Of a stretch of DNA of 64,000 nucleotides, positions 1-64,000 are shown one piece after another. The notes under the pieces were generated by a model. The model saw nothing but the letters and a program-made list of their open reading frames with translations. It had not been told where the DNA came from and made no database searches. The position numbers were made by a program, and so were the translations under genes. How positions within the stretch are numbered: position 1 is the stretch's first letter; each line of letters begins with the position of its first letter. The DNA lies in the NCBI GenBank assembly GCA_964487345.1, contig CAZAQN010000012.1, positions 26,822 to 90,821 of the forward strand, in the 5' to 3' direction. This DNA is from an uncultured Terracidiphilus sp. (GTDB lineage: Bacteria > Acidobacteriota > Terriglobia > Terriglobales > Acidobacteriaceae).

Positions 1-1
1 A

Positions 2-325
2 GCGAGCGTTGCTCCCCGGCCTTATGCGAATACCGTTCAGGGCACGGATTGCCGTTATGAACCGAAGGGGGCCGGAAGCAGTCTATTGTTCCGGGTGTAC
101 TTTGATCCCTCGCCGTCCGATGCGACAGGACTGTTTGCAAAGTTGAAGATGTTTTATAGCCCGCCAACGCCGATCGCCGGCGTCGGAGACGAGGCCTATT
201 TCGACCCGGCGCACGCGCTCCACGCCCGCAAAGGCAACGTTCGTTTTTATCTGCAACTGGCCGGCGCCTCGGCGGACGAGTCGCAGCTTAGCAACCTTGC
301 CAGTCAGGTTGCCGGACAACTCTAG
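2..325 (+). CDS. hypothetical protein, C-terminal fragment (5' end outside window)
   Basis: Frame 2 is open from the first bases of the window to TAG at 323-325. The listed 86..325 ORF begins at an internal TTG. No recognisable motif. Confidence 0.4.
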   Translation, partial: ASVAPRPYANTVQGTDCRYEPKGAGSSLLFRVYFDPSPSDATGLFAKLKMFYSPPTPIAGVGDEAYFDPAHALHARKGNVRFYLQLAGASADESQLSNLASQVAGQL

Positions 326-340
326 GGACAATGCCGATCG

Positions 341-748
341 CTAGAGATTGACTGGAGTGCCGCCCCACTCTTCCGGGGCGATGTCGGCGATGGTCTGAGT
401 GAAATCCCAAAGGTGACCCGCAAAATCCTCGGCGTTGTATTGGCGCTCGCCATAGACGTGGTCGACGGGCTCTGTCAGGATTCGGGCACCGTGCCGACGG
501 GCCCGTTCGCAGTGCGCAACGGCGTCTTCTATACGAACCTGAATAATGTGCGAGTTGTTGGGGGTGACGTTGCCTTCGGCAATCGTAATGCATCCGTTGC
601 CGGCTCTCATCTGGATGCGGTGGTTCGCGATCCGGAGGCGGACCGTGAAGCCGAAGGCGGCGCCAAGCCAGTCGGCCGCGGCGCTAGGGTCGGGATACTT
701 GAGGACGGGGATGACGGTGCAGGGAGGCACGGAACGATTCGAGAGCAT
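341..748 (-). CDS. VOC (glyoxalase/bleomycin-resistance) family protein
   Basis: 135 aa. Length and the C-terminal ...GERQYNAEDFAGHLWDF... pattern are typical of glyoxalase-fold proteins. Confidence 0.7.
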   Translation of the reverse strand: MLSNRSVPPCTVIPVLKYPDPSAAADWLGAAFGFTVRLRIANHRIQMRAGNGCITIAEGNVTPNNSHIIQVRIEDAVAHCERARRHGARILTEPVDHVYGERQYNAEDFAGHLWDFTQTIADIAPEEWGGTPVNL

Positions 749-791
749 GAAAACACTTTACCAATGCTCAGGACGGCTTCGTCAGAAGAGA

Positions 792-1031
792 TTAGAGTGA
801 AGGCGGCCATCCCTCAACGTACGAGGCGAGCCCCTCGTCTTCGAAGGGCTCCAGTGGAAATGCGGAAAGGGTAGCGCGTGGATTGACATTACTCAGGCAT
901 ATGCTTGCTGTCAACCGCTCTCCGGCACGGTGATCGACAAATCCGACATTGGCGTCCACGCGAGACCGTAGAACCGGCGCACGAGAGATGTAATGGGCAT
1001 CACTGACATCTGCCTCAAGTGGGACGAGCAT
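792..1031 (-). CDS. small hypothetical protein (weak call)
   Basis: Internal ATG (1029-1031) of the 792..1196 ORF gives 79 aa. The longer version overlaps the neighbouring cNMP gene. No motif and no clear RBS. Confidence 0.2.
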   Translation of the reverse strand: MLVPLEADVSDAHYISRAPVLRSRVDANVGFVDHRAGERLTASICLSNVNPRATLSAFPLEPFEDEGLASYVEGWPPSL

Positions 1032-1038
1032 CGGGAAT

Positions 1039-1506
1039 GTGATCACTGTCACAGTGGGACCGGCTGCTGATTTTGGCAGCAGACAAGAAGCACATCCTGT
1101 GAAACCCGAAACCTTCGCTGCAGATCGCACATTGATCGAGGCGTTGGAGAAATTATCCCAGCCTGTCGCTTGCCTAGAAGGACGCACGCTCTTCATTCAG
1201 GGAGAAATTGCCAGCGGCCTATACATTCTCGAACAGGGCGAGGCCGCTCTCGTGTTGAAGTCTCCGGCAGGCCGTGCGGTGATGTGCCTCCATGCTGGTT
1301 CGGGCTCATTGCTCGGCCTCCCAGGGGTGGTTGGGAGCGCACCGTATACCATGACTGCCATGGTAAGCAAGGGTTCTGAAGTCGGATTCGTGACTCGGGG
1401 AGATTTTGAAAAGCTCGTCAACGCTGAACCATCGTTATATCCGGGCGTGCTGCAGGTGCTCGCTGCCGAAGTCCGTTCCGCGCGCCTCGCGCTTTGCGAT
1501 ACATAG
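1039..1506 (+). CDS. cyclic nucleotide-binding domain protein
   Basis: cNMP-binding beta-roll pattern (LFIQGEIASGLYILEQGEAALVL...GSLLGLPG...). Start uncertain: GTG at 1039, or in-frame TTG at 1132. Confidence 0.7.
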   Translation: MITVTVGPAADFGSRQEAHPVKPETFAADRTLIEALEKLSQPVACLEGRTLFIQGEIASGLYILEQGEAALVLKSPAGRAVMCLHAGSGSLLGLPGVVGSAPYTMTAMVSKGSEVGFVTRGDFEKLVNAEPSLYPGVLQVLAAEVRSARLALCDT

Positions 1507-1604
1507 GTTCGCTTCGGCTGGGGCTCGAAGCCCGGGCGCTTGCTGTCCCGTGTCTCCAGAAGGACTTGCGCAACCGGCCATCTGAAGTTAGAACCCGGTC
1601 CTTG

Positions 1605-2471
1605 TCAGGCGACCGGTTCGTTCGGAAAACGCATTGAGTCGAGACCCGCGTAGACGGCGAGCGCCATGCGACTGGGAACGATCAGGGTTGAGCCGTTCAG
1701 TCTGATCAGACCCTGATTCTTCAGGTCCGTTAGAGTGCGGGTGACTGTTTCGCGCGATGCACCAATGCATTCGCCGATTTCTTCATGGGTCAGCATGCAC
1801 CGAATCTCAGTGCCACTCTTTGTCTTTTGGCCCTCTCTGCACCAATCAAGCACAAGCCGGGCGATCTTGGCCGGGACCGACATTGTGAGTCCGAGTATCC
1901 GCAATCTCTCGCAGGATCGCCTGTAAAGAAGGCTTAACTCACGTATGACGTTTTGGTAGGCAGCAGGATAATTCAACAGGAAGTCGAGAAAGTCTTGACG
2001 TTGCAAAGATGCGATTTTGCAAGGAAATCTCGCTTCCGCTCTGATCTCCGAGGAATCACCGGATACGGCGGAAGAGAGCCCGAGGATATCTCCGGCGCCT
2101 GCGACTCCCACGAGAAATCGCCTTCCATCCGGTGAATTCATTGACAGGTTCACTTCCCCTTCAAGCAGGAAGAGAATGCTGAACGGAATCTGTTCCTCCC
2201 CAATCAGAACTTCGGTGGGAGGGCATTGGAAGTGTGTCGCCAGCAGCTCAAAGTCGCGCCTCGCGTCGAATGACAGACCCCTGAAAAATTCGCCTGTTCC
2301 GCTAGGCCAGCGGGCGTCGTCCCATTTCAATTCCGATGAGACCAGCATTGGGAATTCGGCTGCGGAGCGCTTTTCGCAGATTTGAACCTTCCCCTTTGAG
2401 AAATCAGGTTCGCGGCGATGGAAGCTAAATCTGCTCCTGGTTTGGCTGTGAATCAGTTGCAAGAACCGCAT
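1605..2471 (-). CDS. Crp/Fnr family transcriptional regulator
   Basis: cNMP-like effector domain plus C-terminal HTH (THEEIGECIGASRETVTRTLTDLKNQGLI). Start moved to ATG 2469-2471 because the longer ORF overlaps the upstream receiver gene. Confidence 0.85.
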   Translation of the reverse strand: MRFLQLIHSQTRSRFSFHRREPDFSKGKVQICEKRSAAEFPMLVSSELKWDDARWPSGTGEFFRGLSFDARRDFELLATHFQCPPTEVLIGEEQIPFSILFLLEGEVNLSMNSPDGRRFLVGVAGAGDILGLSSAVSGDSSEIRAEARFPCKIASLQRQDFLDFLLNYPAAYQNVIRELSLLYRRSCERLRILGLTMSVPAKIARLVLDWCREGQKTKSGTEIRCMLTHEEIGECIGASRETVTRTLTDLKNQGLIRLNGSTLIVPSRMALAVYAGLDSMRFPNEPVA

Positions 2472-2559
2472 CGATTGTTCTCCGGCGTTCTGATTTGATT
2501 CCCTGGAGCGCGAGATTCTTAAAGTGAGCGCGGTTTTCAAGAGAGGGTGCAGCTGCGTG

Positions 2560-2949
2560 TCAACTCGTGCGGCGCGGGATGGCCATATCTGCCCTAGGCC
2601 TTCCAACCCGTTTGGCAAGTACTTCGCCAATGCCGTGCAGCAGATCGTCCGGCTCATTCCGTATTGTCGCGTCTGCAAAGTGGTCGTGGTCGTTGGAAGA
2701 TTCCGTAATGGATACCACCGGCAGGCTTGATCGGGCGGCTCGCGCTACATACGCCAGCCTTTCTCGGCTCTCACGGGGAAGAGAGTTGCCCAGGAGGATC
2801 AAATCGAAATCACCGTCTCGAAGGTGGGCAATCGCCTCTCGGATCGACCTTGCCGGAGTGACGTGATAACCGGCAGACCGCCAGACAGAGTCTCGGACTG
2901 CCAGGAGTGACGAATCGAGGCCAACGGCGAGGACAACCGTTTTGGGCAT
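2560..2949 (-). CDS. stand-alone receiver-like domain protein (atypical, probable pseudo-receiver)
   Basis: CheY-like fold pattern (VVLAVGLD...FDLILLGNSLP...LPVVSITES). A Gly sits where the phospho-acceptor Asp is expected, and the conserved Lys-Pro is missing. Start taken at ATG 2947-2949. Confidence 0.6.
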   Translation of the reverse strand: MPKTVVLAVGLDSSLLAVRDSVWRSAGYHVTPARSIREAIAHLRDGDFDLILLGNSLPRESRERLAYVARAARSSLPVVSITESSNDHDHFADATIRNEPDDLLHGIGEVLAKRVGRPRADMAIPRRTS

Positions 2950-3246
2950 AAAGACCTCCGAATTTGGCAGGCACTTTCCGTGTGCCTTTGGGGGAACACG
3001 GAGTTCCATTCTTACGCCCATTTATTGGCGGCGGCTGTTCAATACTGCTCATGTTCTAGATATGTTTTGACTGTCGCGCAAAGAGCCGCGAAGAAGAGGC
3101 ATTGCTGAGAGGCACGCCGCGAGGGAAGACAGCCGAAATAATTTGCGTGCTTCAACGTCCGAAGAGACAAACTGCCGCACTCGATTTTGTTTTTTTGCTG
3201 GGTTGGCGTTTGGGGACCATGGGTTGCCCGACCACCGCCTATCCTG

Positions 3247-4128
3247 TCACGAGGTGGCCGGACGTCGCAGAACGATGAGGTCTTGCACACCGCCGCTCAC
3301 GCCCTCAGCGATTCCGAGTACTTCGAACCCAGCTGCCGGCCAATTTTTCCGCACGAACTCCGGTGTCATCACCGTGTTTCCGTATGAGTCGCCAAAATAG
3401 CTCGACATATCGACCTTGGCATTCAGCGCGGGACCACGCTTCTGAAGTTCTTTAAGCCACTCATATTCTTTGTAGAAGATCCCTTCCTGGCGCAGTTTCT
3501 CCTCGACTTCCTTCTTGTCGGTGCGGCTTACTTTTGAAAAGTACAACGCCAGCGACCGGCTTCCATCCATCGTGGGCAGGACGAGGCCTCCGGGCTTGGT
3601 GATACGAAAGAGCTCCTTGAGCCAAGCACGCTGAGTCGGTAAATCGAAATGCGAAAATGTGGATGCCGAATACACCAGGTCCATCTCTCCATCGGCAAAT
3701 TTCAATGGCGGCATAAAGCTACTGGTGTAGGCATCGACTCTCGGGTAGCTTTTGCGAACAAATTCAATGGAAGAGGGATCTACGTCGACAGCAAAAAACT
3801 GCGCGTCTGGAAAATGACGGGTCATCGGCATAAGTTGAGTGCCGGCGCCGCATCCAAAATCCAGTACCTTGGTCGATGAATCGAATTTGACGCCGTAAAA
3901 CCGCGCCATGGTCACAACCGGAGAGTAGGTGGTGAGCGCGGCGGCGAAGTAGTTCTTGATGGTTGCCCCGGAAGTTCGGCGCATATTTGAGTTGGGCGGT
4001 ACGGGAAAATCGACGACACCCACAAGGCGCAGAATGGCAACCTTAAGGTATTGATATTGATTCATCAAGAGTTTTACGAATTCGCGCCCACGCCAATAGA
4101 TCCCACTCGATTTCTTCGTTCCAGACAC
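3247..4128 (-). CDS. class I SAM-dependent methyltransferase
   Basis: Motif I VLDFGCGAGTQ, followed by the acidic loop FFAVDVD and the post-I/II pattern MDLVYSASTFSH...KPGG. Confidence 0.8.
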   Translation of the reverse strand: MSGTKKSSGIYWRGREFVKLLMNQYQYLKVAILRLVGVVDFPVPPNSNMRRTSGATIKNYFAAALTTYSPVVTMARFYGVKFDSSTKVLDFGCGAGTQLMPMTRHFPDAQFFAVDVDPSSIEFVRKSYPRVDAYTSSFMPPLKFADGEMDLVYSASTFSHFDLPTQRAWLKELFRITKPGGLVLPTMDGSRSLALYFSKVSRTDKKEVEEKLRQEGIFYKEYEWLKELQKRGPALNAKVDMSSYFGDSYGNTVMTPEFVRKNWPAAGFEVLGIAEGVSGGVQDLIVLRRPATS

Positions 4129-4316
4129 AATATCCCTCGTAACCGAAATCTTTCTTCAGTGTAGCTTTGCGCGAATTGTATCGCTTGCGCAGCGGTCTCG
4201 CAAAACCAGAACCGCTCATCCGACTATACAGAGGAACGATGCGCCACTCTCGCCTGGAGGAGCCAATATGAGCCGGCCGCATCCGCGGCAACATTCAGGA
4301 CGAGCGTCCGCCTTGT

Positions 4317-4811
4317 TTATCGTTTTTCGAGCACGGCCACGATGGTGTATTTTTCGGATTCGGTTTTCTTGCCGTCCGAGCCGACGGGCCACTCGAGCCT
4401 GGCGCTCTTGCCTTTGAACTCCGCCTGCACGTGCTCGACGAGGGGCATGCCGCATCCACGGCTAATGTAATTCCCCCTGGACGAATACTTGTTGATGCAG
4501 TTGAGCACGGCAATTTTTCCGTCGGGCAACAGCAGCGACAACGTGGTGCCAATGACGTTGTAGGAGACTGGACTCGGGGTCGAGCCGGTTTCCGGACCGT
4601 GGGTTGGGTTGTAGCAATCGGCATTGCCCATGTCGGCGGCGCAGTCCGGGCTGGCGGGGTTGGAATACCCAGGGATCAAGGCGCTGTACCCCGAGTCGCT
4701 GTTCTGCCGGTAGAGCACGGTCGCGTCCAATTTCTGCGCGGAGACCGAGCCGGTGCAGCACGCGAAACAACAAATTGCTATAGCTATACCCGTGCCCTTG
4801 GGCTTGCTCAT
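4317..4811 (-). CDS. secreted hypothetical protein
   Basis: N-terminal signal peptide (MSKPKGTGIAIAICCFACCTGSVSAQ). The mature part contains four Cys. No family recognised. Confidence 0.55.
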   Translation of the reverse strand: MSKPKGTGIAIAICCFACCTGSVSAQKLDATVLYRQNSDSGYSALIPGYSNPASPDCAADMGNADCYNPTHGPETGSTPSPVSYNVIGTTLSLLLPDGKIAVLNCINKYSSRGNYISRGCGMPLVEHVQAEFKGKSARLEWPVGSDGKKTESEKYTIVAVLEKR

Positions 4812-5169
4812 CTACGTTGCCTCTATATAGGTGTTCTTCTGAGTCTACGTGGGGCTTGAAGGAATTGCGGACGAAGAATCGGCCAGTGAATCCCGGAGGT
4901 AATGTCAGACAGTCTCCCCCTGTTGGAGCCCGGACGGGTCACCCCCGGACTCTGGGAGCAAATTCCTTTCTTTCATGAGTTTGGCGATAGGCGCCTAAAA
5001 TCAGTTTAGCGATGTCCAAATTCACCCATCCGAATACTCCGTTCTTGAGGGTGCCTGGGAGTTCACAAGCTTGTGGATCGAGTGACGGCGCTGGGGCTCG
5101 CCGCTTGGATAACAAAGATTGACAAAGCCTGTTATTCTATTCAACATCGAAGACAGGAGGAGTTCTGCC

Positions 5170-5436
5170 GTGAATGTTTCGCTGACGCCTGCACTGGACA
5201 AGTTTGTCGCTGCCAAAGTGGACTCAGGCCGCTACACCTCCGCCAGCGAAGTGGTGCGCGAGGCCCTTCGGTTGCTCGAAGAACACGAGAAGACTCGCTC
5301 GGCCCAGCTTGCTGCCTTCAACCGGGAAATCGGGGCACGCCTGGCTTCGCTGGAGCGCGGTGAAACGGTGGAACCGATGGCGGCTCGGACGCGGCTGCGG
5401 CAAAAGTCTCGCGAACGGAGAAAGCGCGCGGCGTGA
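5170..5436 (+). CDS. parD: type II antitoxin, ParD family
   Basis: VNVSLTPALDKFVAAKVDSGRYTSASEVVREALRLLEE is the ParD/CC2985-type RHH signature. GTG at 5170 lies 8 nt after AGGAGG (5156-5161). It overlaps parE by 4 nt (GTGA). Confidence 0.85.
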   Translation: MNVSLTPALDKFVAAKVDSGRYTSASEVVREALRLLEEHEKTRSAQLAAFNREIGARLASLERGETVEPMAARTRLRQKSRERRKRAA

Positions 5437-5738
5437 AGCAGTATGTCCTCGGCGAAGGGGCCGAACGGGACCTGAATGAGATTTGGGAGTACATCGCCCG
5501 GGACAGCATTGACGCCGCCGATCGCTGGATTTCGAAACTCTTCACTACGTTTACAACGCTTGCGCGCAACCCAGGGATGGGGCACAAGCGACTGGAATTG
5601 ACCAGCCACGCCATTCTGTTCTGGCCTGTGGGCGGATACGTGATCCTGTACCGTGTCCGGAACAAGCGTGTGGAAATCGTGGGCGTAACTCAAGGCGCGC
5701 GGGATATTCCGTCTTTCTTAGATCACCGCACTCAATAA
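5433..5738 (+). CDS. parE: type II toxin, RelE/ParE family
   Basis: 101 aa. ...AERDLNEIWEYIARDS...ILYRVRNKRVEIVGVTQGARD is a typical ParE pattern. Translationally coupled to parD. Confidence 0.85.
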   Translation: MKQYVLGEGAERDLNEIWEYIARDSIDAADRWISKLFTTFTTLARNPGMGHKRLELTSHAILFWPVGGYVILYRVRNKRVEIVGVTQGARDIPSFLDHRTQ

Positions 5739-5822
5739 GATCCACTATGGTCGCGCAATTCCTCTGGCTGACGTTGTATTCGTCCGTGGTAATTGCGCTG
5801 GCCGCTTAAAATCAATCTAGTC

Positions 5823-8800
5823 ATGTCTGAATTTACGCATTTGCATTTGCATACGGAATACTCGCTCCTCGATGGGGCGTGCGACGTTCAGAAGCTTGTG
5901 GACCGGGTGGCGGCGCTGGGGCAGACCTCGGTCGCGATGACGGACCACGGAAATATCTACGGGGCTGTGCACTTCTTCAATGCGGCGAAAGAGAAGGGCA
6001 TCAAGCCGATTCTTGGGTGCGAGCTCTACGTGTGCAAGGCCGAGGACCATCGCGCCGAGACGCCCCACGACCAGTACAACCATCTGCTGGTGCTGGCGGA
6101 AAACGAAGAAGGCTACCGCAACCTGATTCGGTTGACGAGCGAGGCGAGCCTGCATGGGTTCTATCGCAAGCCGCGCGTGAGCAAGAAATATCTGGCGGAG
6201 AACTCGAAGGGCCTGATCGGGTTTTCAGGCTGCCTCAGTGGCGAGTTGTGCGAGGAACTGAGCGCGGGCCGCTATGAGAAGGGTAAGGCGGTTGCGCGCG
6301 AGTACCAGGATATTTTTGGGCGCGGCAATTTCTATCTGGAGATTCAGGACCAGGGGCTGGAGCAGGAGAAAAAGATTCAGGCGGACCTTTTTCGGCTGGA
6401 AAAGGAGCTGGAGATTCCGCTGGTGCTGACGAATGACTCGCACTACCTGTGCGGCGAGGACAGCCATGCCCACGACGTCATGCTGTGCGTGCAGACGGGC
6501 GCGAAGATTCACGATGCGGATCGGCTCCGCTTCGACTCCGATCAGTTCTTTGTGAAGAGCGCGGAGGAAATGGGGCGGATCTTTCCCGATTCTCCGGGCG
6601 TGGCGCAGCGGACGATGGAGATTGCGGAGCGTTGCAAGCTCAAATTAAACGCTGTCGATAATCCGTTTCCGGAGTTTGCTGTGCCGCCCGAGCACACCAT
6701 CGACAGCTACTTCGAGCAGGTGTGCCGCGAGGGATTGAAGAAGCGGTTCGAGACGGCGGTGCGGCAACTGGAGTTGCGCGGAGTGCTGCGCACGCCGTTG
6801 CATGAATACGAATCGCGGTTGAACTTTGAGATCGGCATCATCAAGCAGATGAAGTACTCAGGATATTTCCTGATTGTGTGGGATTTCATCAAGTACGCGC
6901 GGGATCATGGGATTCCGGTGGGACCGGGGCGCGGGTCGGCGACGGGATCGCTGGTGGCCTATGCGATGGAGATTACCAACATCGATCCGATGCAGAACGT
7001 GCTTCTGTTCGAGCGGTTTTTGAACCCCGAGCGCGTGACGATGCCGGATATCGACGTGGACTTTTGCCAGAACCGGCGCGGCGAGGTGATCGACTACGTA
7101 ACGCGGAAGTACGGGCGCGAGCAGGTGGCGCAGATCATCACCTTCAACACCATGGCGGCGAAGGCGTCGATCAAAGATTGCGGACGGGCGATGGATATGC
7201 CCTACGGCGACGTGGACCGCATTGCCAAGCTGGTGCCTTTGACGGTCGGGATGACGATTGATAAAGCGCTCGAAGAAGTTCCCGATCTGCGCAAGGCCTA
7301 TGACAACGACAAGCAGATTCGCGAGCTGATTGATACGGCGAAGAAGCTCGAGGGGTTGGTGCGCGGAGCCGGAGTTCACGCGTCGGCGGTGGTGATTGCG
7401 CCGCGGCCGCTGACTGAACTAGTTCCGCTGAACCGGACGAAGAACGATGAAATCGTGACTGCGTATGACATGAAGGCAGTCGAAAAAATGGGCCTGCTCA
7501 AGATGGATTTTCTAGGGCTCACGACGCTGACGGTGATTGACGATTGCGTGAAGCTGATTGAACAGACGCGCGGGGAGAAGCTGGATATCGAGATGATTCC
7601 GCTCGACGATCCAGAGACGTTCAAGAAGGTGTTCCACACGGCGCTGACGTCGGGAGTTTTTCAGTTCGAGTCGAGCGGGATGAGGGACATTTTGCGGCGG
7701 TACAAACCGGATTCGGTAGAAGAGTTGACGGCCTTGAATGCACTGTACAGGCCGGGGCCGATGAGCATGATCGACGACTTCATCGAGCGCAAGTGGGGCC
7801 GAAAGAAAGTGGAGTACCTGCTGCCGGAGCTTGAGGGGATTCTGAAGGACTCGCTCGGCGTGATTGTCTATCAGGAGCAGGTGATGCGGATCGCCAATGT
7901 GCTGGCGAGCTACTCGCTGGGCGAAGCCGATCTGCTGCGGCGGGCCATGGGAAAGAAGAATGCCGAGGCCATGGCGAAGCAGCGGGACCGGTTTGTGAGC
8001 GGCGCGGCGGCACTGGGGCACCCAAAGAATCCGGTCGGCGAGATCTTCGATCAGATGGAGAAGTTCTCGGGGTACGGGTTCAATAAGTCGCATTCTGCGG
8101 CCTACTCGCTGGTGGCTTATCAGACGGCTTATTTGAAGACGCATTATCCGGTGGAGTTTATGGCGGCGCTGCTGACGTCGGAAACGTCGAAGCCCGAGAA
8201 TGTCGTCAAGTACATTCAGGAATGCAAGGAGATAGGCATCAGCGTGGAACCGCCAGACGTGCAGGTCTCGGGCGCGCAGTTTACGCCTCATGTCACGCCG
8301 GAAGGTCAGGCGATTCGATTCGGGCTCGCTGCGGTGAAGAATGTCGGCGGCAATGCGATCGAGTCAATCAAGAAGGCGCGCGAGGAACTTGGCGGGCGGT
8401 TCACGAGCTTCTGGGAGTTTTGCGAGAAGGTCGATCTGCGCGTGATGAACAAGCGGGTCATTGAGTCGCTGATCAAGGCGGGGGCCCTCGATTCGCTAGG
8501 CAAGCGCGGACAGCTCTACAACGCGGTGGACAAGGCGATGGAACGCGCGCAGAAGGCGCAACGCGATGAGGCGCACGGACAGAGCGGCTTGTTTGGGCTT
8601 TTCAATGAAGCGCCTGCGCAGGGGCACGGCGGCGATGAATTGCCGCGTGCAGCGGATTGGGAAGAAGGCGAGCGGCTGGCGAACGAGAAAGAGGTGCTGG
8701 GGTTCTTTGTGTCGGGGCATCCGCTGGACAAGTATGCGGAGAAGCTGCGCAATTTGCCGGGGGTGATTTCGGTGGCCGAAGCGCTGGAACGAAAGCCGCC

Positions 8801-9338
8801 GGAGCGGCGCTGGGGCAAGGATTCGGATCCCGCCGATGAGATCCAGGTTGCCGGAATGATGCACGGGCTGCGCGTGCAGAAGACGAAGCGCGAAGGAAAA
8901 CTCTACGCACAGGCTGGGCTCGAGGACGCAACTGGAAAGATCGAGCTGATCGCGTTCCCGCGCGATTACGAGCGGCTGTCGGAGCAGCTGAAAATGGAAG
9001 CACCGGTGGTGATTCGTGGAACGCTTTCAGGCGATGAAGATTCTGCGCCGAAGCTGTCGGTCAGCGCTATCCAGGCGTTGGAAGAGGTGCAAGTAAAGCT
9101 GCCGAGCGGGATTCGCATTCGCGTGAACCTCGATCGCGCGACCGACGGGATGATGTCGGCGCTCAAGTCGGCCGTAGACGCCGCGCCGGGACCTGGCAAG
9201 GTGATGCTGCATCTCCAGAAGAAGGGCGAGTACGAAGTAATTCTCGAGCCCGAGCAGATGAATGTGGCTGCGGATCGCGGCTTTGTGGAGCGGGTAGAGG
9301 AATTGGTGGGCAAGGGAACTGTCCAGGTGATGAGCTAG
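5823..9338 (+). CDS. dnaE: DNA polymerase III subunit alpha
   Basis: N-terminal PHP domain (FTHLHLHTEYSLLDGA), polymerase core, and a C-terminal OB-fold-sized region. Start taken at ATG 5823 (MSEFTHLH...). Confidence 0.97.
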   Translation: MSEFTHLHLHTEYSLLDGACDVQKLVDRVAALGQTSVAMTDHGNIYGAVHFFNAAKEKGIKPILGCELYVCKAEDHRAETPHDQYNHLLVLAENEEGYRNLIRLTSEASLHGFYRKPRVSKKYLAENSKGLIGFSGCLSGELCEELSAGRYEKGKAVAREYQDIFGRGNFYLEIQDQGLEQEKKIQADLFRLEKELEIPLVLTNDSHYLCGEDSHAHDVMLCVQTGAKIHDADRLRFDSDQFFVKSAEEMGRIFPDSPGVAQRTMEIAERCKLKLNAVDNPFPEFAVPPEHTIDSYFEQVCREGLKKRFETAVRQLELRGVLRTPLHEYESRLNFEIGIIKQMKYSGYFLIVWDFIKYARDHGIPVGPGRGSATGSLVAYAMEITNIDPMQNVLLFERFLNPERVTMPDIDVDFCQNRRGEVIDYVTRKYGREQVAQIITFNTMAAKASIKDCGRAMDMPYGDVDRIAKLVPLTVGMTIDKALEEVPDLRKAYDNDKQIRELIDTAKKLEGLVRGAGVHASAVVIAPRPLTELVPLNRTKNDEIVTAYDMKAVEKMGLLKMDFLGLTTLTVIDDCVKLIEQTRGEKLDIEMIPLDDPETFKKVFHTALTSGVFQFESSGMRDILRRYKPDSVEELTALNALYRPGPMSMIDDFIERKWGRKKVEYLLPELEGILKDSLGVIVYQEQVMRIANVLASYSLGEADLLRRAMGKKNAEAMAKQRDRFVSGAAALGHPKNPVGEIFDQMEKFSGYGFNKSHSAAYSLVAYQTAYLKTHYPVEFMAALLTSETSKPENVVKYIQECKEIGISVEPPDVQVSGAQFTPHVTPEGQAIRFGLAAVKNVGGNAIESIKKAREELGGRFTSFWEFCEKVDLRVMNKRVIESLIKAGALDSLGKRGQLYNAVDKAMERAQKAQRDEAHGQSGLFGLFNEAPAQGHGGDELPRAADWEEGERLANEKEVLGFFVSGHPLDKYAEKLRNLPGVISVAEALERKPPERRWGKDSDPADEIQVAGMMHGLRVQKTKREGKLYAQAGLEDATGKIELIAFPRDYERLSEQLKMEAPVVIRGTLSGDEDSAPKLSVSAIQALEEVQVKLPSGIRIRVNLDRATDGMMSALKSAVDAAPGPGKVMLHLQKKGEYEVILEPEQMNVAADRGFVERVEELVGKGTVQVMS

Positions 9339-9363
9339 GATCCCCGTGCGCGAAAGTTGACGC

Positions 9364-10023
9364 TTAGTTGTCGTTTCGGACTTCCGCCAATCCTTCGTCG
9401 TGCACCAGGATGACATGCAGAAACCGCGGACCGTGGACTCCCTTGATGCGGGTCATCTCAATGTCGGCAGTCGCGCTGGGACCTGAGATATAGGTGGCGA
9501 GCGCAGGCGGCTTGGGGCAACGGGCGAAGTATTCAGGCAATGTTTCGACGATCTGGCTCGTGCGTACCACGCAGAGATGCCAATCCGGAAGCAGGGTGAG
9601 TATGCGGCGCCCTTCGCTGGCGGAGTGGTGAAGCACGATCGTGCCAGAGTCGGCCACTCCCGCAAAACACGCTGTGACGACTCCATCGCAGGCTTCAACT
9701 TCAGCGTGAGTGAGGCCGTGGTCGAGCTTCCAATCAAAGCCGGCGGCGAGCCATTCGACAGGCAGACCGGGCGGGGCGACAAATGTGTGCTTGCCGCTTG
9801 ATTGAAGACGGTCGGCAATGCAGGCGGGAAGATCGTCTGGTGTGCACTCTACGACATCTGCGTCGTATTCTTGCAGGCGCTCGACCATTAAGCTCAAACG
9901 CGCGGCTTCGTCGAGGTTCCCGTGCCGGACGTAGTTGCGCGGCAAGTCAGAATATGGCGCGGCGGAACCTCCACTGATCGCGCGCCGAATGCGATCGAGA
10001 ATCTGTTGTCGAGCGCCGCTCAT
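9364..10023 (-). CDS. lutC: lactate utilization protein C (LutC/YkgG family)
   Basis: 219 aa LUD-domain-like protein. 4-nt overlap with upstream lutB. Operon context lutA-lutB-lutC. Confidence 0.8.
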   Translation of the reverse strand: MSGARQQILDRIRRAISGGSAAPYSDLPRNYVRHGNLDEAARLSLMVERLQEYDADVVECTPDDLPACIADRLQSSGKHTFVAPPGLPVEWLAAGFDWKLDHGLTHAEVEACDGVVTACFAGVADSGTIVLHHSASEGRRILTLLPDWHLCVVRTSQIVETLPEYFARCPKPPALATYISGPSATADIEMTRIKGVHGPRFLHVILVHDEGLAEVRNDN

Positions 10024-11465
10024 ACTTTATCCTTTGGCCGAGCCGCCCACCAATCGCGAAATGTCTGATCCGGCAAGCGACGCAGGTCGCGCGTCATGGT
10101 CCAGCGTGAACCGAGGCTCGGCAGTGCATGGATCCAGCCGTCCTTGTGGGTAAATGGCCGAAGCGCCAAACGGCCCATGCGTTGCGCGAGGCGGAAACGC
10201 CAGGCGCTCGCGAAGATGCTATTCGCGACCCGCATGCCGATGTACATCAGGTCGAAAGCACGGGCTGCTTGTTTGCGCTCCCTATCTACCACCTGAGCGC
10301 GCAGCTCAATGAGCACCTCGGGAATGTTGATTTTTACCGGGCACACTTCGTAGCAGGCCGCGCACAGTGACGATGCGAAGGGTAAAGACTGCGCGTGGTC
10401 CATATGCATTAACTGCGGCGTGAGGATAGCGCCGATGGGGCCGCCATACACAGACCCGTAGGCATGACCGCCGGTTTGACGGTATACCGGGCAGGTGTTC
10501 TGGCATGCCGCGCAGCGGATGCAGCGTAGAGTCTGTCGTTCCGTATGCCGCGCGAGAATCGACGAGCGGCTATTGTCGAGCAGCACAACGTGAAAATTCT
10601 GCGGCCCATCGCCGGGCGTGACGCCGGTCCAGAGAGACGTGTAGGGATTCATGCGCTCGCCAGTTGCGGAGCGCGCCAGCACCTGCAGCATTACTTCGAG
10701 ATCGCGAAAAGTTGGTACGACTTTTTCAATTCCCGAAAGCGCGATGAGAGTGCGTGGGAGAGTGAGGCACATGCGGCCATTGCCTTCAGATTCCACGATG
10801 GTGACGGCGCCGGTTTCGGCCACGAGGAAGTTGGCGCCGCAGATGGCTGCGTCGACACTCAGGAATTTCTTGCGCAGGTACGCTCGCGCGGCGGCGGTCA
10901 GCGCTTCAGGATCGTCGGTCAGATCTGCGAGGCCCATGCGGCGTGCGAAGATTTCGCGCACCTGGCTGCGATTCACGTGAAGGGCGGGAGCAACGATGTG
11001 AGATGGTTCGTCGTCGCCCAGTTGCAGAATCAGTTCGGCTAGATCGGTTTCAACGGCCTTAATTCCAGCAGCCTCGAGAGCTGGATTCAGTTGAATCTCG
11101 GTCGAAGTCATCGTTTTGATCTTGATGGCTTCGGTTGCGCCCTCCTTACGGAGAATTTCAACAGCGATACTGCGGGCTTCCGCTGCATCGGAGGCCCAAT
11201 GAACATGACCACCCGTAGCCGTGCAGCGCTCTTCAAATTCAACCAGATATTGATCTAGATGACCGAGAACGTCGTCCTTGATGGCGGCTGCTGCGGTGCG
11301 CAGCTGCTGCCAATCGGTCTTCTCAGCAACGAGGCGCGCCCGCTTGGCCTGGATCACATCGGTGGCGTGGGCGACATTCTTGCGCAGTTGTGCATTGCGC
11401 AGAATCGGAAGAGCTGCTTGCGGGAACGTCGGTGCCGTCCGCGGATCGAGGTCGACGGGCGTCAT
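10020..11465 (-). CDS. lutB: lactate utilization protein B, 4Fe-4S cluster-binding
   Basis: 481 aa. Ferredoxin-type motifs CIRCAACQNTCP and CAACYEVCP. Overlaps lutA and lutC by 4 nt each. Confidence 0.88.
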   Translation of the reverse strand: MTPVDLDPRTAPTFPQAALPILRNAQLRKNVAHATDVIQAKRARLVAEKTDWQQLRTAAAAIKDDVLGHLDQYLVEFEERCTATGGHVHWASDAAEARSIAVEILRKEGATEAIKIKTMTSTEIQLNPALEAAGIKAVETDLAELILQLGDDEPSHIVAPALHVNRSQVREIFARRMGLADLTDDPEALTAAARAYLRKKFLSVDAAICGANFLVAETGAVTIVESEGNGRMCLTLPRTLIALSGIEKVVPTFRDLEVMLQVLARSATGERMNPYTSLWTGVTPGDGPQNFHVVLLDNSRSSILARHTERQTLRCIRCAACQNTCPVYRQTGGHAYGSVYGGPIGAILTPQLMHMDHAQSLPFASSLCAACYEVCPVKINIPEVLIELRAQVVDRERKQAARAFDLMYIGMRVANSIFASAWRFRLAQRMGRLALRPFTHKDGWIHALPSLGSRWTMTRDLRRLPDQTFRDWWAARPKDKV

Positions 11466-12214
11466 GCGAGGCTCTCCGCGGGAACAGACTGCGTGCTGGC
11501 CAGGATTTGCGCGAGATGGACTGTGCGCACAGGCGCGAATTCACGGTGCGTGGCGCCCCCCAGATGCATCAGGCAGCTGTTATCGAGTGCAGTACAGTAT
11601 TCAGCGCGGGTGGAGAGCACGTCTTGCAGTTTGGTTGACAGCATTGCCGACGACACTTCGGCATTCTTAATGGAAAAGGTGCCTCCAAAGCCACAACAGC
11701 GATCGAGATTATCGAGAGGAATCAGCTCGAGGCCGCGGACTTTGCTCAACAACCGAAATGGCCGGTCGCCGACGTGCAATCCCCGCAGCCCGTGGCAACT
11801 GGCGTGATAGGTGACGCGGTGGGGAAAATAAGCGCCGACATCGTCGACGCCAAGGTGGTCAATCAGGAATTCGCTCAATTCGTAGACGCGGGGCAGCAGG
11901 GACGTGAGCTGTTGGCGCAGCGCATCGTTTCCGAGTTCCTGAAAGAGACCGTGGTATTGATCGCGAATCATAGCGACGCAGGAAGTGGAGGGAATCACGA
12001 CCGCTTCCGCGTCCTGATAAAGGCGCACGAAACGCTTGGCCTGCGAGAAAGCTTCGGCGCGGAAGCCGGTGTTCGCATGCATCTGGCCGCAGCAGGTTTG
12101 ACCAGGATTGAACTCGAGCGTGACGCCAAGCCTCTCGAGAAGGTGCACCACGGCTCGGCCCGTCTCGGGAAAGAGTGTGTCGTTGTAGCAGGTGATGAAG
12201 AGGGACGCCCGCAT
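11462..12214 (-). CDS. lutA: lactate utilization protein A, (Fe-S)-binding CCG-domain oxidoreductase
   Basis: MRASLFITCYNDTLFPETG...GQTCCGQ and ...LDRCCGFGG are CCG-domain motifs typical of LutA/YkgE. Confidence 0.88.
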   Translation of the reverse strand: MRASLFITCYNDTLFPETGRAVVHLLERLGVTLEFNPGQTCCGQMHANTGFRAEAFSQAKRFVRLYQDAEAVVIPSTSCVAMIRDQYHGLFQELGNDALRQQLTSLLPRVYELSEFLIDHLGVDDVGAYFPHRVTYHASCHGLRGLHVGDRPFRLLSKVRGLELIPLDNLDRCCGFGGTFSIKNAEVSSAMLSTKLQDVLSTRAEYCTALDNSCLMHLGGATHREFAPVRTVHLAQILASTQSVPAESLA

Positions 12215-12486
12215 GATTGCTCCTGCCAGTTCAAGCGAAATTTACGGTCTGTGTGCCCCTTTGAGTCTCGCATCGGTTACCGCTTCCCGCTAGTCGTGTC
12301 GGCTTGAGCGCTATGGCTCGATGACACTGCTCCTTGGATTTCGCGAGACCGAATCGGAAAAGGGTATGGTATTCGATAGAAACATCTTTTGTCTATTGCA
12401 ATGGATGTGGGTGCCATTCCCCTCAGCGATTACATCGCTGATCTATTCTCATATGTTGCCGGTGAATAACGGCGGGCTGAAGACTG

Positions 12487-12519
12487 AAAAAAAGAGGGGA
12501 GGGAATGTTCCCCCTCCCC
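12487..12519 (-). terminator. intrinsic terminator downstream of kdpC
   Basis: Minus strand reads GGGGAGGG-GGAACATT-CCCTCCCC followed by TCTTTTTTT, about 25 nt after the kdpC stop. Confidence 0.75.
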
Positions 12520-12545
12520 ATTTCCAGGGAAAGTCAACCGAAGAT

Positions 12546-13166
12546 CTATTTTGCGAGCTTGTCGAGGTCGATATTCAGCGCGAGCACGTTGACCCGCGGT
12601 TCGCCGAGCAGGCCAAGTTGGCGGCCCGCGATGTGCTGCTGGATGAGCTGGCGCACTTGGTTCTCGCTGAGACCGCGGGCCTTCGCGACGCGCGAGGCCT
12701 GATAAAACGCGGCGTCGGGCGTGATGTCTGGGTCAAGCCCCGAACCAGAGGTGGTGACTAGGTCGATCGGGACCGGTTTGCCTGGATTCGCTGCGGTGAG
12801 CTTGTCGATGTCGCCTTGAATTCGCTGCACGAGCTTGGCATTGGACTGCGCGAGATTGGAGCCGCCGGAAGAGGTAGCGTCGTATCCGCTGCCTGCGGCC
12901 GAAGGCCGGGGATGAAAGTAGCGATCGGACGTGAAGCTCTGTGCCAGCAGCTCCGAGCCGATGACCTTGCCGTCTTTCAAAATTAAACTTCCGGCAGCCT
13001 GATGCGGAAAGAGGATGGATGCGATTCCTGTGACCAGCAAAGGGTAGGCGAGCCCGCACAGCACTGTGGCGAGGAGGGTGAAGCGAATTGACGTTCCCCA
13101 GATGGAATGCTTGACTGCCGCGGTTTGCGTGACTGCGACGACCGGTAATGTAGAGGTGGAATGCAT
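12546..13166 (-). CDS. kdpC: potassium-transporting ATPase subunit C
   Basis: KdpC signature (YPLLVTGIASILFPHQAAGSLI...RPSAAG..YDATSSGGSNL...TTSGSGLDPDITP). Start at ATG 13164-13166. Confidence 0.92.
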   Translation of the reverse strand: MHSTSTLPVVAVTQTAAVKHSIWGTSIRFTLLATVLCGLAYPLLVTGIASILFPHQAAGSLILKDGKVIGSELLAQSFTSDRYFHPRPSAAGSGYDATSSGGSNLAQSNAKLVQRIQGDIDKLTAANPGKPVPIDLVTTSGSGLDPDITPDAAFYQASRVAKARGLSENQVRQLIQQHIAGRQLGLLGEPRVNVLALNIDLDKLAK

Positions 13167-13197
13167 TGAGATTCTCCTATCAGGGCACGCAGCGGCT

Positions 13198-15231
13198 CTA
13201 CGCAAGGTGCAAAGCGACGATCAGCATATCGATGGCCTTGATACCGATAAAGGGCACAATGACGCCGCCCACACCGTAAATCAGCAGGTTCTGGCGCAAC
13301 AGGGCTTCGGCGGCCTTTGGCGCGTATTTCACACCCTTAAGCGCGAGCGGGATGAGTGCCACGATAATGATGGCGTTGAAGACGACCGCTGACAGAATTG
13401 CCGACTGCGGCGAGTGAAGATACATGATGTTGAGCGCGTTCAACACTGGGAATGCGCCGGCGAACATGGCGGGAATGATGGCGAAGTACTTCGCCACGTC
13501 GTTAGCGATAGAGAAGGTTGTCAAAGCACCGCGCGTCATCAACAGCTGTTTGCCGATCTCGACGATTTCGATGAGCTTGGTTGGATTCGAATCGAGGTCG
13601 ACCATGTTGCCGGCTTCTTTGGCGGCCTGTGTCCCGGAGTTCATCGCGACGCCCACATCGGCCTGTGCAAGGGCCGGTGCGTCGTTGGTGCCGTCGCCTG
13701 TCATCGCGACCAATTTGCCCTTGCCCTGTTCGCGTTTGATCAGGTCCATTTTATCTTTGGGCTTGGCCTCGGCCAGAAAGTCGTCGACGCCGGCTTCGCG
13801 CGCAATGACCGCCGCGGTCAGCGGGTTGTCGCCGGTGATCATGATGGTGCGAATGCCCATGGCGCGGAGACGCGCGAGACGATCCTTCAATCCGCCTTTG
13901 ACGATGTCCTTCAAATGAATGACGCCGAGCGCGGAGGCATTTTCAGCGACGACGAGAGGAGTTCCGCCAGCCCGCGCGATGTCTTCCACGTTGTCGCGTA
14001 CTTTTTTGGGCAGCGATGAACCTTGATCCTCGAGGAAGCGGGCGATGGCGTCGACGGAGCCCTTGCGAATGCGAACGCCGGGCAGATTCACGCCGCTCAT
14101 GCGCGTTTGCGCGGTGAAAGGAACGAACTCGGCGTGAATGCCTCCGAGGTCACGTCCGCGCAGGTTGTACTTTTCCTTTGCCAGAACGACGATCGATCGG
14201 CCCTCAGGCGTCTCGTCGGATAGAGACGACAATTGAGCCGCATCCGCAAGGCGTTCTTCGGATACATCGGGCGCGGGACGAAACTCGGTTGCCTGCCGGT
14301 TGCCGAGAGTGATGGTGCCGGTTTTGTCGAGCAGCAGGGTGTTGACGTCGCCTGCGGCCTCCACAGCGCGCCCGCTCATGGCAAGCACGTTGTACTGCAC
14401 CAGGCGGTCCATGCCGGCAATGCCGATGGCCGAAAGCAGGCCGCCGATGGTTGTCGGAATCAGGCACACGAGCAGGGACACCAACACAAAGATGGTTTGC
14501 GGCGATTTCGAATAAATGGCGAAGGGTTGCAGAGTGACCACAGCGAGCAGGAATACGATGGTGAGGCCGGAAAGGAGAATGCTTAACGCGATCTCGTTGG
14601 GCGTCTTTTGACGGGTTGCGCCTTCGACTAGAGCGATCATTCGATCCAGGAATGTCTCTCCCGGATTGGAGGTGATTCGGACTTTGATCCAGTCGGAAAG
14701 GACCTTGGTCCCCCCGGTCACGGCCGAGCGATCGCCGCCCGCTTCGCGAATGACAGGAGCGGACTCGCCGGTGATTGCAGATTCGTCAACAGAAGCCACG
14801 CCTTCGATGACTTCGCCATCTCCGGCAATATAACTGCCCGCCTCGACATAAATGAGATCGCCCGCGCGCAGCAGGCCGCTGGCTATGTCTTCAAAGCCGC
14901 CGCTCGCGGTGTATCGCTTGGCAATGGTTTCGCCCTTGGCTTTGCGGAGGGTGTCGGCCTGCGCTTTCCCGCGGCCTTCTGCCATGGCCTCGGCAAAATT
15001 GGCAAACAGGACCGTGAACCAGAGCCAAAGCGTGATCTGAAGATTGAAGCCGAAACCTACGCGGTGGTGGATGGTGTTGTCCACAAGCAATGCCGTTGTG
15101 AGCACGCTGCCGACTTCCACGACAAACATGACCGGATTCTTGACCATCCAGCGCGGATCGAGCTTGCGGACGGAGTCCGCCAGCGCTTGCACCATGATTT
15201 GCGTATTCCAGAGGCTCTTCTTTTCTATCAT
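13198..15231 (-). CDS. kdpB: potassium-transporting ATPase subunit B (P-type ATPase)
   Basis: 677 aa. Phosphorylation motif DKTGTIT and the TGDN / [19 protein letters not shown]-type motifs. Confidence 0.97.
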
Positions 15232-15262
15232 GACAGTTCGTCTCTTCCTTTTCTTCTACGGG

Positions 15263-16984
15263 TTAGAAAAGCTGGCCATGCTGGAGCTGCAGGTGTTCCA
15301 GGATCGGTCCCAGGCACAGCGCCGGGAAGAACGTCAATGCGCCAAGAATGAGTACCACGCTGATGAGCAGCACAGTGAAGAGCGGCGTATTCACCGGGAA
15401 CGTGCCGGGCGAAGGCGGAATACTTTTCTTCATCGCAAGGTTGCCGGCGAGGGCGAGCACGGGAATCATCATCAGGAAGCGGCCGATCAGCATATCCCAA
15501 CCCATCGCGATGTTGTACCACCAGTTGGGGCCGAGGCCCGCGAAGGCTGACCCGTTGTTGCCCGCCGCTGAAGTGAAGGCGTAGAGAATCTCACTGAATC
15601 CATGCGGACCGTTATTGTTTGTCGTGGTAAGTCCAACACTGGGCCAGAGCACGAAGGCTGCGGTGAGCGAAAGGATGACCAGCGGAAAGATGAGCACATA
15701 GAGCATCGCCATTTTCACGTCGTAGGATTCAATCTTCTTGCCAAGGTATTCGGGCGTGCGGCCTACCATAAGGCCGGCGATGAAGACTGCTTGCACAACA
15801 AAGATGAGGATGCCGTAAAGGCCCGCTCCAACCCCGCCGAAGATCACTTCGCCAAGCATGATATTCGTGAGCGGAACCAGGCCGCCTAATGGTGTGAAGC
15901 TGTCATGCATGCCATTGACCGCGCCGCAACTGGCGTCGGTTGTAATGGTGGCGAATAGCGCGCTCTCTGCGATTCCGTTGCGGACTTCCTTGCCCTCCAT
16001 ATTGCCGCCGGGGGCAGTTGCGGTGAGTGTTTGCTGCGCGCCGTGAATAAGCGGGTGGGGGTGAGCTTCGGCCCAGTAGAGGGTGGTGAATCCGGCCGCG
16101 AACAAAAAGAACATGGCTGCGAACACGGCCCAACCGTGTCCGGGTGAACCGGTCATGCGACCGAGCGTGTAAGTGAGACCGGCGGGAATGATGAAGATCG
16201 AGATGATCTGAAGGAAGTTTGAAAATGGAGTGGGATTTTCGTAGGGATGCGCGCTGTTGGCGTTGAAGAATCCGCCGCCATTTGTCCCCAGCATCTTGAT
16301 AGCTTCCTGCGAAGCCACGGGCCCCTGCCCGATGGTCTGCGTCTGACCCTCAAGCGTGTGAGCGACCGTGTAAGCGTGCAGGTTCTGCGGGACACCCTGC
16401 GCGACCAGCAGGAGCGCATAGATCAGCGAAGCGGGCAACAGAACGTAAAGCATCGAACGAGTCGTGTCGACCCAGAAGTTGCCGATGGTCCCGCAACTGG
16501 TCCGCTTGATTCCGCGAATGACTGCGATGGCAACGACGAGTCCCACGGCCGCCGAGAAGAAATTGTGCGTCGCCAGACCGGCCATCTCCGTGAGATAGCT
16601 CATGGTGGATTCGGGCGTGTAGAACTGCCAGTTGGTGTTGGTGGTGAAACTGGCTGCTGTATTCCAGGCCAGATCCGTGCTCACCGCTGCCAAGCCTTGC
16701 GGGTTCCAGGGCAGGAATGCCTGCAGGCGCTCGATGGCATAGGTGAGGAACATGCTGACAGCTGAGAAGCCGAGCATCGCGAATGCGTATTCGCGCCAGT
16801 TCATCTCGTGATCGGCTTTCACGCCGCAGAGCTTGTAGATCAGGCGCTCGATGGGGCGAAGAAGGGGATCGAGCCACGTGCGCTCGCCTTCGAAGACACG
16901 AGCAAGATAAAGGCCTACTGGGCGCACGGTCAGGATGAGGACGATGGAGTAGATGACAAATTGCAGCCAGCCGTTGGCGGTCAT
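15263..16984 (-). CDS. kdpA: potassium-transporting ATPase subunit A
   Basis: 573 aa polytopic protein with KdpA selectivity-filter-like TNGGG/NNGS segments. Its ATG overlaps the kdpF stop (ATGA). Confidence 0.96.
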   Translation of the reverse strand: MTANGWLQFVIYSIVLILTVRPVGLYLARVFEGERTWLDPLLRPIERLIYKLCGVKADHEMNWREYAFAMLGFSAVSMFLTYAIERLQAFLPWNPQGLAAVSTDLAWNTAASFTTNTNWQFYTPESTMSYLTEMAGLATHNFFSAAVGLVVAIAVIRGIKRTSCGTIGNFWVDTTRSMLYVLLPASLIYALLLVAQGVPQNLHAYTVAHTLEGQTQTIGQGPVASQEAIKMLGTNGGGFFNANSAHPYENPTPFSNFLQIISIFIIPAGLTYTLGRMTGSPGHGWAVFAAMFFLFAAGFTTLYWAEAHPHPLIHGAQQTLTATAPGGNMEGKEVRNGIAESALFATITTDASCGAVNGMHDSFTPLGGLVPLTNIMLGEVIFGGVGAGLYGILIFVVQAVFIAGLMVGRTPEYLGKKIESYDVKMAMLYVLIFPLVILSLTAAFVLWPSVGLTTTNNNGPHGFSEILYAFTSAAGNNGSAFAGLGPNWWYNIAMGWDMLIGRFLMMIPVLALAGNLAMKKSIPPSPGTFPVNTPLFTVLLISVVLILGALTFFPALCLGPILEHLQLQHGQLF

Positions 16985-17073
16985 CAGAATTTCTCCGGAT
17001 AGAGCAGGGAAACAGTAAGGTAGGCCAAAAGCAGAATGGAGAGAATGAGTGCAACTGCAGTGATCATGTCCAT
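16984..17073 (-). CDS. kdpF: potassium-transporting ATPase subunit F (29 aa; absent from the ORF track)
   Basis: Manual translation of the minus strand gives MDMITAVALILSILLLAYLTVSLLYPEKF. It is a single TM helix with a KdpF-like ...LxxPExF end. GAGG lies 7 nt upstream, and its TGA overlaps the kdpA ATG. Confidence 0.75.
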   Translation of the reverse strand: MDMITAVALILSILLLAYLTVSLLYPEKF

Positions 17074-17077
17074 TGGG

Positions 17078-17164
17078 CTACCTCAACTTCTGACACGCCT
17101 TGACGTAGAGAAACGCCAAGACAAAGAAAACCGCCGTGAAGAACAACATCGCCAAATCTTGCAT
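17078..17164 (-). CDS. candidate 28-aa hydrophobic mini-protein upstream of kdpF
   Basis: Manual translation gives MQDLAMLFFTAVFFVLAFLYVKACQKLR. Its stop TAG lies 4 nt before the kdpF ATG, and GAGG lies about 13 nt upstream of its ATG. No family recognised. Confidence 0.35.
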   Translation of the reverse strand: MQDLAMLFFTAVFFVLAFLYVKACQKLR

Positions 17165-17316
17165 GGAGGAAACCTCGGTTCCGAGCTGAGATCGCGCACG
17201 ACTGACGTCGTTGGCGGATTTTCTCAGCCCCAAAGGAGATTCTGGATGAGGGCGCGTTGAGGGATTGGAAGGGAGTTATAAAGAAAACATAAAGACGGTC
17301 CGGTTGAGGTCTTTTT

Positions 17317-18018
17317 TCAGCTTTTTTCTTCGTTGCCGACCCAGCCCTCAGGAACGAACCGGTAACCCACCCACGGCTCAGTCTGGATGTACTGGCGACC
17401 GGTTTCGTTCTCGAGCTTCTTGCGAAGTTGACCCACAAAGACGCGCAGGTATTCGGGCTGATAGGCCGATTGCGCACCCCAGACCGAGGTAAGGAGCACG
17501 CGGTGAGTCATGACTTTGCCTGAATTGCGCGCCAGATGCAGCAGCAGTTCGAATTCCTTGGGGGTGAGATGGACAGGCTTGCCTTGCACGGTGACGGAGT
17601 GCGCCGTTTCGTCGACGACAAAGTCCCCTGCTTCGAGGGCAGCGGTTGTGCGTTCGGGTGCACGGCGCAGGTGAGCGCGGACGCGGGCGAGAAGTTCCTG
17701 AATGCTGAACGGCTTGGTCACGTAGTCGTCCGCCCCGGCGTCGAGCGCCTCCACCTTGGAGCGCTCATGATCTCGCACGGACAACACCAGGATCGGAGTC
17801 GTCGATGTGGCGCGGATGGCGCGGCATACTTCCACGCCGCTCATACCCGGCATCATCAGGTCCGTGATCACGAGATCGGGCAGCCACTCGCCAAAAACTC
17901 TCAAGCCCTCTTCGGGGTCGTTCGCAGTGCGTACGTCGAAGCTTTGTGCAGAGAGCGAAACGCGCAGGGCGCGTGTGATTTGCGGTTCATCGTCGATCAC
18001 CAAAATTCTTCCCGGCAT
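17317..18018 (-). CDS. kdpE: OmpR-family response regulator, KdpE-like
   Basis: Receiver domain (ILVIDDE...DLVITDLMMPGMSG...) plus a winged-helix output domain (...TEPWVGYRF). Located directly upstream of kdpFABC. Confidence 0.85.
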   Translation of the reverse strand: MPGRILVIDDEPQITRALRVSLSAQSFDVRTANDPEEGLRVFGEWLPDLVITDLMMPGMSGVEVCRAIRATSTTPILVLSVRDHERSKVEALDAGADDYVTKPFSIQELLARVRAHLRRAPERTTAALEAGDFVVDETAHSVTVQGKPVHLTPKEFELLLHLARNSGKVMTHRVLLTSVWGAQSAYQPEYLRVFVGQLRKKLENETGRQYIQTEPWVGYRFVPEGWVGNEEKS

Positions 18019-18051
18019 ACCCGTTCCTCTTTCAGGGAGAAATTACATCAT

Positions 18052-19551
18052 ATGCCTCTGCCGTTATTATTCTCAGTGAGGAACATGAACCTGCTTTCCG
18101 ATTCACGGCGGATCTTTCACTGGTTCATGGCTACTCTAACCGCGGTCGGATCCACGATTCTCCTGGTATCGACGGGGGTCAACTCGACGACTGCGGGGAT
18201 GGTCTTCCTCGTTCTTGTGGTTTGGTCTGCTTCCCAGGCGGGGATTTGGACATCTCTCTATGCGGCGGTTCTATTCGCAGCCTCATTCGATTTCTTTTTC
18301 CTGCCTCCCACGCATACTTTTCGAATTGACGGCATCCAGCAGTGGGTCGCTTTGATTTCGTTTTTGGCCAGTTGCGTTGTCGCAGGCAGGCTGGCCGAAC
18401 GTGCGCGTCGCAAGACGCAAGAGGCTGAGCAGCGCCGCGAAGACGTAGAACGCCTCTACACGCTGAGCCAGGAGATGATGCTTTACGAAGACGCCGCAGG
18501 GCTGATGGCCGAAATGCCGGCAATGATTCACCGCATTTTCGCGCTGGATGGCGTTGTCTTATATTCGCGCGATGAGGATCATTTTTTTTCTTCGACCTCC
18601 GATTTGCCTATGAGTATTCAGGCAAGCCTGAGCTCAGTGAGCATGGGGCTGAGCCCCACGCACGCGTTGCTGGGAGAAATTACTGCGATGCCGTTGGTGA
18701 TGGGGATGCGGCCCGTGGGTGCATTGGGATGGCGGCCCGCGATTCTGTCTCGCGAGATAGCTAACGCGGTCACCGCACAAGCAGCGATAGCGATGACACG
18801 CGCGGTTGCTATTGAAGCATCGGCGCGCCTCGAGGCAGCGCGCGAGGGTGAACGGTTGAGGACTGCACTCATTGATTCAATCACCCACGAATTGCGCACG
18901 CCGCTGACTTCGATTCGGGCCGCGGCCACAACTCTCTTGCAGGGGGAGGGGCTGGATGAGGCGGCCCAGCAGGAACTGGCGGCAATTGTGGACGAGGAAA
19001 GCTCGCGGCTCGACGCTCTCATCGGCGAGGCAGTTGAGATGGCCGAAATCGACGCCCATGTTCTACAAGTACACGCAGTACCGCAGCACGCGCGCTTGCT
19101 TCTTGAACGCGCAGTGGAGAAGTCGCAGACAGTTCTCGCTTCTCATCATGTGGTCATCGGCGTCGAGGAGCCAGATACCCCGGCGTGGTTCGATCCGCAA
19201 CTGCTGGGCCGAGTGCTTCGGCATCTGCTCGAAAATGCTGCGCGCTATTGCCCGCCTGGAAGCCGCATTGCTTTGCGCAGCCGCCGCGTTGGAGACAGGC
19301 TCGAATTCAGTGTGGAGGATAATGGCCCCGGCATTGACCCCGTCGATTTGCCGCTGATCTTCGAGAAGTTCTATCGAGGAAAGAAGAGCGCAGGGAAAGG
19401 CACCGGCATGGGCCTGGCGATCGCGCGTGCGATCGTTTCCGTGCATGGCGGGTACATCGAAGCGACGAGTTCACCTGCGGAAGGAACGGTGTTTCGTTTC
19501 TGGGTGCCGCTGGTGGAGAAAGAGGAACAGGGAACAGGGAATAGGGAATAG
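18052..19551 (+). CDS. sensor histidine kinase, KdpD C-terminal-half-like (DUF4118 membrane domain, GAF-like region, HisKA, HATPase)
   Basis: The membrane block ends in ...FDFFFLPPTHTFRI (DUF4118-like). H-box SITHELRTPLTSI and G-boxes DNGPGI / GTGMGLAI are present. The ORF part upstream of 18052 is antisense to kdpE, so the start is taken at ATG 18052 (alternatives GTG 18076, ATG 18085). Confidence 0.85.
   Translation: MPLPLLFSVRNMNLLSDSRRIFHWFMATLTAVGSTILLVSTGVNSTTAGMVFLVLVVWSASQAGIWTSLYAAVLFAASFDFFFLPPTHTFRIDGIQQWVALISFLASCVVAGRLAERARRKTQEAEQRREDVERLYTLSQEMMLYEDAAGLMAEMPAMIHRIFALDGVVLYSRDEDHFFSSTSDLPMSIQASLSSVSMGLSPTHALLGEITAMPLVMGMRPVGALGWRPAILSREIANAVTAQAAIAMTRAVAIEASARLEAAREGERLRTALIDSITHELRTPLTSIRAAATTLLQGEGLDEAAQQELAAIVDEESSRLDALIGEAVEMAEIDAHVLQVHAVPQHARLLLERAVEKSQTVLASHHVVIGVEEPDTPAWFDPQLLGRVLRHLLENAARYCPPGSRIALRSRRVGDRLEFSVEDNGPGIDPVDLPLIFEKFYRGKKSAGKGTGMGLAIARAIVSVHGGYIEATSSPAEGTVFRFWVPLVEKEEQGTGNRE
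19523..19550 (+). repeat. tandem heptamer array (GGAAYAG)x4
   Basis: Reads ggaacag ggaacag ggaatag ggaatag, immediately before the kinase stop codon. It encodes the non-conserved tail ...EEQGTGNRE. The same heptamer family occurs inverted at 62767..62794. Confidence 0.85.
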
Positions 19552-19567
19552 GTGTCAGGCGAATCGC

Positions 19568-20626
19568 CTAGCTCGGTTCGGCGCTCCAGTCGCATTCAAT
19601 ATCGCGATGTGTCTTCGCGCTTTCGAGAGCCCATTCGAGCACCCGCGCCGTGCGCCACGCATCGACGGCGGCCACGGGCGGGCTCCCTTTGCCAAGCAGG
19701 GCATCGCGAACTCCGGTGTAGAAGAGCCGATAATCGCCGGGAACGGGTTCCACGGGTTGCGTTACCATGCTGCCGTTGGTGTCGCCACAGAATTTGCCCC
19801 AATGGGCGGGCGGTTCCTTACCCCATTCCGGCGACTCGATGCGGGTGATTTTGCCGAGTGCTTCTTCCTGCAAGTCCTGGCCCCATTTCCAATAGTTTCC
19901 TTTGGTGCCGCGGAGGTGAAAGCGGGGCCGAGCCAGCGATGAAAGCGAGTTCGCACTCAACGTGACCGAAGCGCCTGTAAGGTAGTGGAGACGCAGCGTG
20001 AACGCGTCGTTCGCGCCTTCGCCATCGCGTTCGCGCAGCACTTCGGCGCCCAGGGATTCTGGCGGACCAAAGAGCGTGAGCGCTTGATCGACGAGATGGG
20101 TACCAAGGTCGAGAAGAATGCCACCCTGTTCCGGGTCGTCTTTCCACTCCCGAGTTGACGGTCCGGGCCGCCAGCGGTCTAAGGTGGATTCAAAGTGGAC
20201 AAGCTGGCCGAGAGATTTCTCATGCAATACTTTCTGAATTGTCTGAAAATCGCTGTCCCAGCGGCGATTATGGAACGGAATGTACTGGATGCCGATACCG
20301 CCGGCTAGCTGCAGCAACTGGGAGATTTGCGCCGACGAGACAGCTGCCGGTTTGTCGACCACGACATTCTTGGCTGCTTCGAGAGCTTGCAAGGCGAAGT
20401 CGTAATGCGTGGCGTTCGGCGTGGCGACGACGACGAGCTTGATCGACGAATCAGCCAGCAATTCATCGAGGGTGCGGTAGGTTGTGATGCCGGGATAGCG
20501 TTGCGAGGCATTGTCGGAATTGCGCTCAACGATGGCTGCGAGCTCCAATCCTTCGACCGAAGAGATGATCGGCGCATGAAAGACGCGCCCTGCCATGCCA
20601 AATCCAACCAGCCCGACTCGAATCAT
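19568..20626 (-). CDS. Gfo/Idh/MocA family oxidoreductase
   Basis: N-terminal Rossmann motif MIRVGLVGFGMAGRVFH. ATG 20624-20626 is preceded by AGGAGA. Confidence 0.85.
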   Translation of the reverse strand: MIRVGLVGFGMAGRVFHAPIISSVEGLELAAIVERNSDNASQRYPGITTYRTLDELLADSSIKLVVVATPNATHYDFALQALEAAKNVVVDKPAAVSSAQISQLLQLAGGIGIQYIPFHNRRWDSDFQTIQKVLHEKSLGQLVHFESTLDRWRPGPSTREWKDDPEQGGILLDLGTHLVDQALTLFGPPESLGAEVLRERDGEGANDAFTLRLHYLTGASVTLSANSLSSLARPRFHLRGTKGNYWKWGQDLQEEALGKITRIESPEWGKEPPAHWGKFCGDTNGSMVTQPVEPVPGDYRLFYTGVRDALLGKGSPPVAAVDAWRTARVLEWALESAKTHRDIECDWSAEPS

Positions 20627-20783
20627 TGATTCTCCTGTATTAGCCGCGGCATTTATTTGTCCGGCGCGATTACGGCATTTTAGGAATACAAAAGGAATCT
20701 TCGCGTACAACCGGGTCGCCGCTCTCTGCTGGTCGCGTCGACTTTGCTGTTCAGGCTTCGAGACACAGCATTCCTAAAATGCG

Positions 20784-22526
20784 TTAGCCTTCGAGTTTAT
20801 ATCGCGTTTCCGCGAGCCGATAGAGCCTGCGCCAAACCAGCCTATTCATGGTAACCACCATCAGCGAGATAAAAATCGTGGCTAGTAGCAGGACGGGAAA
20901 GCGGCCGCTGTCGGTGGCAGCATCGATTTGCGCGCCAAGGCCGATGGTTTGAAGGGTTCGGCCAGGCATACGGGAGTACTCGGCGAAGACCGAGGCGTTC
21001 CACGCGCCGCCCGATGCGGTGACCATACCGGTGATGAGATAGGGAAAAATGCCGGGGAGAATCAGCCGGGTCCACCGCTGCCAGCGAGTGAAGCGGTAGA
21101 GCGAAGAGACTTCGCGCAGGTCCGACGGGATCGACATGGCTCCAGCAATCACGTTGAAGAGGATGTACCACTGCGTGCCGAGGAGCATCAGTGCGATGGA
21201 GCCGATGCCGAGGCCGCCGCCGATTTTTACAAGACCGATGAGCAGGATGGGGAAGAAAGCCGTGGCCGGGACCGAAGCCAGAATTTGCGCAAGGGGCTGA
21301 ATGAAGCGCGCGATTTTAGGATTGAAACCGATGGCGACGCCGACGGGGATGGTCCACAGGGCAGAGATGAGCAGGGCGGCGTTCACGCGGAGAAAGGTGG
21401 CTACCGCGCCCTCGAGCAGCAGCTTTAATTCGGGCCAGGTGACGGTTCGCAGCATAAGGACCGCTTGCAGGGCCCCCCAGCCCACGACGGTGAGGGCCAG
21501 GATGGCAATCGTCCAGAGTGCCGGTGACGCTGAATTGCGGGAGGGCCCTTCGTCGAGCGGATGCACGACTCGGGCTTCCTTTGTGTGGGCGAATCGGCGA
21601 TACATAGGCTCTTCGATGCGGGACCAAAGCTGGCCCGGCAAGGAAGTGAACAGAGACGAACGTTGAAGCAAAGTCAGGATCGGCGAAGTTACGCGATCGG
21701 CCGACTCAACCTGCTCAAACTTGAATTTGTCGCTCCAGGCAATCAGCGGCCTCCACGCCAGTTGATCGGTGGCAACCACGATGAGAATTACGACCGCGAA
21801 TCCTGCCTCGAGTGCGTGGATGTCACCGGAATCGGCTGCTGTTTGCAGATAACTGCCAAGGCCTGGCAGCTGAAAATTGCGCGTGCCCATGGTGAACATC
21901 TCGCAGGCCATCAAGGCAAACCAACCTCCCGCGACCGAGACGATGGAGTTCCAGACCAGACCGATCGCGGAGTAGGGCATCTCGAGCTGCCAGAAGCGCT
22001 GCCAGGCCGAGTAGCGGTAGATGCGCGACGCCTCCAACATCTCGCGCGGGATGCTCTTGAGCGAGGAGTAGAAACTGAAGGCGAGATTCCAGACCTGGCC
22101 GGTGAAGATGAGCAGGATGACGCCCATCTCGATACCCATCTGATGACTGGGAATGAGCGCGACCATGGCCAGTACAACAGGAGGCAAAAAGCTGAGCACG
22201 GGGATCGATTGCAGAATGTCGAGAACGGCGATCATCCACGCTTCGATGCGCGGATTGTAGGCCGCTGTGTAGCCATAGGTGATGGCAAAGGTCAGGCTGA
22301 GAAGGTAAGCAATGCCGATGCGCACGATGGAGTAGAAGGCATACGCGGGCAGGGCGCCGATGGAGTGCGAAATTGGTACGACGGGGACGGGCTTGCCCAG
22401 CCAGTACGTGCCGGTGCTAATGACAGCGAAAAAGACAGCCAATGCGCAGGCGGCCACGCCGACATCGATGACGAAAGGCCAGGTGCGCGCGGTGACCAGG
22501 GTTCGCGCAAGCGGATGAAGCTTCAC
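20784..22526 (-). CDS. ABC transporter permease, fused double-permease (NitT/TauT-like)
   Basis: 580 aa with two repeated polytopic halves. 4-nt overlap with the upstream ATPase gene. Confidence 0.8.
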   Translation of the reverse strand: MKLHPLARTLVTARTWPFVIDVGVAACALAVFFAVISTGTYWLGKPVPVVPISHSIGALPAYAFYSIVRIGIAYLLSLTFAITYGYTAAYNPRIEAWMIAVLDILQSIPVLSFLPPVVLAMVALIPSHQMGIEMGVILLIFTGQVWNLAFSFYSSLKSIPREMLEASRIYRYSAWQRFWQLEMPYSAIGLVWNSIVSVAGGWFALMACEMFTMGTRNFQLPGLGSYLQTAADSGDIHALEAGFAVVILIVVATDQLAWRPLIAWSDKFKFEQVESADRVTSPILTLLQRSSLFTSLPGQLWSRIEEPMYRRFAHTKEARVVHPLDEGPSRNSASPALWTIAILALTVVGWGALQAVLMLRTVTWPELKLLLEGAVATFLRVNAALLISALWTIPVGVAIGFNPKIARFIQPLAQILASVPATAFFPILLIGLVKIGGGLGIGSIALMLLGTQWYILFNVIAGAMSIPSDLREVSSLYRFTRWQRWTRLILPGIFPYLITGMVTASGGAWNASVFAEYSRMPGRTLQTIGLGAQIDAATDSGRFPVLLLATIFISLMVVTMNRLVWRRLYRLAETRYKLEG

Positions 22527-23905
22527 TGGACTTCCTCGTTGGCAGCGGTTTCCTCCAGCGCGTCGGGCATGACAAAGCGCCGGCGTGCGGCGTCGAAATC
22601 GAAGAGTTCGGCGTAACGGCCCCAGTTAATGGCGGTCTCCATCTGGCGCCGCGATTCTTCCTCGCTGAATTGTTCGTCGATCATGTCGAGGAAGAAGTCT
22701 TCCGGCACGGTATGGTCGCTCTTTGATTCAAGCGCGCGCCGGATTTGCCGCAGCAGCAAGATATGTTCGATGGCCGCGTCGCGGAAAAGCTCTTTCTGGC
22801 GCAGGATCTCGGAGTTGGCGAATTCGGCGCCTTTTTCGGTGATGGACGCGTCGCCTTCCTCGATTTTTAAGAAGCCCAGCAACTGCGCGGCGTCCACGAT
22901 GGGCAACAGGTCATCGATCTCGAAGGCAAGATCGTCGGCCAAGCGGTAGATGTCGTCGCGGCCGCCTTTGTCGAGCAGCAGTTCGAGTAACCCCGCAATG
23001 CCTCCCGGTCGCGCATGGGGCAGCATCTGGTAGTGCATCTGGCGCTGATCGCGCGGGCGCGGGCCGGGGTGCTGATGATCGGGAGCTGCGACTGGAGCGA
23101 CGTCGGGCCGCGTCAACACCTTGTAGATGTAGTCGACGAGCTGCGTAAAGGGCTCGGATTTCCGGTCGCGGGGCTGCGGGATCTGGACGCGAAAATCGGT
23201 GCGGATGTGGCCCGGATTGCGGCCGAGGACGATGATGCGGTCGGCGAGCAGGACGGCTTCTTCGATGTTATGGGTCACAATGAAGACCGACTTCGTGGGC
23301 ATTGTCTTCTTCTCCCACAGCTCGAGAAGCTCGCTGCGCAGGTTCTCTGCGGTCAGCACGTCGAGAGCCGAGAAGGGTTCGTCCATGAAGAGCACTTCGG
23401 GCTCGACAACCAGCGCCCGGGCAAAGCCGACACGTTGCCGCATGCCGCCGGAGAGCTCTTTGGGATAGGCTGACTCGAATCCGTCCAAGCCGACCGTGTC
23501 GATCATCTTCATGCTGCGTTCGTGGCGCTCGGCAGGGGCTATGCCGCGCGCCTGCAGAGGGGCCTCGACGTTTTCAAGCACCGTCATCCACGGGAAGAGC
23601 GCAAAGCTCTGGAAGACGATCGAGACGTTAATCTCCGCATCGGCGATGGGTTTCTCGTGCCAGTACACTTGCCCTGCCGAAGGAACAGAAAGACCTGTGA
23701 GCATACGCAGCATGGTCGATTTGCCCGAACCCGATGGTCCCAGAAGAGCGACAATTTCGCCGGGCACGATGCTCAGATCGGTAGCCGAGATGACTTGGAT
23801 CCGATTCTCGCTGGGCTGGGCGTAGTATTTTTCAATTTGTTCGGCGCGGATGATGGCTTCGGTTTTCACGCTTTCCGGGGGGCTCTGGATGGCCACTTCC
23901 TGCAT
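22523..23905 (-). CDS. ABC transporter ATP-binding protein with C-terminal AAA-associated extension
   Basis: Walker A GPSGSGKST, signature LSGGMRQRV, Walker B LFMDEPFSALD. About 200 extra C-terminal residues. Confidence 0.9.
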   Translation of the reverse strand: MQEVAIQSPPESVKTEAIIRAEQIEKYYAQPSENRIQVISATDLSIVPGEIVALLGPSGSGKSTMLRMLTGLSVPSAGQVYWHEKPIADAEINVSIVFQSFALFPWMTVLENVEAPLQARGIAPAERHERSMKMIDTVGLDGFESAYPKELSGGMRQRVGFARALVVEPEVLFMDEPFSALDVLTAENLRSELLELWEKKTMPTKSVFIVTHNIEEAVLLADRIIVLGRNPGHIRTDFRVQIPQPRDRKSEPFTQLVDYIYKVLTRPDVAPVAAPDHQHPGPRPRDQRQMHYQMLPHARPGGIAGLLELLLDKGGRDDIYRLADDLAFEIDDLLPIVDAAQLLGFLKIEEGDASITEKGAEFANSEILRQKELFRDAAIEHILLLRQIRRALESKSDHTVPEDFFLDMIDEQFSEEESRRQMETAINWGRYAELFDFDAARRRFVMPDALEETAANEEVQ

Positions 23906-24310
23906 GCAAAGGTCTCCGATTCAGGGTCCGCGCGCTGCGAATGCGGGTTGGTTGTGTTGCAAGTTTATGATTGGCGGGTTTCTGGCAGATGAATCCGGCG
24001 ATTGTTTGCATCAAACATCAAGAGGAGACAGGTTTCAAGTCGTTGCGGCGTTTTCGGAGTAGTTTTCGACCCAGGTCCGGAGCCTGGGGGGTGTCTCGGC
24101 TTCTGGGTGCGAAATCGTGCCACCGTTTGCTCCGAACCCATGGCGCTTGTCTGTCTGGAAACGCCGTAAGGATGGCGCCCGCCAGAGGGTATCATCTAAA
24201 AAGGAGAGTTGCGAACGTGGTTCGATCCCTGGCCCCTCCCGAGCCGCGTAGGTCGCCGCGACTCAAGAAGCAGCGCAATCGCAAAAGCAGCATTCAGCGT
24301 CTAGGAGAGT

Positions 24311-24682
24311 ATGCACGAAAATCGCATCAAACCCAAGGTTCTCGTTGTGGACGATGAACGTGTCATCGCAGATACGCTGGCGATGATCCTTAACCAAAGC
24401 GGCTTCGATGCACGCGCTGTTTATTCCGGCGAGAAGGCAGTGGACTTGGCGTCCACGTTTGCTCCGGACATGCTCATCACCGACGTCATCATGGCCGATC
24501 TGAATGGCATTGATGCGGCAATCATGATTCGATCGATCCTTCCCAAAATCAAAATCCTCCTCTTTTCCGGACAGGCTGCAACGGCCGATCTGCTGGAAAA
24601 GGCGCGGGCGAAGGGGTACGAGTTCGAAATCCTGGCGAAGCCCGTCCATCCCCAGGATCTGCTAAGCAGACTGCAGGCATAA
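24311..24682 (+). CDS. single-domain response regulator (CheY-like)
   Basis: Canonical receiver residues are present: VLVVDDE, MLITDVIM (acceptor Asp), LFSGQ, LAKPV. Confidence 0.85.
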   Translation: MHENRIKPKVLVVDDERVIADTLAMILNQSGFDARAVYSGEKAVDLASTFAPDMLITDVIMADLNGIDAAIMIRSILPKIKILLFSGQAATADLLEKARAKGYEFEILAKPVHPQDLLSRLQA

Positions 24683-24707
24683 ATTGCGCAGGCAAAGGCT
24701 GCCGCGA

Positions 24708-25307
24708 TTAGAGATCGCGACGGCCTTCGAGCGCACGCGCCATGGTTACCTCGTCGGCATACTCGATATCGCTGCCCGCGGGTACGCCGGTGGCGATGCG
24801 CGATAGCCGCACCGGGGACCCTCGCAGGGTGCCGGCCAGCCAGTTGGCAGTCGCTTCGCCCTCAAGCGTTGGGCTGGTGGCAAGGATGACTTCGTCGATT
24901 TCGCCGCGCTCCACCCGCTGCACCAACGTCTTGGTGCGTAATTGATCGGGCCCGACCCCATGCAGCGGCGACAGCGTTCCGTGCAGCACGTGATACACGC
25001 CGTTGTAGCCGCGTGTGCGCTCCACAGCTTCGATGTTCGTTGGTTCCTCGACCACGCACACCAGGCGCTGATTGCGCGTTGGACTGGCGCAGTACGCACA
25101 CGGATCCACATCGGTAATGTTGTTGCAGATTGAGCAGAGGCGCAGGTTTTCCTTGAGCCCGCGCACGGCCTCGGCCAGCGCCGCCGCGTCTTCGTCGGTG
25201 GAGCGCAGAATGTGGAAGGCGAACCGCTGTGCGGATTTTGTGCCGACCCCGGGCAGCTTCTTCAGTTCCTCAATCAGCCGCGCCATTGGCTCGGCATACC
25301 GTGACAC
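24708..25307 (-). CDS. recR: recombination protein RecR
   Basis: HhH N-terminus (LIEELKKLPGVGTKSAQR), C4 zinc finger (CSICNNITDVDPCAYC), and a Toprim region. Confidence 0.95.
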   Translation of the reverse strand: MSRYAEPMARLIEELKKLPGVGTKSAQRFAFHILRSTDEDAAALAEAVRGLKENLRLCSICNNITDVDPCAYCASPTRNQRLVCVVEEPTNIEAVERTRGYNGVYHVLHGTLSPLHGVGPDQLRTKTLVQRVERGEIDEVILATSPTLEGEATANWLAGTLRGSPVRLSRIATGVPAGSDIEYADEVTMARALEGRRDL

Positions 25308-25417
25308 GTTTCAGCCTCCCGAAGAACGGACTCTATTCCAAGTTTATTGGGTTCCTTCATTGGGGCCGAATGTCGCCGCAATGGTGCGGCACTCGACATG
25401 GATGGGTCGCCGGGCAG

Positions 25418-26368
25418 CTACAAGGTGCGATAGACGATTCCGGTGAATGCATCTCCGCCGAACGCGCCTTTGCCCCAGGCGGGGTCGAAGTCTGCAGTCG
25501 GCTTTTTTGCAATGGCTTCCTGCTCACTCGCCCCGGAGGCTTTGAGAGCGGCCACCTTGTCGCGAACGGAGGAGAGCATGTCGTGGTACTTCTGGAGGTC
25601 GGCTTTTGAACCCAATGGGCCGTGGCCGGGGATGATCTTTGTGTTGTTGTCCGCGACCGCAAGCGCCTTCTCTGACGCGTGGATCATTCCGCCAATGACG
25701 CCTCCGGTGGCTTCGTCGATGAAGGGATACATGCCGTTGAACCAGATGTCGCCGACATGCAGAACATTGGCATTGTGGAAGTGAATGTAGATGTCGGTAT
25801 CGGTGTGCGCCGGGTCGAAGTGAACCAGATCGAGCGAGTCGCCATTGTGCCAGACATGCAGGGAATCGTCGAAGGTGATCGAGGGCAGAGCGCCGGAGGG
25901 CGAGGCGGGCATGACGAGGTGAAAGAACGAAATGGTTTGGGCCGTGGACATGCGCTCGCGCGTGTTCCGGTGGGCGTAGACAGTGAATCCGGCGGCGTGC
26001 AGGCCCTCGTTGCCGTCGGTGTGGTCGTAATGCCAGTGGGTGTTGATGAGCGCGTCCTGAGCGTCGTGGCTGACTGCGGCGATGGCCTCCCGCACTTTGG
26101 GGACGGAGGTCGAGAAGCTGGAGTCGATGAGGATGTTGCCTTCCGCACCCGTCTGGAGAGCCATATTGCCGCCGAAGCCTTGCAGCAGATAGACGTTGTC
26201 GTAGAGTTTGGTTGTCGTGATCGGCGTTTTCAATGCGAGGTCACGCCCCTGCAGAACACGGTCAGGAAGGGGCGCGGCCTGGGCTTGCGTCCAGCGCGGA
26301 ATTATGGCCGCGGCGCCTGCTATCGCGCCCATTCGCAGAAAGCTTCTGCGATCGATTGTATCGAGCAT
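25418..26368 (-). CDS. MBL-fold metallo-hydrolase, Tat-exported
   Basis: Twin-arginine signal DRRSFLRMGAIAGAAA. Metallo-beta-lactamase motif HWHYDHTDG. Confidence 0.85.
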   Translation of the reverse strand: MLDTIDRRSFLRMGAIAGAAAIIPRWTQAQAAPLPDRVLQGRDLALKTPITTTKLYDNVYLLQGFGGNMALQTGAEGNILIDSSFSTSVPKVREAIAAVSHDAQDALINTHWHYDHTDGNEGLHAAGFTVYAHRNTRERMSTAQTISFFHLVMPASPSGALPSITFDDSLHVWHNGDSLDLVHFDPAHTDTDIYIHFHNANVLHVGDIWFNGMYPFIDEATGGVIGGMIHASEKALAVADNNTKIIPGHGPLGSKADLQKYHDMLSSVRDKVAALKASGASEQEAIAKKPTADFDPAWGKGAFGGDAFTGIVYRTL

Positions 26369-26402
26369 CGTCTCGTCTCCCTGAGGTTACAAATGAAACA
26401 AA

Positions 26403-26729
26403 TCAGCCGAGGCCCGGCAATTTGAGGCCGCCCAGTATGCCTTGCACGCTGGATTGAATCGCCGCGTCGGCTTTGCGCCCCGCATCGTTTACCGCGGCCA
26501 CAACCAAGTCTTCCAGCATTTCCACATCCGGCTGCCCGCCGGTCAGACTGAGCGCGGCCGATGGCTCAATGTGAAGCTTCAGCAGTTCTTTCTTTCCGTT
26601 CATGGTCACGGCCACCGCGCCGCCACCCGCTGTCCCTTCCACGACAGTCTGAGCGAGCTTGCGCTGCATCTCTTCCTGCATCTGGTTAGCCTGCGAAAGC
26701 ATCTCAGGGATTTTCAGCGGGTTGATCAT
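26403..26729 (-). CDS. ybaB: YbaB/EbfC family nucleoid-associated protein
   Basis: MINPLKIPEMLSQANQMQEEMQRKL...GGGAVAVTMNGKKELLKLHIEP is the YbaB signature. ATG 26727-26729 is preceded by AGGAGG. The longer ORF is an upstream read-in. Confidence 0.9.
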   Translation of the reverse strand: MINPLKIPEMLSQANQMQEEMQRKLAQTVVEGTAGGGAVAVTMNGKKELLKLHIEPSAALSLTGGQPDVEMLEDLVVAAVNDAGRKADAAIQSSVQGILGGLKLPGLG

Positions 26730-26760
26730 TGTGCCTCCTTGCGGATCGCTACTCTGCTTG

Positions 26761-28671
26761 CTATTTGACGCGCAGATCGACCACGCTGCGAACCTCAGCA
26801 TTGAAGATCTCCTTTGCCCGTTGCACGAGAGGATTCTTGAGAGCCTCTTCCTGCATGCTGCCCGCGACCGGAGCAGGCAGCCCCAAGGGCACCGACCCAT
26901 TCGAAGCCCCGGGGACGACGAGAAAACGCGAAGATGCTCCCAGCCGTTGCAACTCCTGGCGGATGATCTTCTCAGCTGCTGCATTCACGGTGAGACTCAG
27001 CATCTTTTTGCCCATACTGGCAACTTCGATCCGGACACTCGCGCCATCGATGATCCACTCTCCCGCGCCGAGCAAAAGAGCGGCAGACTCGTAACCGCCT
27101 TCCGTGAGCGCAGCGCAGACCGCCCTTCGAGCAGTATCCGCCGAGAGCGACGACGGGGCTGCGCTCTGGGCGCCGCCATTCTGCGGCGCTTTCGCGAGCG
27201 AGCCTTCTGTGAGCTCTTCGACGAATCCTACGACGGGGCTCTGGCTGGATGCGGCTGGGAACCGCGCGACTTCGCGCGTTGGAGCGGATGTTGTGCTTAC
27301 TGTCTCGACGACCGGCTCGACGGCTGCGGCAATTTGCTTGACGCTTGACGGGCTGGCCCACGCGTCTGCACTGCTGAATGGCGACAAGGTGGCTGCGGGA
27401 GCCGCCGCAGGACCCGTAGGTGCAGCCGGGATAGTTTGCCGCGGAGCGGAAGAAGTGGACCGCGGATTCGGCGAAGATGAGGCCGGTACAGTTCGCGTTC
27501 CTGAGCCACTCGAGACGCCACTCAGCAATTCTTCAAGCGGTAACAGGCGTTGAGCGTGAATCAACTTGAGCAGGCCGAGTTCAAGATGAAACCGCTGCTC
27601 CTGGCGGTAATTTAGATCGTCGAAGGTGCGTAGCACGATTTGTAAGTTGCGGGTCAAGTCTTCTTCAGGAAACAACAACGCCGTGCGCGCTGCCCGCGCC
27701 CGCTCGTCGCCGGAAATCTGCAGCAGTTCAGTTTGCTCGCCGCCGAGCTTCGCCATCAGCGCGTTGCGCAGGTAGCGCACCATCTGGCGCGCGAGCGACG
27801 AAGCGCTGTGTCCCGCGTTCAGCAACACGTTCAGCTGTTCCATCAACTCGGCGCTCTGGCCCGCGGCGACTGCCTCTAGCAGGCGCTCAAATACCGCGTT
27901 GGGCACTGCACCCATGAGCTCGCGAATCTGCGCCGTCGATAAGATTGAGCGGTTCTTCTCATCGCAAGGGGCCGAGGCAATGGCCTGGTCCATAATCGAC
28001 AAAGCGTCGCGCATCGAGCCGTCACCGGCTTCGGCGAGCAAGGCAAGGGCAGCGTCTTCGGCCTCGACTTGCTCCTGCGCGGCGATCATCTTCAACTGAG
28101 CCAGAATGTCGTCGAACTTGACGGCGTGAAAGCTGAAGTGCTGACACCGCGAGCGGATGGTCTGTGGGATATTCTCGGGCTCGGTCGTCGCCATCATGAA
28201 GATGACGTGCGCCGGTGGCTCTTCCAGCGTCTTGAGGAGCGCATTGAAAGCAGCCTCGGTGATCTGGTGCGCCTCGTCGAGGATGTAGATCTTGTAACGG
28301 TCGCGCGCAGGGGAGTAGCGCGCGGCGTCCCGCAGTTCACGAATCTCGTCGATGCCACGATTCGTCGCGGCGTCGATTTCGATTACGTCAACAGCATTGC
28401 CCTGACGGATTTCAATACAGGAGTCGCAGGTGCCGCAGGGCTCGGGGGAAGACCGCTCAGCGCTTCCGATCTCGCGGCGGCAGTTCAGCGCCTGCGCCAG
28501 TATGCGTGCGATGGTAGTCTTACCGATTCCGCGATGACCGGAAAAAATGTACCCGTGCGCGACGCGGTTCTGCGTAAGCGCATTCAGAAGGGTGCGTGTA
28601 ACATGGTCCTGGCCAGCCACATCGGCAAACCGCTGGGGGCGGTATTTCCTGGCCAGAACCTGATATCCCAT
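26761..28671 (-). CDS. dnaX: DNA polymerase III subunit gamma/tau
   Basis: AAA+ clamp-loader N-terminus (YRPQRF...GHRGIGKTT..., Zn module CGTCDSC, DEAH-like ILDEAHQ). Long low-complexity P/S/A linker. Classic dnaX-ybaB-recR neighbourhood. Confidence 0.95.
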   Translation of the reverse strand: MGYQVLARKYRPQRFADVAGQDHVTRTLLNALTQNRVAHGYIFSGHRGIGKTTIARILAQALNCRREIGSAERSSPEPCGTCDSCIEIRQGNAVDVIEIDAATNRGIDEIRELRDAARYSPARDRYKIYILDEAHQITEAAFNALLKTLEEPPAHVIFMMATTEPENIPQTIRSRCQHFSFHAVKFDDILAQLKMIAAQEQVEAEDAALALLAEAGDGSMRDALSIMDQAIASAPCDEKNRSILSTAQIRELMGAVPNAVFERLLEAVAAGQSAELMEQLNVLLNAGHSASSLARQMVRYLRNALMAKLGGEQTELLQISGDERARAARTALLFPEEDLTRNLQIVLRTFDDLNYRQEQRFHLELGLLKLIHAQRLLPLEELLSGVSSGSGTRTVPASSSPNPRSTSSAPRQTIPAAPTGPAAAPAATLSPFSSADAWASPSSVKQIAAAVEPVVETVSTTSAPTREVARFPAASSQSPVVGFVEELTEGSLAKAPQNGGAQSAAPSSLSADTARRAVCAALTEGGYESAALLLGAGEWIIDGASVRIEVASMGKKMLSLTVNAAAEKIIRQELQRLGASSRFLVVPGASNGSVPLGLPAPVAGSMQEEALKNPLVQRAKEIFNAEVRSVVDLRVK

Positions 28672-28770
28672 GCTGCGTTCGCTCCTTAGGCGGCGTCTCT
28701 TCGTGAGATAGCCTAGTCGCGATTGTAACGTTCCGGGGTGGGGAAGCGCCGATGCGGAAATCGATGCGGG

Positions 28771-29229
28771 TCAGATCTTCTGTTTCGCTGCAGTGTCCTT
28801 GTTGGGACTCCAATTGATTACGTGATAGACGGCCGGCACAGTGCCGACATTTCGGAACCCATGCAGGCTGTTGGAGGCGTTGAAGACCACCGAGCCGGGA
28901 CTGACCTTGATCCAGCTTCCGTTCGACAGCGTCTCGCATTCGCCTTCGCGCAAAATGATCAGTTCTTCGTTCACGTGCCGGTGCGGCGGATGCGACGCGA
29001 GTCCAGGATTCAGCGTGGACACATGCATCTCAAGCTGATTCACAGTTGCCGTGGGCGCTTTGCAGAGCGAGCGCACCTCGCCGGTAGCGGTCTTCACCGG
29101 TTTCATATCTTCCCACTTGAAAACAGTGGGACCAAGAATCGGCTGGCTCTTTTCTGCTTCGGCAATCGCGCTCAAGGCGCCGGGCAAAGCCAACAAGCCG
29201 ATCACCGCTTCTCGTCTCGAAATCTCCAT
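28771..29229 (-). CDS. cupin domain protein, exported
   Basis: Signal peptide (possibly Tat: SRREAVIGLLALPGALSA). Cupin motif PGLASHPPHRHVNEELIILREGE. Confidence 0.75.
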   Translation of the reverse strand: MEISRREAVIGLLALPGALSAIAEAEKSQPILGPTVFKWEDMKPVKTATGEVRSLCKAPTATVNQLEMHVSTLNPGLASHPPHRHVNEELIILREGECETLSNGSWIKVSPGSVVFNASNSLHGFRNVGTVPAVYHVINWSPNKDTAAKQKI

Positions 29230-29246
29230 GCGCTCACTCCCTCAAT

Positions 29247-30449
29247 TCAGTCCTTCAGCGTAACGATCTTCGCATTCTTCTGCGCCTTGATGACCAGTTC
29301 GGCTGCCAGCAAACATTGCTCCTGATCTTGCGCAACATGCGTTCGGTTCACGATGTCGGCGACAAACTCCGCTCCGAAAGGCAGCGGCATCTGGTTGCAG
29401 TCGATATACCGCGCCTGGTTCTTGTCGACCAGGAACAGGTTGTTTCCTTGCTTGCTGACGGCCACATTCGTATATTTGCGCACCTCGATGTAGCCATCGG
29501 TGCCTAAAATAAAAAGACGGCCATCGCCCCAGGTTCCCAAGCCATCGGGCGTGAACCAGTCGAGCCGCACATAGCCCAGCCCGCGGTCGCCGCGCAGAAC
29601 CATGTCGCCGAAATCCTGAAAGCGCGGGCGATCGGGATGGCGCACGTTGGCAACCTGTGATTCAACCACCTCCGCCTGCTTTGACCCGGTATAAAACAGA
29701 AACTGGTCCACCTGATGCGATCCGATATCGCAAAGAATCCCGCCGTATTGTTCGGGATTCCAGAACCATTCGGGCCGTCCGGTACCACCGCCCGCGTCGC
29801 CGTGCCCCTGGATGATCTGGTGCGGAGCAATGTTGATTGTTTGAATGACTTTGCCGATAGCGCCCTGCTGAACGAGCTTGCCGGCATAGACCGCGGCCTT
29901 TACCTCGAGCCGCTCGCTGTACATGATGCCGTAGATGCGCTTTGTCTCGGCAATAGTCTTCCGCACTTCGGCGAGCTGTTCGAGCGTCGTGATGCCGGGC
30001 TTGTCGGATAAATAATCCTTGCCTTGCTTCATCACGCGGATGCCGAGGGGCGCGCGTTCATTGGCGATTTGCGAGCTCAGCACAAGCTGGATCGAAGGAT
30101 CGTTCACGATCTCGTCTTGCGTCTTCACCATCTTCACGTTGGGAAAACGCTTCGAAAAAAGCGCAAGCTTGTCTTCCTCGCCGCCCCACGCCGCCACTAG
30201 CTCGCCGCCGCCACGCTGGATCGCACCGACCATGCCGTAGATGTGGTCGTGGCTCATGCCGCACACGGCAAACTTGATGTGATACTTCGGTGTTTCACTC
30301 GTCTCTTCTTGAACGGCGTCTTCGATGACACTGTCGCTTGCCGGGCTGGAGGCCGATGACCCTTGGGGAAGGCCTGCCATCATCGCTATCGAACCAAGGG
30401 CTCCGGCTTGGCGCAGAAAGCCACGCCGGTCAAAAAATCTGCTGTTCAT
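29247..30449 (-). CDS. Gfo/Idh/MocA family oxidoreductase, Tat-exported
   Basis: Start at ATG 30447-30449 gives MNSRFFDRRGFLRQAGALGSIAMMAG (twin-arginine signal), followed by a Rossmann fold. Confidence 0.85.
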   Translation of the reverse strand: MNSRFFDRRGFLRQAGALGSIAMMAGLPQGSSASSPASDSVIEDAVQEETSETPKYHIKFAVCGMSHDHIYGMVGAIQRGGGELVAAWGGEEDKLALFSKRFPNVKMVKTQDEIVNDPSIQLVLSSQIANERAPLGIRVMKQGKDYLSDKPGITTLEQLAEVRKTIAETKRIYGIMYSERLEVKAAVYAGKLVQQGAIGKVIQTINIAPHQIIQGHGDAGGGTGRPEWFWNPEQYGGILCDIGSHQVDQFLFYTGSKQAEVVESQVANVRHPDRPRFQDFGDMVLRGDRGLGYVRLDWFTPDGLGTWGDGRLFILGTDGYIEVRKYTNVAVSKQGNNLFLVDKNQARYIDCNQMPLPFGAEFVADIVNRTHVAQDQEQCLLAAELVIKAQKNAKIVTLKD

Positions 30450-30601
30450 CCCGTTTTCATCTCCATCGACAAGTCGAGATCGACGCAACACAATATCGAT
30501 TCGAAGAGAAGTCTTTAAGTCCGCTCGAATCTTTCTGGCCGATCTGTTCGCAGTGATTGTAGAACGGCTCAGCGAGGTCTGGCTTCCTAGGACAGCCAAA
30601 C

Positions 30602-31639
30602 TTATTCGCCTGGTGCAAACGATTCCGGCGGGATCTGCACTCTTCGTCCTTCGGCGCACGACGCGTAAATGCCGCGCACAAGTTGAAGGGCACGGAATCC
30701 GTCGATTCCCGAGCAGGCAGGAGGCCGGTTCGTTCTACACGCTTCGCCAAAATCAGTGAATTGGCGCTCGAAAGGAGTCAGCGAAATTGCCATCGGATCG
30801 GACGCGCCGGAGGCAACTCGACTCGCGACTGGCGCGGGATCGCCCGAATCATCCCGCACGTCCCAAGTAGTCAACTGATCGCCAGTGACGATTGCCGTTC
30901 CTTTAGTCCCGTGAATTTCGAGCCGTTCGGGAGATCCAGGCCATAGCGCAGTGGAAGCCTGCAAGACGCCGGTCGCTCCGGAAGCATAGCGCAACACAGC
31001 ACAGAGCAGGTCTTCGGATTCGATCTTATGCAGCGCTCCGAGTTGCGAATAACCGGAAACCTCATGAACCGGGCCGACCAAGTGCAACAGCAAGTCCACC
31101 TGGTGAATCGCCTGGCTGATCAGCGCGCCACCACCTTCAACGGCCCAGCTTCCCTTTACCGGCCGGGCGTAATACTCGGCGGAGCGAAACCATTTGATAT
31201 AGGCGTCTGCCTGCAGGATTTTGCCCAGCCTGCCGGCGCCAATAGCGGCTTTCAGAAAGAGGGTTGAGTCATCAAATCGATGCTGGCTCACAACTCCCAA
31301 TTGAATGCCGGCGTTCCGCGCGAGGGAGATCATCCGCCGTGCTGTTTCGAGATCGACGGCCATCGGCTTTTGTACGAGGACGTGTTTGTGAAACCTGGCG
31401 CCATGTTCGACAGCGGCCAGTCGATAGGCGGGGAAGGTACATACATCGACGTAATCGATGTCAGGATGAGAGCAAACTTCCTTTGGCGTTGCAACGAATT
31501 CTGCTCCAGCCGCATCGGCAAACTTCCGACCGCGCTCTTCGGTCCGGTCTGTGCACAGACGGACCTGGTAGCCGATGTTGCGATAAGCCTGCGCGTGCTT
31601 GTTCGCAATGGCTCCTGTGCCGATGATTCCCACTCTCAT
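30602..31639 (-). CDS. Gfo/Idh/MocA family oxidoreductase
   Basis: MRVGIIGTGAIANKHAQAY Rossmann N-terminus. Start at ATG 31637-31639. Confidence 0.85.
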   Translation of the reverse strand: MRVGIIGTGAIANKHAQAYRNIGYQVRLCTDRTEERGRKFADAAGAEFVATPKEVCSHPDIDYVDVCTFPAYRLAAVEHGARFHKHVLVQKPMAVDLETARRMISLARNAGIQLGVVSQHRFDDSTLFLKAAIGAGRLGKILQADAYIKWFRSAEYYARPVKGSWAVEGGGALISQAIHQVDLLLHLVGPVHEVSGYSQLGALHKIESEDLLCAVLRYASGATGVLQASTALWPGSPERLEIHGTKGTAIVTGDQLTTWDVRDDSGDPAPVASRVASGASDPMAISLTPFERQFTDFGEACRTNRPPACSGIDGFRALQLVRGIYASCAEGRRVQIPPESFAPGE

Positions 31640-31783
31640 GCACCGCGCCCCAAACGCGAATCTAATCCAATCGATCATACAAAAGCGTGGACGGGGTCGA
31701 TCGTGCGATTGAGTGGGTCAATTCGTCATCACTGCATTCAAACGAATTTGTGCAGAAGAGAAGATGCACTTGCGGGTTGGGAA

Positions 31784-32311
31784 TCAAAACAGTGATTGAA
31801 GCTTCTTGAGAGATCGCTGCCACATGTCGTGGTGCCAGCGGAACTCGTCCGCGGAGAAGAATCCCGAGTGAGACAGGTAGAGAGTGCTCGAGGAGAACTC
31901 GCCATAGAGACGAATCAGCACTGCGGTCTCCGGAGAGTTTCCGGGCGTTTGCAACGCGATGCTCTTCTGCCAGGTGAAGGACATCTTACCGCGACGGCAT
32001 ACTTGATAAGAGCCGGAGATGCTGAGGTCAATCGTTCCGGCAATAAAGTGGTCGAAACGAAAGTGGTGGTCTCTGCTCTGAGAGGCGATGGTGTGGCAAT
32101 CTGTGTGGTTGCACGGGAGGCAGAGCCACGTCTCGGTGTATTCGGGCAGAGTCAGCGCGTCGAAGATTCTGCGCGTGTTCGCATTGACTGTGACGCGCAA
32201 TTCGATCTGCCTTTCCCGGGGATTTAGGCAGGAATTGCGCTCGTGAGTTCGCGGGAGGCGTGTCTGGGGAGAGAATAATGCGGTGGCGGTCATGGACAGG
32301 GTGGAGTGCAT
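31784..32311 (-). CDS. SRPBCC/Aha1-like domain protein
   Basis: IELRVTVNANTRRIFDALTLPEYTETW resembles the N-terminal strand-helix of the SRPBCC (START/Aha1) fold. The N-terminal about 35 aa are uncertain. Confidence 0.55.
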   Translation of the reverse strand: MHSTLSMTATALFSPQTRLPRTHERNSCLNPRERQIELRVTVNANTRRIFDALTLPEYTETWLCLPCNHTDCHTIASQSRDHHFRFDHFIAGTIDLSISGSYQVCRRGKMSFTWQKSIALQTPGNSPETAVLIRLYGEFSSSTLYLSHSGFFSADEFRWHHDMWQRSLKKLQSLF

Positions 32312-32590
32312 TTTGCTTTCCTACGGAGTGGATCTTCGCGGATTTGTGACGGCCTCGGTTTTTCTGGGATGAAAAGGCGGCGTGCGATGAGCAACCCGAG
32401 ACAGGCACAATGCACGCAGCCCGATTCATCCAGCATTCCTACGAAAGTCGGAATTTCTGTGAATGGTGGCTATGAATCCTCATATTCCGTGACAGACAAC
32501 AACGAGAAGGGATGAAGTGCGCGCCGACAAAGCCGAGCGCCTGAATTCACACGCATAGGATCAAAGCCGGAATTCAAGAAATGGAATGGA

Positions 32591-33340
32591 TCAGCGATGG
32601 AGCCAGTTTTGAATCCGTGAACGATAGCTGCGGCTCATGGGAATTCTTTCGCCGCTGGTCAAGACGACGGTTGAATCGCCATCCGCCTCGCTGCGAACTT
32701 CTTTCACAAAACGAAGGTTCACGATCGAGGACCGGTGTACGCGCAGGAACATCTGGGGATCAAGCCGCTTCTCAAGGCCGGCCATCGTTTCGCGCAGCAA
32801 ATGCGATTCCGTTCCGGCACAAATGCGCACATAGTTCTCTTCGGCGCTGATTGAGCGTATATCGCTTACCGGCAAGAAAAGAATACGTCCGCGGGATTTG
32901 AAGACCACGCGCGTGGTGTAGGAACCGCCATTCTGTAGAGCGTGTTCCACGCCGTTGTCCTGCGAATGACCGGCGAGCCGTTCTCGCACCCGTTGGACTG
33001 CGGAATGCAGCCGCTCAGAGGTGAACGGCTTGAGCAGATAATCGATCGCGTGAATCTCGAAAGCGCGGGCCGCATATCGATCGTAAGCTGTGGTGAACAC
33101 AACCTGGGGCATTGCCAAATCCTGGCGCACTGATAAGGCCCCGAGTACGTCGAATCCGTCCATATCGGGCATGCGAATGTCGAGAAAGAGCAGCTCGGGA
33201 TTGGCCGCGCTGACGAGCTGAATCGTTTCAGATGCGGTTGCACATTCGCCTACGATTTCTATGTCCTGTTCGTCGCGAAGGAGCTGTCGCAACTTTTGCC
33301 TGGCCAGCACTTCGTCATCCGCCAGAATGGCGCTGATCAT
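32591..33340 (-). CDS. LytR/AlgR family response regulator (receiver + LytTR)
   Basis: Receiver domain (ILADDE...LLFLDIRMPDMDG...LLKPF) plus a LytTR domain (...ISAEENYVRI...FLRVHRSSIVNL). Its ATG overlaps the kinase stop (ATGA at 33338-33342). Confidence 0.9.
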   Translation of the reverse strand: MISAILADDEVLARQKLRQLLRDEQDIEIVGECATASETIQLVSAANPELLFLDIRMPDMDGFDVLGALSVRQDLAMPQVVFTTAYDRYAARAFEIHAIDYLLKPFTSERLHSAVQRVRERLAGHSQDNGVEHALQNGGSYTTRVVFKSRGRILFLPVSDIRSISAEENYVRICAGTESHLLRETMAGLEKRLDPQMFLRVHRSSIVNLRFVKEVRSEADGDSTVVLTSGERIPMSRSYRSRIQNWLHR

Positions 33341-34485
33341 CACACACCATACCTTGCCAAGGTCTCTGTTTGACGCTCCGCAAATTGAAGCGGGAGGCGA
33401 ATTGTGACTTGCGCGTGATCCGGGTCGGCTTCGGCGAGCGAAAGCGACCAACCATCACGATAGTGCAATTGCAAGCGGCTCCTGACATTCGTGAGTCCAA
33501 CGCCTCGGCCGTCGGTTCTCTGCGCTGACGGAGTCGTGATGCCTGTTCCGCTGTTGAGGACTCGAATGCGCATCTGTTTGCCATCCCGCTGCACGTCAAG
33601 CGATAGAATCCCGTTTGTTTCGACCTTCGACAAACCGTGTGCGAATGCGTTCTCGACGACGGGTTGAAGAAACATTGCCGGAACCAGGGCATCATGCAGT
33701 TCCGGGTCGACTGTGATGGTTTGCCGCACACGCCCGGCATATCTTTGGCCTTGCATAGCCAGGTAGACCTCGATGAATTCGATTTCGTCGCGCAGGGGAA
33801 TGAGCTGAACATCGCCGCGTTCGAGAGTAATACGCAGGAGGCTGCTCAGTTGTTCCAGCATTGTGTCGGCGGCGTCGATATCGAATCGCATCAGGCACGA
33901 AATGCTATTCATTGTGTTGAAGAGGAAGTGAGGATTCAACTGCATCCGAAGTGCCGCCATCTTTGCATTCACGAGTTGGACTTCCAGCTGCGCCGCCGCC
34001 TTCTCTTGCTCTCGGAATTTCTGGTAGTACCCAATGCCCCGGAAGAGAAAGAAAGCACCCCAGAAGACCACCATGCTGTTACAGATATCCCCTTCCAAGT
34101 TGAACTCAAGGCGCTGCCAGTAACGCATTTGTGGCCGATTGAGAGGAAACATCGGGAACATGAAGAACCACGACATCTCCTGCAGCAAGCAGACGACGAT
34201 ACTCAATGGAGCGAAACGCGTGACGATCCGAAAGACGCTGGCATCTTGGATAGACGGCCGCAAGAAGCACCAGAGAATCCAGCTGGTGGCTCCCCACAGG
34301 AAATAGAAAGCCGTGTACGCGGCGAACGTAATGGCGGCCTGGAAGTGGTAGTTCGACTGATAGGCCCATCGGCGCATAAAGATCCACTCTTGCAGGAAAA
34401 ATAGAGCTCCTACGAGCGTGAACGTGCCGATAAAGATCGCCGGATGCATGAAGACCGGCTCAGTGTGGGTCGTATCCCTTCCCAT
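33340..34485 (-). CDS. LytS/YehU-type sensor histidine kinase
   Basis: Multi-TM N-terminus, His_kinase motif LNPHFLFNTMNSI, and an HATPase region (NAFAHG...LNSGTG...GVGLTNVRSRL). Confidence 0.88.
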   Translation of the reverse strand: MGRDTTHTEPVFMHPAIFIGTFTLVGALFFLQEWIFMRRWAYQSNYHFQAAITFAAYTAFYFLWGATSWILWCFLRPSIQDASVFRIVTRFAPLSIVVCLLQEMSWFFMFPMFPLNRPQMRYWQRLEFNLEGDICNSMVVFWGAFFLFRGIGYYQKFREQEKAAAQLEVQLVNAKMAALRMQLNPHFLFNTMNSISCLMRFDIDAADTMLEQLSSLLRITLERGDVQLIPLRDEIEFIEVYLAMQGQRYAGRVRQTITVDPELHDALVPAMFLQPVVENAFAHGLSKVETNGILSLDVQRDGKQMRIRVLNSGTGITTPSAQRTDGRGVGLTNVRSRLQLHYRDGWSLSLAEADPDHAQVTIRLPLQFAERQTETLARYGV

Positions 34486-34533
34486 AGGGCTTCGTAGGTT
34501 GCTCTCGACTTTCTCTCACTGCGGGCCCATCTT

Positions 34534-35748
34534 CTAATCGGGATCGGGCGCAGGGAGTTGTTCGTTCTGCGAGAAGGTTTGGGTCGGAATCAACTTGCCC
34601 GCGTAGGAACCTTCCTCCGGAACGGCAAGAGCGAATGCGGGGAAGCGTCTCCAATTCTCGCCACCTTTGTACACGAATTGAAGGCGATCATGATGTTGCT
34701 GAAACCACGCCTTGGCCTCGTTCTCGATTCGTGCCACGTCTGCTGCTCCCAGTTTTCCCGCGATGATGCTTAGATCGTTCCCGAGCAGTTGGCGAGCTGG
34801 ATCGCCCCCTTGCAGAGTCGCGACGCGAAAATGATAGTATGCGCTTCTGTTGTCCACCGGCATTCCGGAGCCCTTACGCGCCAACACTCCGAGAGTCGCC
34901 GAAGCTCTCCAGTTGCCGGCATTGGCGGCTTGGTCAAGCGACGCGACTGCCTCGCCTGGGGACTTGGCGAGTTCCGGGTGATTGACCAAAAGAAGACCCA
35001 GTGCCTGCATTGCCGGTACATATCCTTCTTCAGCGGGTTTGCGCAAAACATCGGCAGCTCTGGGAAGATTTTGCGCATGACCTTCAACAGTCGAGAGTAA
35101 CGAACCAAGCCTGAAGGCCGCTCTGGGATCGTGCAACTTCGTCCCCAGCTCGAACCAATGCTTCGCGACTGCCAAGTCCCGTTTGACACCGATGCCGGAG
35201 TAATACATGTCACCCAGATAGCACGCGCCCAATCCGCTGCCTTTTTCGGCAGATTCTCGGAAGAGCTGCTCGCCGAGGGACGTATTCCTAGAAACGCCTA
35301 CTCCCCAGACATAGGCCACGCCTAGATCAACTTTTGCACTCAGCAGGCCACCAGCTGCGGAGAGCTGGTACCAGTGCACGGCGCGTACCGGATCGAACGG
35401 AACACCCATTCCAATCTGATAAAAGTAGCCGATTTCTTTTTGCGCCTCGGGATCGCCAGATTCGGCAGCCTTCTCGTACCAGTACGCTGCCTGCTTTTCG
35501 TCCTGCCTTACGCCACGACCCGTCAGGTAGGCTGAGGCCAGTTCGATTTCCTGTTGGATCGATCCCCCCTCGGCTCTGGTTTGGATCTGAGGAATGTCAG
35601 GTTCGACGCCTTTAGCGGGTGTCGCAGCAGCAACAAACACCAAGCCAGCACTCAACAAGACAGTAGTTGCTGCACGTCTGAAGCAATCGTGCGGAAGGGT
35701 CATCATAGGCTCCCCCTGCGTGGAAGGCTCGTTCACATTTCTGTTCAA
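34534..35748 (-). CDS. Sel1-repeat (SLR/TPR-like) protein, exported
   Basis: Signal-like N-terminus. Multiple Sel1 units (AAYWYEKAAESGDPEAQKEIGYFYQIGMGV..., AVHWYQLSAAGG...). Start could also be the internal MM at about 35706. Confidence 0.85.
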   Translation of the reverse strand: MNRNVNEPSTQGEPMMTLPHDCFRRAATTVLLSAGLVFVAAATPAKGVEPDIPQIQTRAEGGSIQQEIELASAYLTGRGVRQDEKQAAYWYEKAAESGDPEAQKEIGYFYQIGMGVPFDPVRAVHWYQLSAAGGLLSAKVDLGVAYVWGVGVSRNTSLGEQLFRESAEKGSGLGACYLGDMYYSGIGVKRDLAVAKHWFELGTKLHDPRAAFRLGSLLSTVEGHAQNLPRAADVLRKPAEEGYVPAMQALGLLLVNHPELAKSPGEAVASLDQAANAGNWRASATLGVLARKGSGMPVDNRSAYYHFRVATLQGGDPARQLLGNDLSIIAGKLGAADVARIENEAKAWFQQHHDRLQFVYKGGENWRRFPAFALAVPEEGSYAGKLIPTQTFSQNEQLPAPDPD

Positions 35749-36144
35749 GAATGTCCCGAAGAGACGTCGATGATCTCTCTAGACTCGGTTTCCTACGCAC
35801 TGGTTATCGCGCAGTTCCCGCTCCAAGACGTACCTCATTGCAACCAATCGTCCGCGCAACCCGCATACAGACCGCTTCGTCCTTTGAACGAAGCAGTTCG
35901 TCACAAATTCAAGATTGTCTACAAGACCGGGAGAGTATCGATAAGTGTTCAGATTCGAACAGTCGCAGTTGAAAATGAACACCCGCATCGGTCCATGTCC
36001 AAATCTCGGGAGCGTAAGCCATTGATTCCGCAACTCGGACTCCGATCTCTCAATGGCATTGCGTTTGCGAATAGAGAGAGTGATGGTCTCCACGACTGTT
36101 AGAGGTTTTACGAAGTTCTAACCCCATGCAATCGAGAGGTCTCG

Positions 36145-36915
36145 GTGATCCAGACACTAATAGTTGACGATGAAGGGCTTGCAAGGCGTAAACTCCGCCG
36201 TCTGCTTCGGGATGAGTTGGAGATTCAAGTGGTCGGCGAGGCGGGCTCGGCTTCCGAAGCGCTTCAGCGCATCAAAGCGACATCGCCGCAACTCCTCTTT
36301 CTCGATGTGCGCTTGCCGGGCGTGGATGGCATCGAGTTGGTTGAGGCAATGTCCGCCGATCCTGAGATCAAAATGCCGCACATCATTTTTACGACGGCTT
36401 ACGATCATTACGCACTCCGTGCATTTGACCTGAGCGCCGTCGACTACCTGTTGAAGCCCTTTACGGCGGAACGCTTGCATTCCGCGGTGCAGCGCGTACC
36501 TGACCGCGCCGTAACCACGGCGAAGAGTGCAAGCCGCCCGCAACCGCGGACAAACGGCCGGGAACCCTATTCGGCACGGATTGTCTTCAAGTCGCGCGGA
36601 CGCATTCTTTTTCTCCCGGTGACCGACATTCGCTGGATCGGCGCGGAAGAGAACTATGTGCGCATCTGCACGGACAAAGAAACGCATCTGCTGCGCGAAA
36701 CGATGACCGGACTCGAACAGAAACTTGACCCGCAGATGTTTCTGCGCGTTCATCGTTCGGCCATCGTGAATCTGCAGTTCGTGAAAGAGGTGCGGACGGA
36801 ATCGCAGGGCGACTTCGTGGTGCATCTCGTCAACGGACACAAACTGTCCATGAGCCGAAGCTACCACTCGCGTTTGGGCAATCTACTGACGCGCGTCTCG
36901 GACCGCGTGGCCTGA
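36145..36915 (+). CDS. LytR/AlgR family response regulator (orphan paralog)
   Basis: Same architecture as 32591..33340 and visibly similar to it (e.g. FKSRGRILFLPV.DIR...AEENYVRIC...THLLRETM.GLE.KLDPQMFLRVHRS.IVNL.FVKEVR). Confidence 0.9.
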   Translation: MIQTLIVDDEGLARRKLRRLLRDELEIQVVGEAGSASEALQRIKATSPQLLFLDVRLPGVDGIELVEAMSADPEIKMPHIIFTTAYDHYALRAFDLSAVDYLLKPFTAERLHSAVQRVPDRAVTTAKSASRPQPRTNGREPYSARIVFKSRGRILFLPVTDIRWIGAEENYVRICTDKETHLLRETMTGLEQKLDPQMFLRVHRSAIVNLQFVKEVRTESQGDFVVHLVNGHKLSMSRSYHSRLGNLLTRVSDRVA

Positions 36916-36949
36916 TCCGGCCACGTAGTCAGTCCCGCGCATTGGCGCC

Positions 36950-37435
36950 CTATACTGATTTCTTCCGTTTGGTTCGGCTGAATTTTGTTTTGCGCAAGGC
37001 AGTCTTCTTGATTGACCGCTTGCGCCGTCGAATTTCTTCGCGCGAATACATAGTCCCACGGCATTTCTTCGCGCCGCAGTTGCAGACCGCCTCGCCTTCG
37101 TCGCCATCATAGAGGCAGTAATCGTAGGTAATCTCCTCCCCCGCCTCGATCTTCCGGATGGCCTTGACCCAGACCCGGCCCTTTTCTTCATGGGTCTCGC
37201 AATTCGGGTCGCAGCTATGGTTGATGAACATGGCCATGCAATGTCCGTCGATCACGATCGAGCCATCGCCGAGTCCAAAAAGGTAGGTGATGGGCTGTTC
37301 GTCATAGGCGGTGTCGGCTTGCGCTTTTGTCAGACGCGGGCCGGTGTATTCGGCAACCCGGGCGCCTTTGCGAATCGATGTGGTGGCGTAGCAGCCGGCG
37401 GCATGAATGGCGGAAGAGCGGATAATGAGTCCCAT
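36950..37435 (-). CDS. SET domain protein (putative protein-lysine methyltransferase) with basic C-terminal tail
   Basis: SET motifs NHSCDPN and EITYDY, a post-SET-like CNCGAKKC, and a K/R-rich tail (REEIRRRKRSIKKTALRKTKFSRTKRKKSV). Confidence 0.85.
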   Translation of the reverse strand: MGLIIRSSAIHAAGCYATTSIRKGARVAEYTGPRLTKAQADTAYDEQPITYLFGLGDGSIVIDGHCMAMFINHSCDPNCETHEEKGRVWVKAIRKIEAGEEITYDYCLYDGDEGEAVCNCGAKKCRGTMYSREEIRRRKRSIKKTALRKTKFSRTKRKKSV

Positions 37436-37491
37436 ACGAGATGAGTGCGACTTGAGCGCACTATGCTTCGCATCCTAACATTGAAGGGGCG

Positions 37492-38265
37492 ATGGAGCAG
37501 CGACTGCAAAATCCACAAAAAAGAACGAAACGGGTCATTCTCGCGGTGCAGGTATTCGCGTGGTGCTGCTGGGTCACGCCAATGCGTCTTGGCGCGCAGG
37601 CACCGTCGAATCCTGCGTCGTCGCCCAGCGGCGCGGCGCCGACAGCCAACAATCCGAAGCCGACGAGCTCGCAGGGAGTCAACCCTTTCCCTGAGGACAC
37701 AAACACTGTGCCGGTGTTGCCTTCGGCCAATTCACCGGGCACGCCCGTACCGGATGCGGCGGACTACGGTGCCACCGTTCCGTTGCCTGGAGCCGACAAC
37801 GATCCTGTGCGCAGCCCAGACGACCCCGCCGCTTCGACGGGGGAGTCGGGCTCGAGCTCCAGTTCGGAGGGCATGGACAATCTGCTCAAGCCGCCGCCCG
37901 ACGAAGAGCAGGGAAGTAAGCATCGCAAGCTGACCGTGCCGGAACAGACGCACCAGGAGGGGGCGAAGGAAGACGAGAGCGTGGGCAGCTATTATCTCGA
38001 CCAGAAGAACTGGAAGGCTGCGCTGTCGCGTTTTGAGTCCGCGCTGGTGCTTGATCCGGAAAACCCCGATGTTTATTGGGGATTAGGCGAGGCTGAACGG
38101 CATCTTGGAAATTACACCGCGGCGAAGGCGCACTACCTCAAGCTGCTCGACTACGACCCCGACAGCAAGCACGGCAAAGAAGCAAAGAGGATTCTCAAGG
38201 AGCCTGAGGTGGCTAATGCCAAGGCGGTCTCGGCGAATGCTCCGGCGGCACAAGCGCACCCCTGA
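37492..38265 (+). CDS. exported TPR-repeat protein with P/S-rich linker
   Basis: Signal peptide, a low-complexity Pro/Ser/Asp region, then two TPR units (...YYLDQKNWKAALSRFESALVLDPENPDVYWGLGEA...). Confidence 0.75.
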   Translation: MEQRLQNPQKRTKRVILAVQVFAWCCWVTPMRLGAQAPSNPASSPSGAAPTANNPKPTSSQGVNPFPEDTNTVPVLPSANSPGTPVPDAADYGATVPLPGADNDPVRSPDDPAASTGESGSSSSSEGMDNLLKPPPDEEQGSKHRKLTVPEQTHQEGAKEDESVGSYYLDQKNWKAALSRFESALVLDPENPDVYWGLGEAERHLGNYTAAKAHYLKLLDYDPDSKHGKEAKRILKEPEVANAKAVSANAPAAQAHP

Positions 38266-38268
38266 TTG

Positions 38269-39171
38269 TCAGGAAAGTCCGGACCAACGCAGGTATGCCG
38301 CGAGGATTGGCTGGCCCCAGAGCGCGCTGACGATTCCGCCGGTGCAGAGGAATGTACCGAGAGGAAGCTTGGTGAGTGCCCAGGAGCTTTCGGATCGGCG
38401 GAGCTTTGGTGTCGCCAGAAGGATGAGGCCGACTATCGCCCCGAGCACGACGCCGATTGCAAAGGCCAGTAGCGCTCCCGGAAGGCCGAGCCAAGCAGCG
38501 AGCATGGCCATTAGCTTGGCGTCGCCGAGGCCGATGCCTTCACGGCGGCGAATTAGCCAATAAATCCAGCGGATGAGGAGAACGAGGCCGCCGGAGATCA
38601 GAATTGAAAACGCAAGCCTGAGAAGTTGATTGAGCACGGACAGCGATAAATAGGTGGTCGCGACGAGTGGATATCCCCGAAGCACACTCACAACGACGCC
38701 CAGGATAATGCCGGGAAGCGTCACGATGTTCGGGAGCCAGAGATGCTCCGCGTCGAGCGCTGCCAGTCCGACGAGAAGCCATGTCAGCAGCATCTTTCCG
38801 CCAATGGTCACCGCCGTTTGAAGAAGGAAGAGGGGACTGTAAGAGATCGGAATATCGGCCGCGGGAGTACCAGAAAAGCGGTCAAGAAATTGCCAAACGA
38901 TCATCGCCCATAACCCGCCCACGGCCAATTCCACCAGTGGATAGCGCCAACCAATCCATGTCCCGCACGTGCGACAATTCCCGCGCAGCGCCAACCAGCT
39001 GAGCAGCGGCACATTCTCCCACCAGGCCAGCGTGCGCTTGCAAGTGCGGCAGTGCGAGCGCGGCTTGACCACGCTCTCGCCCGCCGGCCAGCGGCTGAGG
39101 CACACGTTGAGAAAGCTGCCGAAGGCCAGCCCAACCAGTCCAGCGAACACAGTGCCCAGGATGCCAATCAT
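38269..39171 (-). CDS. pilD: prepilin peptidase (A24 family)
   Basis: N-terminal GSFLNVCLSRW, the CxxC...CxxC pair, ALDAEH, and the catalytic-site motif GLGDAKL. Confidence 0.9.
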   Translation of the reverse strand: MIGILGTVFAGLVGLAFGSFLNVCLSRWPAGESVVKPRSHCRTCKRTLAWWENVPLLSWLALRGNCRTCGTWIGWRYPLVELAVGGLWAMIVWQFLDRFSGTPAADIPISYSPLFLLQTAVTIGGKMLLTWLLVGLAALDAEHLWLPNIVTLPGIILGVVVSVLRGYPLVATTYLSLSVLNQLLRLAFSILISGGLVLLIRWIYWLIRRREGIGLGDAKLMAMLAAWLGLPGALLAFAIGVVLGAIVGLILLATPKLRRSESSWALTKLPLGTFLCTGGIVSALWGQPILAAYLRWSGLS

Positions 39172-39303
39172 GTGCGGGTTTGAGTATACGAGGCTTCAGA
39201 CGCAGAGATGCCAGTCAACGCTTGGCGGGAAGAATGAGCCCGGAACGGCGAAGCGAATTCGGCGGAGGTTGAAGACAGGATCGGGCGCCCGGAAAGAGGA
39301 GGC

Positions 39304-40179
39304 TTAACTGGAAAAACGCATAATTGCGGAGATGATCTGCGGTCCCCACAGACAACTGACGATGCCGCCGGTGCAGACAAATGTGCCGAGAGGGAACTCC
39401 GGCATCTGCAAGCCTTCAGGATTCCGCCTCGTTGAGTGCACCGTCAGGTAGGCCAAAGTCATCGTGGTGCCGAGGAGCACACCGATTCCGAATGCCAGCA
39501 CCGCTCCGGGCAGCCCCAGCCAGGCCGCGAGCATCGCCATCAAGTTGGCTTCGCCGAGACCGAGAATGTGCTGTCGGCGGATGAGCCAATAGATCCACCG
39601 GATCAGCATGACCAGCCCGCCCGCTGCGACCACCGCGAATAGGCGTTTGCCGATTTCCTGGATCGGAGTGGATTCCGAGACAAAAGACCAGACCATCTGT
39701 TCCGAAGTGAGAAGGTAGAACACAACGCCGATGGCTACACCTGGCAAGGTCACAAGATCGGAGAGGTTGAAATGCCTGGCGTCCAAGGTCGCAATTCCCA
39801 CGAGGGTCCAACAAAAGACCATGATGCCGGCGGTGTATTCCAAATTCAGGTAGGGAAGTGTGAATCCAAATTGCGTGTTGATGAGCATGTCGGTCAGTCG
39901 CCAGGCGAGCAAACCCCAGATGGCGCCAACTGACAATTCCACCAAAGGGTAGCGCCAGCTTGTTCGTGAGTGGCAATGCTGACAGCGCCCGCGCAGCGCA
40001 AGCCAACTCACCAACGGTAGATTCTCCCACCATACCGATGTCGATTCACAATTACGGCAACGCGATCGTGGATTGACCATCGTCCGGCTCGTAAGCCAGC
40101 GGCTGAGACAGACGTTCATAAAGCTGCCGAAGGCAAGACCGGCTAGCACGGAAAAAACGGTTCCTAAAATTCGAATCAT
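39304..40179 (-). CDS. prepilin peptidase paralog with variant active-site motif
   Basis: Same architecture and clear similarity to 38269..39171, but the second catalytic motif reads GLGEANL (Glu codon GAA at 39550-39552). Confidence 0.85.
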   Translation of the reverse strand: MIRILGTVFSVLAGLAFGSFMNVCLSRWLTSRTMVNPRSRCRNCESTSVWWENLPLVSWLALRGRCQHCHSRTSWRYPLVELSVGAIWGLLAWRLTDMLINTQFGFTLPYLNLEYTAGIMVFCWTLVGIATLDARHFNLSDLVTLPGVAIGVVFYLLTSEQMVWSFVSESTPIQEIGKRLFAVVAAGGLVMLIRWIYWLIRRQHILGLGEANLMAMLAAWLGLPGAVLAFGIGVLLGTTMTLAYLTVHSTRRNPEGLQMPEFPLGTFVCTGGIVSCLWGPQIISAIMRFSS

Positions 40180-40349
40180 GGGGGGAGTCAGTTGCTCATC
40201 GATCCTGTAACTATTAGATGCGTAGATGCAACGCTGAGTTCAGCTTGTTTCATAAGGCGCATCAACCACGGCACTCTACAGGACTTGCGTCCATGAGCCA
40301 TTGCACCATGCGAACCTTCCGTTCAAGCAGCAGGTTTAGACTAGTCAAG

Positions 40350-41327
40350 ATGGACGTTGCAAGAGACGCAGACAGTCCACAGCCTTCCGACCCTCCTCCC
40401 GCCGTCGCAGGTTCAAGCGATCCGGCGCGGGCTGCGGCCCTTTTTGAGCAATCGGTGGCCATCATGTCGAAGCTGCGTGCACCCGGCGGCTGCCCCTGGG
40501 ATCGCGAACAAACCTTCGATACTATTCGCAAATACACCTTGGAAGAGACATATGAGGTTTTCGATGCCATTGAGCGGCGCGACTTTTCCCATCTTGCGGA
40601 AGAACTCGGGGACCTGCTGCTTCAGGTTCTCTTCTACGCAGAAATGGCTGCCAACGAGGGCCACTTCACCATCGCCGATGTGCTCGACCATCTGAACGGC
40701 AAGCTGATTCGCCGCCACCCTCACGTGTTTGGAGAAGAAGCTTCGCGGGCCGCAGGGAATCAAGCCAATGTCGATGTCTCCGCAGCGGAATCGGCTGTTG
40801 GCGTGTTGCGCAATTGGGACGAGATCAAAGCTGCAGAGGCATTGCATGCAGCGGATTCTCCTGTAGCTTCCCGACTCGATTCGGTGCAGCGTGCGATGCC
40901 CGCGCTGGCCGAGGCCGCAAAGCTGGGAGCAAAGGCTGCGAAAGCCAAATTTGACTGGCCGCAATGGCGCGATCTTCTTCCCAAGCTTGCCGAAGAAACA
41001 GCGGAACTGGAAGCCGAAGCCGCGCGGATCGAGCAAGACCCTGACGACCCATCGCATCGCGAAGCTGTCGAAGCCGAATTGGGCGATCTGCTGTTCACCG
41101 CCGTTAATCTTGGCCGGCATCTCGGCGTCGATGCTGAGATGGCTTTGCGCGGCTGCAATCTGCGCTTTCGCCAGCGCTTCCGCGAAATGGAACTAGCGTC
41201 GTCGCGTCCCCTCGAAGAGCTGAGTCCCAATGAGCTTGAAGCGCTATGGGATGAAGCCAAACGCAAACTTGCCGCGTTGCCGAAAGGGGTCTCGTTCCCT
41301 ACGAAGACGCCGGGTTTCGAGCCATGA
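40350..41327 (+). CDS. mazG: nucleoside triphosphate pyrophosphohydrolase MazG
   Basis: CPWDREQTFDTIRKYTLEETYEVFDAIE...ELGDLLLQV, and a second MazG repeat (...EAELGDLLFTAVNLGRHLG). Start taken at ATG 40350. Confidence 0.88.
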   Translation: MDVARDADSPQPSDPPPAVAGSSDPARAAALFEQSVAIMSKLRAPGGCPWDREQTFDTIRKYTLEETYEVFDAIERRDFSHLAEELGDLLLQVLFYAEMAANEGHFTIADVLDHLNGKLIRRHPHVFGEEASRAAGNQANVDVSAAESAVGVLRNWDEIKAAEALHAADSPVASRLDSVQRAMPALAEAAKLGAKAAKAKFDWPQWRDLLPKLAEETAELEAEAARIEQDPDDPSHREAVEAELGDLLFTAVNLGRHLGVDAEMALRGCNLRFRQRFREMELASSRPLEELSPNELEALWDEAKRKLAALPKGVSFPTKTPGFEP

Positions 41328-42118
41328 TCGTGATGCGCAACTGCTCCGGTTTCGACGAGCTTGAGGCCTGCGTCCAGCTCCAGATCGAGACCTGGGGTTA
41401 TGACGACAGCGATGTGATTCCGCGCAAGGCGTTCCTTGTGGGCCAGAAGATCGGCGGTCAGGTGATCGGCGCTTTTGACACCGATCTGCCCGGCGCCGCC
41501 CCGGACGGAAGCCCGGAATCGCTGGTTGGATTCGCCATGTCTTTGCCGGGTGTCAAGACGGAAAGTGGAAAACCGCGCGCTTATTTGCATTCGCACATGC
41601 TGGCTGTGCGCGATTCATACCGCAATCGTGGGATTGGCGCACAACTCAAGCTGCAGCAAAGACTTGAGGCGCTTTCCCGCAGCATCAACTTGATGGAATG
41701 GACCTTCGATCCTCTGGAGATCAAGAATGCCCATTTAAATATCCACAAGCTGGGAGCCGTGGTTCGTTGCTACCACGTGAATTTCTATGGTGTATCCTCT
41801 AGTCGGTTGCAAGGAGGCCTGCCCACAGACCGTTTGGTGGGAGAATGGCATCTCGATTCACCTCGAGTGGTTGCAACTCTTGAAGGTAGACCAAGGGCTC
41901 CATTCACAATTCAGGAACGTATCCAGGTTCCGGCATCCATCTACCAGTGGAAGGCATCCGAGCTACACCGGGAGCGCGCCATGGAAGTACAGCTGGAGAA
42001 TCGCCGCAAGTTTCAAGAAGCATTTGGCCGCGGATTGGCCGTGCTGGGATTCGTTCGCGACGCGGAAGGGAATGGAATCTTCGAACTGGGTTCCCCGACT
42101 CAGACGGAGATGGATTGA
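41324..42118 (+). CDS. GNAT-like acyltransferase
   Basis: Acyl-CoA binding-type motif YRNRGIGAQLK. Its ATG overlaps the mazG stop (ATGA). Confidence 0.55.
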   Translation: MIVMRNCSGFDELEACVQLQIETWGYDDSDVIPRKAFLVGQKIGGQVIGAFDTDLPGAAPDGSPESLVGFAMSLPGVKTESGKPRAYLHSHMLAVRDSYRNRGIGAQLKLQQRLEALSRSINLMEWTFDPLEIKNAHLNIHKLGAVVRCYHVNFYGVSSSRLQGGLPTDRLVGEWHLDSPRVVATLEGRPRAPFTIQERIQVPASIYQWKASELHRERAMEVQLENRRKFQEAFGRGLAVLGFVRDAEGNGIFELGSPTQTEMD

Positions 42119-42201
42119 AGAGGAATCATAAGAGCTCAGGCGTTGAACTTGAATGAAACAACTTCCAATTCATTGTTGATGTCCCAAGGAACTCACACAC
42201 T

Positions 42202-43326
42202 ATGAGAATCGATGGAATCATTCTTCGCGAGTTACATCTTCCCCTCGTGCGTCCTTTCGAAACCAGTTTCGGTGTCACATCCGATCGCAGAATTCTCTTG
42301 GCAGAAGTTCGCTCGGAGGGCCTGATTGGCTGGGGCGAATGCACGGCGGGAGAGCGTCCGTTTTTTTCCGGCGAAACCACGGATACCGCCTGGCAAATAT
42401 TGGTCAACGAACTCGGACCCATGCTGGCCGCGGAAACCCCAGAGCATGGCGGCGATTGCCCGCGCATTTTCAAGCGCGTTCGCGGCAATCCAATGGCCAA
42501 GGCTGCACTAGAGAATGCCATTTGGGACCTGGAAGCGCAGCGGGAAGGTCTTTCGATTTCAACATTGCTGGGCGGCGTCCGCGAATCGATTGCATGCGGT
42601 GTGTCTCTCGGCATTCAGTCGTCGATCCCCGAGTTGCTCGCAATCATCGAGAGAGAGTTGGAGGCGGGCTATCAACGCATCAAGCTCAAATGCAAACCCG
42701 GCTGGGATGTTGAGGTCTTCGAGCGGGTGCGCAACCGCTGGCCGGGAATCACCCTGAGCTGCGATGCCAACTCGGCCTACAAACTTCGCGACGCTGACCA
42801 TATCGCCAGCTTCGATGCCTTCGATCTGCTGATGGTTGAGCAACCGCTTTGGTACGACGATTTTTATTACCACTCCATGCTGCAAAAGCGTTTGAACACA
42901 CCAATATGCCTGGACGAGTCGATCCGCAACCGGCGCGACGCATTGGCGGCCATTGCCATGGAATCCTGCAGGATCATCAACATCAAGCTTGGCCGCGTGG
43001 GCGGATTTTCTGAAGCTATCGCGGTGCACAACGCGGCGCAGGAGCGCGGCATTCCTGTCTGGTGCGGCGGCATGCTGGAGTCGGGGATTGGCCGGTCGCA
43101 CAACATCGCGCTTTCCACGCTCGAAAACTTCACGCTTCCCGGCGATGTCTCCGCCTCGGCGCGCTACTGGAAAGAAGACATCATCGAGCCGGAAGTCACG
43201 GTTTCGGCGCGGGGAGAAATCGCCATTCCCGATACGCCGGGACGCGGCTACGAGGTCCGCTACGACCTCATCGAACGGCTGACGGTGCGGAAGGAAGCGG
43301 TGCGGGCATTCGAGCTGGTGAGCTAA
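42202..43326 (+). CDS. enolase-superfamily enzyme, o-succinylbenzoate synthase / N-acylamino acid racemase family
   Basis: KxK motif (IKLKCK), metal ligands in SCDAN / MVEQP / CLDES, and a second catalytic Lys in INIKLGR. Confidence 0.88.
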   Translation: MRIDGIILRELHLPLVRPFETSFGVTSDRRILLAEVRSEGLIGWGECTAGERPFFSGETTDTAWQILVNELGPMLAAETPEHGGDCPRIFKRVRGNPMAKAALENAIWDLEAQREGLSISTLLGGVRESIACGVSLGIQSSIPELLAIIERELEAGYQRIKLKCKPGWDVEVFERVRNRWPGITLSCDANSAYKLRDADHIASFDAFDLLMVEQPLWYDDFYYHSMLQKRLNTPICLDESIRNRRDALAAIAMESCRIINIKLGRVGGFSEAIAVHNAAQERGIPVWCGGMLESGIGRSHNIALSTLENFTLPGDVSASARYWKEDIIEPEVTVSARGEIAIPDTPGRGYEVRYDLIERLTVRKEAVRAFELVS

Positions 43327-43490
43327 GCGATTCCCTTCAAGATTTCATCATAGATTTGTTTGAGGGGGGAACCGCGCTTCGGCTTTCACCGTACTGTCAC
43401 TTCGGCGGAGCAACTTTGCGGGCGTGATCGCGTCTCATTGTGAGAAGCGGCATTGGCCTCGGAGATTGCCGGCCGCCGGAGGTTATTGCA

Positions 43491-44363
43491 TTGACACCCC
43501 AGGAAGAACAGCTCCTTAACTCGCTCGTTGAGCGGGTGAACCAGACACAGTTGCAGGAAAAAGACCCGGACGCAGAGGCGCTGTTGAACCGTGCGCTCGG
43601 GCCGAACCCGGATGCGCTTTACATCCTGGCACAGACCGTCCTCGTTCAGAACATCGCCCTCGAACAGGCTAAGGCGCAGATGGCCCAATTACAGCAGCAG
43701 GCGCAGCAGACACGGCAACCAGCGCACGCCACAAGCTTTCTCGGCTCCTTGCTCGGTCATCGCGATCCAGACCCTCCGCCGGCACAACCGGCCTATCAGC
43801 CGGTCAACCCTCAGTACGTGCAGCCTGCATCGCAACCTCAATATGCGCAGCCGCAGTATCAGCAGCCGCAATACATCGCATCGGGGCCGCCCAGTTTTCT
43901 ACGTGGCGCCATGCAGACGGCTGCCGGAGTTGCTGCAGGTGCACTGGCCTTCGAAGGCGTTGAGTCGGTGCTCCATGGGCTCGGGGGGAATCCGGGCTGG
44001 GGTGGAGGCGGCTTTGGTATGGGACCCGGTATTGGTGGCGGATTCGGCCGGCCAGTCGAGGAGACCGTCATCAATAACTACTATGACGACCCGAACGCGC
44101 AGGGCGGAGAACATCGCGGTTTCGATCAGGGTGGCGAGCGCCATTTCCACGAGTCGGCCGACCAATCTGGCGCGCAACTCACCGATGCCAGCTACAACAC
44201 ACAAGGCGACGACCGCAACGAGATCGACGCCAACAATGCGGACACTTCAGGAGCTGGCGATTCGGCGAACTTCGACAACGTGGGCCTCGATGACTCAAAC
44301 GTAGACGACGGGTCGGGGTTCGACGACACAAGCAACTTCGACAGCGGTGGCGATGTGCTCTAG
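43491..44363 (+). CDS. DUF2076-like protein with Q/P-rich and G/D/N-rich low-complexity C-terminus
   Basis: (M)TPQEEQLLNSLVERVNQTQLQEKDPDAEALL... matches my recollection of DUF2076 N-termini. TTG 43491 lies 8 nt after GGAGG. Confidence 0.65.
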   Translation: MTPQEEQLLNSLVERVNQTQLQEKDPDAEALLNRALGPNPDALYILAQTVLVQNIALEQAKAQMAQLQQQAQQTRQPAHATSFLGSLLGHRDPDPPPAQPAYQPVNPQYVQPASQPQYAQPQYQQPQYIASGPPSFLRGAMQTAAGVAAGALAFEGVESVLHGLGGNPGWGGGGFGMGPGIGGGFGRPVEETVINNYYDDPNAQGGEHRGFDQGGERHFHESADQSGAQLTDASYNTQGDDRNEIDANNADTSGAGDSANFDNVGLDDSNVDDGSGFDDTSNFDSGGDVL

Positions 44364-44410
44364 GCTTTCGTGTTGGTGCAAACATCCTGTGTAAACTCAG
44401 TGAGCATATA

Positions 44411-44438
44411 GCCCTCCCGGGACTCGGCGGGAGGGCTG
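44411..44438. terminator. perfect 10-bp stem-loop (possible terminator)
   Basis: agccctcccg-ggactcgg-cgggagggct, about 50 nt after the DUF2076 stop. No T-tract on either strand. Confidence 0.4.
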
Positions 44439-44610
44439 TATCGTGTCATCTGCGTCGCGCGATTTGTCACAAAACATACGGGCGACACTGGACAATCAGT
44501 AATGAATACTTGAAGATTCTCCTGCCGCCGCTTTGTCGCACCAAAGACGATCAAACTCAATCGATTCGAGAGTGTCGGTGTTGTCATAGTTTCTTCAGGA
44601 GGGCCATCCG

Positions 44611-46698
44611 ATGCATCTGCACGGTCGAAGTGGGGCACTTTTGCTGTCGATTGGATTTGGGATCGCAGCGCAGGCGACGTTTGTTTACGGGCAGGCCTCT
44701 GCGGCGGCTGCAAGCGGCGCGCCGGAAAAGGTCGAGCTTTTGCCCGGCCTGGACAAACGGCTCATCGATACCAGCGCAGACCCTTGTGTCAACTTCGCTG
44801 CCTATGCCTGCGGGAACTTTACAAAACTTCATCCGATTCCTGCGGACAAGTCCGGCTTCGGAACGGGAGCCATGGTCTTCGACTACACCCAGCAGGTTTT
44901 ACATGACCTTCTGGACACGGTGTCCGTCGAGGATCCCAAACGTGGGGCGAATGAGCAAAAGATCGGCGATTTCTACGGGACCTGCACGAGTGAAGACGCG
45001 ATTCACACCGCGGGCCTGCAACCCCTGCAGCCGGAACTGGATCGCATCGCGTCCCTCAAAGACAAAAAGGAATTGACCGGCCTGCTTGCGCATTATCAGT
45101 TGATCAACGTGAATGCATTTTTTGGCTACGGCGAGCAGCAGGACTTCAAGGATGCGCGAAAACAGATTGCACTCGTGGATCAAGGCGGTCTTGGCCTGCC
45201 GGAGCGCGACTATTATTTGCGCACCGGGGACGCAGCTGAAACGACGCGCAAGCAATACGTGGAACACGTAGCAAATATGCTCAAGCTGATGGGTGAGCCC
45301 GCGGATACAGCAGCCGCCGATGCCAGGAAGATCATGGACCTGGAAACGGCTCTGGCAAAAGTTTCGATGGATGTGACCTCGCAGCGCGATCCGAACAATG
45401 TGTATCACTTTCTGCCGGTAACCAAGTTGGCAGAGTTGACGCCTGCGATCGATTGGCCGCAGTTCTTTGCACAAACGGATGTGTCGGGAATTGCCGATTT
45501 GAACATTGCCAACCCCGATTTCTTCAAAGGATTGCAATCGGTGTTGGTGTCAACCGACCTCGATACCATCAAGACGTATCTGCGCTGGCAACTGATTAAC
45601 TCCATCCCCGGCTATGCACTGCCCAAGGCGATCGATGAAGAGGATTTCGACTTCTTTCGGCACAAACTGCGCGGACAGCCTGTGCAGGAAGCACGCTGGA
45701 AGCGGTGCGTGGAAGCTACGGATGGTGCGCTGGGTGAGGCCGTTGGCCAGGTCTACGTTGCCTCGCAATTCCCGGCCGCGAGCAAGGCTTTCACGTTGCA
45801 GATGGTTCTCGACATTGAAGACGCGATGGACAAGGAGATCGACACCTTGACCTGGATGGGTCCTGAAACGAAAGGCAAGGCCAAAGCTAAATTGCACATG
45901 GTGGCCGACAAGATCGGCTATCCCGACAAATGGCGTGACTATTCGAGCTTGAAGATCGTTCGTGGCGACGCAATTGGAAATACATGGCGGGCGGTGGAGT
46001 TTGAGAATCATCGACTGCTGGCAAAGATAGGCAAACCGGTCGACCGCGGCGAATGGGGAATGAGCCCGTCGACTGTGAATGCTTACTACAACCCTTCAAT
46101 GAACGACATCAATTTTCCCGCCGGTATTCTGCAATCCCCGCTTTATGATCCTCATGCGACCGACGCAGAAAACTACGGACATATTGGCGGCATTGTTGGT
46201 CACGAACTGACCCACGGCTTCGACGACCAGGGAAGTCAGTTCGATGGGAATGGGAATTTGTCCGATTGGTGGACTCCGGACGACAAGAAGAAGTTCGAAG
46301 CCATGACCGACTGCGAAGTGAAAGAGTATGGCAGCTTCACGGCAGTCGACGATGTGAAGTTGAATGGCAAGCTGACGCTGGGAGAAAATACGGCTGACAA
46401 CGGAGGATTGCGGCTGGCGTTTCTCGCGTTCTTGGCCGACGCAAAGCGCAAGAACATCGACTTGACCGCGAAACAGGACGGGTACACGCCCATCCAGCAG
46501 TTTTTCCTGGCTCACGGACAAAGCTGGTGCGGCAGCATCCGCCCGGAACAGATCAGGCTGCAGGTCCAGACCGATCCGCATTCTCCGCGCGAGTTCCGGA
46601 TTAACGGCGTCGTGCAGAATATGCGGGAGTTTGGAGAGGCCTTCGGGTGCAAGCCGGGCCAGGCGATGATGCCGGTCAATGCCTGTCGGGTGTGGTAA
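44611..46698 (+). CDS. M13 family zinc metallopeptidase (PepO / endothelin-converting-enzyme-like)
   Basis: Signal peptide, HELTHGFD zinc motif, NAYY, GENTADNGG, and a C-terminal ...CRVW. AGGAGG RBS. Confidence 0.92.
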   Translation: MHLHGRSGALLLSIGFGIAAQATFVYGQASAAAASGAPEKVELLPGLDKRLIDTSADPCVNFAAYACGNFTKLHPIPADKSGFGTGAMVFDYTQQVLHDLLDTVSVEDPKRGANEQKIGDFYGTCTSEDAIHTAGLQPLQPELDRIASLKDKKELTGLLAHYQLINVNAFFGYGEQQDFKDARKQIALVDQGGLGLPERDYYLRTGDAAETTRKQYVEHVANMLKLMGEPADTAAADARKIMDLETALAKVSMDVTSQRDPNNVYHFLPVTKLAELTPAIDWPQFFAQTDVSGIADLNIANPDFFKGLQSVLVSTDLDTIKTYLRWQLINSIPGYALPKAIDEEDFDFFRHKLRGQPVQEARWKRCVEATDGALGEAVGQVYVASQFPAASKAFTLQMVLDIEDAMDKEIDTLTWMGPETKGKAKAKLHMVADKIGYPDKWRDYSSLKIVRGDAIGNTWRAVEFENHRLLAKIGKPVDRGEWGMSPSTVNAYYNPSMNDINFPAGILQSPLYDPHATDAENYGHIGGIVGHELTHGFDDQGSQFDGNGNLSDWWTPDDKKKFEAMTDCEVKEYGSFTAVDDVKLNGKLTLGENTADNGGLRLAFLAFLADAKRKNIDLTAKQDGYTPIQQFFLAHGQSWCGSIRPEQIRLQVQTDPHSPREFRINGVVQNMREFGEAFGCKPGQAMMPVNACRVW

Positions 46699-46884
46699 TA
46701 GGAGGAACAGGAAATCTGGCCCGAAGAAAAGCGAGAAGGTAATGGCAGGTTTTCCGTCGCCCCCAATCGCCGCTCGGGCCTATCTCCAGCAGAGTTGGCA
46801 AGGGAGATCACCATTCGTTCCCGGTGATATACTCGCTTGGGCGGAGCGCCAGCGACGCCTGCATTTACTGACGTTGAGGTTCTC

Positions 46885-47631
46885 ATGTCCGGCCACTCGA
46901 AATGGGCGACAATCAAGCATAAGAAGGGCGCGCTGGATGCTAAGCGCGGCAAGATATTCACCCGCCTGCTCAAGGAAATCGCTGTCGCCGCAAAGGGCGG
47001 TGGTAACCCTGACACCAATGCTCGGCTCCGCACTGCGGTTCTGGCGGCAAAGGCCGAGAACATGCCGCAGGACAACATCAAGCGAGCCATTCTGCGCGGT
47101 ACCGGAGAATTGGAAGGCGTCAACTACGAGGAAATCACCTTCGAGGGCTATGGCCCCGGCGGCGTCGCCATCATAGTCGAAACGACCACGGACAATCGCA
47201 ACCGCACCGTGAGCGAGATCCGTCACACCTTTTCCAAGAACGGCGGCAATCTGGGCTCGACAGGTTCGGTGTTGCATATGTTCTCCAAGAAGGGTGTCAT
47301 CGCAGTCGAAAAGTCCGCGGCCAGCGAAGAGAAGCTGATGGACGTCGTGCTGGAACACGGCGGTGAGGACCTGAACGACGAAGGTGAAACATGGGAAATC
47401 ATCACCGACCCGGCTTCGTATGAAGCCGTGCTCACCGCGATTAAGGCTGCCGGCATTCCGACCGTGATGAATGAAGTCACCATGGTCGCCTCTACTTACA
47501 CCAAACTTGAGGGCCCGGCTGTGGGCCAGATGCTTCGGCTGCTTGAGGCGCTGGAAGATTTCGACGATACCCAGAACGTTTACTCGAACTTCGACATGAC
47601 AGCCGAGCAGATGGAACAGGTTGCCGGCTGA
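46885..47631 (+). CDS. yebC: YebC/PmpR family DNA-binding transcriptional regulator
   Basis: [28 protein letters not shown] is the invariant family N-terminus. Confidence 0.95.
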
Positions 47632-47656
47632 GACTCATTCCCAACGGAAGATCTGA

Positions 47657-47683
47657 GGCCGACCGGTTGGGTCGGCCTTTTCT
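47657..47683 (+). terminator. intrinsic terminator after yebC
   Basis: GGCCGACC-ggttg-GGTCGGCC followed by TTTTCT. Confidence 0.7.
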
Positions 47684-47721
47684 GTGAGAATTGAACACTT
47701 ACTGTACGAGAAGGAAAGAAA

Positions 47722-48456
47722 TTGAGTTCAAGAACGAAGTTCCTTTTGCCTGTTTTGATGGCGGCCGCCCTCTTGCCTTGCATGACGGCCATCGCTGAAT
47801 CCGAAGACGGCGCTGCTGTGCCTGTGTCTCCGGCTGCTGCGAATCCGGTCGCTGAAGTCCGCGACGCGCGAAGCTGGGAGTATGGCCCGTTTGTCAACTG
47901 GGGCACGGGTGTTGGCAATCGTTCTGATTTTAAATTTCTGTGGGGCGGCGCTCAGTTAGCGAAACCCTTGACGCCAGTTCTCCGCGCGGGCATCTTCAGC
48001 GGCCAGTTCGAATACGGCGGAAACATCATGCCGCTCTGGCTGGCCTTCACTCCTGCTGCGCACGAGCAAACATTCCTTTATCAGGGTACGGTCTATACCG
48101 AGCCGATTGGCGGGGGCACATACGTTGGCCTGAGTATCACACCGGTGATCTTTCGCTGGAACTTCCTGACCAGATCGCGGCGGTTTCAGCCGTGGTTTCA
48201 GGCAGCGGGAGGGCTGGTCTACACGACGCACAAATTTCCGCCGGATGTGCTTGTCCCTCATGGCACGCCCGGGGGCACCTCCGTCTGGAATTTCTCGCCG
48301 CAGGGCGGTGGCGGCGTGCACTATTTTCTTCGTTCGCGGCGTTCGATCGATCTGGGTGTGAATGGCGTGCACATTTCGTCGGCTTCGCTCGGCGACCGTA
48401 ACCCAGGAGTCAACGCCAGCATCCAGATACAGATAGGGTATACGTTCTGGAAATGA
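47722..48456 (+). CDS. outer-membrane beta-barrel protein, PagL-like acyloxyacyl hydrolase (tentative)
   Basis: Signal peptide, alternating beta-strand pattern, ...NGVHISSASLG... near the C-terminus (PagL-like His/Ser), and a terminal aromatic ...YTFWK. TTG start. Confidence 0.5.
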   Translation: MSSRTKFLLPVLMAAALLPCMTAIAESEDGAAVPVSPAAANPVAEVRDARSWEYGPFVNWGTGVGNRSDFKFLWGGAQLAKPLTPVLRAGIFSGQFEYGGNIMPLWLAFTPAAHEQTFLYQGTVYTEPIGGGTYVGLSITPVIFRWNFLTRSRRFQPWFQAAGGLVYTTHKFPPDVLVPHGTPGGTSVWNFSPQGGGGVHYFLRSRRSIDLGVNGVHISSASLGDRNPGVNASIQIQIGYTFWK

Positions 48457-49379
48457 CCACGAAAGAGCCCGTCGTTGAATGCGTGCCCAATTTCTCCGAA
48501 GGCAGGGATACCAGGCGCGTTGAGGCCATTTTGGCTGCGATGCGCATGGCGGGAGTGCATCTCCTCGACTGGTCGATGGATGCCGATCACAATCGCTCTG
48601 TCGTCACCATAGCCGGCCAGCCCGCGGCTGTCGTCGAATCGGCGGTGCGCGGGGCAGGGAAGGCAGCCGAGCTCATCGACCTGACTCGCCAGGAAGGCGT
48701 ACATCCGCGCATTGGCGCAGCGGATGTGATTCCGTTTGTCCCCATCTCCGGCATCAAGCTGGAGCAATGTGTCATGCTCGCACGCCAGGCGGGCCTCGAG
48801 ATCTGGCAGCGTTACGGCGTCCCCGTCTACTTTTATGAGGCTGCGGCGGCACGACCCGACCGCGCCAATCTTGACGACGTGCGGCGCGGCCAGTTCGAAG
48901 GCCTGCGCGATATCGTGCGCAAGGAAGCGGTTCGCCGGCCCGATCTGGGCGGGCCCGGGCTGCACCCTACGGCAGGCGCCTGCGCCGTGGGCGCGCGAAA
49001 ATTCCTTGTCGACTACAACGTCTACTTCGATTCGGCTGACGTGACGATGGTGCGCGCCATCGCCCGTGAGATTCGTGCTGCTTCCGGCGGGCTGAAAGGC
49101 GTAAAGGCGATGGGTCTGCTTGCGCACGGGCGGGCGCAGTTGTCGATGAACATCACCGACTTTGAATCCACGCCCGTATCGCAGGTCTTTCGCACACTGT
49201 CCCGAATTGCTCTTCGTCATAAGGCGGTGCCGGTGGAGGGAGAGATCATTGGGCTCGTGCCTGAAGCTGCCTGCGAGCGCGAAAGCGAATGGATGCGTCA
49301 GTTAATAGGATTCGATCCGCTCACCAAAGTTTTAGAGGGCCGGCTCGAGGCTCCGCTGAGCTGGCCTGGAGAAAAGTAA
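48453..49379 (+). CDS. glutamate formimidoyltransferase
   Basis: VECVPNFSEGRD... hallmark N-terminus. About 300 aa, i.e. transferase domain only. Its ATG overlaps the upstream stop (ATGA). Confidence 0.85.
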   Translation: MTTKEPVVECVPNFSEGRDTRRVEAILAAMRMAGVHLLDWSMDADHNRSVVTIAGQPAAVVESAVRGAGKAAELIDLTRQEGVHPRIGAADVIPFVPISGIKLEQCVMLARQAGLEIWQRYGVPVYFYEAAAARPDRANLDDVRRGQFEGLRDIVRKEAVRRPDLGGPGLHPTAGACAVGARKFLVDYNVYFDSADVTMVRAIAREIRAASGGLKGVKAMGLLAHGRAQLSMNITDFESTPVSQVFRTLSRIALRHKAVPVEGEIIGLVPEAACERESEWMRQLIGFDPLTKVLEGRLEAPLSWPGEK

Positions 49380-49628
49380 CCCCCTGGTCAGTTCATAAAG
49401 CGCTCCGGCAATTTCCCGGAGAGTAAAATGAGTAGGAAGGAATGCGAATGCTTTGGCCAATCAGGCGGGGCAGGCAGGCTGCATCGGGCATTCGAGAACC
49501 GCTCACGATTCCGCGTTTCCTCGCGTCTGACTGTGGGAATAGATACGGCGGCTTAGAACGATTGCAGATCGTGGATCGGCCAAGATTCCCAACCGATTAG
49601 CCCAGCTAGCGCTCGACATTCCTGGAGG

Positions 49629-50588
49629 ATGCTCTTGTTCAGATTTCTTTTTAGACTTTCGATTGCTGCTACGACGTTAGCCTTCACATTGCCGGTATTC
49701 GCGGCCCAATTATCCGGCGACGCTCGCGCTGCAATTCCGCACGACCTGCAACAGCTGGTCATGGTCGACTACCGGGCCATGCAGAACTCTGACTCCGCCA
49801 TGCAACTGAAGGAGCGCGTCATGCCGCCCGACCTCAAGCAGTTCGACGAGGCCCTTCAGAAGTCCGGCGTCAACGACAACCATGACGTCGACAGTCTTGC
49901 CTTCGCGCTCTATCGTGTTGCCGGCTCCGGTGACCAACTGGAAACTGTAGGCATCGCCCAGGGCCAGTTCTCCGTGGAGGACATGGTTGCGAATTTTCGC
50001 AAGCAGAAGGTGCACTCCTCTCTGATTCGCACTAACCGCGTCTATCCGCTGGGAAAGACTGGCATGGTGCTCTGCTTTATCGATCCCTCCACGATGGTCT
50101 TCGGTAGCTCCGAGGCCGTCAAGCAGGCACTGGATGTGCGCGACGGCCTGACGCCCAGCATGTTAACCAACAGCCCGATCATGGAAGCGATGCGCTCCGT
50201 CGAGTCCGAACCGTTGTGGAGCATTCTTGACCAGAAGGGTACGGAAACCATGATGCGCCAGGTTCTGGGTGAAGCGGGTTCGGTCACGGATTACGATTCG
50301 GTACGCAAGCGGTTGGTGGGCTCGTGGTACACGATGAATTTCCAGCATGGCGTTCGGTTCGACCTCACCATCTCGACCGGCGACAACTTCGCAGCCGCGA
50401 CCGTTTCCTCGCTCCTGAATGCGGCCGTGCTCTATCGCAAGATGAGCGCGTCGGATGCGGAAAAGTCCGCGCTCACCGCAACCGACATCTCGTCGAATTC
50501 CGGTCTGCTTTCGGTCCATTTCCAATCGTCCGACACGGAATTCAACAGCCTGCTCAAGTCAACGTTGTTTCAGAGCATGGTGCACTAG
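49629..50588 (+). CDS. exported hypothetical protein
   Basis: Signal peptide (...TLAFTLPVFAAQ). No family recognised. Start may be TTG 49635, which has better spacing from GGAGG. Confidence 0.55.
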   Translation: MLLFRFLFRLSIAATTLAFTLPVFAAQLSGDARAAIPHDLQQLVMVDYRAMQNSDSAMQLKERVMPPDLKQFDEALQKSGVNDNHDVDSLAFALYRVAGSGDQLETVGIAQGQFSVEDMVANFRKQKVHSSLIRTNRVYPLGKTGMVLCFIDPSTMVFGSSEAVKQALDVRDGLTPSMLTNSPIMEAMRSVESEPLWSILDQKGTETMMRQVLGEAGSVTDYDSVRKRLVGSWYTMNFQHGVRFDLTISTGDNFAAATVSSLLNAAVLYRKMSASDAEKSALTATDISSNSGLLSVHFQSSDTEFNSLLKSTLFQSMVH

Positions 50589-50597
50589 GTGTAGTCG

Positions 50598-52472
50598 CTA
50601 TCCGGCTTTCGGCACGGAATCCATTTCATTGGGAGCATTCGCGTTCGCGACCCGATTCCGCCCGAGTCTCTTAGCCGCATAGAGCGCTTCGTCGGCATGT
50701 TGAACCAGGGCGGAAGCGTGCTGGCCTGACGCAGGAACCATGGTCGTGCAGCCGACGGAGACTGTGAGATAGCCCAGGGGATTGCCGCTGTGGACAACCT
50801 TGCGGCTGCGCACCACTTCGCAGATTTGAGTGGCCACTTCGATCGCTCCGGCATTCGGAGTTCGAGGCAAAACCACTGCAAACTCCTCCCCCCCGAACCG
50901 CGCCACCAAATCCCCTGGGCGTGAGACCGTGCCGACCACCATCTCGGCAATCTTCTTCAAGCAACTGTCGCCACGCAGGTGCCCATAGGCATCGTTGAAC
51001 GCTTTGAAAAAATCGACGTCCAGCAGCAGCAAGGACAAAGGTTGCCGTTCCCGCATGCAGCGTCGCCACTCAGAGTTCAGGCATTGGTCTAGACGGCGTC
51101 GGTTGGCCAGGTGCGTCAGTGGATCCGTAGCTGCCAGTGTTTCCAGCGCTCGATAGGCATTCTGAAGGGCCTGTTCGGCCGCTTTTCGTTCGGAAACGTC
51201 GCGGAGGATCGCTAGGACTCCCGACGGAGTCTTCTTTGCAGGATCCAGAACGAGGCGGAGACTGCCTTCGGCCCAAACATATTCTCCGTTTCGCTTGCGA
51301 ATGCGATGCTCTACCACCGCATTGTCAGCGCCGGGATGGAGCTGTTTTACAACCCTCACCACCCGCGCAAGATCCTCGAGATGAATCATTTCGCCGAATC
51401 CGAGAGGAGCCGCTTCTTCTGGCTTCCATCCTGTGAGTTTCTCGATGGCCGGGGAAGCATAGAGGGGATGCCCCATCGGATCGACCATGAGGATCGTATC
51501 GCGAGAGTTCTCAACCACCAGTGCATGCAGCGTCGCGATCTTTTTCAGTTCGCGTTCCGTCGCTTTCTGTTGGTCCAAAACTACGGAAATGTAATAGAGC
51601 ATGAACATCGCGGATGCGATGAACACCTGCAGCAGCACACTCGGAGCGACGGGGGTTAACGATTTTGCGAATGTGAACGGTCCATCGCCGTGGAGCGTGA
51701 AGCATCCCCCGACCAGCGCGACTAAGAACGTTGAGACTGCTCCCCACTCCAGGCCGATGCGAAAAACCACCATCACAAGACAGGGATAGATAAGGAAAAA
51801 AATGGGCGCTCTGGATTGAGAGAATCCGGCGATGCTCGTTGCCACTACAAGTGTCAGATATGGCCAATTCCTCCGCAGATTCACGCGTCCGCGAAAGTGC
51901 CTTTTGAAGACGGCCACAAAAGCCGGCGTGGCAACGACAATCCCCAGCGAGTCGGCAACACTCCAATCGAGATATGCAACTAGCGATGTGGCGCCGCGGG
52001 GAAAGTGTACGAACGGCAGGAAGGCTATCGCTTCTGCGAATGGCATCGCGATAAAGGCGACTGCGAGAAATCGCAGCAGATAACTCCGCTCGGTGAAACG
52101 AGGCAACTCGCGGGAACGCCGGCGCAGCAGCGCGGCAGCGGCGGTCACTTGAACAATGTTCCAAACCGAAACGAACAGCATGAGTTTCCAGTCGCCGCCC
52201 GCTAGCAATCCACCGACGATCTGGGCTACAAAGCTCACTACGAGATAACGTGGCCAATTCCATCGAGGGGCCAGCAGCAGATAGCCGAGCAGAAGCCCGT
52301 TCGTCACCAAAATGAGACCCGGCCCCTCCTCATTTGTTGCCAAAGAGGTGACAAGCGCGCTCGCCAGTGCGATGAGCAGAAAGCAGATCGCGAGCCGCAC
52401 AGCGAGTCCGTGGCTGCATCTCCATGTGCCGCGCAAGAATGGCCAGCCACGCTTTGATTGCTGCTCTTCCAC
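50598..52472 (-). CDS. diguanylate cyclase with MASE1-like membrane domain and PAS domain
   Basis: Polytopic N-terminus, a PAS region, a GGDEF domain with RFGGEEF, and an I-site-like RPGD five residues upstream of it. Confidence 0.88.
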
Positions 52473-52589
52473 ACTCTCGCCTTTTCAACCTTATCGGCGG
52501 TTTTGAAAAGGGAATTAGAAGAATCTGATTTTTGGTTCTGGGAATTCTGAGAACTTCGGCGGGACTGCAGTTGTGGATTCACTCTTGCT

Positions 52590-52970
52590 TCACGGACGGG
52601 GACTGAGCTCTGTCTGAAACGACGCCTTTCCTTCCGGCTGCAGAATGATTTCCAGGTGGCCTTCCTGTCGTTCAGAGACTTCCGGTCCGATCATCCGCCG
52701 CAGCCGGTGGCTCCCGGCCTCGCTGTACTGCACCTTGACTGACCCGCTGCCGCGTACTTGAAAGCGATAGTGATAATCGGCGCCTGCGGCAAGGTTGTCG
52801 GCACCAAAGCTGGCGCTCGGATAGTCCACTTCCAACAGTTCGATTGCCGAACCGGTTCGATTCTCAACAGTCGTTTCGATTTGATACGAATGGCATCCGC
52901 AAACAAATCCAGAGATGAATCCGGTCCCAAGCAGCAAAAGCGTCCATCGACCCAGAGCGCGTCTTCTCAC
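52590..52970 (-). CDS. putative lipoprotein
   Basis: Lipobox-like ...GFISGFVCGC. Its ATG overlaps the lpxD stop (ATGA). Confidence 0.55.
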   Translation of the reverse strand: MRRRALGRWTLLLLGTGFISGFVCGCHSYQIETTVENRTGSAIELLEVDYPSASFGADNLAAGADYHYRFQVRGSGSVKVQYSEAGSHRLRRMIGPEVSERQEGHLEIILQPEGKASFQTELSPRP

Positions 52971-54010
52971 GCGCGATCTCCATCCGTCTGCTCAGCAGAA
53001 TCCCGTGCGGCCAGTTTCTTTTCCACGCGGTCCAGACGCTTCAGCAACTCCGGCAGGCGTTGAAAGATAGCGACAGCCCGCAGCCAGATCCGATTGTCGA
53101 ATCCCGGCGAGCCGGAGATCATCTTCCCGGCCGGCACATCGTGGCTCACTGCGGACTGCGCAGTCAGAATCACTCCATCTCCCACGGTGCAATGCCCCGC
53201 AATACCGGTCTGCCCGGCCAAGATTACGTTGTTTCCTACCACCGAAGACCCGGCCAATCCGGTCTGCGCGCAAAGCAGCGTGTCTTTTCCGACTCTTGAG
53301 CCATGTCCAACCTGAACGAGATTATCGACCTTGCTTCCGTCGCCGATCTCAGTCGCGCCTACGGTCGCCCGATCGATGCAGGCGTTCGCCTGAACATCGA
53401 CTCGGTTGCCCAGTCGCACCGGCCCCGACTGCGGAATCTTCTCCCATTCTCCTTTGTCGTTTTTGGAGAAGCCGAAGCCATCGGCGCCGATGATCGCCCC
53501 GTTCTCCAAGGTCACATGATCGCCGAGAATGCATCCCTCGCGCACCACGGCATGCGCATGGGCAAAGAAATGACTCCCAACGCGCACGCCCGAGTAAAGA
53601 ACCACATGGGGCAACAGGGTAGCCTGCGCACCTAGCCGCACTCCCGTCCCGACCACCACATAGGCGCCAATATGTGCACCGGGGCCGACCTCCGCAGATG
53701 GATCTATGACGGCCGTCGGATGGATGCCTTCTGGATACGCGGGAGCCTGATAGAACATGCCCAACGCCCGGGAGAACGCGTGATAGGGATTCTTGATGCG
53801 CAGCGTTGCAGCGGCGATCTCAGGAAATTCCGGCTCAACCAGCACGGCTGCGGCTTTCGTGGTGCGCGCAAGCCCTGTGTAGCGCGGATTGGCAACGAAG
53901 GTGATCTCGGTCGACCCTGCCTCCTCAATCCCTTTGACGCCAGTGACTTCTATGTCAGGGTCGCCGCGCAGTTCAGCGCCCAAACGGCTTGCAAGCTCGC
54001 CAAGTTTCAT
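52967..54010 (-). CDS. lpxD: UDP-3-O-acylglucosamine N-acyltransferase
   Basis: LpxD N-terminal domain (MKLGELASRLGAELRGD...ITFVANPRY), followed by left-handed beta-helix hexapeptide repeats. Confidence 0.92.
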   Translation of the reverse strand: MKLGELASRLGAELRGDPDIEVTGVKGIEEAGSTEITFVANPRYTGLARTTKAAAVLVEPEFPEIAAATLRIKNPYHAFSRALGMFYQAPAYPEGIHPTAVIDPSAEVGPGAHIGAYVVVGTGVRLGAQATLLPHVVLYSGVRVGSHFFAHAHAVVREGCILGDHVTLENGAIIGADGFGFSKNDKGEWEKIPQSGPVRLGNRVDVQANACIDRATVGATEIGDGSKVDNLVQVGHGSRVGKDTLLCAQTGLAGSSVVGNNVILAGQTGIAGHCTVGDGVILTAQSAVSHDVPAGKMISGSPGFDNRIWLRAVAIFQRLPELLKRLDRVEKKLAARDSAEQTDGDRA

Positions 54011-54060
54011 CGCAGCGATTGTAACGGAACGGAATGCCTTGGTTTTGATCGCGCCTAGAT

Positions 54061-54579
54061 TCACTCAGGTTCGCTAGGAAACAGCTCCGGCTGGGCCACA
54101 CCGTCAGCCGCCTCGTGCTTGCCCCGGCCTGCACCAATCAGGCCCACCACCTCCAGGGCCTGGATCGACCCTCGCGGCACGTAGATGCGCTGCGTATTCG
54201 AGCGCGTGTCGGGAGGCGTCAAGAGCAGGCCTGCGCCCTCTACCAGCGAGCGGTCGTTGGCGGCCAACCCTTCCAGTTCGTCCCCATCGGTCAACGTCAT
54301 GCGGAGCCATAGCCCTGCGGCGCGGGGTCTGGCTTTGAATCTCTTTTGCAGCAGCCTCTCCGGATTTCCCTGTTCGGAAGTCGGGAAGTCTCGTACGTAG
54401 CAGACCCACTTCACGGCATCCCAGCCGAAGGTGACCACTTTCCCAGATGGGTCGAGAATCTCAAGCGACGCCGCATCCGGGGCGAATGTCGCGCCCGCAT
54501 AACCCGCCATCCAGTCCCGCGAGAACTTCCGCACAATCACGGGTTTACGATGCGATGCCATCCCACTGGATTGTCGCAT
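54061..54579 (-). CDS. hypothetical protein
   Basis: 166-172 aa (ATG at 54579 or 54561), same strand and upstream of lpxD. No family recognised. Confidence 0.5.
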   Translation of the reverse strand: MRQSSGMASHRKPVIVRKFSRDWMAGYAGATFAPDAASLEILDPSGKVVTFGWDAVKWVCYVRDFPTSEQGNPERLLQKRFKARPRAAGLWLRMTLTDGDELEGLAANDRSLVEGAGLLLTPPDTRSNTQRIYVPRGSIQALEVVGLIGAGRGKHEAADGVAQPELFPSEPE

Positions 54580-54751
54580 GATCCAGGACCTGCTGCGAGC
54601 CCAAAAGCAGCGGTTTCAGTGCAGATCTCTCTAGCCAACAGGTGTCATTTGTGTTAAGGTACTGGTTTGCAACCTCTGCCGTAGCGCTCTGTAAGCGTAA
54701 CCGCATCAGGCATTTGGGTGGGTTTGGGGAGGGGGACAGAAGCAGGACGGA

Positions 54752-56776
54752 ATGCCCGACTTTATTTACCTTCTCGAAAACAGGCTATCGGCCAACCAGA
54801 AGCACGCCCTCCACCAGCTGCGTGAAGTCGCTCGCGAAGCTGGCCTTATCCTCTTTCTCACCGGCGACGCCGTCCGCGATCTGACCAGCGGGCACGCTGT
54901 GCGCGATCTTGAAGTAGCAGTTCATGGCAATGCTCTCAAGTTAAAGAAAGCAATTGAGAAACTTGACGGGAAGCTTTGGGGCGAGGACGAAGCCTCTCGT
55001 TCTCTCTATCTTTGTTTTCCTGGCACAGTTCGTGTTGACCTCGTCAGCACGCACCGTCTCGAGTACCCCAAGCCCGGCAAACCCGTGTTTCACCCCGCCT
55101 CGATTCAGGAAGACCTGCGACGCCGCGATTTTACTGTCAATGCGATGGCCATTTCTCTCAATGAGGGCTCGTACGGTCTGCTGATGGATCCTCTAAACGG
55201 TGCTGCCGACATCGAAGCTCGGACCTTGCGGCTGGTGTCAAACTACGGGTTTCTCGAAGATCCCGCGCTCCTGATCCGCGCAACTCGCTATCGCGCGCGC
55301 CTCGGATGGGAACTCGATCCGAGAACGCAATCCCGCTTTGAGAATGCAAAGGAAGAGGGTGTAATCGAGTATCTTTCGGCGCATGCGCGCAGCCAGGAAC
55401 TCGAGCAGATCGGACACGAAGACGACGGATTGAGAATACTCACCGCCTTCGAATCTGAGGGTTGGATGAAGGTGCTTTTCCCCGCATGGACGCCCGCCAA
55501 AGCCGATGAAGAAAAGCTGAAAGCGCTGCATAATCTCCTGGCTGAACTGCAGATCCAGGGAGTGCATCCGGATATGTCTGCGGCGCAGATGCAATTGCTC
55601 ACCGCGAAGCTACCTTCGAAAGAGGTAGCGGCTTTGAAGAAGCTATTGCTTCGCCCGGGTTTCGTGGAGGAATGGAACAGCCTTGACGCCTTGGCAGCTG
55701 GTTTTTCGAAGGTGTTGCTGGCCAAGCAAAATCTGACGCCTTCGGCAAGCTTCAAGCTCTTTACGAGCTATGATCCAGAAGCGGTTCTCTGGCTTGGTTT
55801 TACTTCGACTGCGGCAGCCGTTAAAGAACGCTATGACCAGTTCTTGAGAGTTTGGCCGGAGGCAAAGCAGCGCATCCCGAACGCGCTTATGCAGGAGATG
55901 CGCATCACCCCGGACCTCCCTACCTACGGCGAGATCGTCCACAAGGTTTTCCTCGAGCTGATTGATGGCCACTTGACCACTCCTGAAGAAACACGGACCT
56001 TCCTCGAGCCGTATTCTCCGCCGGCGCCGCCGCCGCAGATCACGATCAAGCGTTCACGTGCCAAGCGGGGTGCCGAGCCAAAGGTGAAGGAGCGCTCCTT
56101 TGACGAAGACGAGGAGGAGGCAGGGTCGGAGGATGAGCCTGAACTGGACGAGATCGGCGGGGACGAAGAAGAGATAGACCTCGGGATTCCGAAGCTGGAA
56201 TTGGAAGCGGAACTTGGTGAGGACGTCGAGGCCGACGAAGACGAGGAAGAGGCCGAGGACGAAGTCGAAGACGAACCCGCTCCTCGAGGCGGCAAGAAGG
56301 GATCTGGCGCTCCGAAGGCGGCCAAAGCGACGCAAACCCCTGCGGCGAAACCAGCAAAGCAAACCGCCAGACAAGCTACGCCAAAATCCACGCAAGCGGA
56401 GAAGGTTGCACCAAAGCCCGAGTCGAAGCCTGCCGCAAAGCCCGTTTCCGCGAATCTGGTTCCAGCAACAAAGCCGACAACTCCTGCGGCTAAGGCCAAC
56501 AAGCCGCAACCGCCGCCCCAAGCGAAAAAGCCATTGCCTCCAGCAAAGTCCGCCAAGGCCGTGCCTGCTCCAAAAGCAGCGCCGAAAAGTGCGCCCGCCA
56601 AACCTGCGGCCAAACCACCTGTAAAAGCTGTGACCAAGGCGAAAGCTAAAGCGCCGGCTAAGGCCGCCTCCAAAGCAGCGCCGGTAAAAAAGAAGGCCGC
56701 GCCCGCGGCCAAGACGACGAAGGCTGCCAAGCCTCCGTTGAAGAAACCTACGCACAAGGGAGCGAAGAAACGCTAG
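54752..56776 (+). CDS. CCA-adding enzyme / poly(A) polymerase-family nucleotidyltransferase with long acidic-then-basic disordered C-terminus
   Basis: Head-domain motifs LTGDAVRDL...RDLEVAV and RRDFTVNAMA. The last about 270 aa comprise a D/E-rich block followed by A/K/P-rich repeats. Confidence 0.8.
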   Translation: MPDFIYLLENRLSANQKHALHQLREVAREAGLILFLTGDAVRDLTSGHAVRDLEVAVHGNALKLKKAIEKLDGKLWGEDEASRSLYLCFPGTVRVDLVSTHRLEYPKPGKPVFHPASIQEDLRRRDFTVNAMAISLNEGSYGLLMDPLNGAADIEARTLRLVSNYGFLEDPALLIRATRYRARLGWELDPRTQSRFENAKEEGVIEYLSAHARSQELEQIGHEDDGLRILTAFESEGWMKVLFPAWTPAKADEEKLKALHNLLAELQIQGVHPDMSAAQMQLLTAKLPSKEVAALKKLLLRPGFVEEWNSLDALAAGFSKVLLAKQNLTPSASFKLFTSYDPEAVLWLGFTSTAAAVKERYDQFLRVWPEAKQRIPNALMQEMRITPDLPTYGEIVHKVFLELIDGHLTTPEETRTFLEPYSPPAPPPQITIKRSRAKRGAEPKVKERSFDEDEEEAGSEDEPELDEIGGDEEEIDLGIPKLELEAELGEDVEADEDEEEAEDEVEDEPAPRGGKKGSGAPKAAKATQTPAAKPAKQTARQATPKSTQAEKVAPKPESKPAAKPVSANLVPATKPTTPAAKANKPQPPPQAKKPLPPAKSAKAVPAPKAAPKSAPAKPAAKPPVKAVTKAKAKAPAKAASKAAPVKKKAAPAAKTTKAAKPPLKKPTHKGAKKR

Positions 56777-56817
56777 CCTTTGTGGGCAAGGTAGTTGTGC
56801 ATCCCGCGCAGCCAACC

Positions 56818-56897
56818 TGACGTGATATGTTCAGGGCATTCCGGAGGGCAACCTTGACGTGATATGTTCAGGGCATTCCGGAGGGCAACCTTGACGT
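56818..56897 (+). repeat. perfect 37-nt tandem duplication (2.16 copies) spanning the start codon of the downstream gene
   Basis: tgacgtgatatgttcagggcattccggagggcaacct occurs at 56818-56854 and 56855-56891, then tgacgt. Checked base by base. Confidence 0.95.
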
Positions 56898-58372
56898 TTG
56901 TCGGACTTCCTCGCGATATCTCTGTTTGCTTGCTCTCGTTGGCGATTGTTGCCGCGCCACTACCCGCCTCTGCTGCTGATCCGGGAAGCGCAGCCACGGC
57001 CATCCCAGCCGTTTCGGCTAGAGAGACTTCGGACGCCCGCCTCAACAAGGCGTACAAATTCAATGAGGGCGGATGGACGTATGTTCATCTCGAAGGCACG
57101 CCGGAACAGGTGGGGTTCCAGCACGGCTATCTGCTGGCTCGCGAGATCGAGGACAACGTCCATGTCTACACGGTGACTTCGCCGCACCAGGACAAGCGCC
57201 CGTGGACCTTCTTTCGCGAGGCGGCAGAGACGGTTCTGTGGCCGCACATCGATCCCGAGTACCAGGCGGAGTTAAAGGGAATTGTTGAGGGTCTGCAGGC
57301 GCAGGGCTCGACGCTCGATCTGTGGGACATTGTGGCGCTTAATGGCGATATTGAATTGAGCAACTACTACTTGCCGACGGTCAACAAGGCTGAAGGCAAA
57401 CCGAATCCTCCGGCAGCGGTAGCGCCGGGAAAATGTAGTGCCTTTGTCGCCACGGGATCCGCGACCAGGGATGGAAAGATCGTGATCGCGCACAGCAACT
57501 GGTCCTCCTACGCGGAGGGCGAGCGCTGGACCGTGGTGTTTGATATTGTGCCGGCCAAAGGGCAGCGCATCCTGATGGATGGATTACCGGGGGTAATTAC
57601 GAGTCAGGACGACTTCGGTGTGAACGCTGCCGGACTGATGATCACGGAGACCACGCTGCCCATGATGCGGGGCTTCGATGTGAATGGGATTCCGGAGTTT
57701 GAGCGGTCGCGCAAGGCCATGCAGTATGCGACGTCGATCGATGAATATGCCGCAATCATGCGCGAAGGCAACAACGGGGGCTATGCGAACTCGTGGCTGA
57801 TTGGCGATCGCAAGACGGGCGAGATTGGATACCTGGAACTGGGTCTGCATCACACGCCTCTGACGAAGAAGAAGGATGGTTATTTCGTTTCGTCGAATTT
57901 CGCCGCAGACCCTGCACTGATTCGCGACGATACGCGCGGATTTAATCCGAACGACCCCGAGAGCTCGATGAATGCCCGGCATATTCGTGCGGAGCAGTTT
58001 GTAAAGGAACACTACGGCAAGCTCGACACCGCGCTGGCGGAGGCCTATCTCTCCGATCACTATGACAGCTTCGAGCACAAGATCGACGCCGGCAAGCGCA
58101 GCCTGTGCGGGCACGAAGATACATCGCCAGTGGGCGAGAAGGTCTGGGGCGACGCGCCTCACGAGCCCGGTGGTGCGGTGACAGGCAAGGTGATGGACTC
58201 GGATATGGCGGCAAAGCTGAGCTTCACGGGCAGAGCGGGGCATCCATGTGGCGATGATTTCCTGGCTGCGCCGTTTCTTGCCGCGCATCCTGAGTTCGCG
58301 TGGCAGAAGCCGATCTTGCGCGACATGAAGGCCGGTCCGTGGACCACGTTCTCCGCCGGCGAGAAGCCCTGA
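56864..58372 (+). CDS. Ntn-hydrolase, phospholipase B-like / C45-type (tentative)
   Basis: Signal peptide. ...GKCSAFVATGSATRDGKIVIAHSNWSSY resembles the Cys-nucleophile segment of PLB-like/C45 Ntn hydrolases. Confidence 0.6.
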   Translation: MFRAFRRATLTFVGLPRDISVCLLSLAIVAAPLPASAADPGSAATAIPAVSARETSDARLNKAYKFNEGGWTYVHLEGTPEQVGFQHGYLLAREIEDNVHVYTVTSPHQDKRPWTFFREAAETVLWPHIDPEYQAELKGIVEGLQAQGSTLDLWDIVALNGDIELSNYYLPTVNKAEGKPNPPAAVAPGKCSAFVATGSATRDGKIVIAHSNWSSYAEGERWTVVFDIVPAKGQRILMDGLPGVITSQDDFGVNAAGLMITETTLPMMRGFDVNGIPEFERSRKAMQYATSIDEYAAIMREGNNGGYANSWLIGDRKTGEIGYLELGLHHTPLTKKKDGYFVSSNFAADPALIRDDTRGFNPNDPESSMNARHIRAEQFVKEHYGKLDTALAEAYLSDHYDSFEHKIDAGKRSLCGHEDTSPVGEKVWGDAPHEPGGAVTGKVMDSDMAAKLSFTGRAGHPCGDDFLAAPFLAAHPEFAWQKPILRDMKAGPWTTFSAGEKP

Positions 58373-58389
58373 GTTAGGCCGTCATAGGC

Positions 58390-59424
58390 TTACGTCGTCA
58401 CAGCCAGAGGTTGGGAGCAAGCTTCCTCGACCACGGTCCGGAGCGAATCGATCACCCGATCCGGCTGGTCGAGGTGAATCCAATGCCCGCTCTGGGGCAC
58501 GATGACCTGCCGCACATTTTCGCCGATCCGACCCAAGCATTCGTCCGACAGGGGCTTCGATTTGTCCGGCGTCAGCACGAGCACCGGGATCGAGCGAATG
58601 GGCTCGGCATTCAGCATCTCCCGCACCGAGTCGGGGACGGATTTCACGTGATGGCGCATGCCCGCATAAAAATCGGGCCGGGACCAATGCGCGGCGACCA
58701 CCGGCCAAACCTCCCGCGGCATTTTTCCGATCTCCTCGTGCACACGGCCCAGCACATGCCGGGCGCCATGCCCGCCTGCCCCGGCGAGCAATCGCGAAGC
58801 ACGGCCCGAGCGGCGCAGCAGGGAAGTCACAGCCAACCGCGCCAAGCCCATGTGCGCAATCGGAATCGCATAGCCTGAGAGCCTGTTTCCCAGATCGACT
58901 TCGGCCTGCCGGCTCGGATTCACTGGAGGCCACTCGTCGCAACGCATCGGATCGACCAGGACCAGGCTCGCTACGTCGTCGGGATACGAAAGCGCAAAAC
59001 GGCGCATCACTAATCCGCCGAAGGAGTGCCCCACGAGAATGTACGGTGGCCTGATCACTGCCCGCTCGAGCATTGCGTGCAGCTCAGAGGCAATGTTCGC
59101 GGGCGTGCGCGCGCTGCGGCAGGGACTGCTCCAACCTAGCCCTCCGCGGTCATACGAAGCGGTCGCAGTAAATCGCGAAACGGCCTGCTGAATCAGAAAC
59201 CAGTTCAGGTTGGTCGCAGCAATGCCCGATTCAAAAATGACCGTTTGGCCCTGGCCGGCTGTTCCCTTTTCGATCAGATAAAGTCGCCGGCCGCCGCCGA
59301 TGTCCACCCATCGCCCGTCGCCTGTAAAGCGCAAGCGATCGCGACGTGCACCTAACCATTGATAAAGGAAACCCACGAATGCCAGACCGAAGACGAAACC
59401 CACGGACAATACGATCAAATTCAT
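58390..59424 (-). CDS. alpha/beta hydrolase with N-terminal membrane anchor
   Basis: Nucleophile elbow GHSFGG and an N-terminal TM helix (MNLIVLSVGFVFGLAFVGFLY). Start at ATG 59422-59424. Confidence 0.85.
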   Translation of the reverse strand: MNLIVLSVGFVFGLAFVGFLYQWLGARRDRLRFTGDGRWVDIGGGRRLYLIEKGTAGQGQTVIFESGIAATNLNWFLIQQAVSRFTATASYDRGGLGWSSPCRSARTPANIASELHAMLERAVIRPPYILVGHSFGGLVMRRFALSYPDDVASLVLVDPMRCDEWPPVNPSRQAEVDLGNRLSGYAIPIAHMGLARLAVTSLLRRSGRASRLLAGAGGHGARHVLGRVHEEIGKMPREVWPVVAAHWSRPDFYAGMRHHVKSVPDSVREMLNAEPIRSIPVLVLTPDKSKPLSDECLGRIGENVRQVIVPQSGHWIHLDQPDRVIDSLRTVVEEACSQPLAVTT

Positions 59425-59980
59425 AGGCACCCTTGTGCTGCCATAGATCAGCCGAGGCCCTAGGTCCTCGTTCTGAATTGGGCGGGGAAGACCGTGAACG
59501 CAGTTTATCTGCTGCCCGCGCACGGTGTCTATGGAGGGTTTCGAGTCCTGTTGGGGACTGCAACTCATTTGTAAACGATGTGAATTTGAGTTTCCGTAGC
59601 CGGGCAGGCCACATGCAAAAGTGCCTGTCTAAATCCGGGTGCGCCAAGGCCTACGGGCGGATTGTTGGCAAAGCCGAAACCCTCCTTCGGCCAGCCAAAC
59701 GCGTTGCGCAAATTGTCCCCATGGATGCGAAGGCGTACAACCTCGCGCCATTGTCGCGGCCCATGCCGTCGGACGAGCGCTGAACATTGCCCCGCCCGTC
59801 AAAAGGAATACGGGAACAATCCGAGCGAGGCTCTTCATGGCACACGGAAATGCAGGGACGAGAAACCGCCCCTGCTGTTGTTGGATCGCAGGCATGATCC
59901 GTTTTACGCTGCTTCGAACCCCCGCATGAATTTGCCCAATTGCACGCAGATCCGAATCCATTTGTCGAAAAGAAGAGGCC

Positions 59981-60319
59981 TTAGTAACGCCCTCGTCCGC
60001 GGGCGCTGCCTGCTCCTCCGCCACTGCTGCCTTTTCGCGCCTGGTAGCAATCGCGGCAGAATACAGGCCGGTCGCCGCGCGGCTCAAAAGGAACAGTCGT
60101 TGGCTGGCCGCAGCCCGAGCAGATCACAGGCGTACCCTGTGCAGGAGCCGAACGATAGCCGCCGCCGGAACCCCCCTGGTCGTTTTTCTTTGCCATTCGG
60201 CATGGCTTGCAGCGTTTTGGTGTCGAATAACCACGTTCCTGAAAGAACGCCTGATCTGCAGCGGTGAAGGTAAAGTCCTGCCCGCAGTCGCTGCAAGTGA
60301 GCTGAATATCTCCTGCCAT
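59981..60319 (-). CDS. zinc-ribbon protein with CxxC-x17-CxxC module and Gly/Arg-rich tail
   Basis: CSDCGQDFTF...CKPC, then CSGC-(17 aa)-CRDC. ATG 60317-60319 is preceded by GAGGAA. Confidence 0.8.
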   Translation of the reverse strand: MAGDIQLTCSDCGQDFTFTAADQAFFQERGYSTPKRCKPCRMAKKNDQGGSGGGYRSAPAQGTPVICSGCGQPTTVPFEPRGDRPVFCRDCYQARKGSSGGGAGSARGRGRY

Positions 60320-60511
60320 GGGGTTTCCTCGTGCGGAGATTGTACCGCCCATTTGAACAATTTTGAATAAGGAATGTATTTAGAACGTAAAACTTACCCC
60401 GAGACCTCATCTGATGCTTTAAGTTTCATGACAGTCTGGAGTGGCTCGCACGCTATATTCGTTCAGTAAGTTTCGGGCTCACAGGATTGGCCCAGTTACT
60501 TCAATAGCAAT

Positions 60512-61138
60512 ATGCCGGCGAACCCAGAACTCGAGGCTGAATGCATCCGCCGGGTCATCGCCGGAGAGCGCCATCTCTTCCACGATCTGATTCGCCCTTG
60601 CGAGCGATCCATCTACCTCCTGCTGCTCTCGTTGCTCAAGAACGAAGCCGAAGCGGAGGACGCAGCGCAGGAAACTGCGATCAAGGTCTATCTGAACTTG
60701 CATCTTTTTCGAGGTGAAGCACAGTTCCGCACCTGGGTGCTATCCATCGCACGAAACGAGGCGCTCAGCCGCCTGCGCAAGCAGGGAATCCGCCGCGAGG
60801 AATCGCTCGATGCCGCGAGCGACGATCAGTCGGGCGACTATACGCCGGCCATCCTCACTAGTTGGCGCGAAGTCCCAACCGCAGCGCTTGAACAAAAGGA
60901 GCTTGGCGCCCTTCTTCGCAAGGCAATCGAGGGGTTGCCGGAGATTTACCGTAACATTGTGCTCCTCCGAGACATCGAAGAGATGGACATCCGCGAGACA
61001 GCAACCGCCCTCGGCATCAGCGAGGGAGCAGTGAAAGTCCGGCTGCATCGGGCTCGCGCAATGCTTCAGAGGGAGCTGGCCCCGCAATTGAAAGCGTTTG
61101 CACCCAAGCGCAGAGGTCTCTTGTGGGGGCGCGCATGA
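60512..61138 (+). CDS. ECF (group IV) RNA polymerase sigma factor
   Basis: Region 2 (...AEDAAQETAIKVY...FRTWVLSIARNEALSRLRK) and region 4 HTH (...MDIRETATALGISEGAVKVRLHRAR). Confidence 0.92.
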   Translation: MPANPELEAECIRRVIAGERHLFHDLIRPCERSIYLLLLSLLKNEAEAEDAAQETAIKVYLNLHLFRGEAQFRTWVLSIARNEALSRLRKQGIRREESLDAASDDQSGDYTPAILTSWREVPTAALEQKELGALLRKAIEGLPEIYRNIVLLRDIEEMDIRETATALGISEGAVKVRLHRARAMLQRELAPQLKAFAPKRRGLLWGRA

Positions 61139-61380
61139 GAATCGACTGCAAACACGTCTGGCAGCACATCTCCGCTTACATCGAGGGGGAGGTAGACGCA
61201 ACTATGCGCGCCGAGATCGACAAGCATCTCGAGACCTGCGAGATCTGCTCCGCAGTGCTGGACTCCACACGCAATGTCGTCATCCTCTTGGCCGACGACC
61301 GCGTCTTTGAGCTACCGGCCGGGTTTCGCCAGCGCCTCCATGAACGCATCGACAGAGCGTTACAAAGTGGCAGCTCATAG
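61135..61380 (+). CDS. soluble zinc-binding anti-sigma factor (ZAS, RsrA-like)
   Basis: 81 aa with no TM segment. Residues C5...H31-x3-C35-x2-C38. Its ATG overlaps the sigma-factor stop (ATGA at 61135-61138). Confidence 0.8.
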   Translation: MRIDCKHVWQHISAYIEGEVDATMRAEIDKHLETCEICSAVLDSTRNVVILLADDRVFELPAGFRQRLHERIDRALQSGSS

Positions 61381-61479
61381 TTAATACTTAATCAACACAA
61401 GAAACTCTTCAAGTTCCACCAGCGGTAAACAAACCATTCTGCGTTTCACATTCTTCAGCCCGATTCTTTGCCTCGCCTT

Positions 61480-62091
61480 TCATGCGAGAGAATTTTCACT
61501 TTCCGCTACGATCCCTGCATCTCTTCCACTCTCGCGCTGCTTCAGCTGAAATGCATGCGAGCTTGCCTCAGAATGTCTCGCCAGGGAAAAAGCGGCTCGG
61601 ACGCGCATCTCCGAAACATTGTGCGGAAAGACAGCGCCAGGCGGCGGCCCCGTCCGATGCACCATCGGATGAGTCCACGTCTCGAGCCCCACCAGGATCA
61701 GGGTCAGAATCGCCATCGCTATCTGCAGTTTTTCGCTTCGCTTTTCCTTCGCGCTCAACTCGCGCCTGCGCCACTGTGCCGAGGGCCGTGAACGGAGATG
61801 CCGGATCCAAGCCAACACCGCCAAATTCACAATCGCGCCAACCGTTGCCAGAATCAGCATGGGAATGCGAATCGCATCCTGATGAAAGCCTTTCGCCGGC
61901 GCATAGATGCCGCTGGCGGCTGCTAGGGCTGACAATCCAATCGCCACACGAATCCCGCTGATAGTGAGGACCGCGGTGCACAGGCTTTGCGCAATCGCGA
62001 CAATCAGGCCCGCGCCACCAATAGCGGTCCAACTTCTTGAATTCACCGGCAACCTCCCATCGCCAACCCGCATTTTGCGTGATAGGCTCAA
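61480..62091 (-). CDS. hypothetical membrane protein (about 4 TM)
   Basis: Four hydrophobic helices. The C-terminal about 50 aa look non-membrane. No family recognised. Overlapping opposite-strand ORFs make the call moderate. Confidence 0.45.
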   Translation of the reverse strand: MSLSRKMRVGDGRLPVNSRSWTAIGGAGLIVAIAQSLCTAVLTISGIRVAIGLSALAAASGIYAPAKGFHQDAIRIPMLILATVGAIVNLAVLAWIRHLRSRPSAQWRRRELSAKEKRSEKLQIAMAILTLILVGLETWTHPMVHRTGPPPGAVFPHNVSEMRVRAAFSLARHSEASSHAFQLKQRESGRDAGIVAESENSLA

Positions 62092-62361
62092 TCAGCTTAA
62101 GGCCTCTCGGGCCGATTCAAGAACCTGAGGCCAACTCGGTAAACTTCCGACCAATCCAATTGCCGCTGAGGCCCGTTCATCCAGCAAAGGGCCCGGAGCG
62201 AAGAAATTCATTTTCACTGGCACCCTTTTCGCTGTAACCTTTCGCCCGTGCAGCCACTCTTTGTGTGCGTGCCACGGAAAGTGCTGGATCGTTCCCTTGG
62301 TCCCGCATCGCCGCAAACGGCGGAGATCCTCCGCCCCAAACCCCAAGCGAGGTCAATCCAA

Positions 62362-62661
62362 ATGAAGAACCAATTCAATGCTCTGCTGCTTTCCGCAGCT
62401 CTCTCCGGTCTGGTTGGCGGAACTGTCGCGGCTCATGCGGCCACACCAGGAACCACGGCGAACGGCACCTCGGCCAAGGCAGTCAAGGCCGGCCTGCGCT
62501 ACACCAGCCAGGACACCACCAAGCACTCCTGTAAAGGCAAAAACGACTGTAAAGGCCAGGGCGGCTGCAAGTCGAGCGACAACGGCTGCAAAGGCAAGAA
62601 CAGCTGCAAAGGCAAGGGCGGCTGCGCAACCGACGGCTCCAAGATGCCGAAGCTGGTCTAA
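62362..62661 (+). CDS. Sec-exported Cys-rich RiPP precursor candidate (bufferin BufA2 / 6-Cys type-like)
   Basis: ATG 62362 gives MKNQFNALLLSAALSGLVGGTVAAHA|ATPG... (AxA cleavage site). The core is HSCKGKNDCKGQGGCKSSDNGCKGKNSCKGKGGCATDGSKMPKLV. Located immediately upstream of the DUF692/DUF2063 genes. Confidence 0.8.
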   Translation: MKNQFNALLLSAALSGLVGGTVAAHAATPGTTANGTSAKAVKAGLRYTSQDTTKHSCKGKNDCKGQGGCKSSDNGCKGKNSCKGKGGCATDGSKMPKLV

Positions 62662-62766
62662 CTCCACAAGGACCGGCCGCGGGCGTATTCACCAATTCAA
62701 GTTTCTGAATCCTCCCTCGGCCGATCCCACTTTCACCCCTGACGAGTCGTAACTTTACACCGGCTT

Positions 62767-62794
62767 CTGTTCCCCATTCCCTGATCCCTGTTCC
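62767..62794 (-). repeat. tandem heptamer array (GGAAYAG-like)x4, between precursor and MNIO genes
   Basis: Plus strand reads ctgttcc ccattcc ctgatcc ctgttcc (then ctgagtc), ending 14 nt before the DUF692 ATG. It is the reverse complement of the array family at 19523..19550. Confidence 0.8.
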
Positions 62795-62808
62795 CTGAGT
62801 CTTTATCC

Positions 62809-63669
62809 ATGCCCGGCAATCGCTTCAACGCGCATTCGAATCACGGCATCGGCATCGGCCTGCGCATTCCGCATTACCAGCACATCTTCTCGCGCCAGCC
62901 TATCGTCGATTGGTTCGAGATCATCTCTGAGAATTTCATGGTCGACGCAGGCCGCCCCCTCGCGGTCCTCGATCAGATTCTGGAGCAGTATCGCGTCGTT
63001 CAGCATGGGGTTTCCATGTACTTCGGCTCGGTGACCGCGCCCGATCCCGAACACCTCCGCCGATTGAAACAGCTCGTCCGCCGGACAAACACACCGTGGC
63101 TGAGCGACCATCTCTGCTGGGGTTCGGTTGACGGAACCTACACGCATGACTTGCTCCCGCTGCCTTACACGTGGGAGGCCGTGGAACGCACCGTGGAGCG
63201 TGTTCGTCACGTGCAGGATTACCTGGAGATCCCCGTTGCCGTCGAGAATGTCAGCTCCTACGCGGCATTCACTGGCTCGCAGATGACCGAATGGGAGTTC
63301 CTGAATGAAGTCGTCGAACGCGCCGACTGCGGCATTCTTCTGGATGTGAACAACATCTATGTCTCGTCCGTGAATCACGAGTTCAATCCGATCGACTACG
63401 TGAATGCCGTCCCCGCGCATCGCGTCGCGCAGATTCATATCGCTGGCCATTCGCGCTACGAGAAGTACATCCTCGACACGCACGACCATCCCGTCATCGA
63501 CCCGGTGTGGCAGTTGTATGAAAGAGCAATCGCCCGCTGCGGTCCAACGCCGACGCTGCTGGAGTGGGACGATCACATTCCTAGCTTTGATGAGGTGCAC
63601 GCCGAAGCAAAAAAGGCCGAGCGCTATCTCCTCGCTCACTCTGGAGAACTAGCGGAGGTAGCGAAATGA
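62809..63669 (+). CDS. DUF692 family multinuclear non-heme iron oxidase (MNIO; MbnB/BufB/HvfB-like)
   Basis: TIM-barrel DUF692 pattern: IGIGLRIPHY...WFEIISENF...HGVSMYFGS...WLSDHLCW...VENVSSY...LLDVNNIYVS...IHIAGH...DTHDHPV...TLLEWD. Confidence 0.92.
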   Translation: MPGNRFNAHSNHGIGIGLRIPHYQHIFSRQPIVDWFEIISENFMVDAGRPLAVLDQILEQYRVVQHGVSMYFGSVTAPDPEHLRRLKQLVRRTNTPWLSDHLCWGSVDGTYTHDLLPLPYTWEAVERTVERVRHVQDYLEIPVAVENVSSYAAFTGSQMTEWEFLNEVVERADCGILLDVNNIYVSSVNHEFNPIDYVNAVPAHRVAQIHIAGHSRYEKYILDTHDHPVIDPVWQLYERAIARCGPTPTLLEWDDHIPSFDEVHAEAKKAERYLLAHSGELAEVAK

Positions 63670-64000
63670 CCGCGCCAACAATGTCTCTCGCCGAACTCCA
63701 GCGCGAGATGGCAAAAGCTGTGATGCAGCCGCTCACAGCCACCGAAGACATGCATGCAGTCTCGGCCGACGGCCGCGACATGAACGCCGTTGCCGCGTCG
63801 TTCATCGCCCCCAACAGCAAGCTCAACGCCTTCGAGCGGCTCGAGATTTATAACCGTCAGTACTGGTATCGTTTGCTTGGCGCGTTGGCTGAGGATTTCC
63901 CCGCACTTCGAGCGGTGGTCGGGGCGCGTGCCTTTGAAGCGCTCTCCATCGCCTATCTCACTGCGCATCCCAGCCGCTCCTTCACATTGCGCAATCTCGG
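63666..64000 (+). CDS. DUF2063 family protein (MNIO partner, MbnC/BufC/HvfC-like), 3' end outside window
   Basis: Manual translation gives MTAPTMSLAELQREMAKAVMQP...KLNAFERLEIYNRQYWYRLLGALAEDFPALRAVVG... Its ATG overlaps the DUF692 stop (ATGA). Open to the end of the window, so it is absent from the ORF track. Confidence 0.85.
   Translation, partial: MTAPTMSLAELQREMAKAVMQPLTATEDMHAVSADGRDMNAVAASFIAPNSKLNAFERLEIYNRQYWYRLLGALAEDFPALRAVVGARAFEALSIAYLTAHPSRSFTLRNL

Follow-up and report, generated by a model that had tools for sequence, protein, structure and literature searches.

Results

The end of the 64-kb stretch of Terracidiphilus (Acidobacteria, peat soil) DNA that was analysed as a whole (the window) very probably carries a bufferin (Buf2/BufA2, 'captophorin') cluster, namely a bufABCD operon of which the 5' portion is covered. 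Bufferins, a family described only recently, are cysteine-rich peptides that are secreted, modified by enzymes and able to bind copper. The following features were located:

60512..61138, + strand: ECF sigma factor, 208 aa, RpoE/SigW-like and not ECF16 (Pfam Sigma70_r2 and Sigma70_r4_2)
61123-61380 (GTG start) or 61135-61380 (ATG start), + strand: soluble zinc anti-sigma factor (ZAS), 81-85 aa, overlapping the sigma gene
61480-62046/62091, - strand: uncharacterised small polytopic membrane protein, 188-203 aa, between the anti-sigma gene and bufA
62233..62259, + strand: ECF-type promoter-like element TGTAACC-N16-ACTC upstream of bufA (-35 at 62233-62239, -10 at ~62256-62259)
62319..62335, + strand: 5'UTR hairpin GGCGGAG-AUC-CUCCGCC, then a C-rich tract and a GAGG ribosome-binding site
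62362..62661, + strand: bufA, bufferin-2-type precursor, 99 aa (BufA2 model match, Cys alignment, conservation)
~62362-62439, + strand: predicted Sec signal peptide of BufA (signal-like N-terminus ending AHA/A), followed by the core with six Cys
62670..62727, + strand: stem-loop just past the bufA stop (folding of the window sequence)
62809..63669, + strand: bufB, MNIO (DUF692) maturase, 286 aa (NF050167, PF05114, ligand alignment)
63666..64000, + strand: bufC, DUF2063 (PME-type 1) partner (PF09836), running off the window with the first 111 of 303 residues inside

All ORFs of the first-pass annotation were found at their positions, the overlap of the sigma and anti-sigma genes and the ATGA overlap of bufB and bufC (which indicates translational coupling) were confirmed, and the listed genes are real, but the minus-strand membrane-protein ORF had been missed. 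Since bufC runs off the window end, the operon is cut; it was completed by means of six near-identical metagenome contigs, one of which (L001) has 5 mismatches to the window in 4 kb. On this contig full-length BufC (303 aa, 6050-6961) is followed by the DoxX gene bufD (161 aa, 6973-7458), in agreement with the earlier guess of a DoxX-like gene downstream, and the complete order is bufA-bufB-bufC-bufD, i.e. precursor, MNIO, DUF2063 partner and DoxX. The comparative set consisted of 81 related loci, 56 of them fully covered, and about 80 species-level loci were used for conservation.

The precursor and its enzymes

The earlier reading, an MNIO/DUF2063 RiPP cluster and a six-Cys precursor of Sec type, was borne out by Pfam and NCBIfam searches and by the alignment of the Cys residues with BufA2. 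The HMM searches proposed for the three proteins gave a divided result: BufB scored 356.1 bits with NF050167 MNIO_BufB, the NCBI curated bufferin maturase model (cut-off 310), and BufC 59 bits with the Pfam DUF2063 model PF09836 (cut-off 27.2), but BufA reached 37.6 bits with the NCBIfam model NF050166 BufA2, where the cut-off is 60. All 40 sampled relatives of BufA also stayed under this curated cut-off (best E 1.7e-11). The six Cys of BufA nevertheless match one-for-one those of BufA2 proteins from Legionella and Asticcacaulis which score above the NF050166 cut-off, and it was recognized that 7 residues ahead of the last Cys (CysVI) are missing from BufA and its relatives; this deletion, together with a longer linker, accounts for the low score.

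BufA has exactly six Cys (C57, C63, C69, C76, C82, C88), five of which stand in a CK pair, and two copies of the tandem motif CKGKNxCKGxGGC. Over 79 loci each Cys reaches a conservation of at least 97%, and 5448 relatives of the peptide were found. Conservation of the small ORF beside the enzyme genes had been named as a point to be checked: bufA lies directly 5' of bufB, in the MNIO/DUF2063 neighbourhood, in 79 of the 81 related loci, and no alternative conserved precursor was found among the ORFs of the locus. AlphaFold gave no confident fold (pLDDT 48.7), so that BufA might be modified at other Cys than Caulobacter Buf2.

BufB matched MbnB_TglH_ChrH (PF05114, Pfam) with 365 bits (E 1.7e-109). 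The DUF692 iron ligands had likewise been singled out for checking, and all nine putative ligands are kept (H66, H101, E146, D179, N182, H210, D223, H225, E252); the residues line up with those of 3BWW, 8HCI and 7DZ9, and across about 80 species-level loci each is conserved to at least 97%. W253-D254-D255 corresponds to the WDD signature of the 'Cys-Lys' class among the described MNIO substrate classes (PMC13097082).

Promoter and RNA elements around bufA

The promoter-like element, with the consensus TGTAAC(C/T)-N16-(A/G)(C/G)TC, is situated about 130 nt upstream of bufA and has this single match in the 64-kb window, while in 1.15 Mb of related loci 68 of 72 matches lie at most 320 nt upstream of bufA. 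A search of the region ahead of bufA for a sigma-70-like promoter gave none. The 5'UTR hairpin is at the same position in 62 of 75 loci, with its outer pair varying between G-C, C-G, A-U and U-A, and it matched no Rfam family. Beyond the stop codon, the following 80 nt had a median fold z of -3.3 in 79 loci (71% below -2), compared with 0.07 (4% below -2) for control stretches inside bufB, and the stem sequences themselves are not conserved in these loci. This stem-loop is a candidate partial terminator or mRNA stabiliser, which would set the ratio of precursor to enzymes.

The sigma/anti-sigma pair and the membrane protein

The solved structures closest to the sigma factor are SigW (5WUQ, 8Z6G) and AlgU (6IN7). 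Its assignment to ECF16 was ruled out by these structures and by its 24% identity to the SigF-type (ECF16) sigma factor of Asticcacaulis. The ZAS was recognized by Pfam zf-HC2 (47.5 bits) and weakly by the RsiW anti-sigma domain (E 0.04); across 60 homologues its C9, H35, C39 and C42 (C-x25-H-x3-C-x2-C) show at least 97% conservation. No transmembrane segment or periplasmic domain was found in it, thus it could sense a cytoplasmic signal only.

The sigma gene is conserved near buf in 61 of the 81 loci and the whole pair is present in 45 of the 56 fully covered ones. In Silvibacterium bohemicum (L086) and in an Alloacidobacterium MAG (L083) both genes come immediately after bufD in the same orientation, one locus showing an ATGA overlap and the other a 3-nt gap. 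Judged by gene order, the pair is linked to buf across Acidobacteriaceae, and in two genera it closes the buf operon as its final two genes. Such an operon end would give self-regulation from the bufA promoter. Self-regulation is typical of ECF sigma factors. By contrast, a published survey reported sigma genes in Buf1 clusters, and not in Buf2 clusters (PMC12452194).

The earlier statement that the cluster stands 'under' the sigma/ZAS pair could be upheld in part: comparative genomics supports a functional link of the two, but a minus-strand gene lies between the anti-sigma gene and bufA, so that in this window the pair and bufA are separate transcription units. Moreover, in this genus the sigma gene has its own conserved sigma-70-like -10, TATAGT, and the bufA motif is absent upstream of it in the Terracidiphilus genus loci.

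The intervening gene points away from bufA and towards the anti-sigma gene. Its product has a conserved core of about 139 aa (61630-62046), to which the window copy adds a non-conserved C-terminal extension; it matched no Pfam or NCBIfam family, and its own family counts 306 representatives among 1.84 billion proteins. C23, H55, R60, R85, E122 and H126 are invariant down to about 30% identity. The gene adjoins bufA in 45 of the 56 fully covered loci, it is paired with sigma/ZAS where buf is missing (L095, L096), and the copies of another lineage (L089-L094) possess a TGTAACCTT element of their own; by these neighbourhoods it travels with both the sigma pair and bufA.

Discussion

Caulobacter Buf2 is copper-induced, has a Sec-dependent signal peptide, and its central Cys carry -4.03 Da shifts (PMC11626156). 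By analogy, BufA would be made with a Sec signal peptide and, before export, the iron-dependent oxidase BufB and the DUF2063/RRE-type BufC would turn several of its six Cys into 5-thiooxazoles, presumably the central four, with the outer two joined as a disulfide. The modified peptide would then be exported and buffer excess copper in the periplasm, and BufD (DoxX) may be an accessory membrane protein which is not needed for modification. We infer this chemistry and copper function from the characterised relatives and regard them as quite likely. The oxazolone/thioamide chemistry once given for HvfA is outdated, since it was reassigned to 5-thiooxazole (PMC13097082; bioRxiv 10.64898/2026.07.17.739211). 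Transcription of bufA would start at TGTAACC-N16-ACTC, about 130 nt upstream, the neighbouring ECF sigma being the most probable reader, and the soluble ZAS might keep this sigma silent, to be released by a thiol-reactive, redox or metal signal. The hairpin behind bufA probably ensures that more precursor than enzyme is made, and the membrane protein with its invariant Cys/His/Glu/His could be part of the same regulon or sensing module. The chain as a whole, from operon through thiooxazole/copper function to the ECF promoter and local sigma/ZAS control, seems moderately likely to us.

The operon could be a bufferin operon with bufA driven by another ECF sigma encoded elsewhere, e.g. an ECF16/SigF-like one, the adjacency of the sigma/ZAS pair being then inherited synteny or a shared stress theme. 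We consider this possible, although unlikely. The -35 TGTAACC equals the published ECF16 consensus tGTAACc (PMC3511200, PMC3420878, PMC8315932), and the identical -35 precedes both bufA2 and bufA1 of Asticcacaulis, beside a SigF/NrsF set, but the -10 ACTC is unlike CGAA/CGTA of ECF16, and no ECF16 sigma or NrsF was found within the 64-kb window. The absence of the motif upstream of the local sigma gene speaks for a distant sigma, as do the 11 of 56 fully covered loci where the promoter context is kept with no sigma pair within the fetched flanks, and the 10 loci where insertions have displaced the pair and the bufA promoter is kept; the co-operonic position of sigma/ZAS with bufABCD in two genera points the other way. 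The consensus of RpoE/AlgU is GGAACTT-N16-TCnAA, and AAC in the -35 and TC in the -10 also fit RpoE/SigW-like sigma factors. We lean slightly towards regulation of bufA by the local sigma factor.

It is rather improbable that the peptide is modified as predicted with a role other than copper buffering, handling another thiophilic metal or metalloid abundant in acidic peat or in oxidant defence (hypochlorite, peroxide), with a ZAS sensing thiol oxidation and not metal. The full RsrA-like motif of the ZAS and its restriction to a cytoplasmic signal would suit such a role; related MNIO-PME1 clusters respond to oxidative/hypochlorite stress, and fusions of MerC with bufferins hint at other metals (PMC13097082, PMC12452194). 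However, copper is bound by every member characterised so far (Buf1, Buf2, oxazolin, fontiphorin, gonophorin), and in Caulobacter it is Cu, and not Fe, Zn or Mn, to which the buf genes respond (PMC11626156, PMC13097082). That the small ORF encodes an unmodified periplasmic Cys-rich metallothionein-like protein, with the MNIO acting on something else, is hardly credible: the sub-threshold BufA2 score and the low-confidence structure model would agree with it, but bufA is immediately 5' of bufB almost throughout the related loci, its six Cys align with bona fide BufA2, the MNIO substrate-class signature matches the CK motifs (PMC13097082) and the locus holds no other conserved precursor ORF.

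Comparison with known systems

The cluster had been presented as a poorly described system. This novelty was overstated, since the six-Cys peptides are known as Buf2 (BUF_6/12Cys) and were characterised in 2024 in Caulobacter vibrioides, in connection with thiooxazoles and copper stress (PMC11626156). The six-Cys/DUF692/DUF2063 trio had already been noticed in 2021 (PMC8692599), and surveys of the family followed in 2025 (PMC12452194) and 2026 (PMC13097082).

Methanobactin MbnABC shares the MNIO fold, the iron ligands and (here predicted) the oxidative rearrangement of Cys to a heterocycle and a sulfur ligand for copper, but the MbnB model gave BufB 40.7 bits (cut-off 325), a leader peptide and an MbnC that is not DUF2063 replace the signal peptide and DUF2063 partner, and its oxazolone/thioamide groups serve copper acquisition, unlike the buffering proposed here. 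Oxazolin/HvfABC, fontiphorin and gonophorin also combine an MNIO and a PME-type 1 partner with a Sec-exported Cys-rich precursor, a DoxX-type protein (HvfX) and copper binding via 5-thiooxazoles (here predicted). These are, however, EGKCG 'Lys-Cys' captophorins with EGKCG-repeat precursors; BufB stays under the cut-off of the HvfB model (258 bits, cut-off 360), and the MNIO specificity position is Phe in them (DF in 3BWW) and Asp here (DD). As in SigR-RsrA and SigW-RsiW, an ECF sigma gene overlaps a ZAS gene with the C...H-x3-C-x2-C motif, and the anti-sigma is short and soluble like RsrA; the similarity is weak (RsrA model 40 bits, cut-off 62.5; RsiW as above), and unlike in those systems no autoregulatory promoter was seen in this genus.

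With Buf1 (bufA1B1C1D1, SigF-NrsF) the locus shares the four-gene layout of precursor, MNIO, DUF2063 and DoxX, the adjoining ECF sigma/anti-sigma pair and the identical -35 TGTAACC, but its precursor has six Cys instead of the four of DUF2282, and it has a soluble ZAS and a -10 ACTC instead of the six-TM NrsF and CGAA. Caulobacter Buf2 (BufA2B2C2) has the same Sec signal peptide, six conserved Cys in a C-x-G-x-N-x-C-K-G pattern, BufB equivalog MNIO of the 'Cys-Lys' class, translationally coupled DUF2063 partner and (here predicted) ECF-type control. Here, in contrast, the precursor is without the 7 residues before CysVI, has a linker about 15 residues longer and falls under the NF050166 cut-off; the operon includes a DoxX gene, which buf2 of Caulobacter lacks; in place of SigF/NrsF, the candidate regulator is a sigma of RpoE/SigW type together with a soluble ZAS; and there is an extra conserved membrane-protein gene, in the phylum Acidobacteriota. 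It should be emphasized that the Terracidiphilus cluster is a variant of a known system with lineage-specific regulatory neighbours rather than a new system, and that the conserved ECF-type promoter, the linkage of sigma/ZAS with buf across Acidobacteriaceae and the Cys/His/Glu/His membrane-protein gene are its new elements.

Gene content of the locus and completion of the operon

All open reading frames proposed by the first-pass annotation were recovered where it had placed them, and its identification of an MNIO/DUF2063 RiPP cluster proved correct, as the Pfam and NCBIfam assignments of the encoded families hold. The plus-strand genes had been named, but a minus-strand gene at 61480-62046, coding for a membrane protein, had been overlooked. 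Since this gene lies between the anti-sigma gene and bufA, the sigma pair and the precursor belong to separate transcription units in the window.

Features of the buf locus and of related contigs
59981-60352, minus strand: zf_Tbcl gene, divergent from the sigma gene
60512-61138, plus strand: ECF sigma factor gene (open reading frame in the window)
61123-61380 or 61135-61380, plus strand: zf-HC2 anti-sigma (ZAS) gene, overlapping the sigma gene (Pfam zf-HC2 match)
61480-62046, minus strand: membrane-protein gene
62233-62259: promoter element TGTAAC(C/T)-N16-(A/G)(C/G)TC, the single occurrence in the 64-kb window
62319-62335, plus strand: short 5'UTR hairpin, present in most Terracidiphilus loci
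62362-62661, plus strand: bufA, Cys-rich open reading frame of 99 aa
62670-62727, plus strand: stem-loop after the bufA stop codon (folding of the window sequence)
62809-63669, plus strand: bufB, MNIO/DUF692 gene (PF05114, 365 bits)
63666 to beyond the window end, plus strand: bufC, DUF2063 gene, its start overlapping the bufB stop (ATGA)
6973-7458 of the near-identical contig L001, beyond the window: bufD, DoxX gene (PF07681)
5908-7222 of the distant metagenome contig L096: sigma/ZAS genes with a membrane-protein homologue, without buf genes

The MNIO protein of the window recurs without any difference on ten metagenome contigs of bog and peat origin; of the six contigs retrieved, L001 departs from the window at 5 of 4000 bases. 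Extension of the contig beyond the window, which had been proposed as a check, revealed the full DUF2063 gene (BufC, 303 aa on the near-identical contigs) and, 12 nt 3' of it, the DoxX gene (BufD, 161 aa), so that the locus has the canonical four-gene layout bufA-bufB-bufC-bufD. The DoxX gene was present in 55 of the 56 fully covered loci. Scanning of one genome per species yielded 80 loci with MNIOs of 76-95% identity, all from Acidobacteriaceae and mostly labelled Terracidiphilus; the window stems from an acidobacterium resembling Terracidiphilus.

Further downstream, about 40 nt after bufD, there is a GT4 glycosyltransferase gene (L001 7498-8586), which is kept at this place in 48 of 81 loci and is followed in some of them by a GH2 beta-mannosidase-like gene (L001 8693-11320); their position probably reflects synteny and not membership in the cluster. 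Upstream, the window encodes a secreted phospholipase-B-like protein (56864-58372, plus strand; assigned to PF04916 on contig L002, which is identical) and, at 58390-59568 on the minus strand, an alpha/beta-hydrolase whose N-terminus carries a membrane segment; neither of them has an apparent link to the buf genes.

The maturase BufB and its partner BufC

In the profile searches that the first-pass annotation had suggested, the MNIO (PF05114, NF050167) and DUF2063 (PF09836) models were matched above their cut-offs, and the precursor stayed under that of the BufA2 model (37.6 versus 60 bits). BufB reached 356.1 bits with NF050167, the NCBI equivalog "MNIO family bufferin maturase" (cut-off 310 bits), and remained under the cut-offs of the HvfB (258 versus 360), ApyH, ChrH and MbnB models. 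BufC gave 59 bits with PF09836 (cut-off 27.2) and 29 bits with the HvfC model (cut-off 142).

The closest solved structures to BufB by sequence are 3BWW (Histophilus DUF692), 8HCI (ApyH) and 7DZ9 (MbnB), and in all three the BufB residues H66, H101, E146, D179, N182, H210, D223, H225 and E252 are identical. Their spacing fits what we take to be the ligand set of MbnB (H54, H90, E133, D163, N166, H192, D208, H210, E239), and each of these nine putative iron ligands is at least 97% conserved over 81 homologues/loci. Loss of the His/Asp/Glu iron ligands, which had been named as grounds for giving up the assignment, is thus not what the BufB alignment contains: the ligands are kept.

A 2026 study of captophorin MNIOs places a specificity position behind the catalytic Asp, with Asp there when the substrate is of the Cys-Lys type (e.g. 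BufB2) and Phe when it is Lys-Cys (PMC13097082). LLEWDD of BufB stands opposite LLERDF of 3BWW, through which, and not by direct alignment, the counterpart of FonB D249/F250 was located; neither D254 nor D255 falls below 97% conservation. As BufB has W-D-D and CK is present at five of the six Cys of BufA, maturase and precursor match as a Cys-Lys pair.

The precursor BufA

Inspection of the N-terminus of BufA revealed MKNQ, a hydrophobic stretch and AHA|A, with no lipobox Cys; it resembles a Sec signal and not a leader peptide, and this region is conserved among the relatives. An approximately 30-residue linker and a six-Cys core, CKGKNxCKGxGGC twice, complete the protein, and the six Cys are at least 97% conserved in 79 loci. 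Conservation of the small open reading frame beside the MNIO gene, on which the first-pass annotation had made its reading depend, was found in 79 of 81 loci, where bufA lies directly 5' of bufB.

With NF050166, the NCBIfam model "BufA2 family periplasmic bufferin-type metallophore", BufA matched profile positions 16-65 of 79. All 40 sampled relatives match this model too, none of them at the cut-off (best E 1.7e-11), hence they are labelled hypothetical in the sources. Reference BufA2 clusters from annotated plasmids of Legionella pneumophila and Asticcacaulis excentricus were reached via BufB; tblastn of BufA against plasmids matched nothing, probably owing to low-complexity masking. The small open reading frames of these clusters pass the BufA2 cut-off with 80.5 and 100 bits, and when they are aligned with BufA all six Cys match, as do the G, N and KG positions on their flanks. 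In the acidobacterial protein a 7-residue segment ahead of the last Cys is deleted and the linker is longer, which accounts for its low score. Judged from this alignment, BufA is a divergent Buf2 subfamily and not another precursor type. The fold that AlphaFold2 predicted for it from a shallow alignment was of low confidence (pLDDT 48.7).

Promoter element and RNA features around bufA

When the upstream regions of bufA from 75 loci were aligned, one sharply conserved block emerged approximately 130 nt before the start codon, TGTAAC(C/T)-N16-(A/G)(C/G)TC, at which no sigma-70-like promoter was predicted. The pattern occurs 72 times on both strands of 1.15 Mb of related loci, and 68 of these occurrences are upstream of bufA.

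Behind bufA, the 80 nt past the stop codon fold more stably than their shuffles in 79 loci (median z -3.3, 71% below -2; control segments within bufB: median z 0.07, 4% below -2), and the stem sequences differ among loci. Hairpins after the precursor gene that leave precursor mRNA in excess are common in RiPP operons, and the stem-loop would fit such a role as a partial terminator or stabiliser. The outer pair of the 5'UTR hairpin varies between G-C, C-G, A-U and U-A. Neither the 5'UTR hairpin nor the intergenic one was matched by an Rfam family when 60300-64000 was searched at E <= 1.

The sigma pair and the reading of the bufA promoter

The best solved relatives of the local sigma are SigW, AlgU and RpoE. 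It is 24% identical to the SigF-type sigma of Asticcacaulis, and the top NCBIfam models of the two differ. By these sequence relationships the local sigma is not an ECF16 member, and its partner is a zf-HC2 protein instead of DUF1109/NrsF. This ZAS has 81-85 residues without a membrane segment (zf-HC2 47.5 bits, cut-off 22.2), therefore it could sense a cytoplasmic signal only. Its motif C9, H35, C39, C42 is complete and at least 97% conserved in 60 homologues, with the same C-to-H spacing as in RsrA.

Two candidates have to be weighed as readers of the bufA promoter. The main rival to the local sigma is an unlinked ECF16-like sigma: the ECF16 consensus is tGTAACc-N16-CGAA, the -35 of which is identical to that of the bufA element, and Caulobacter SigF, an ECF16 sigma, controls buf1 and buf2 (PMC3511200, PMC3420878, PMC8315932). 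In Asticcacaulis, GTAACC-N16-CGTA was found 5' of both bufA2 and bufA1, beside a SigF/NrsF set. The acidobacterial -10 is ACTC or a variant of it (often ACTCCTA or ACTCCAA), unlike the CGAA/CGTA of ECF16, and a -35 containing AAC with a -10 containing TC fits promoters of the RpoE/AlgU type as well.

The local sigma is favoured by synteny, chiefly by two co-operonic cases. In the 56 loci whose flanks are sufficiently covered, the sigma, ZAS and convergent membrane-protein genes stand directly 5' of bufA in 32; in 11 insertions have pushed the sigma pair farther upstream (with the membrane-protein gene still beside bufA in 10 of them), in another 11 it is absent from the fetched flanks, and in 2 it lies 3' of bufD. 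The latter two are Silvibacterium bohemicum S15 (L086 4297-8540), where the sigma start overlaps the bufD stop (ATGA), and an Alloacidobacterium MAG (L083 7641-11639) with a gap of 3 nt between bufD and sigma. In both, the order on one strand is bufA-bufB-bufC-bufD-sigma-ZAS, with ZAS overlapping sigma, and the convergent membrane-protein gene comes after ZAS. There, sigma and ZAS close the buf operon as its final two genes and their transcription would start at the TGTAACC promoter, which would amount to the classic positive-feedback layout of ECF sigmas. With a confidence slightly above even, we consider the bufA promoter to be most probably read by the local sigma.

In the genus of the window the sigma gene itself is preceded by a conserved sigma-70-like -10, TATAGT, and by no TGTAACC element, hence there is no sign here of the usual ECF self-regulation. 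Autoregulation through TGTAACC in this genus was considered and rejected, as a single match upstream of sigma (locus L070) is probably due to chance.

On the Asticcacaulis excentricus plasmid pASEM-1 (L088 1132-7406) the genes for BufA2, MNIO and DUF2063 are directly followed by a sigma gene and two NrsF genes, and a buf1 cluster is oriented divergently to this buf2-type cluster. A Buf2 cluster can thus contain sigma/NrsF genes, which departs from what the 2025 survey states in general (sigma genes in Buf1 and not in Buf2 clusters; PMC12452194).

The zf_Tbcl gene is conserved in 53 of 81 loci as the gene next to sigma and divergent from it; it encodes a protein of 112-123 aa with eight Cys and two treble-clef zinc-ribbon domains (zf_Tbcl and zf_Tbcl_2). 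In L024, L039 and L065, which lack the sigma pair, it lies directly 5' of bufA. It was considered as a second target of the ECF promoter, as its upstream sequence in the window, GTAAGTTTT...ATTCCTTA, looks like the motif; this idea was dropped because an AT-rich near-palindrome, CTAAGTTTTT, and a sigma-70-like extended -10, TGTACAAT, are the elements conserved there across the loci. The near-palindrome (TTTTTCAATTCAAAAG-like) may be a regulator site.

A conserved membrane protein beside bufA

Relatives of the membrane protein have 135-150 aa and the window copy 188-203 aa, with a non-conserved C-terminal tail of 40 residues that reads through a terminator-like hairpin (61596-61615), which suggests that a stop codon was lost in this lineage (61480-61630, minus strand). 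The protein belongs to no Pfam or NCBIfam family, the only Pfam hits being noise (e.g. CopD, E 0.37); it has about 2000 close relatives without meaningful names, and a search through 1.84 billion cluster representatives turned up only 306.

Six residues, C23, H55, R60, R85, E122 and H126, are invariant in members down to approximately 30% identity and lie inside hydrophobic helices or at their ends; the one Cys, two His and one Glu among them suggest a putative metal site. The last two helices are joined by a very basic loop, which is expected on the cytoplasmic side. The AlphaFold2 model was unreliable (pLDDT 59.8). A divergent NrsF (DUF1109) anti-sigma was also considered and rejected, since a profile of 62 members gave no signal against the two NrsF proteins of Asticcacaulis.

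The gene keeps its place beside bufA, in divergent orientation, also in loci where the sigma pair has been displaced or is lacking. A metagenome scan with a narrow alignment of the protein confirmed 8 loci. On two distant contigs, L095 and L096, the gene is convergent with sigma/ZAS, just as in the window, and there are no buf genes within 6 kb. The adjacency to bufA and this pairing tie the membrane protein to both the sigma pair and buf. In the lineage of contigs L089-L094 it has its own TGTAACCTT element approximately 100 nt upstream, and on L091 a bufABCD operon is located 2.6 kb away on the same contig. L095 and L096 share the blocks AGAGTGT(A/G)ATT and GCGTCTA upstream of the gene, which on L096 lies just 3' of a tatA-like open reading frame. 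The 2025 survey counted unrelated genes only within 10 bp of a core gene (PMC12452194), and this limit would have excluded the membrane protein by design.

Discussion

The locus belongs to the bufferin family: BufB, BufC, BufD and the six-Cys Sec precursor are canonical. Six-Cys open reading frames beside DUF692 and DUF2063 genes were noted in 2021 (PMC8692599), and BUF_6/12Cys (Buf2) was named in 2024, when the buf2 of Caulobacter vibrioides was found to be induced by copper and not by Fe, Zn or Mn, its central Cys to be shifted by -4.03 Da, its export to be Sec-dependent, and DoxX to be dispensable for the modification of Buf1 (PMC11626156). The 2025 survey counted thousands of Buf2 precursors, with precursor, MNIO, DUF2063 and DoxX as the core (PMC12452194). 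In 2026 the oxazolin product was reassigned to 5-thiooxazoles and the class name captophorins proposed (PMC13097082), and the title of a preprint of that year agrees on the thiooxazole reassignment (bioRxiv 10.64898/2026.07.17.739211). The statement of the first-pass annotation that this repeat-type precursor is uncharacterised therefore stands for the acidobacterial lineage only, as the family, Buf2, has been characterised since 2024 (PMC11626156). From homology we infer thiooxazole chemistry, copper as the metal, and the signal.

Bufferins, recognised in 2024 as probably the largest MNIO-made RiPP group, have been studied in proteobacterial examples only, and little is understood of how Acidobacteria deal with metals in acidic, organic-rich soils. 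Here the family proves near-universal in a dominant acidobacterial genus of peat and soil, as a divergent precursor that the curated model misses. The promoter, the sigma/ZAS linkage and the membrane protein are leads on bufferin control outside Proteobacteria, and Silvibacterium bohemicum S15, a cultured carrier of the co-operonic version, is a natural test organism. A specialist would not be surprised by the locus itself, would find use in the analysis of promoter and synteny, and would be mildly intrigued by the membrane protein.

It is conceivable, though we consider it rather doubtful, that the bufferin of Acidobacteriaceae is wired to an undescribed module of an RpoE/SigW-like sigma, a soluble ZAS and the membrane protein, instead of SigF/NrsF, where the membrane protein could relay the copper or redox status of the periplasm or membrane to ZAS, or could move metal itself. 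If so, the module would be a stand-alone envelope metal/redox-sensing unit, because other lineages have it in the absence of buf genes too.

The picture of what bufferins are is unchanged, and the locus adds a lineage-specific regulatory variant. It differs from methanobactin in the maturase (40.7 bits for BufB with the MbnB model TIGR04159, cut-off 325) and in having a signal peptide and a DUF2063 partner, where methanobactin has the leader-type precursor MbnA and MbnC. Compared with the SigF/NrsF arrangement of bufferins, it carries an RpoE/SigW-like sigma, a soluble ZAS and a conserved membrane protein.

Follow-up and report, generated by a model that had tools for sequence, protein, structure and literature searches.

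What does the short cysteine-rich gene at positions 62362-62661 of the window, the 64,000-nucleotide stretch of DNA analysed here, encode? We assign it, with a probability of roughly 85%, as the BufA precursor of a bufferin-2-like periplasmic RiPP metallophore, heading a bufA-bufB-bufC-DoxX operon in a Terracidiphilus-like Acidobacteriaceae genome. The computed basis of this assignment comprises gene content and order, homology, repeat statistics, conservation, and promoter and leader motifs; from these we infer how the peptide is modified, exported and regulated and which metal it binds. Among MNIO-modified ribosomal peptides, bufferins are the largest group known, and they constitute a copper-defence system recognised only recently; database records label the present subtype 'hypothetical protein'. 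The gene and its parts are as follows.

62362..62661, forward strand: bufA-like precursor gene, 99 aa plus stop (ATG 62362, TAA 62661)
62362..62439, forward strand: Sec-type signal peptide, aa 1-26, predicted from sequence features, with putative cleavage at AHA/A
62440..62517, forward strand: Thr/Ala/Gly-rich spacer, aa 27-52, poorly conserved (alignment consensus an AG pair only)
62530..62568, forward strand: module 1, CKGKNDCKGQGGC, with Cys57, 63 and 69, preceded by a conserved K-H-S and aligning with CysI-III of canonical BufA2
62569..62586, forward strand: linker within the core, KSSDNG (family consensus K-[ST]-[GS]-D-N-G)
62587..62625, forward strand: module 2, CKGKNSCKGKGGC, with Cys76, 82 and 88, the first two of which match CysIV and CysV of BufA2 in the alignment
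62626..62658, forward strand: conserved C-terminal tail ATDGSKMPKLV (family consensus A-T-D-G-S-K)

The translation reads MKNQFNALLLSAALSGLVGGTVAAHA up to the predicted cleavage site and continues ATPG... beyond it. A Sec signal ending in AHA/A had been proposed from the letters alone, and conservation agrees with that prediction: the bufA N-terminus is conserved across 75 representatives, 73 of which combine a basic n-region with a hydrophobic run, and residues A12, A13, G16, L17 and G20 are near-invariant among homologs. In the window peptide the n-region is MKNQ, the h-region FNALLLSAALSGLVGG and the c-region TVAAHA. Translation from another start, which would have removed the signal, finds no support; ATG 62362 is backed both by the conserved N-terminus and by a conserved Shine-Dalgarno sequence, GAGG (62349-62352), 9 nt upstream. 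A 137-aa reading frame starting at GTG 62248 was rejected because this codon lies inside a conserved promoter element (62233-62259), 5' of the inferred transcription start, and because the N-terminal extension lacks conservation. Antisense and overlapping reading frames at the locus likewise lack conservation and were set aside. In the spacer that follows the signal, AlphaFold2 pLDDT falls below 50 across residues 31-53.

Homologs of the peptide fall into 5448 clusters at 90% identity. No Pfam family matches it at E<=0.01, and matches up to E<=10 include none of relevance; PF24646 (DUF7640) picks up only a subset of the four-module homologs, at threshold.

As first suggested, the core consists of two 13-residue modules of three cysteines each. 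The modules are identical at 11/13 amino acids and 33/39 nucleotides. That amino acid identity was reached by none of 5000 shuffles of the mature peptide, by none of 5000 shuffles of the Cys-rich 39 residues, and by one of 20,000 shuffles in which the cysteines were held fixed and the remaining residues permuted. Both modules share the family consensus C-K-G-x-N-x-C-K-G-x-G-G-C, with a finer hexad periodicity inside each module (CKGxNx / CKGxGG). The proposed check on conservation of the cysteine pattern also succeeded: among the best 150 homologs clustered at 50% identity, the spacing 6,6,7,6,6 is exact in 96 representatives and the two-module layout is present in 111. Two details of the original prediction require correction. 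The spacing is C-x5-C-x5-C-x6-C-x5-C-x5-C and not C-x6-C-x5-C, and Lys-Gly follows four of the six cysteines and not every one, Cys69 standing in C-K-S and Cys88 in C-A-T; five of the six are nonetheless Cys-Lys sites. The multi-site metal cage proposed from the regular spacing is conjectural.

The core has arisen by duplication, within the peptide, of one 13-aa three-Cys module, itself built of the hexads CKGxNx and CKGxGG, and the repeat is ancient, since it is found across the whole family. A recent tandem duplication of DNA within bufA might seem to follow from the nucleotides that the modules have in common, but this origin is extremely improbable. The two-module layout is shared by the majority of representatives counted above and, for five of the six cysteines, by proteobacterial BufA2. 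Moreover, at 3 of the 11 identical residues the modules differ in their choice of synonymous codon, and the remaining nucleotide identity is explained by the codon preference of the gene (GGC for 13 of 16 glycines). The similarity of the two DNA segments, to which the prediction had drawn attention, is thus real, but it reflects protein constraint only and is no sign of duplication at the DNA level.

Full-length homologs carry three, four and five copies of the 13-aa module. Module number was rightly expected to vary, although the step is a single 13-aa module and not only 6 versus 12 cysteines, and the module is the unit of expansion and contraction among homologs. Two of the module-number variants, P0202 and P0154, lie directly upstream of MNIO genes; the three-module P0269 sits on a 766-bp contig, and the five-module P0166 is a stand-alone gene. 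These natural variants provide a ready series for relating repeat number to metal capacity and enzyme processivity.

The nearest characterised relative is bufferin 2. The NF050166 BufA2 model matches the window peptide with E 1.8e-9 and 37.6 bits across profile positions 16-65 of 79, under its cut-off of 60, whereas the Caulobacter vibrioides BufA2 type sequence (taken from a preprint supplement) scores 110.8 bits across positions 2-78. BLASTP against that sequence gives 17/30 identities across five aligned cysteines, and hhalign pairs residues 51-86 of the window peptide with canonical BufA2 over 36 columns (97.7% probability, E 2.4e-12). The two peptides have in common a Sec signal, a six-Cys core whose first five cysteines are spaced 6,6,7,6, and C-K-G contexts. 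The window peptide thereby agrees with the published BUF_6/12Cys (Buf2) definition (PMC11626156, PMC12452194), both in core homology and in its signal peptide, the latter judged from sequence features. Taken with the operon described below, these matches bear out the bufferin-like reading that had been offered for the gene.

The differences from BufA2 are equally regular. Canonical BufA2 matches show the spacing 6,6,7,6,13 in 110 of 120 cases and CYG at CysI in 117 of 118, whereas the window peptide has 6,6,7,6,6 and places Cys57 in CKG in lieu of the HCYG of C. vibrioides BufA2. Its sixth cysteine follows GG at +6, on the position of canonical BufA2's conserved Phe; the sixth of BufA2 lies at +13 in a strand/helix segment, which the tail ATDGSKMPKLV replaces. 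Multi-copy forms differ as well, since the window family adds 13-aa modules and BufA2 adds whole six-Cys domains with 23 residues between them. Judged by these sequence features, the window peptide is a distinct repeat-only subtype, abundant in Acidobacteriaceae and missed by the curated NCBI BufA2 model.

Downstream of bufA lie the genes for the putative maturation enzymes.

62809..63669, forward strand: bufB, MNIO (DUF692) maturase, 286 aa (NF050167 356 bits; PF05114 E 1.7e-109)
63666..64000, forward strand: bufC, DUF2063 partner (PF09836 E 5.6e-16), overlapping the bufB stop (ATGA) and cut by the window end

The MNIO neighbour presumed by the original prediction is therefore present, BufB exceeding the 310-bit cut-off of NF050167 (MNIO_BufB), and the DUF2063 gene then follows, in the general bufferin order A-B-C. 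In the near-identical contigs L001-L004 the full bufC encodes 298 aa and is followed by a DoxX gene. The complete bufA-bufB-bufC-DoxX arrangement, with bufA at the operon head, recurs in 77 of 84 related loci. A published table likewise credits the acidobacterium Ca. Koribacter versatilis with a Buf_6-12Cys gene and, behind it, genes for MNIO, DUF2063 and DoxX proteins. The order bufA-bufB-bufC and the pairing of a BufB-type MNIO with a DUF2063 partner are those of the C. vibrioides BufA2 locus, although the Caulobacter buf2 operon lacks the DoxX gene.

BufB carries the motif E252-W-D254-D255, which aligns with E-R-D-F of PDB 3BWW, such that Asp255 stands where the Lys-Cys-type 3BWW has Phe. 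Asp at this site is reported to be a signature of MNIOs acting on Cys-Lys substrates (PMC13097082); the equivalence of Asp255 to FonB-Phe250 and BufB2-Asp251 is itself drawn from the motif alignment with 3BWW. Five Cys-Lys sites in the peptide and Asp255 in BufB thus argue for a match between enzyme and substrate.

This match bears on the reading that the gene encodes an unmodified secreted Cys-rich protein, metallothionein-like or disulfide-knotted, which lies beside MNIO genes and yet is not their substrate. Six cysteines could make three disulfides, many bufferin-type precursor genes in published surveys do not adjoin MNIO genes (PMC12452194), and the multi-module homolog P0166 stands alone. 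We nevertheless consider such a protein very unlikely, given the pairing of Cys-Lys motif and Asp255, the homology to a proven MNIO substrate, and the gene order, bufA being the direct upstream neighbour of bufB in every related locus examined.

Comparison with other MNIO systems places the BufA precursor further. The 'Cys-Lys' captophorins combine an MNIO with a PME1/DUF2063 partner, several Cys-Lys motifs and Asp at the FonB-Phe250 site, and the survey that defines them includes 64 Terriglobales clusters (PMC13097082); the bufA locus has the same features. That survey gives a group-level account and, in the text consulted, does not describe the repeat-only six-Cys architecture or its module arithmetic. 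Buf_EGKCG/oxazolin, fontiphorin and gonophorin are also Sec-exported repeat peptides of variable repeat number, in which a closely related MNIO/DUF2063 pair converts one Cys per short repeat to a 5-thiooxazole. Their MNIOs, however, have Phe where the window BufB has Asp255, and Buf_EGKCG/oxazolin is built of Lys-Cys EGKCG pentads, in contrast to the Cys-Lys hexads seen here. The window peptide contains no K-C motif, and the HvfB and HvfC models reach only 258 bits against a cut-off of 360 and 16.7 against 142.

Bufferin 1 (BufA1, DUF2282) shares the bufABCD layout with DoxX, the enzyme family and the linkage to sigma and anti-sigma genes. BufA1, by comparison, is a folded small protein with four cysteines and a disulfide, and the window peptide has no match to PF10048 (DUF2282). 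Methanobactin biosynthesis similarly employs an MNIO-family enzyme on ribosomal-peptide cysteines to form a copper-binding heterocycle, but it relies on a cytoplasmic leader without a Sec signal and an MbnC partner, and gives an oxazolone/thioamide product. Here the partner is DUF2063, the N-terminus is Sec-type, and the MbnB model TIGR04159 scores 40.7 bits against a cut-off of 325.

By analogy with the bufferin class, the MNIO BufB and its partner BufC would oxidise cysteines in C-K context to 5-thiooxazoles in the cytoplasm. Sec export of the peptide, with cleavage behind AHA, would follow, and the sulfurs and nitrogens of the thiooxazoles would chelate copper in the periplasm and buffer excess metal. 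C. vibrioides Buf2 carries four -4 Da cysteine modifications and one disulfide, is cleaved at the Sec site, is induced by copper and protects against it (PMC11626156). Homology to Buf2 predicts Cys63, 69, 76 and 82 as the modified positions. The published pattern is not directly transferable, however, because the window peptide lacks both the HCYG first cysteine and the +13 sixth cysteine. Cys57 stands in CKG, at a position that is CYG and left unmodified in the characterised family, and Cys88 is specific to the subtype; the two may form a Cys57-Cys88 disulfide or further heterocycles. The disulfide pair known from Buf2 is missing in this subtype, so that no set of modified cysteines can be taken for granted.

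These same residues raise the possibility that the enzyme class yields another product. The five Cys-Lys sites, Cys57 included, or all six cysteines would become thiooxazoles on a flexible modular chain that has no disulfide clamp and whose capacity scales with module number, a logic that recalls the EGKCG/oxazolin repeat peptides more than folded Buf1 and Buf2. We regard this product as possible but less likely than not. Cys57 has the CKG context of modified positions where canonical CysI is almost invariably CYG; the segment bearing canonical CysVI is missing, and the hhalign match ends at residue 86; and homologs form arrays of three, four and five modules, odd numbers included. AlphaFold2, run at equal alignment depth, finds no secondary structure in the window peptide (75-sequence alignment, pLDDT 53.8) and strands at 38-41 and 70-73 with a helix at 75-80 in the canonical BufA2 control (pLDDT 59.1), although both models are of low confidence overall. 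A Cys57-Cys88 disulfide is still compatible with the sequence, and Ala, not Lys, follows Cys88.

Any suggestion that the locus is new is unsupported, as the class has already been published as bufferins, BUF_6/12Cys and 'Cys-Lys' precursors (PMC11626156, PMC12452194, PMC13097082). Because the class was described in 2024-2026, the bufA locus is largely ordinary, the window gene being its soil-Acidobacteria version built of repeats only, and the general picture of bufferins is unchanged. The locus does show a bufferin system in bacteria whose group is dominant in acidic soils and peat. A family-profile scan of the genome collection places relatives of the peptide in at least 585 candidate stretches, and the best 80 of these all belong to Acidobacteriaceae or related Acidobacteriota.

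The upstream region contains the following candidate regulatory elements and genes.

62233..62259, forward strand: ECF-type promoter-like element TGTAACC-N16-ACTC, conserved, the single exact match in the window (0.02 expected)
62266..62361, forward strand: structured 5' leader with hairpin 1, hairpin 2, a C-rich tract and the Shine-Dalgarno sequence
60512..61138, forward strand: ECF sigma factor with Sigma70_r2 and r4_2 domains
61123..61380, forward strand: small soluble ZAS anti-sigma factor, H-x3-C-x2-C (PF13490 zf-HC2 E 1.9e-12), overlapping the sigma gene end
61480..62091, reverse strand: gene for a membrane protein (197-203 aa) that matches no family, oriented divergently to bufA and conserved together with the sigma and anti-sigma genes

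The GTAACC-N16-ACTC promoter would drive bufA transcription. In 75 of 81 loci GTAAC[CT] is found no more than 300 nt 5' of bufA, and the -35 hexamer GTAACC, shared with the C. vibrioides BufA2 locus, and the spacing are those of the C. crescentus sigmaF motif GTAACC-N16-CGAA, which drives both buf operons (PMC3511200).

Within the leader, hairpin 1 spans approximately 62281-62308 and hairpin 2, GGCGGAG-ATC-CTCCGCC, 62319-62335. Of 84 sources, 62 are matched by a covariance model built on a curated alignment of 12 leaders, once per locus and directly 5' of bufA. Pairing holds in 94.5% of cells versus 46-62% in slid controls, and 45 cells have changes on both sides, a number equalled in 0 of 500 shuffles; these figures come from an alignment fitted to the covariance model, a bias toward structure. 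Rfam contains no match to the leader, and RNAalifold on a crude 22-sequence MAFFT alignment of leaders found no pairs.

The linked ECF sigma factor probably acts at the bufA promoter, restrained by a redox- or thiol-sensitive ZAS anti-sigma factor. Of 84 loci, 59 have a homolog of the sigma factor no further than 6 kb from bufA. The bufA motif is upstream of the sigma gene in 2 of these 59 and of the membrane-protein gene in none, so that autoregulation of the sigma gene through this motif was rejected, and the pairing of sigma factor and promoter is drawn from their linkage. Such a pair distinguishes the cluster from Buf2, as the published survey associates sigma and anti-sigma genes with Buf1 clusters only.

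The regulators also bear on whether the metallophore serves a role other than copper buffering, for another metal or against thiol or oxidative stress. The anti-sigma factor is of the soluble RsrA-type ZAS kind (40 bits on the RsrA model, under its cut-off) and not the metal-sensing membrane NrsF of the Caulobacter buf operons, and the immediate surroundings of the cluster showed no copper-homeostasis genes. Chromate and cadmium are further signals to which the buf operons of C. crescentus respond (PMC3511200), and MerC-bufferin fusions suggest other metals for some members (PMC12452194). Copper itself causes thiol stress, however, which a ZAS factor could sense, and such functional data as exist for the class implicate copper (PMC11626156); a non-copper role thus seems unlikely.

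Returning to the bufferin-2-like BufA precursor, the evidence on core and regulators can be joined in a speculative proposal that we regard as possible, albeit doubtful. The window peptide would represent a previously undescribed, flexible, repeat-only bufferin-2 subtype without a disulfide-clamped fold, in which five Cys-Lys sites or all six cysteines become thiooxazoles, module copy number sets metal capacity, and an ECF sigma/soluble ZAS pair exerts control through GTAACC-N16-ACTC and the 5' leader. If true, this subtype would link folded bufferins to repeat peptides of the EGKCG type. The position of the sigma gene varies among loci, and in three of them (L059, L062 and L076) it is found downstream of DoxX instead.

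The precursor gene bufA encodes a 99-residue peptide, hereafter the window peptide, with six cysteines (residues 57, 63, 69, 76, 82 and 88) and, as the original prediction proposed, a core of two 13-residue modules with three cysteines each.

62362-62661, plus strand: bufA, ATG 62362 to TAA 62661; 99-residue product, MKNQFNALLLSAALSGLVGGTVAAHAATPGTTANGTSAKAVKAGLRYTSQDTTKHSCKGKNDCKGQGGCKSSDNGCKGKNSCKGKGGCATDGSKMPKLV
62530-62568, plus strand: module 1, 13 residues, CKGKNDCKGQGGC
62587-62625, plus strand: module 2, 13 residues, CKGKNSCKGKGGC

The modules, each made up of two hexads (CKGxNx and CKGxGG), are identical at 11 of 13 residues and 33 of 39 bases. An 11/13 match was reached in 0/5000 shuffles of the mature peptide, in 0/5000 shuffles of the Cys-rich 39 residues, and once in 20,000 shuffles in which the cysteines were fixed and the other residues permuted; the repeat is no artefact of composition. 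The original prediction reads a real feature correctly, apart from minor errors. The spacing was given there as C-x6-C-x5-C, but the actual pattern is C-x5-C-x5-C-x6-C-x5-C-x5-C, and every cysteine was said to be followed by Lys-Gly (Ala at the last), but Cys69 is followed by Lys-Ser. It also pointed to the same duplication in the DNA, but this similarity is uninformative beyond protein constraint: different codons encode three of the 11 identical residues, and the gene's preferred codons encode the others.

Two genes of the operon follow bufA in the window.

62809-63669: bufB, MNIO (DUF692) maturase, the next gene after bufA
from 63666: bufC, DUF2063 partner, overlapping the bufB stop codon and continuing past the window end

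Against NCBIfam NF050167, ‘MNIO family bufferin maturase’, BufB reaches 356 bits, above the cut-off of 310, and it matches PF05114 with an E-value of 1.7e-109. Near-identical metagenome contigs carry the full cluster of bufA (99 aa), bufB (286 aa), bufC (298-303 aa) and DoxX (161 aa). Among 600 candidate matches listed, with one genome per species, at least 585 stretches encode relatives of the window peptide; every one of the best 80 loci belongs to Acidobacteriaceae or to related Acidobacteriota, with Terracidiphilus, Silvibacterium and Edaphobacter among them. bufA lies 5′ of bufB in all 84 loci examined, and 77 of the 84 hold all four genes. NF050166, ‘BufA2 family periplasmic bufferin-type metallophore’, detects the window peptide with an E-value of 1.8e-9, the alignment of the peptide to C. 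vibrioides BufA2 spans five of its cysteines, and the two families align profile to profile at residues 51-86 with a probability of 97.7%. This homology and the MNIO/DUF2063/DoxX context, with operon order kept and BufB above its cut-off, support the proposed Sec-exported bufferin-like precursor.

The window peptide belongs to an already published class. Six-Cys precursors adjoining DUF692 and DUF2063 genes were noted in 2021 (PMC8692599), and bufferins were first described in 2024, when C. vibrioides Buf1 and Buf2, copper-induced and protective against copper, were found to be cut at a Sec site and to have their central cysteines converted to 5-thiooxazoles through BufB and BufC; in Buf2 four cysteines lose 4 Da each, leaving CysI and CysVI as a probable disulfide (PMC11626156). 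Among precursor families BUF_6/12Cys ranks second in size, and its 12-Cys members are described as duplicated 6-Cys domains (PMC12452194). A 2026 paper groups such products as ‘captophorins’, lists 64 Terriglobales clusters, and reports that Cys-Lys MNIOs carry Asp at the position of FonB Phe250 (PMC13097082). Judged by alignment with E-R-D-F of the Lys-Cys-type structure 3BWW, BufB E252-W-D254-D255 fits the reported Cys-Lys signature. A published genome table also records, in the Acidobacterial Ca. Koribacter versatilis, a Buf_6-12Cys gene with MNIO, DUF2063 and DoxX genes downstream.

The window peptide and its relatives nevertheless differ from canonical BufA2. The cysteine pattern, which the original prediction expected to be conserved, recurs with spacing 6,6,7,6,6 in 96 of the 150 best representatives, whereas canonical BufA2 has 6,6,7,6,13 in 110 of 120 matches. 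The first cysteine lies in C-K-G, resembling the modified positions of Buf2, rather than in H-C-Y-G (117/118 in canonical BufA2). The sixth takes the place of a conserved Phe directly after GG, instead of lying 13 residues past the fifth within a ‘KAC’ segment, and a conserved A-T-D-G-S-K tail replaces the canonical C-terminal segment. The canonical disulfide partners are thus absent, which bears on the fate of Cys57 and Cys88, and the set of modified cysteines may change in this subtype. The curated BufA2 model misses it: the window peptide scores 37.6 bits against NF050166 (cut-off 60) and the BufA2 type sequence 110.8. AlphaFold2 models from a 75-sequence alignment gave strands 38-41 and 70-73 and a helix 75-80 holding the last cysteine for canonical BufA2 (mean pLDDT 59.1), and no secondary structure for the window peptide (53.8); both models being weak, the contrast is supporting evidence only. 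The text of PMC11626156 names the first, unmodified Buf2 cysteine ‘Cys24’, and the 61-residue Buf2 core in the preprint supplement has cysteines at 12, 18, 24, 31, 37 and 50, so that ‘Cys24’ is either a numbering slip or points to a disulfide partner other than the first cysteine; this matters for transferring the modification pattern to homologs.

Multi-copy forms of canonical BufA2 repeat entire domains at a 23-residue distance, whereas relatives of the window peptide repeat 13-residue modules. The expected variation in module number is borne out, in a unit finer than 6 versus 12 Cys.

Modules per protein, counted as non-overlapping C-x5-C-x5-C in the best 150 representatives (part of the 1- and 3-module counts is due to truncated or mis-called proteins)
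1 module: 2
2 modules: 111
3 modules: 5
4 modules: 29
5 modules: 1
6 modules: 1

One homolog (P0269, neighbourhood seen on a short contig only) has three modules with intra-domain-type linkers between them; another (P0202) has four, each preceded by K-H-S; a third (P0154) reads M-e-M-e-M-i-M (M, module; e and i, inter- and intra-domain-type linkers). These linker types show that single modules duplicate independently. P0202 and P0154 are real precursors, since they lie immediately upstream of MNIO genes; the five-module P0166 gene stands alone. Planctomycetota (Tepidisphaeraceae) contribute one 12-Cys member. Four-module homologs (P0202, P0154, P0121) give weak matches to Pfam PF24646 (DUF7640), with 28.9 bits for P0202 against a threshold of 28.1; this family matches neither the window peptide nor canonical BufA2. 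Pfam thus includes the multi-module form in part, under a name that tells little about it. Many multi-module homologs bear an extra cysteine in a lipobox-like position at the signal-peptide end, such as VAAC, LTSC or FASC (P0149, P0158, P0176, P0190, P0195, P0204, P0231, P0265 and P0269), which suggests lipoprotein-anchored forms and fits a published estimate that puts lipoproteins at about 16% of Buf2 bufferins.

The bufA ATG is preceded at 9 nt by GAGG, which is kept across related loci. Among 75 representatives (50%-identity clusters) the N-terminus is conserved, with 73 of them combining a basic n-region with a hydrophobic run. From these features and published family work (PMC11626156) we infer Sec export. 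Within the signal peptide (62362-62439, residues 1-26), the hydrophobic core is more conserved than is usual in Sec signals, with A12, A13, G16, L17 and G20 nearly invariant in the same 75 representatives (A12-A13-x-x-G16-L17-x-x-G20). The signal peptide could also serve BufB or BufC as a recognition element, as the bufferin authors allow.

Upstream of bufA lie a promoter-like element, a structured leader and three linked genes.

60512-61138: ECF sigma gene accompanying the buf cluster
61123-61380: gene for a small soluble ZAS (RsrA-like) anti-sigma factor, H-x3-C-x2-C
61480-62091, minus strand: membrane-protein gene, no family match
62233-62259: ECF-type promoter-like element, TGTAACC-N16-ACTC
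62266-62361: bufA 5′ leader, about 100 nt, with hairpin 1 (about 62281-62308) and hairpin 2 (62319-62335)

The promoter-like element has a single exact match within the window; GTAAC[CT] precedes bufA in 75 of 81 related loci, and GTAAC[CT]-N15-17 is rare elsewhere (86 matches in 1.9 Mb, both strands). An alternative start, GTG 62248, falls within the element, therefore 5′ of the likely transcription start, and was rejected. The -35 hexamer and spacing equal those of GTAACC-N16-CGAA, the sigmaF motif of C. crescentus, a member of a different phylum, where it drives both buf operons (PMC3511200). Across Acidobacteriaceae, bufABCD keeps its linkage to the sigma, anti-sigma and membrane-protein genes. 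Of 84 loci, 59 have a sigma homolog, which in three more distant loci (L059, L062, L076) lies downstream of DoxX, on the other side of the operon; the bufA motif stands upstream of the sigma gene in 2 of the 59. Sigma/anti-sigma genes have been reported for Buf1 clusters only, of the NrsF type, and none for Buf2 clusters (PMC12452194). Just upstream of the sigma gene, on the minus strand (59981-60352), is a gene for a double treble-clef zinc-finger protein (112-123 aa; PF13451 and PF23477), co-conserved in position in most Terracidiphilus-like loci.

From the gene content, homology and motifs observed in the buf locus we infer its chemistry, export, metal specificity and sigma-promoter pairing. 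Most likely, transcription would be stress-induced and ECF-dependent, BufB and BufC would convert Cys-Lys cysteines to 5-thiooxazoles in the cytoplasm, and the peptide would then be exported through Sec, cut after AHA, and chelate metal in the periplasm.

A covariance model of the leader has one match per locus in 62 of 84 sources, in each case directly adjoining the bufA ATG; Rfam gave no match. In an alignment fitted to that model, and hence biased toward structure, pairing holds in 94.5% of cells, compared with 46-62% for slid controls, and compensatory changes occur in 45 cells, a number attained in 0/500 shuffles. Pairing in hairpin 1 is kept via compensatory changes (GC/AU/CG), and hairpin 2 (GGCGGAG-N3-CTCCGCC) is conserved in sequence. 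The SD region GCGAGG could pair almost completely with the 3′ arm of hairpin 2 (CCUCCGCC), making an SD-sequestering alternative fold conceivable.
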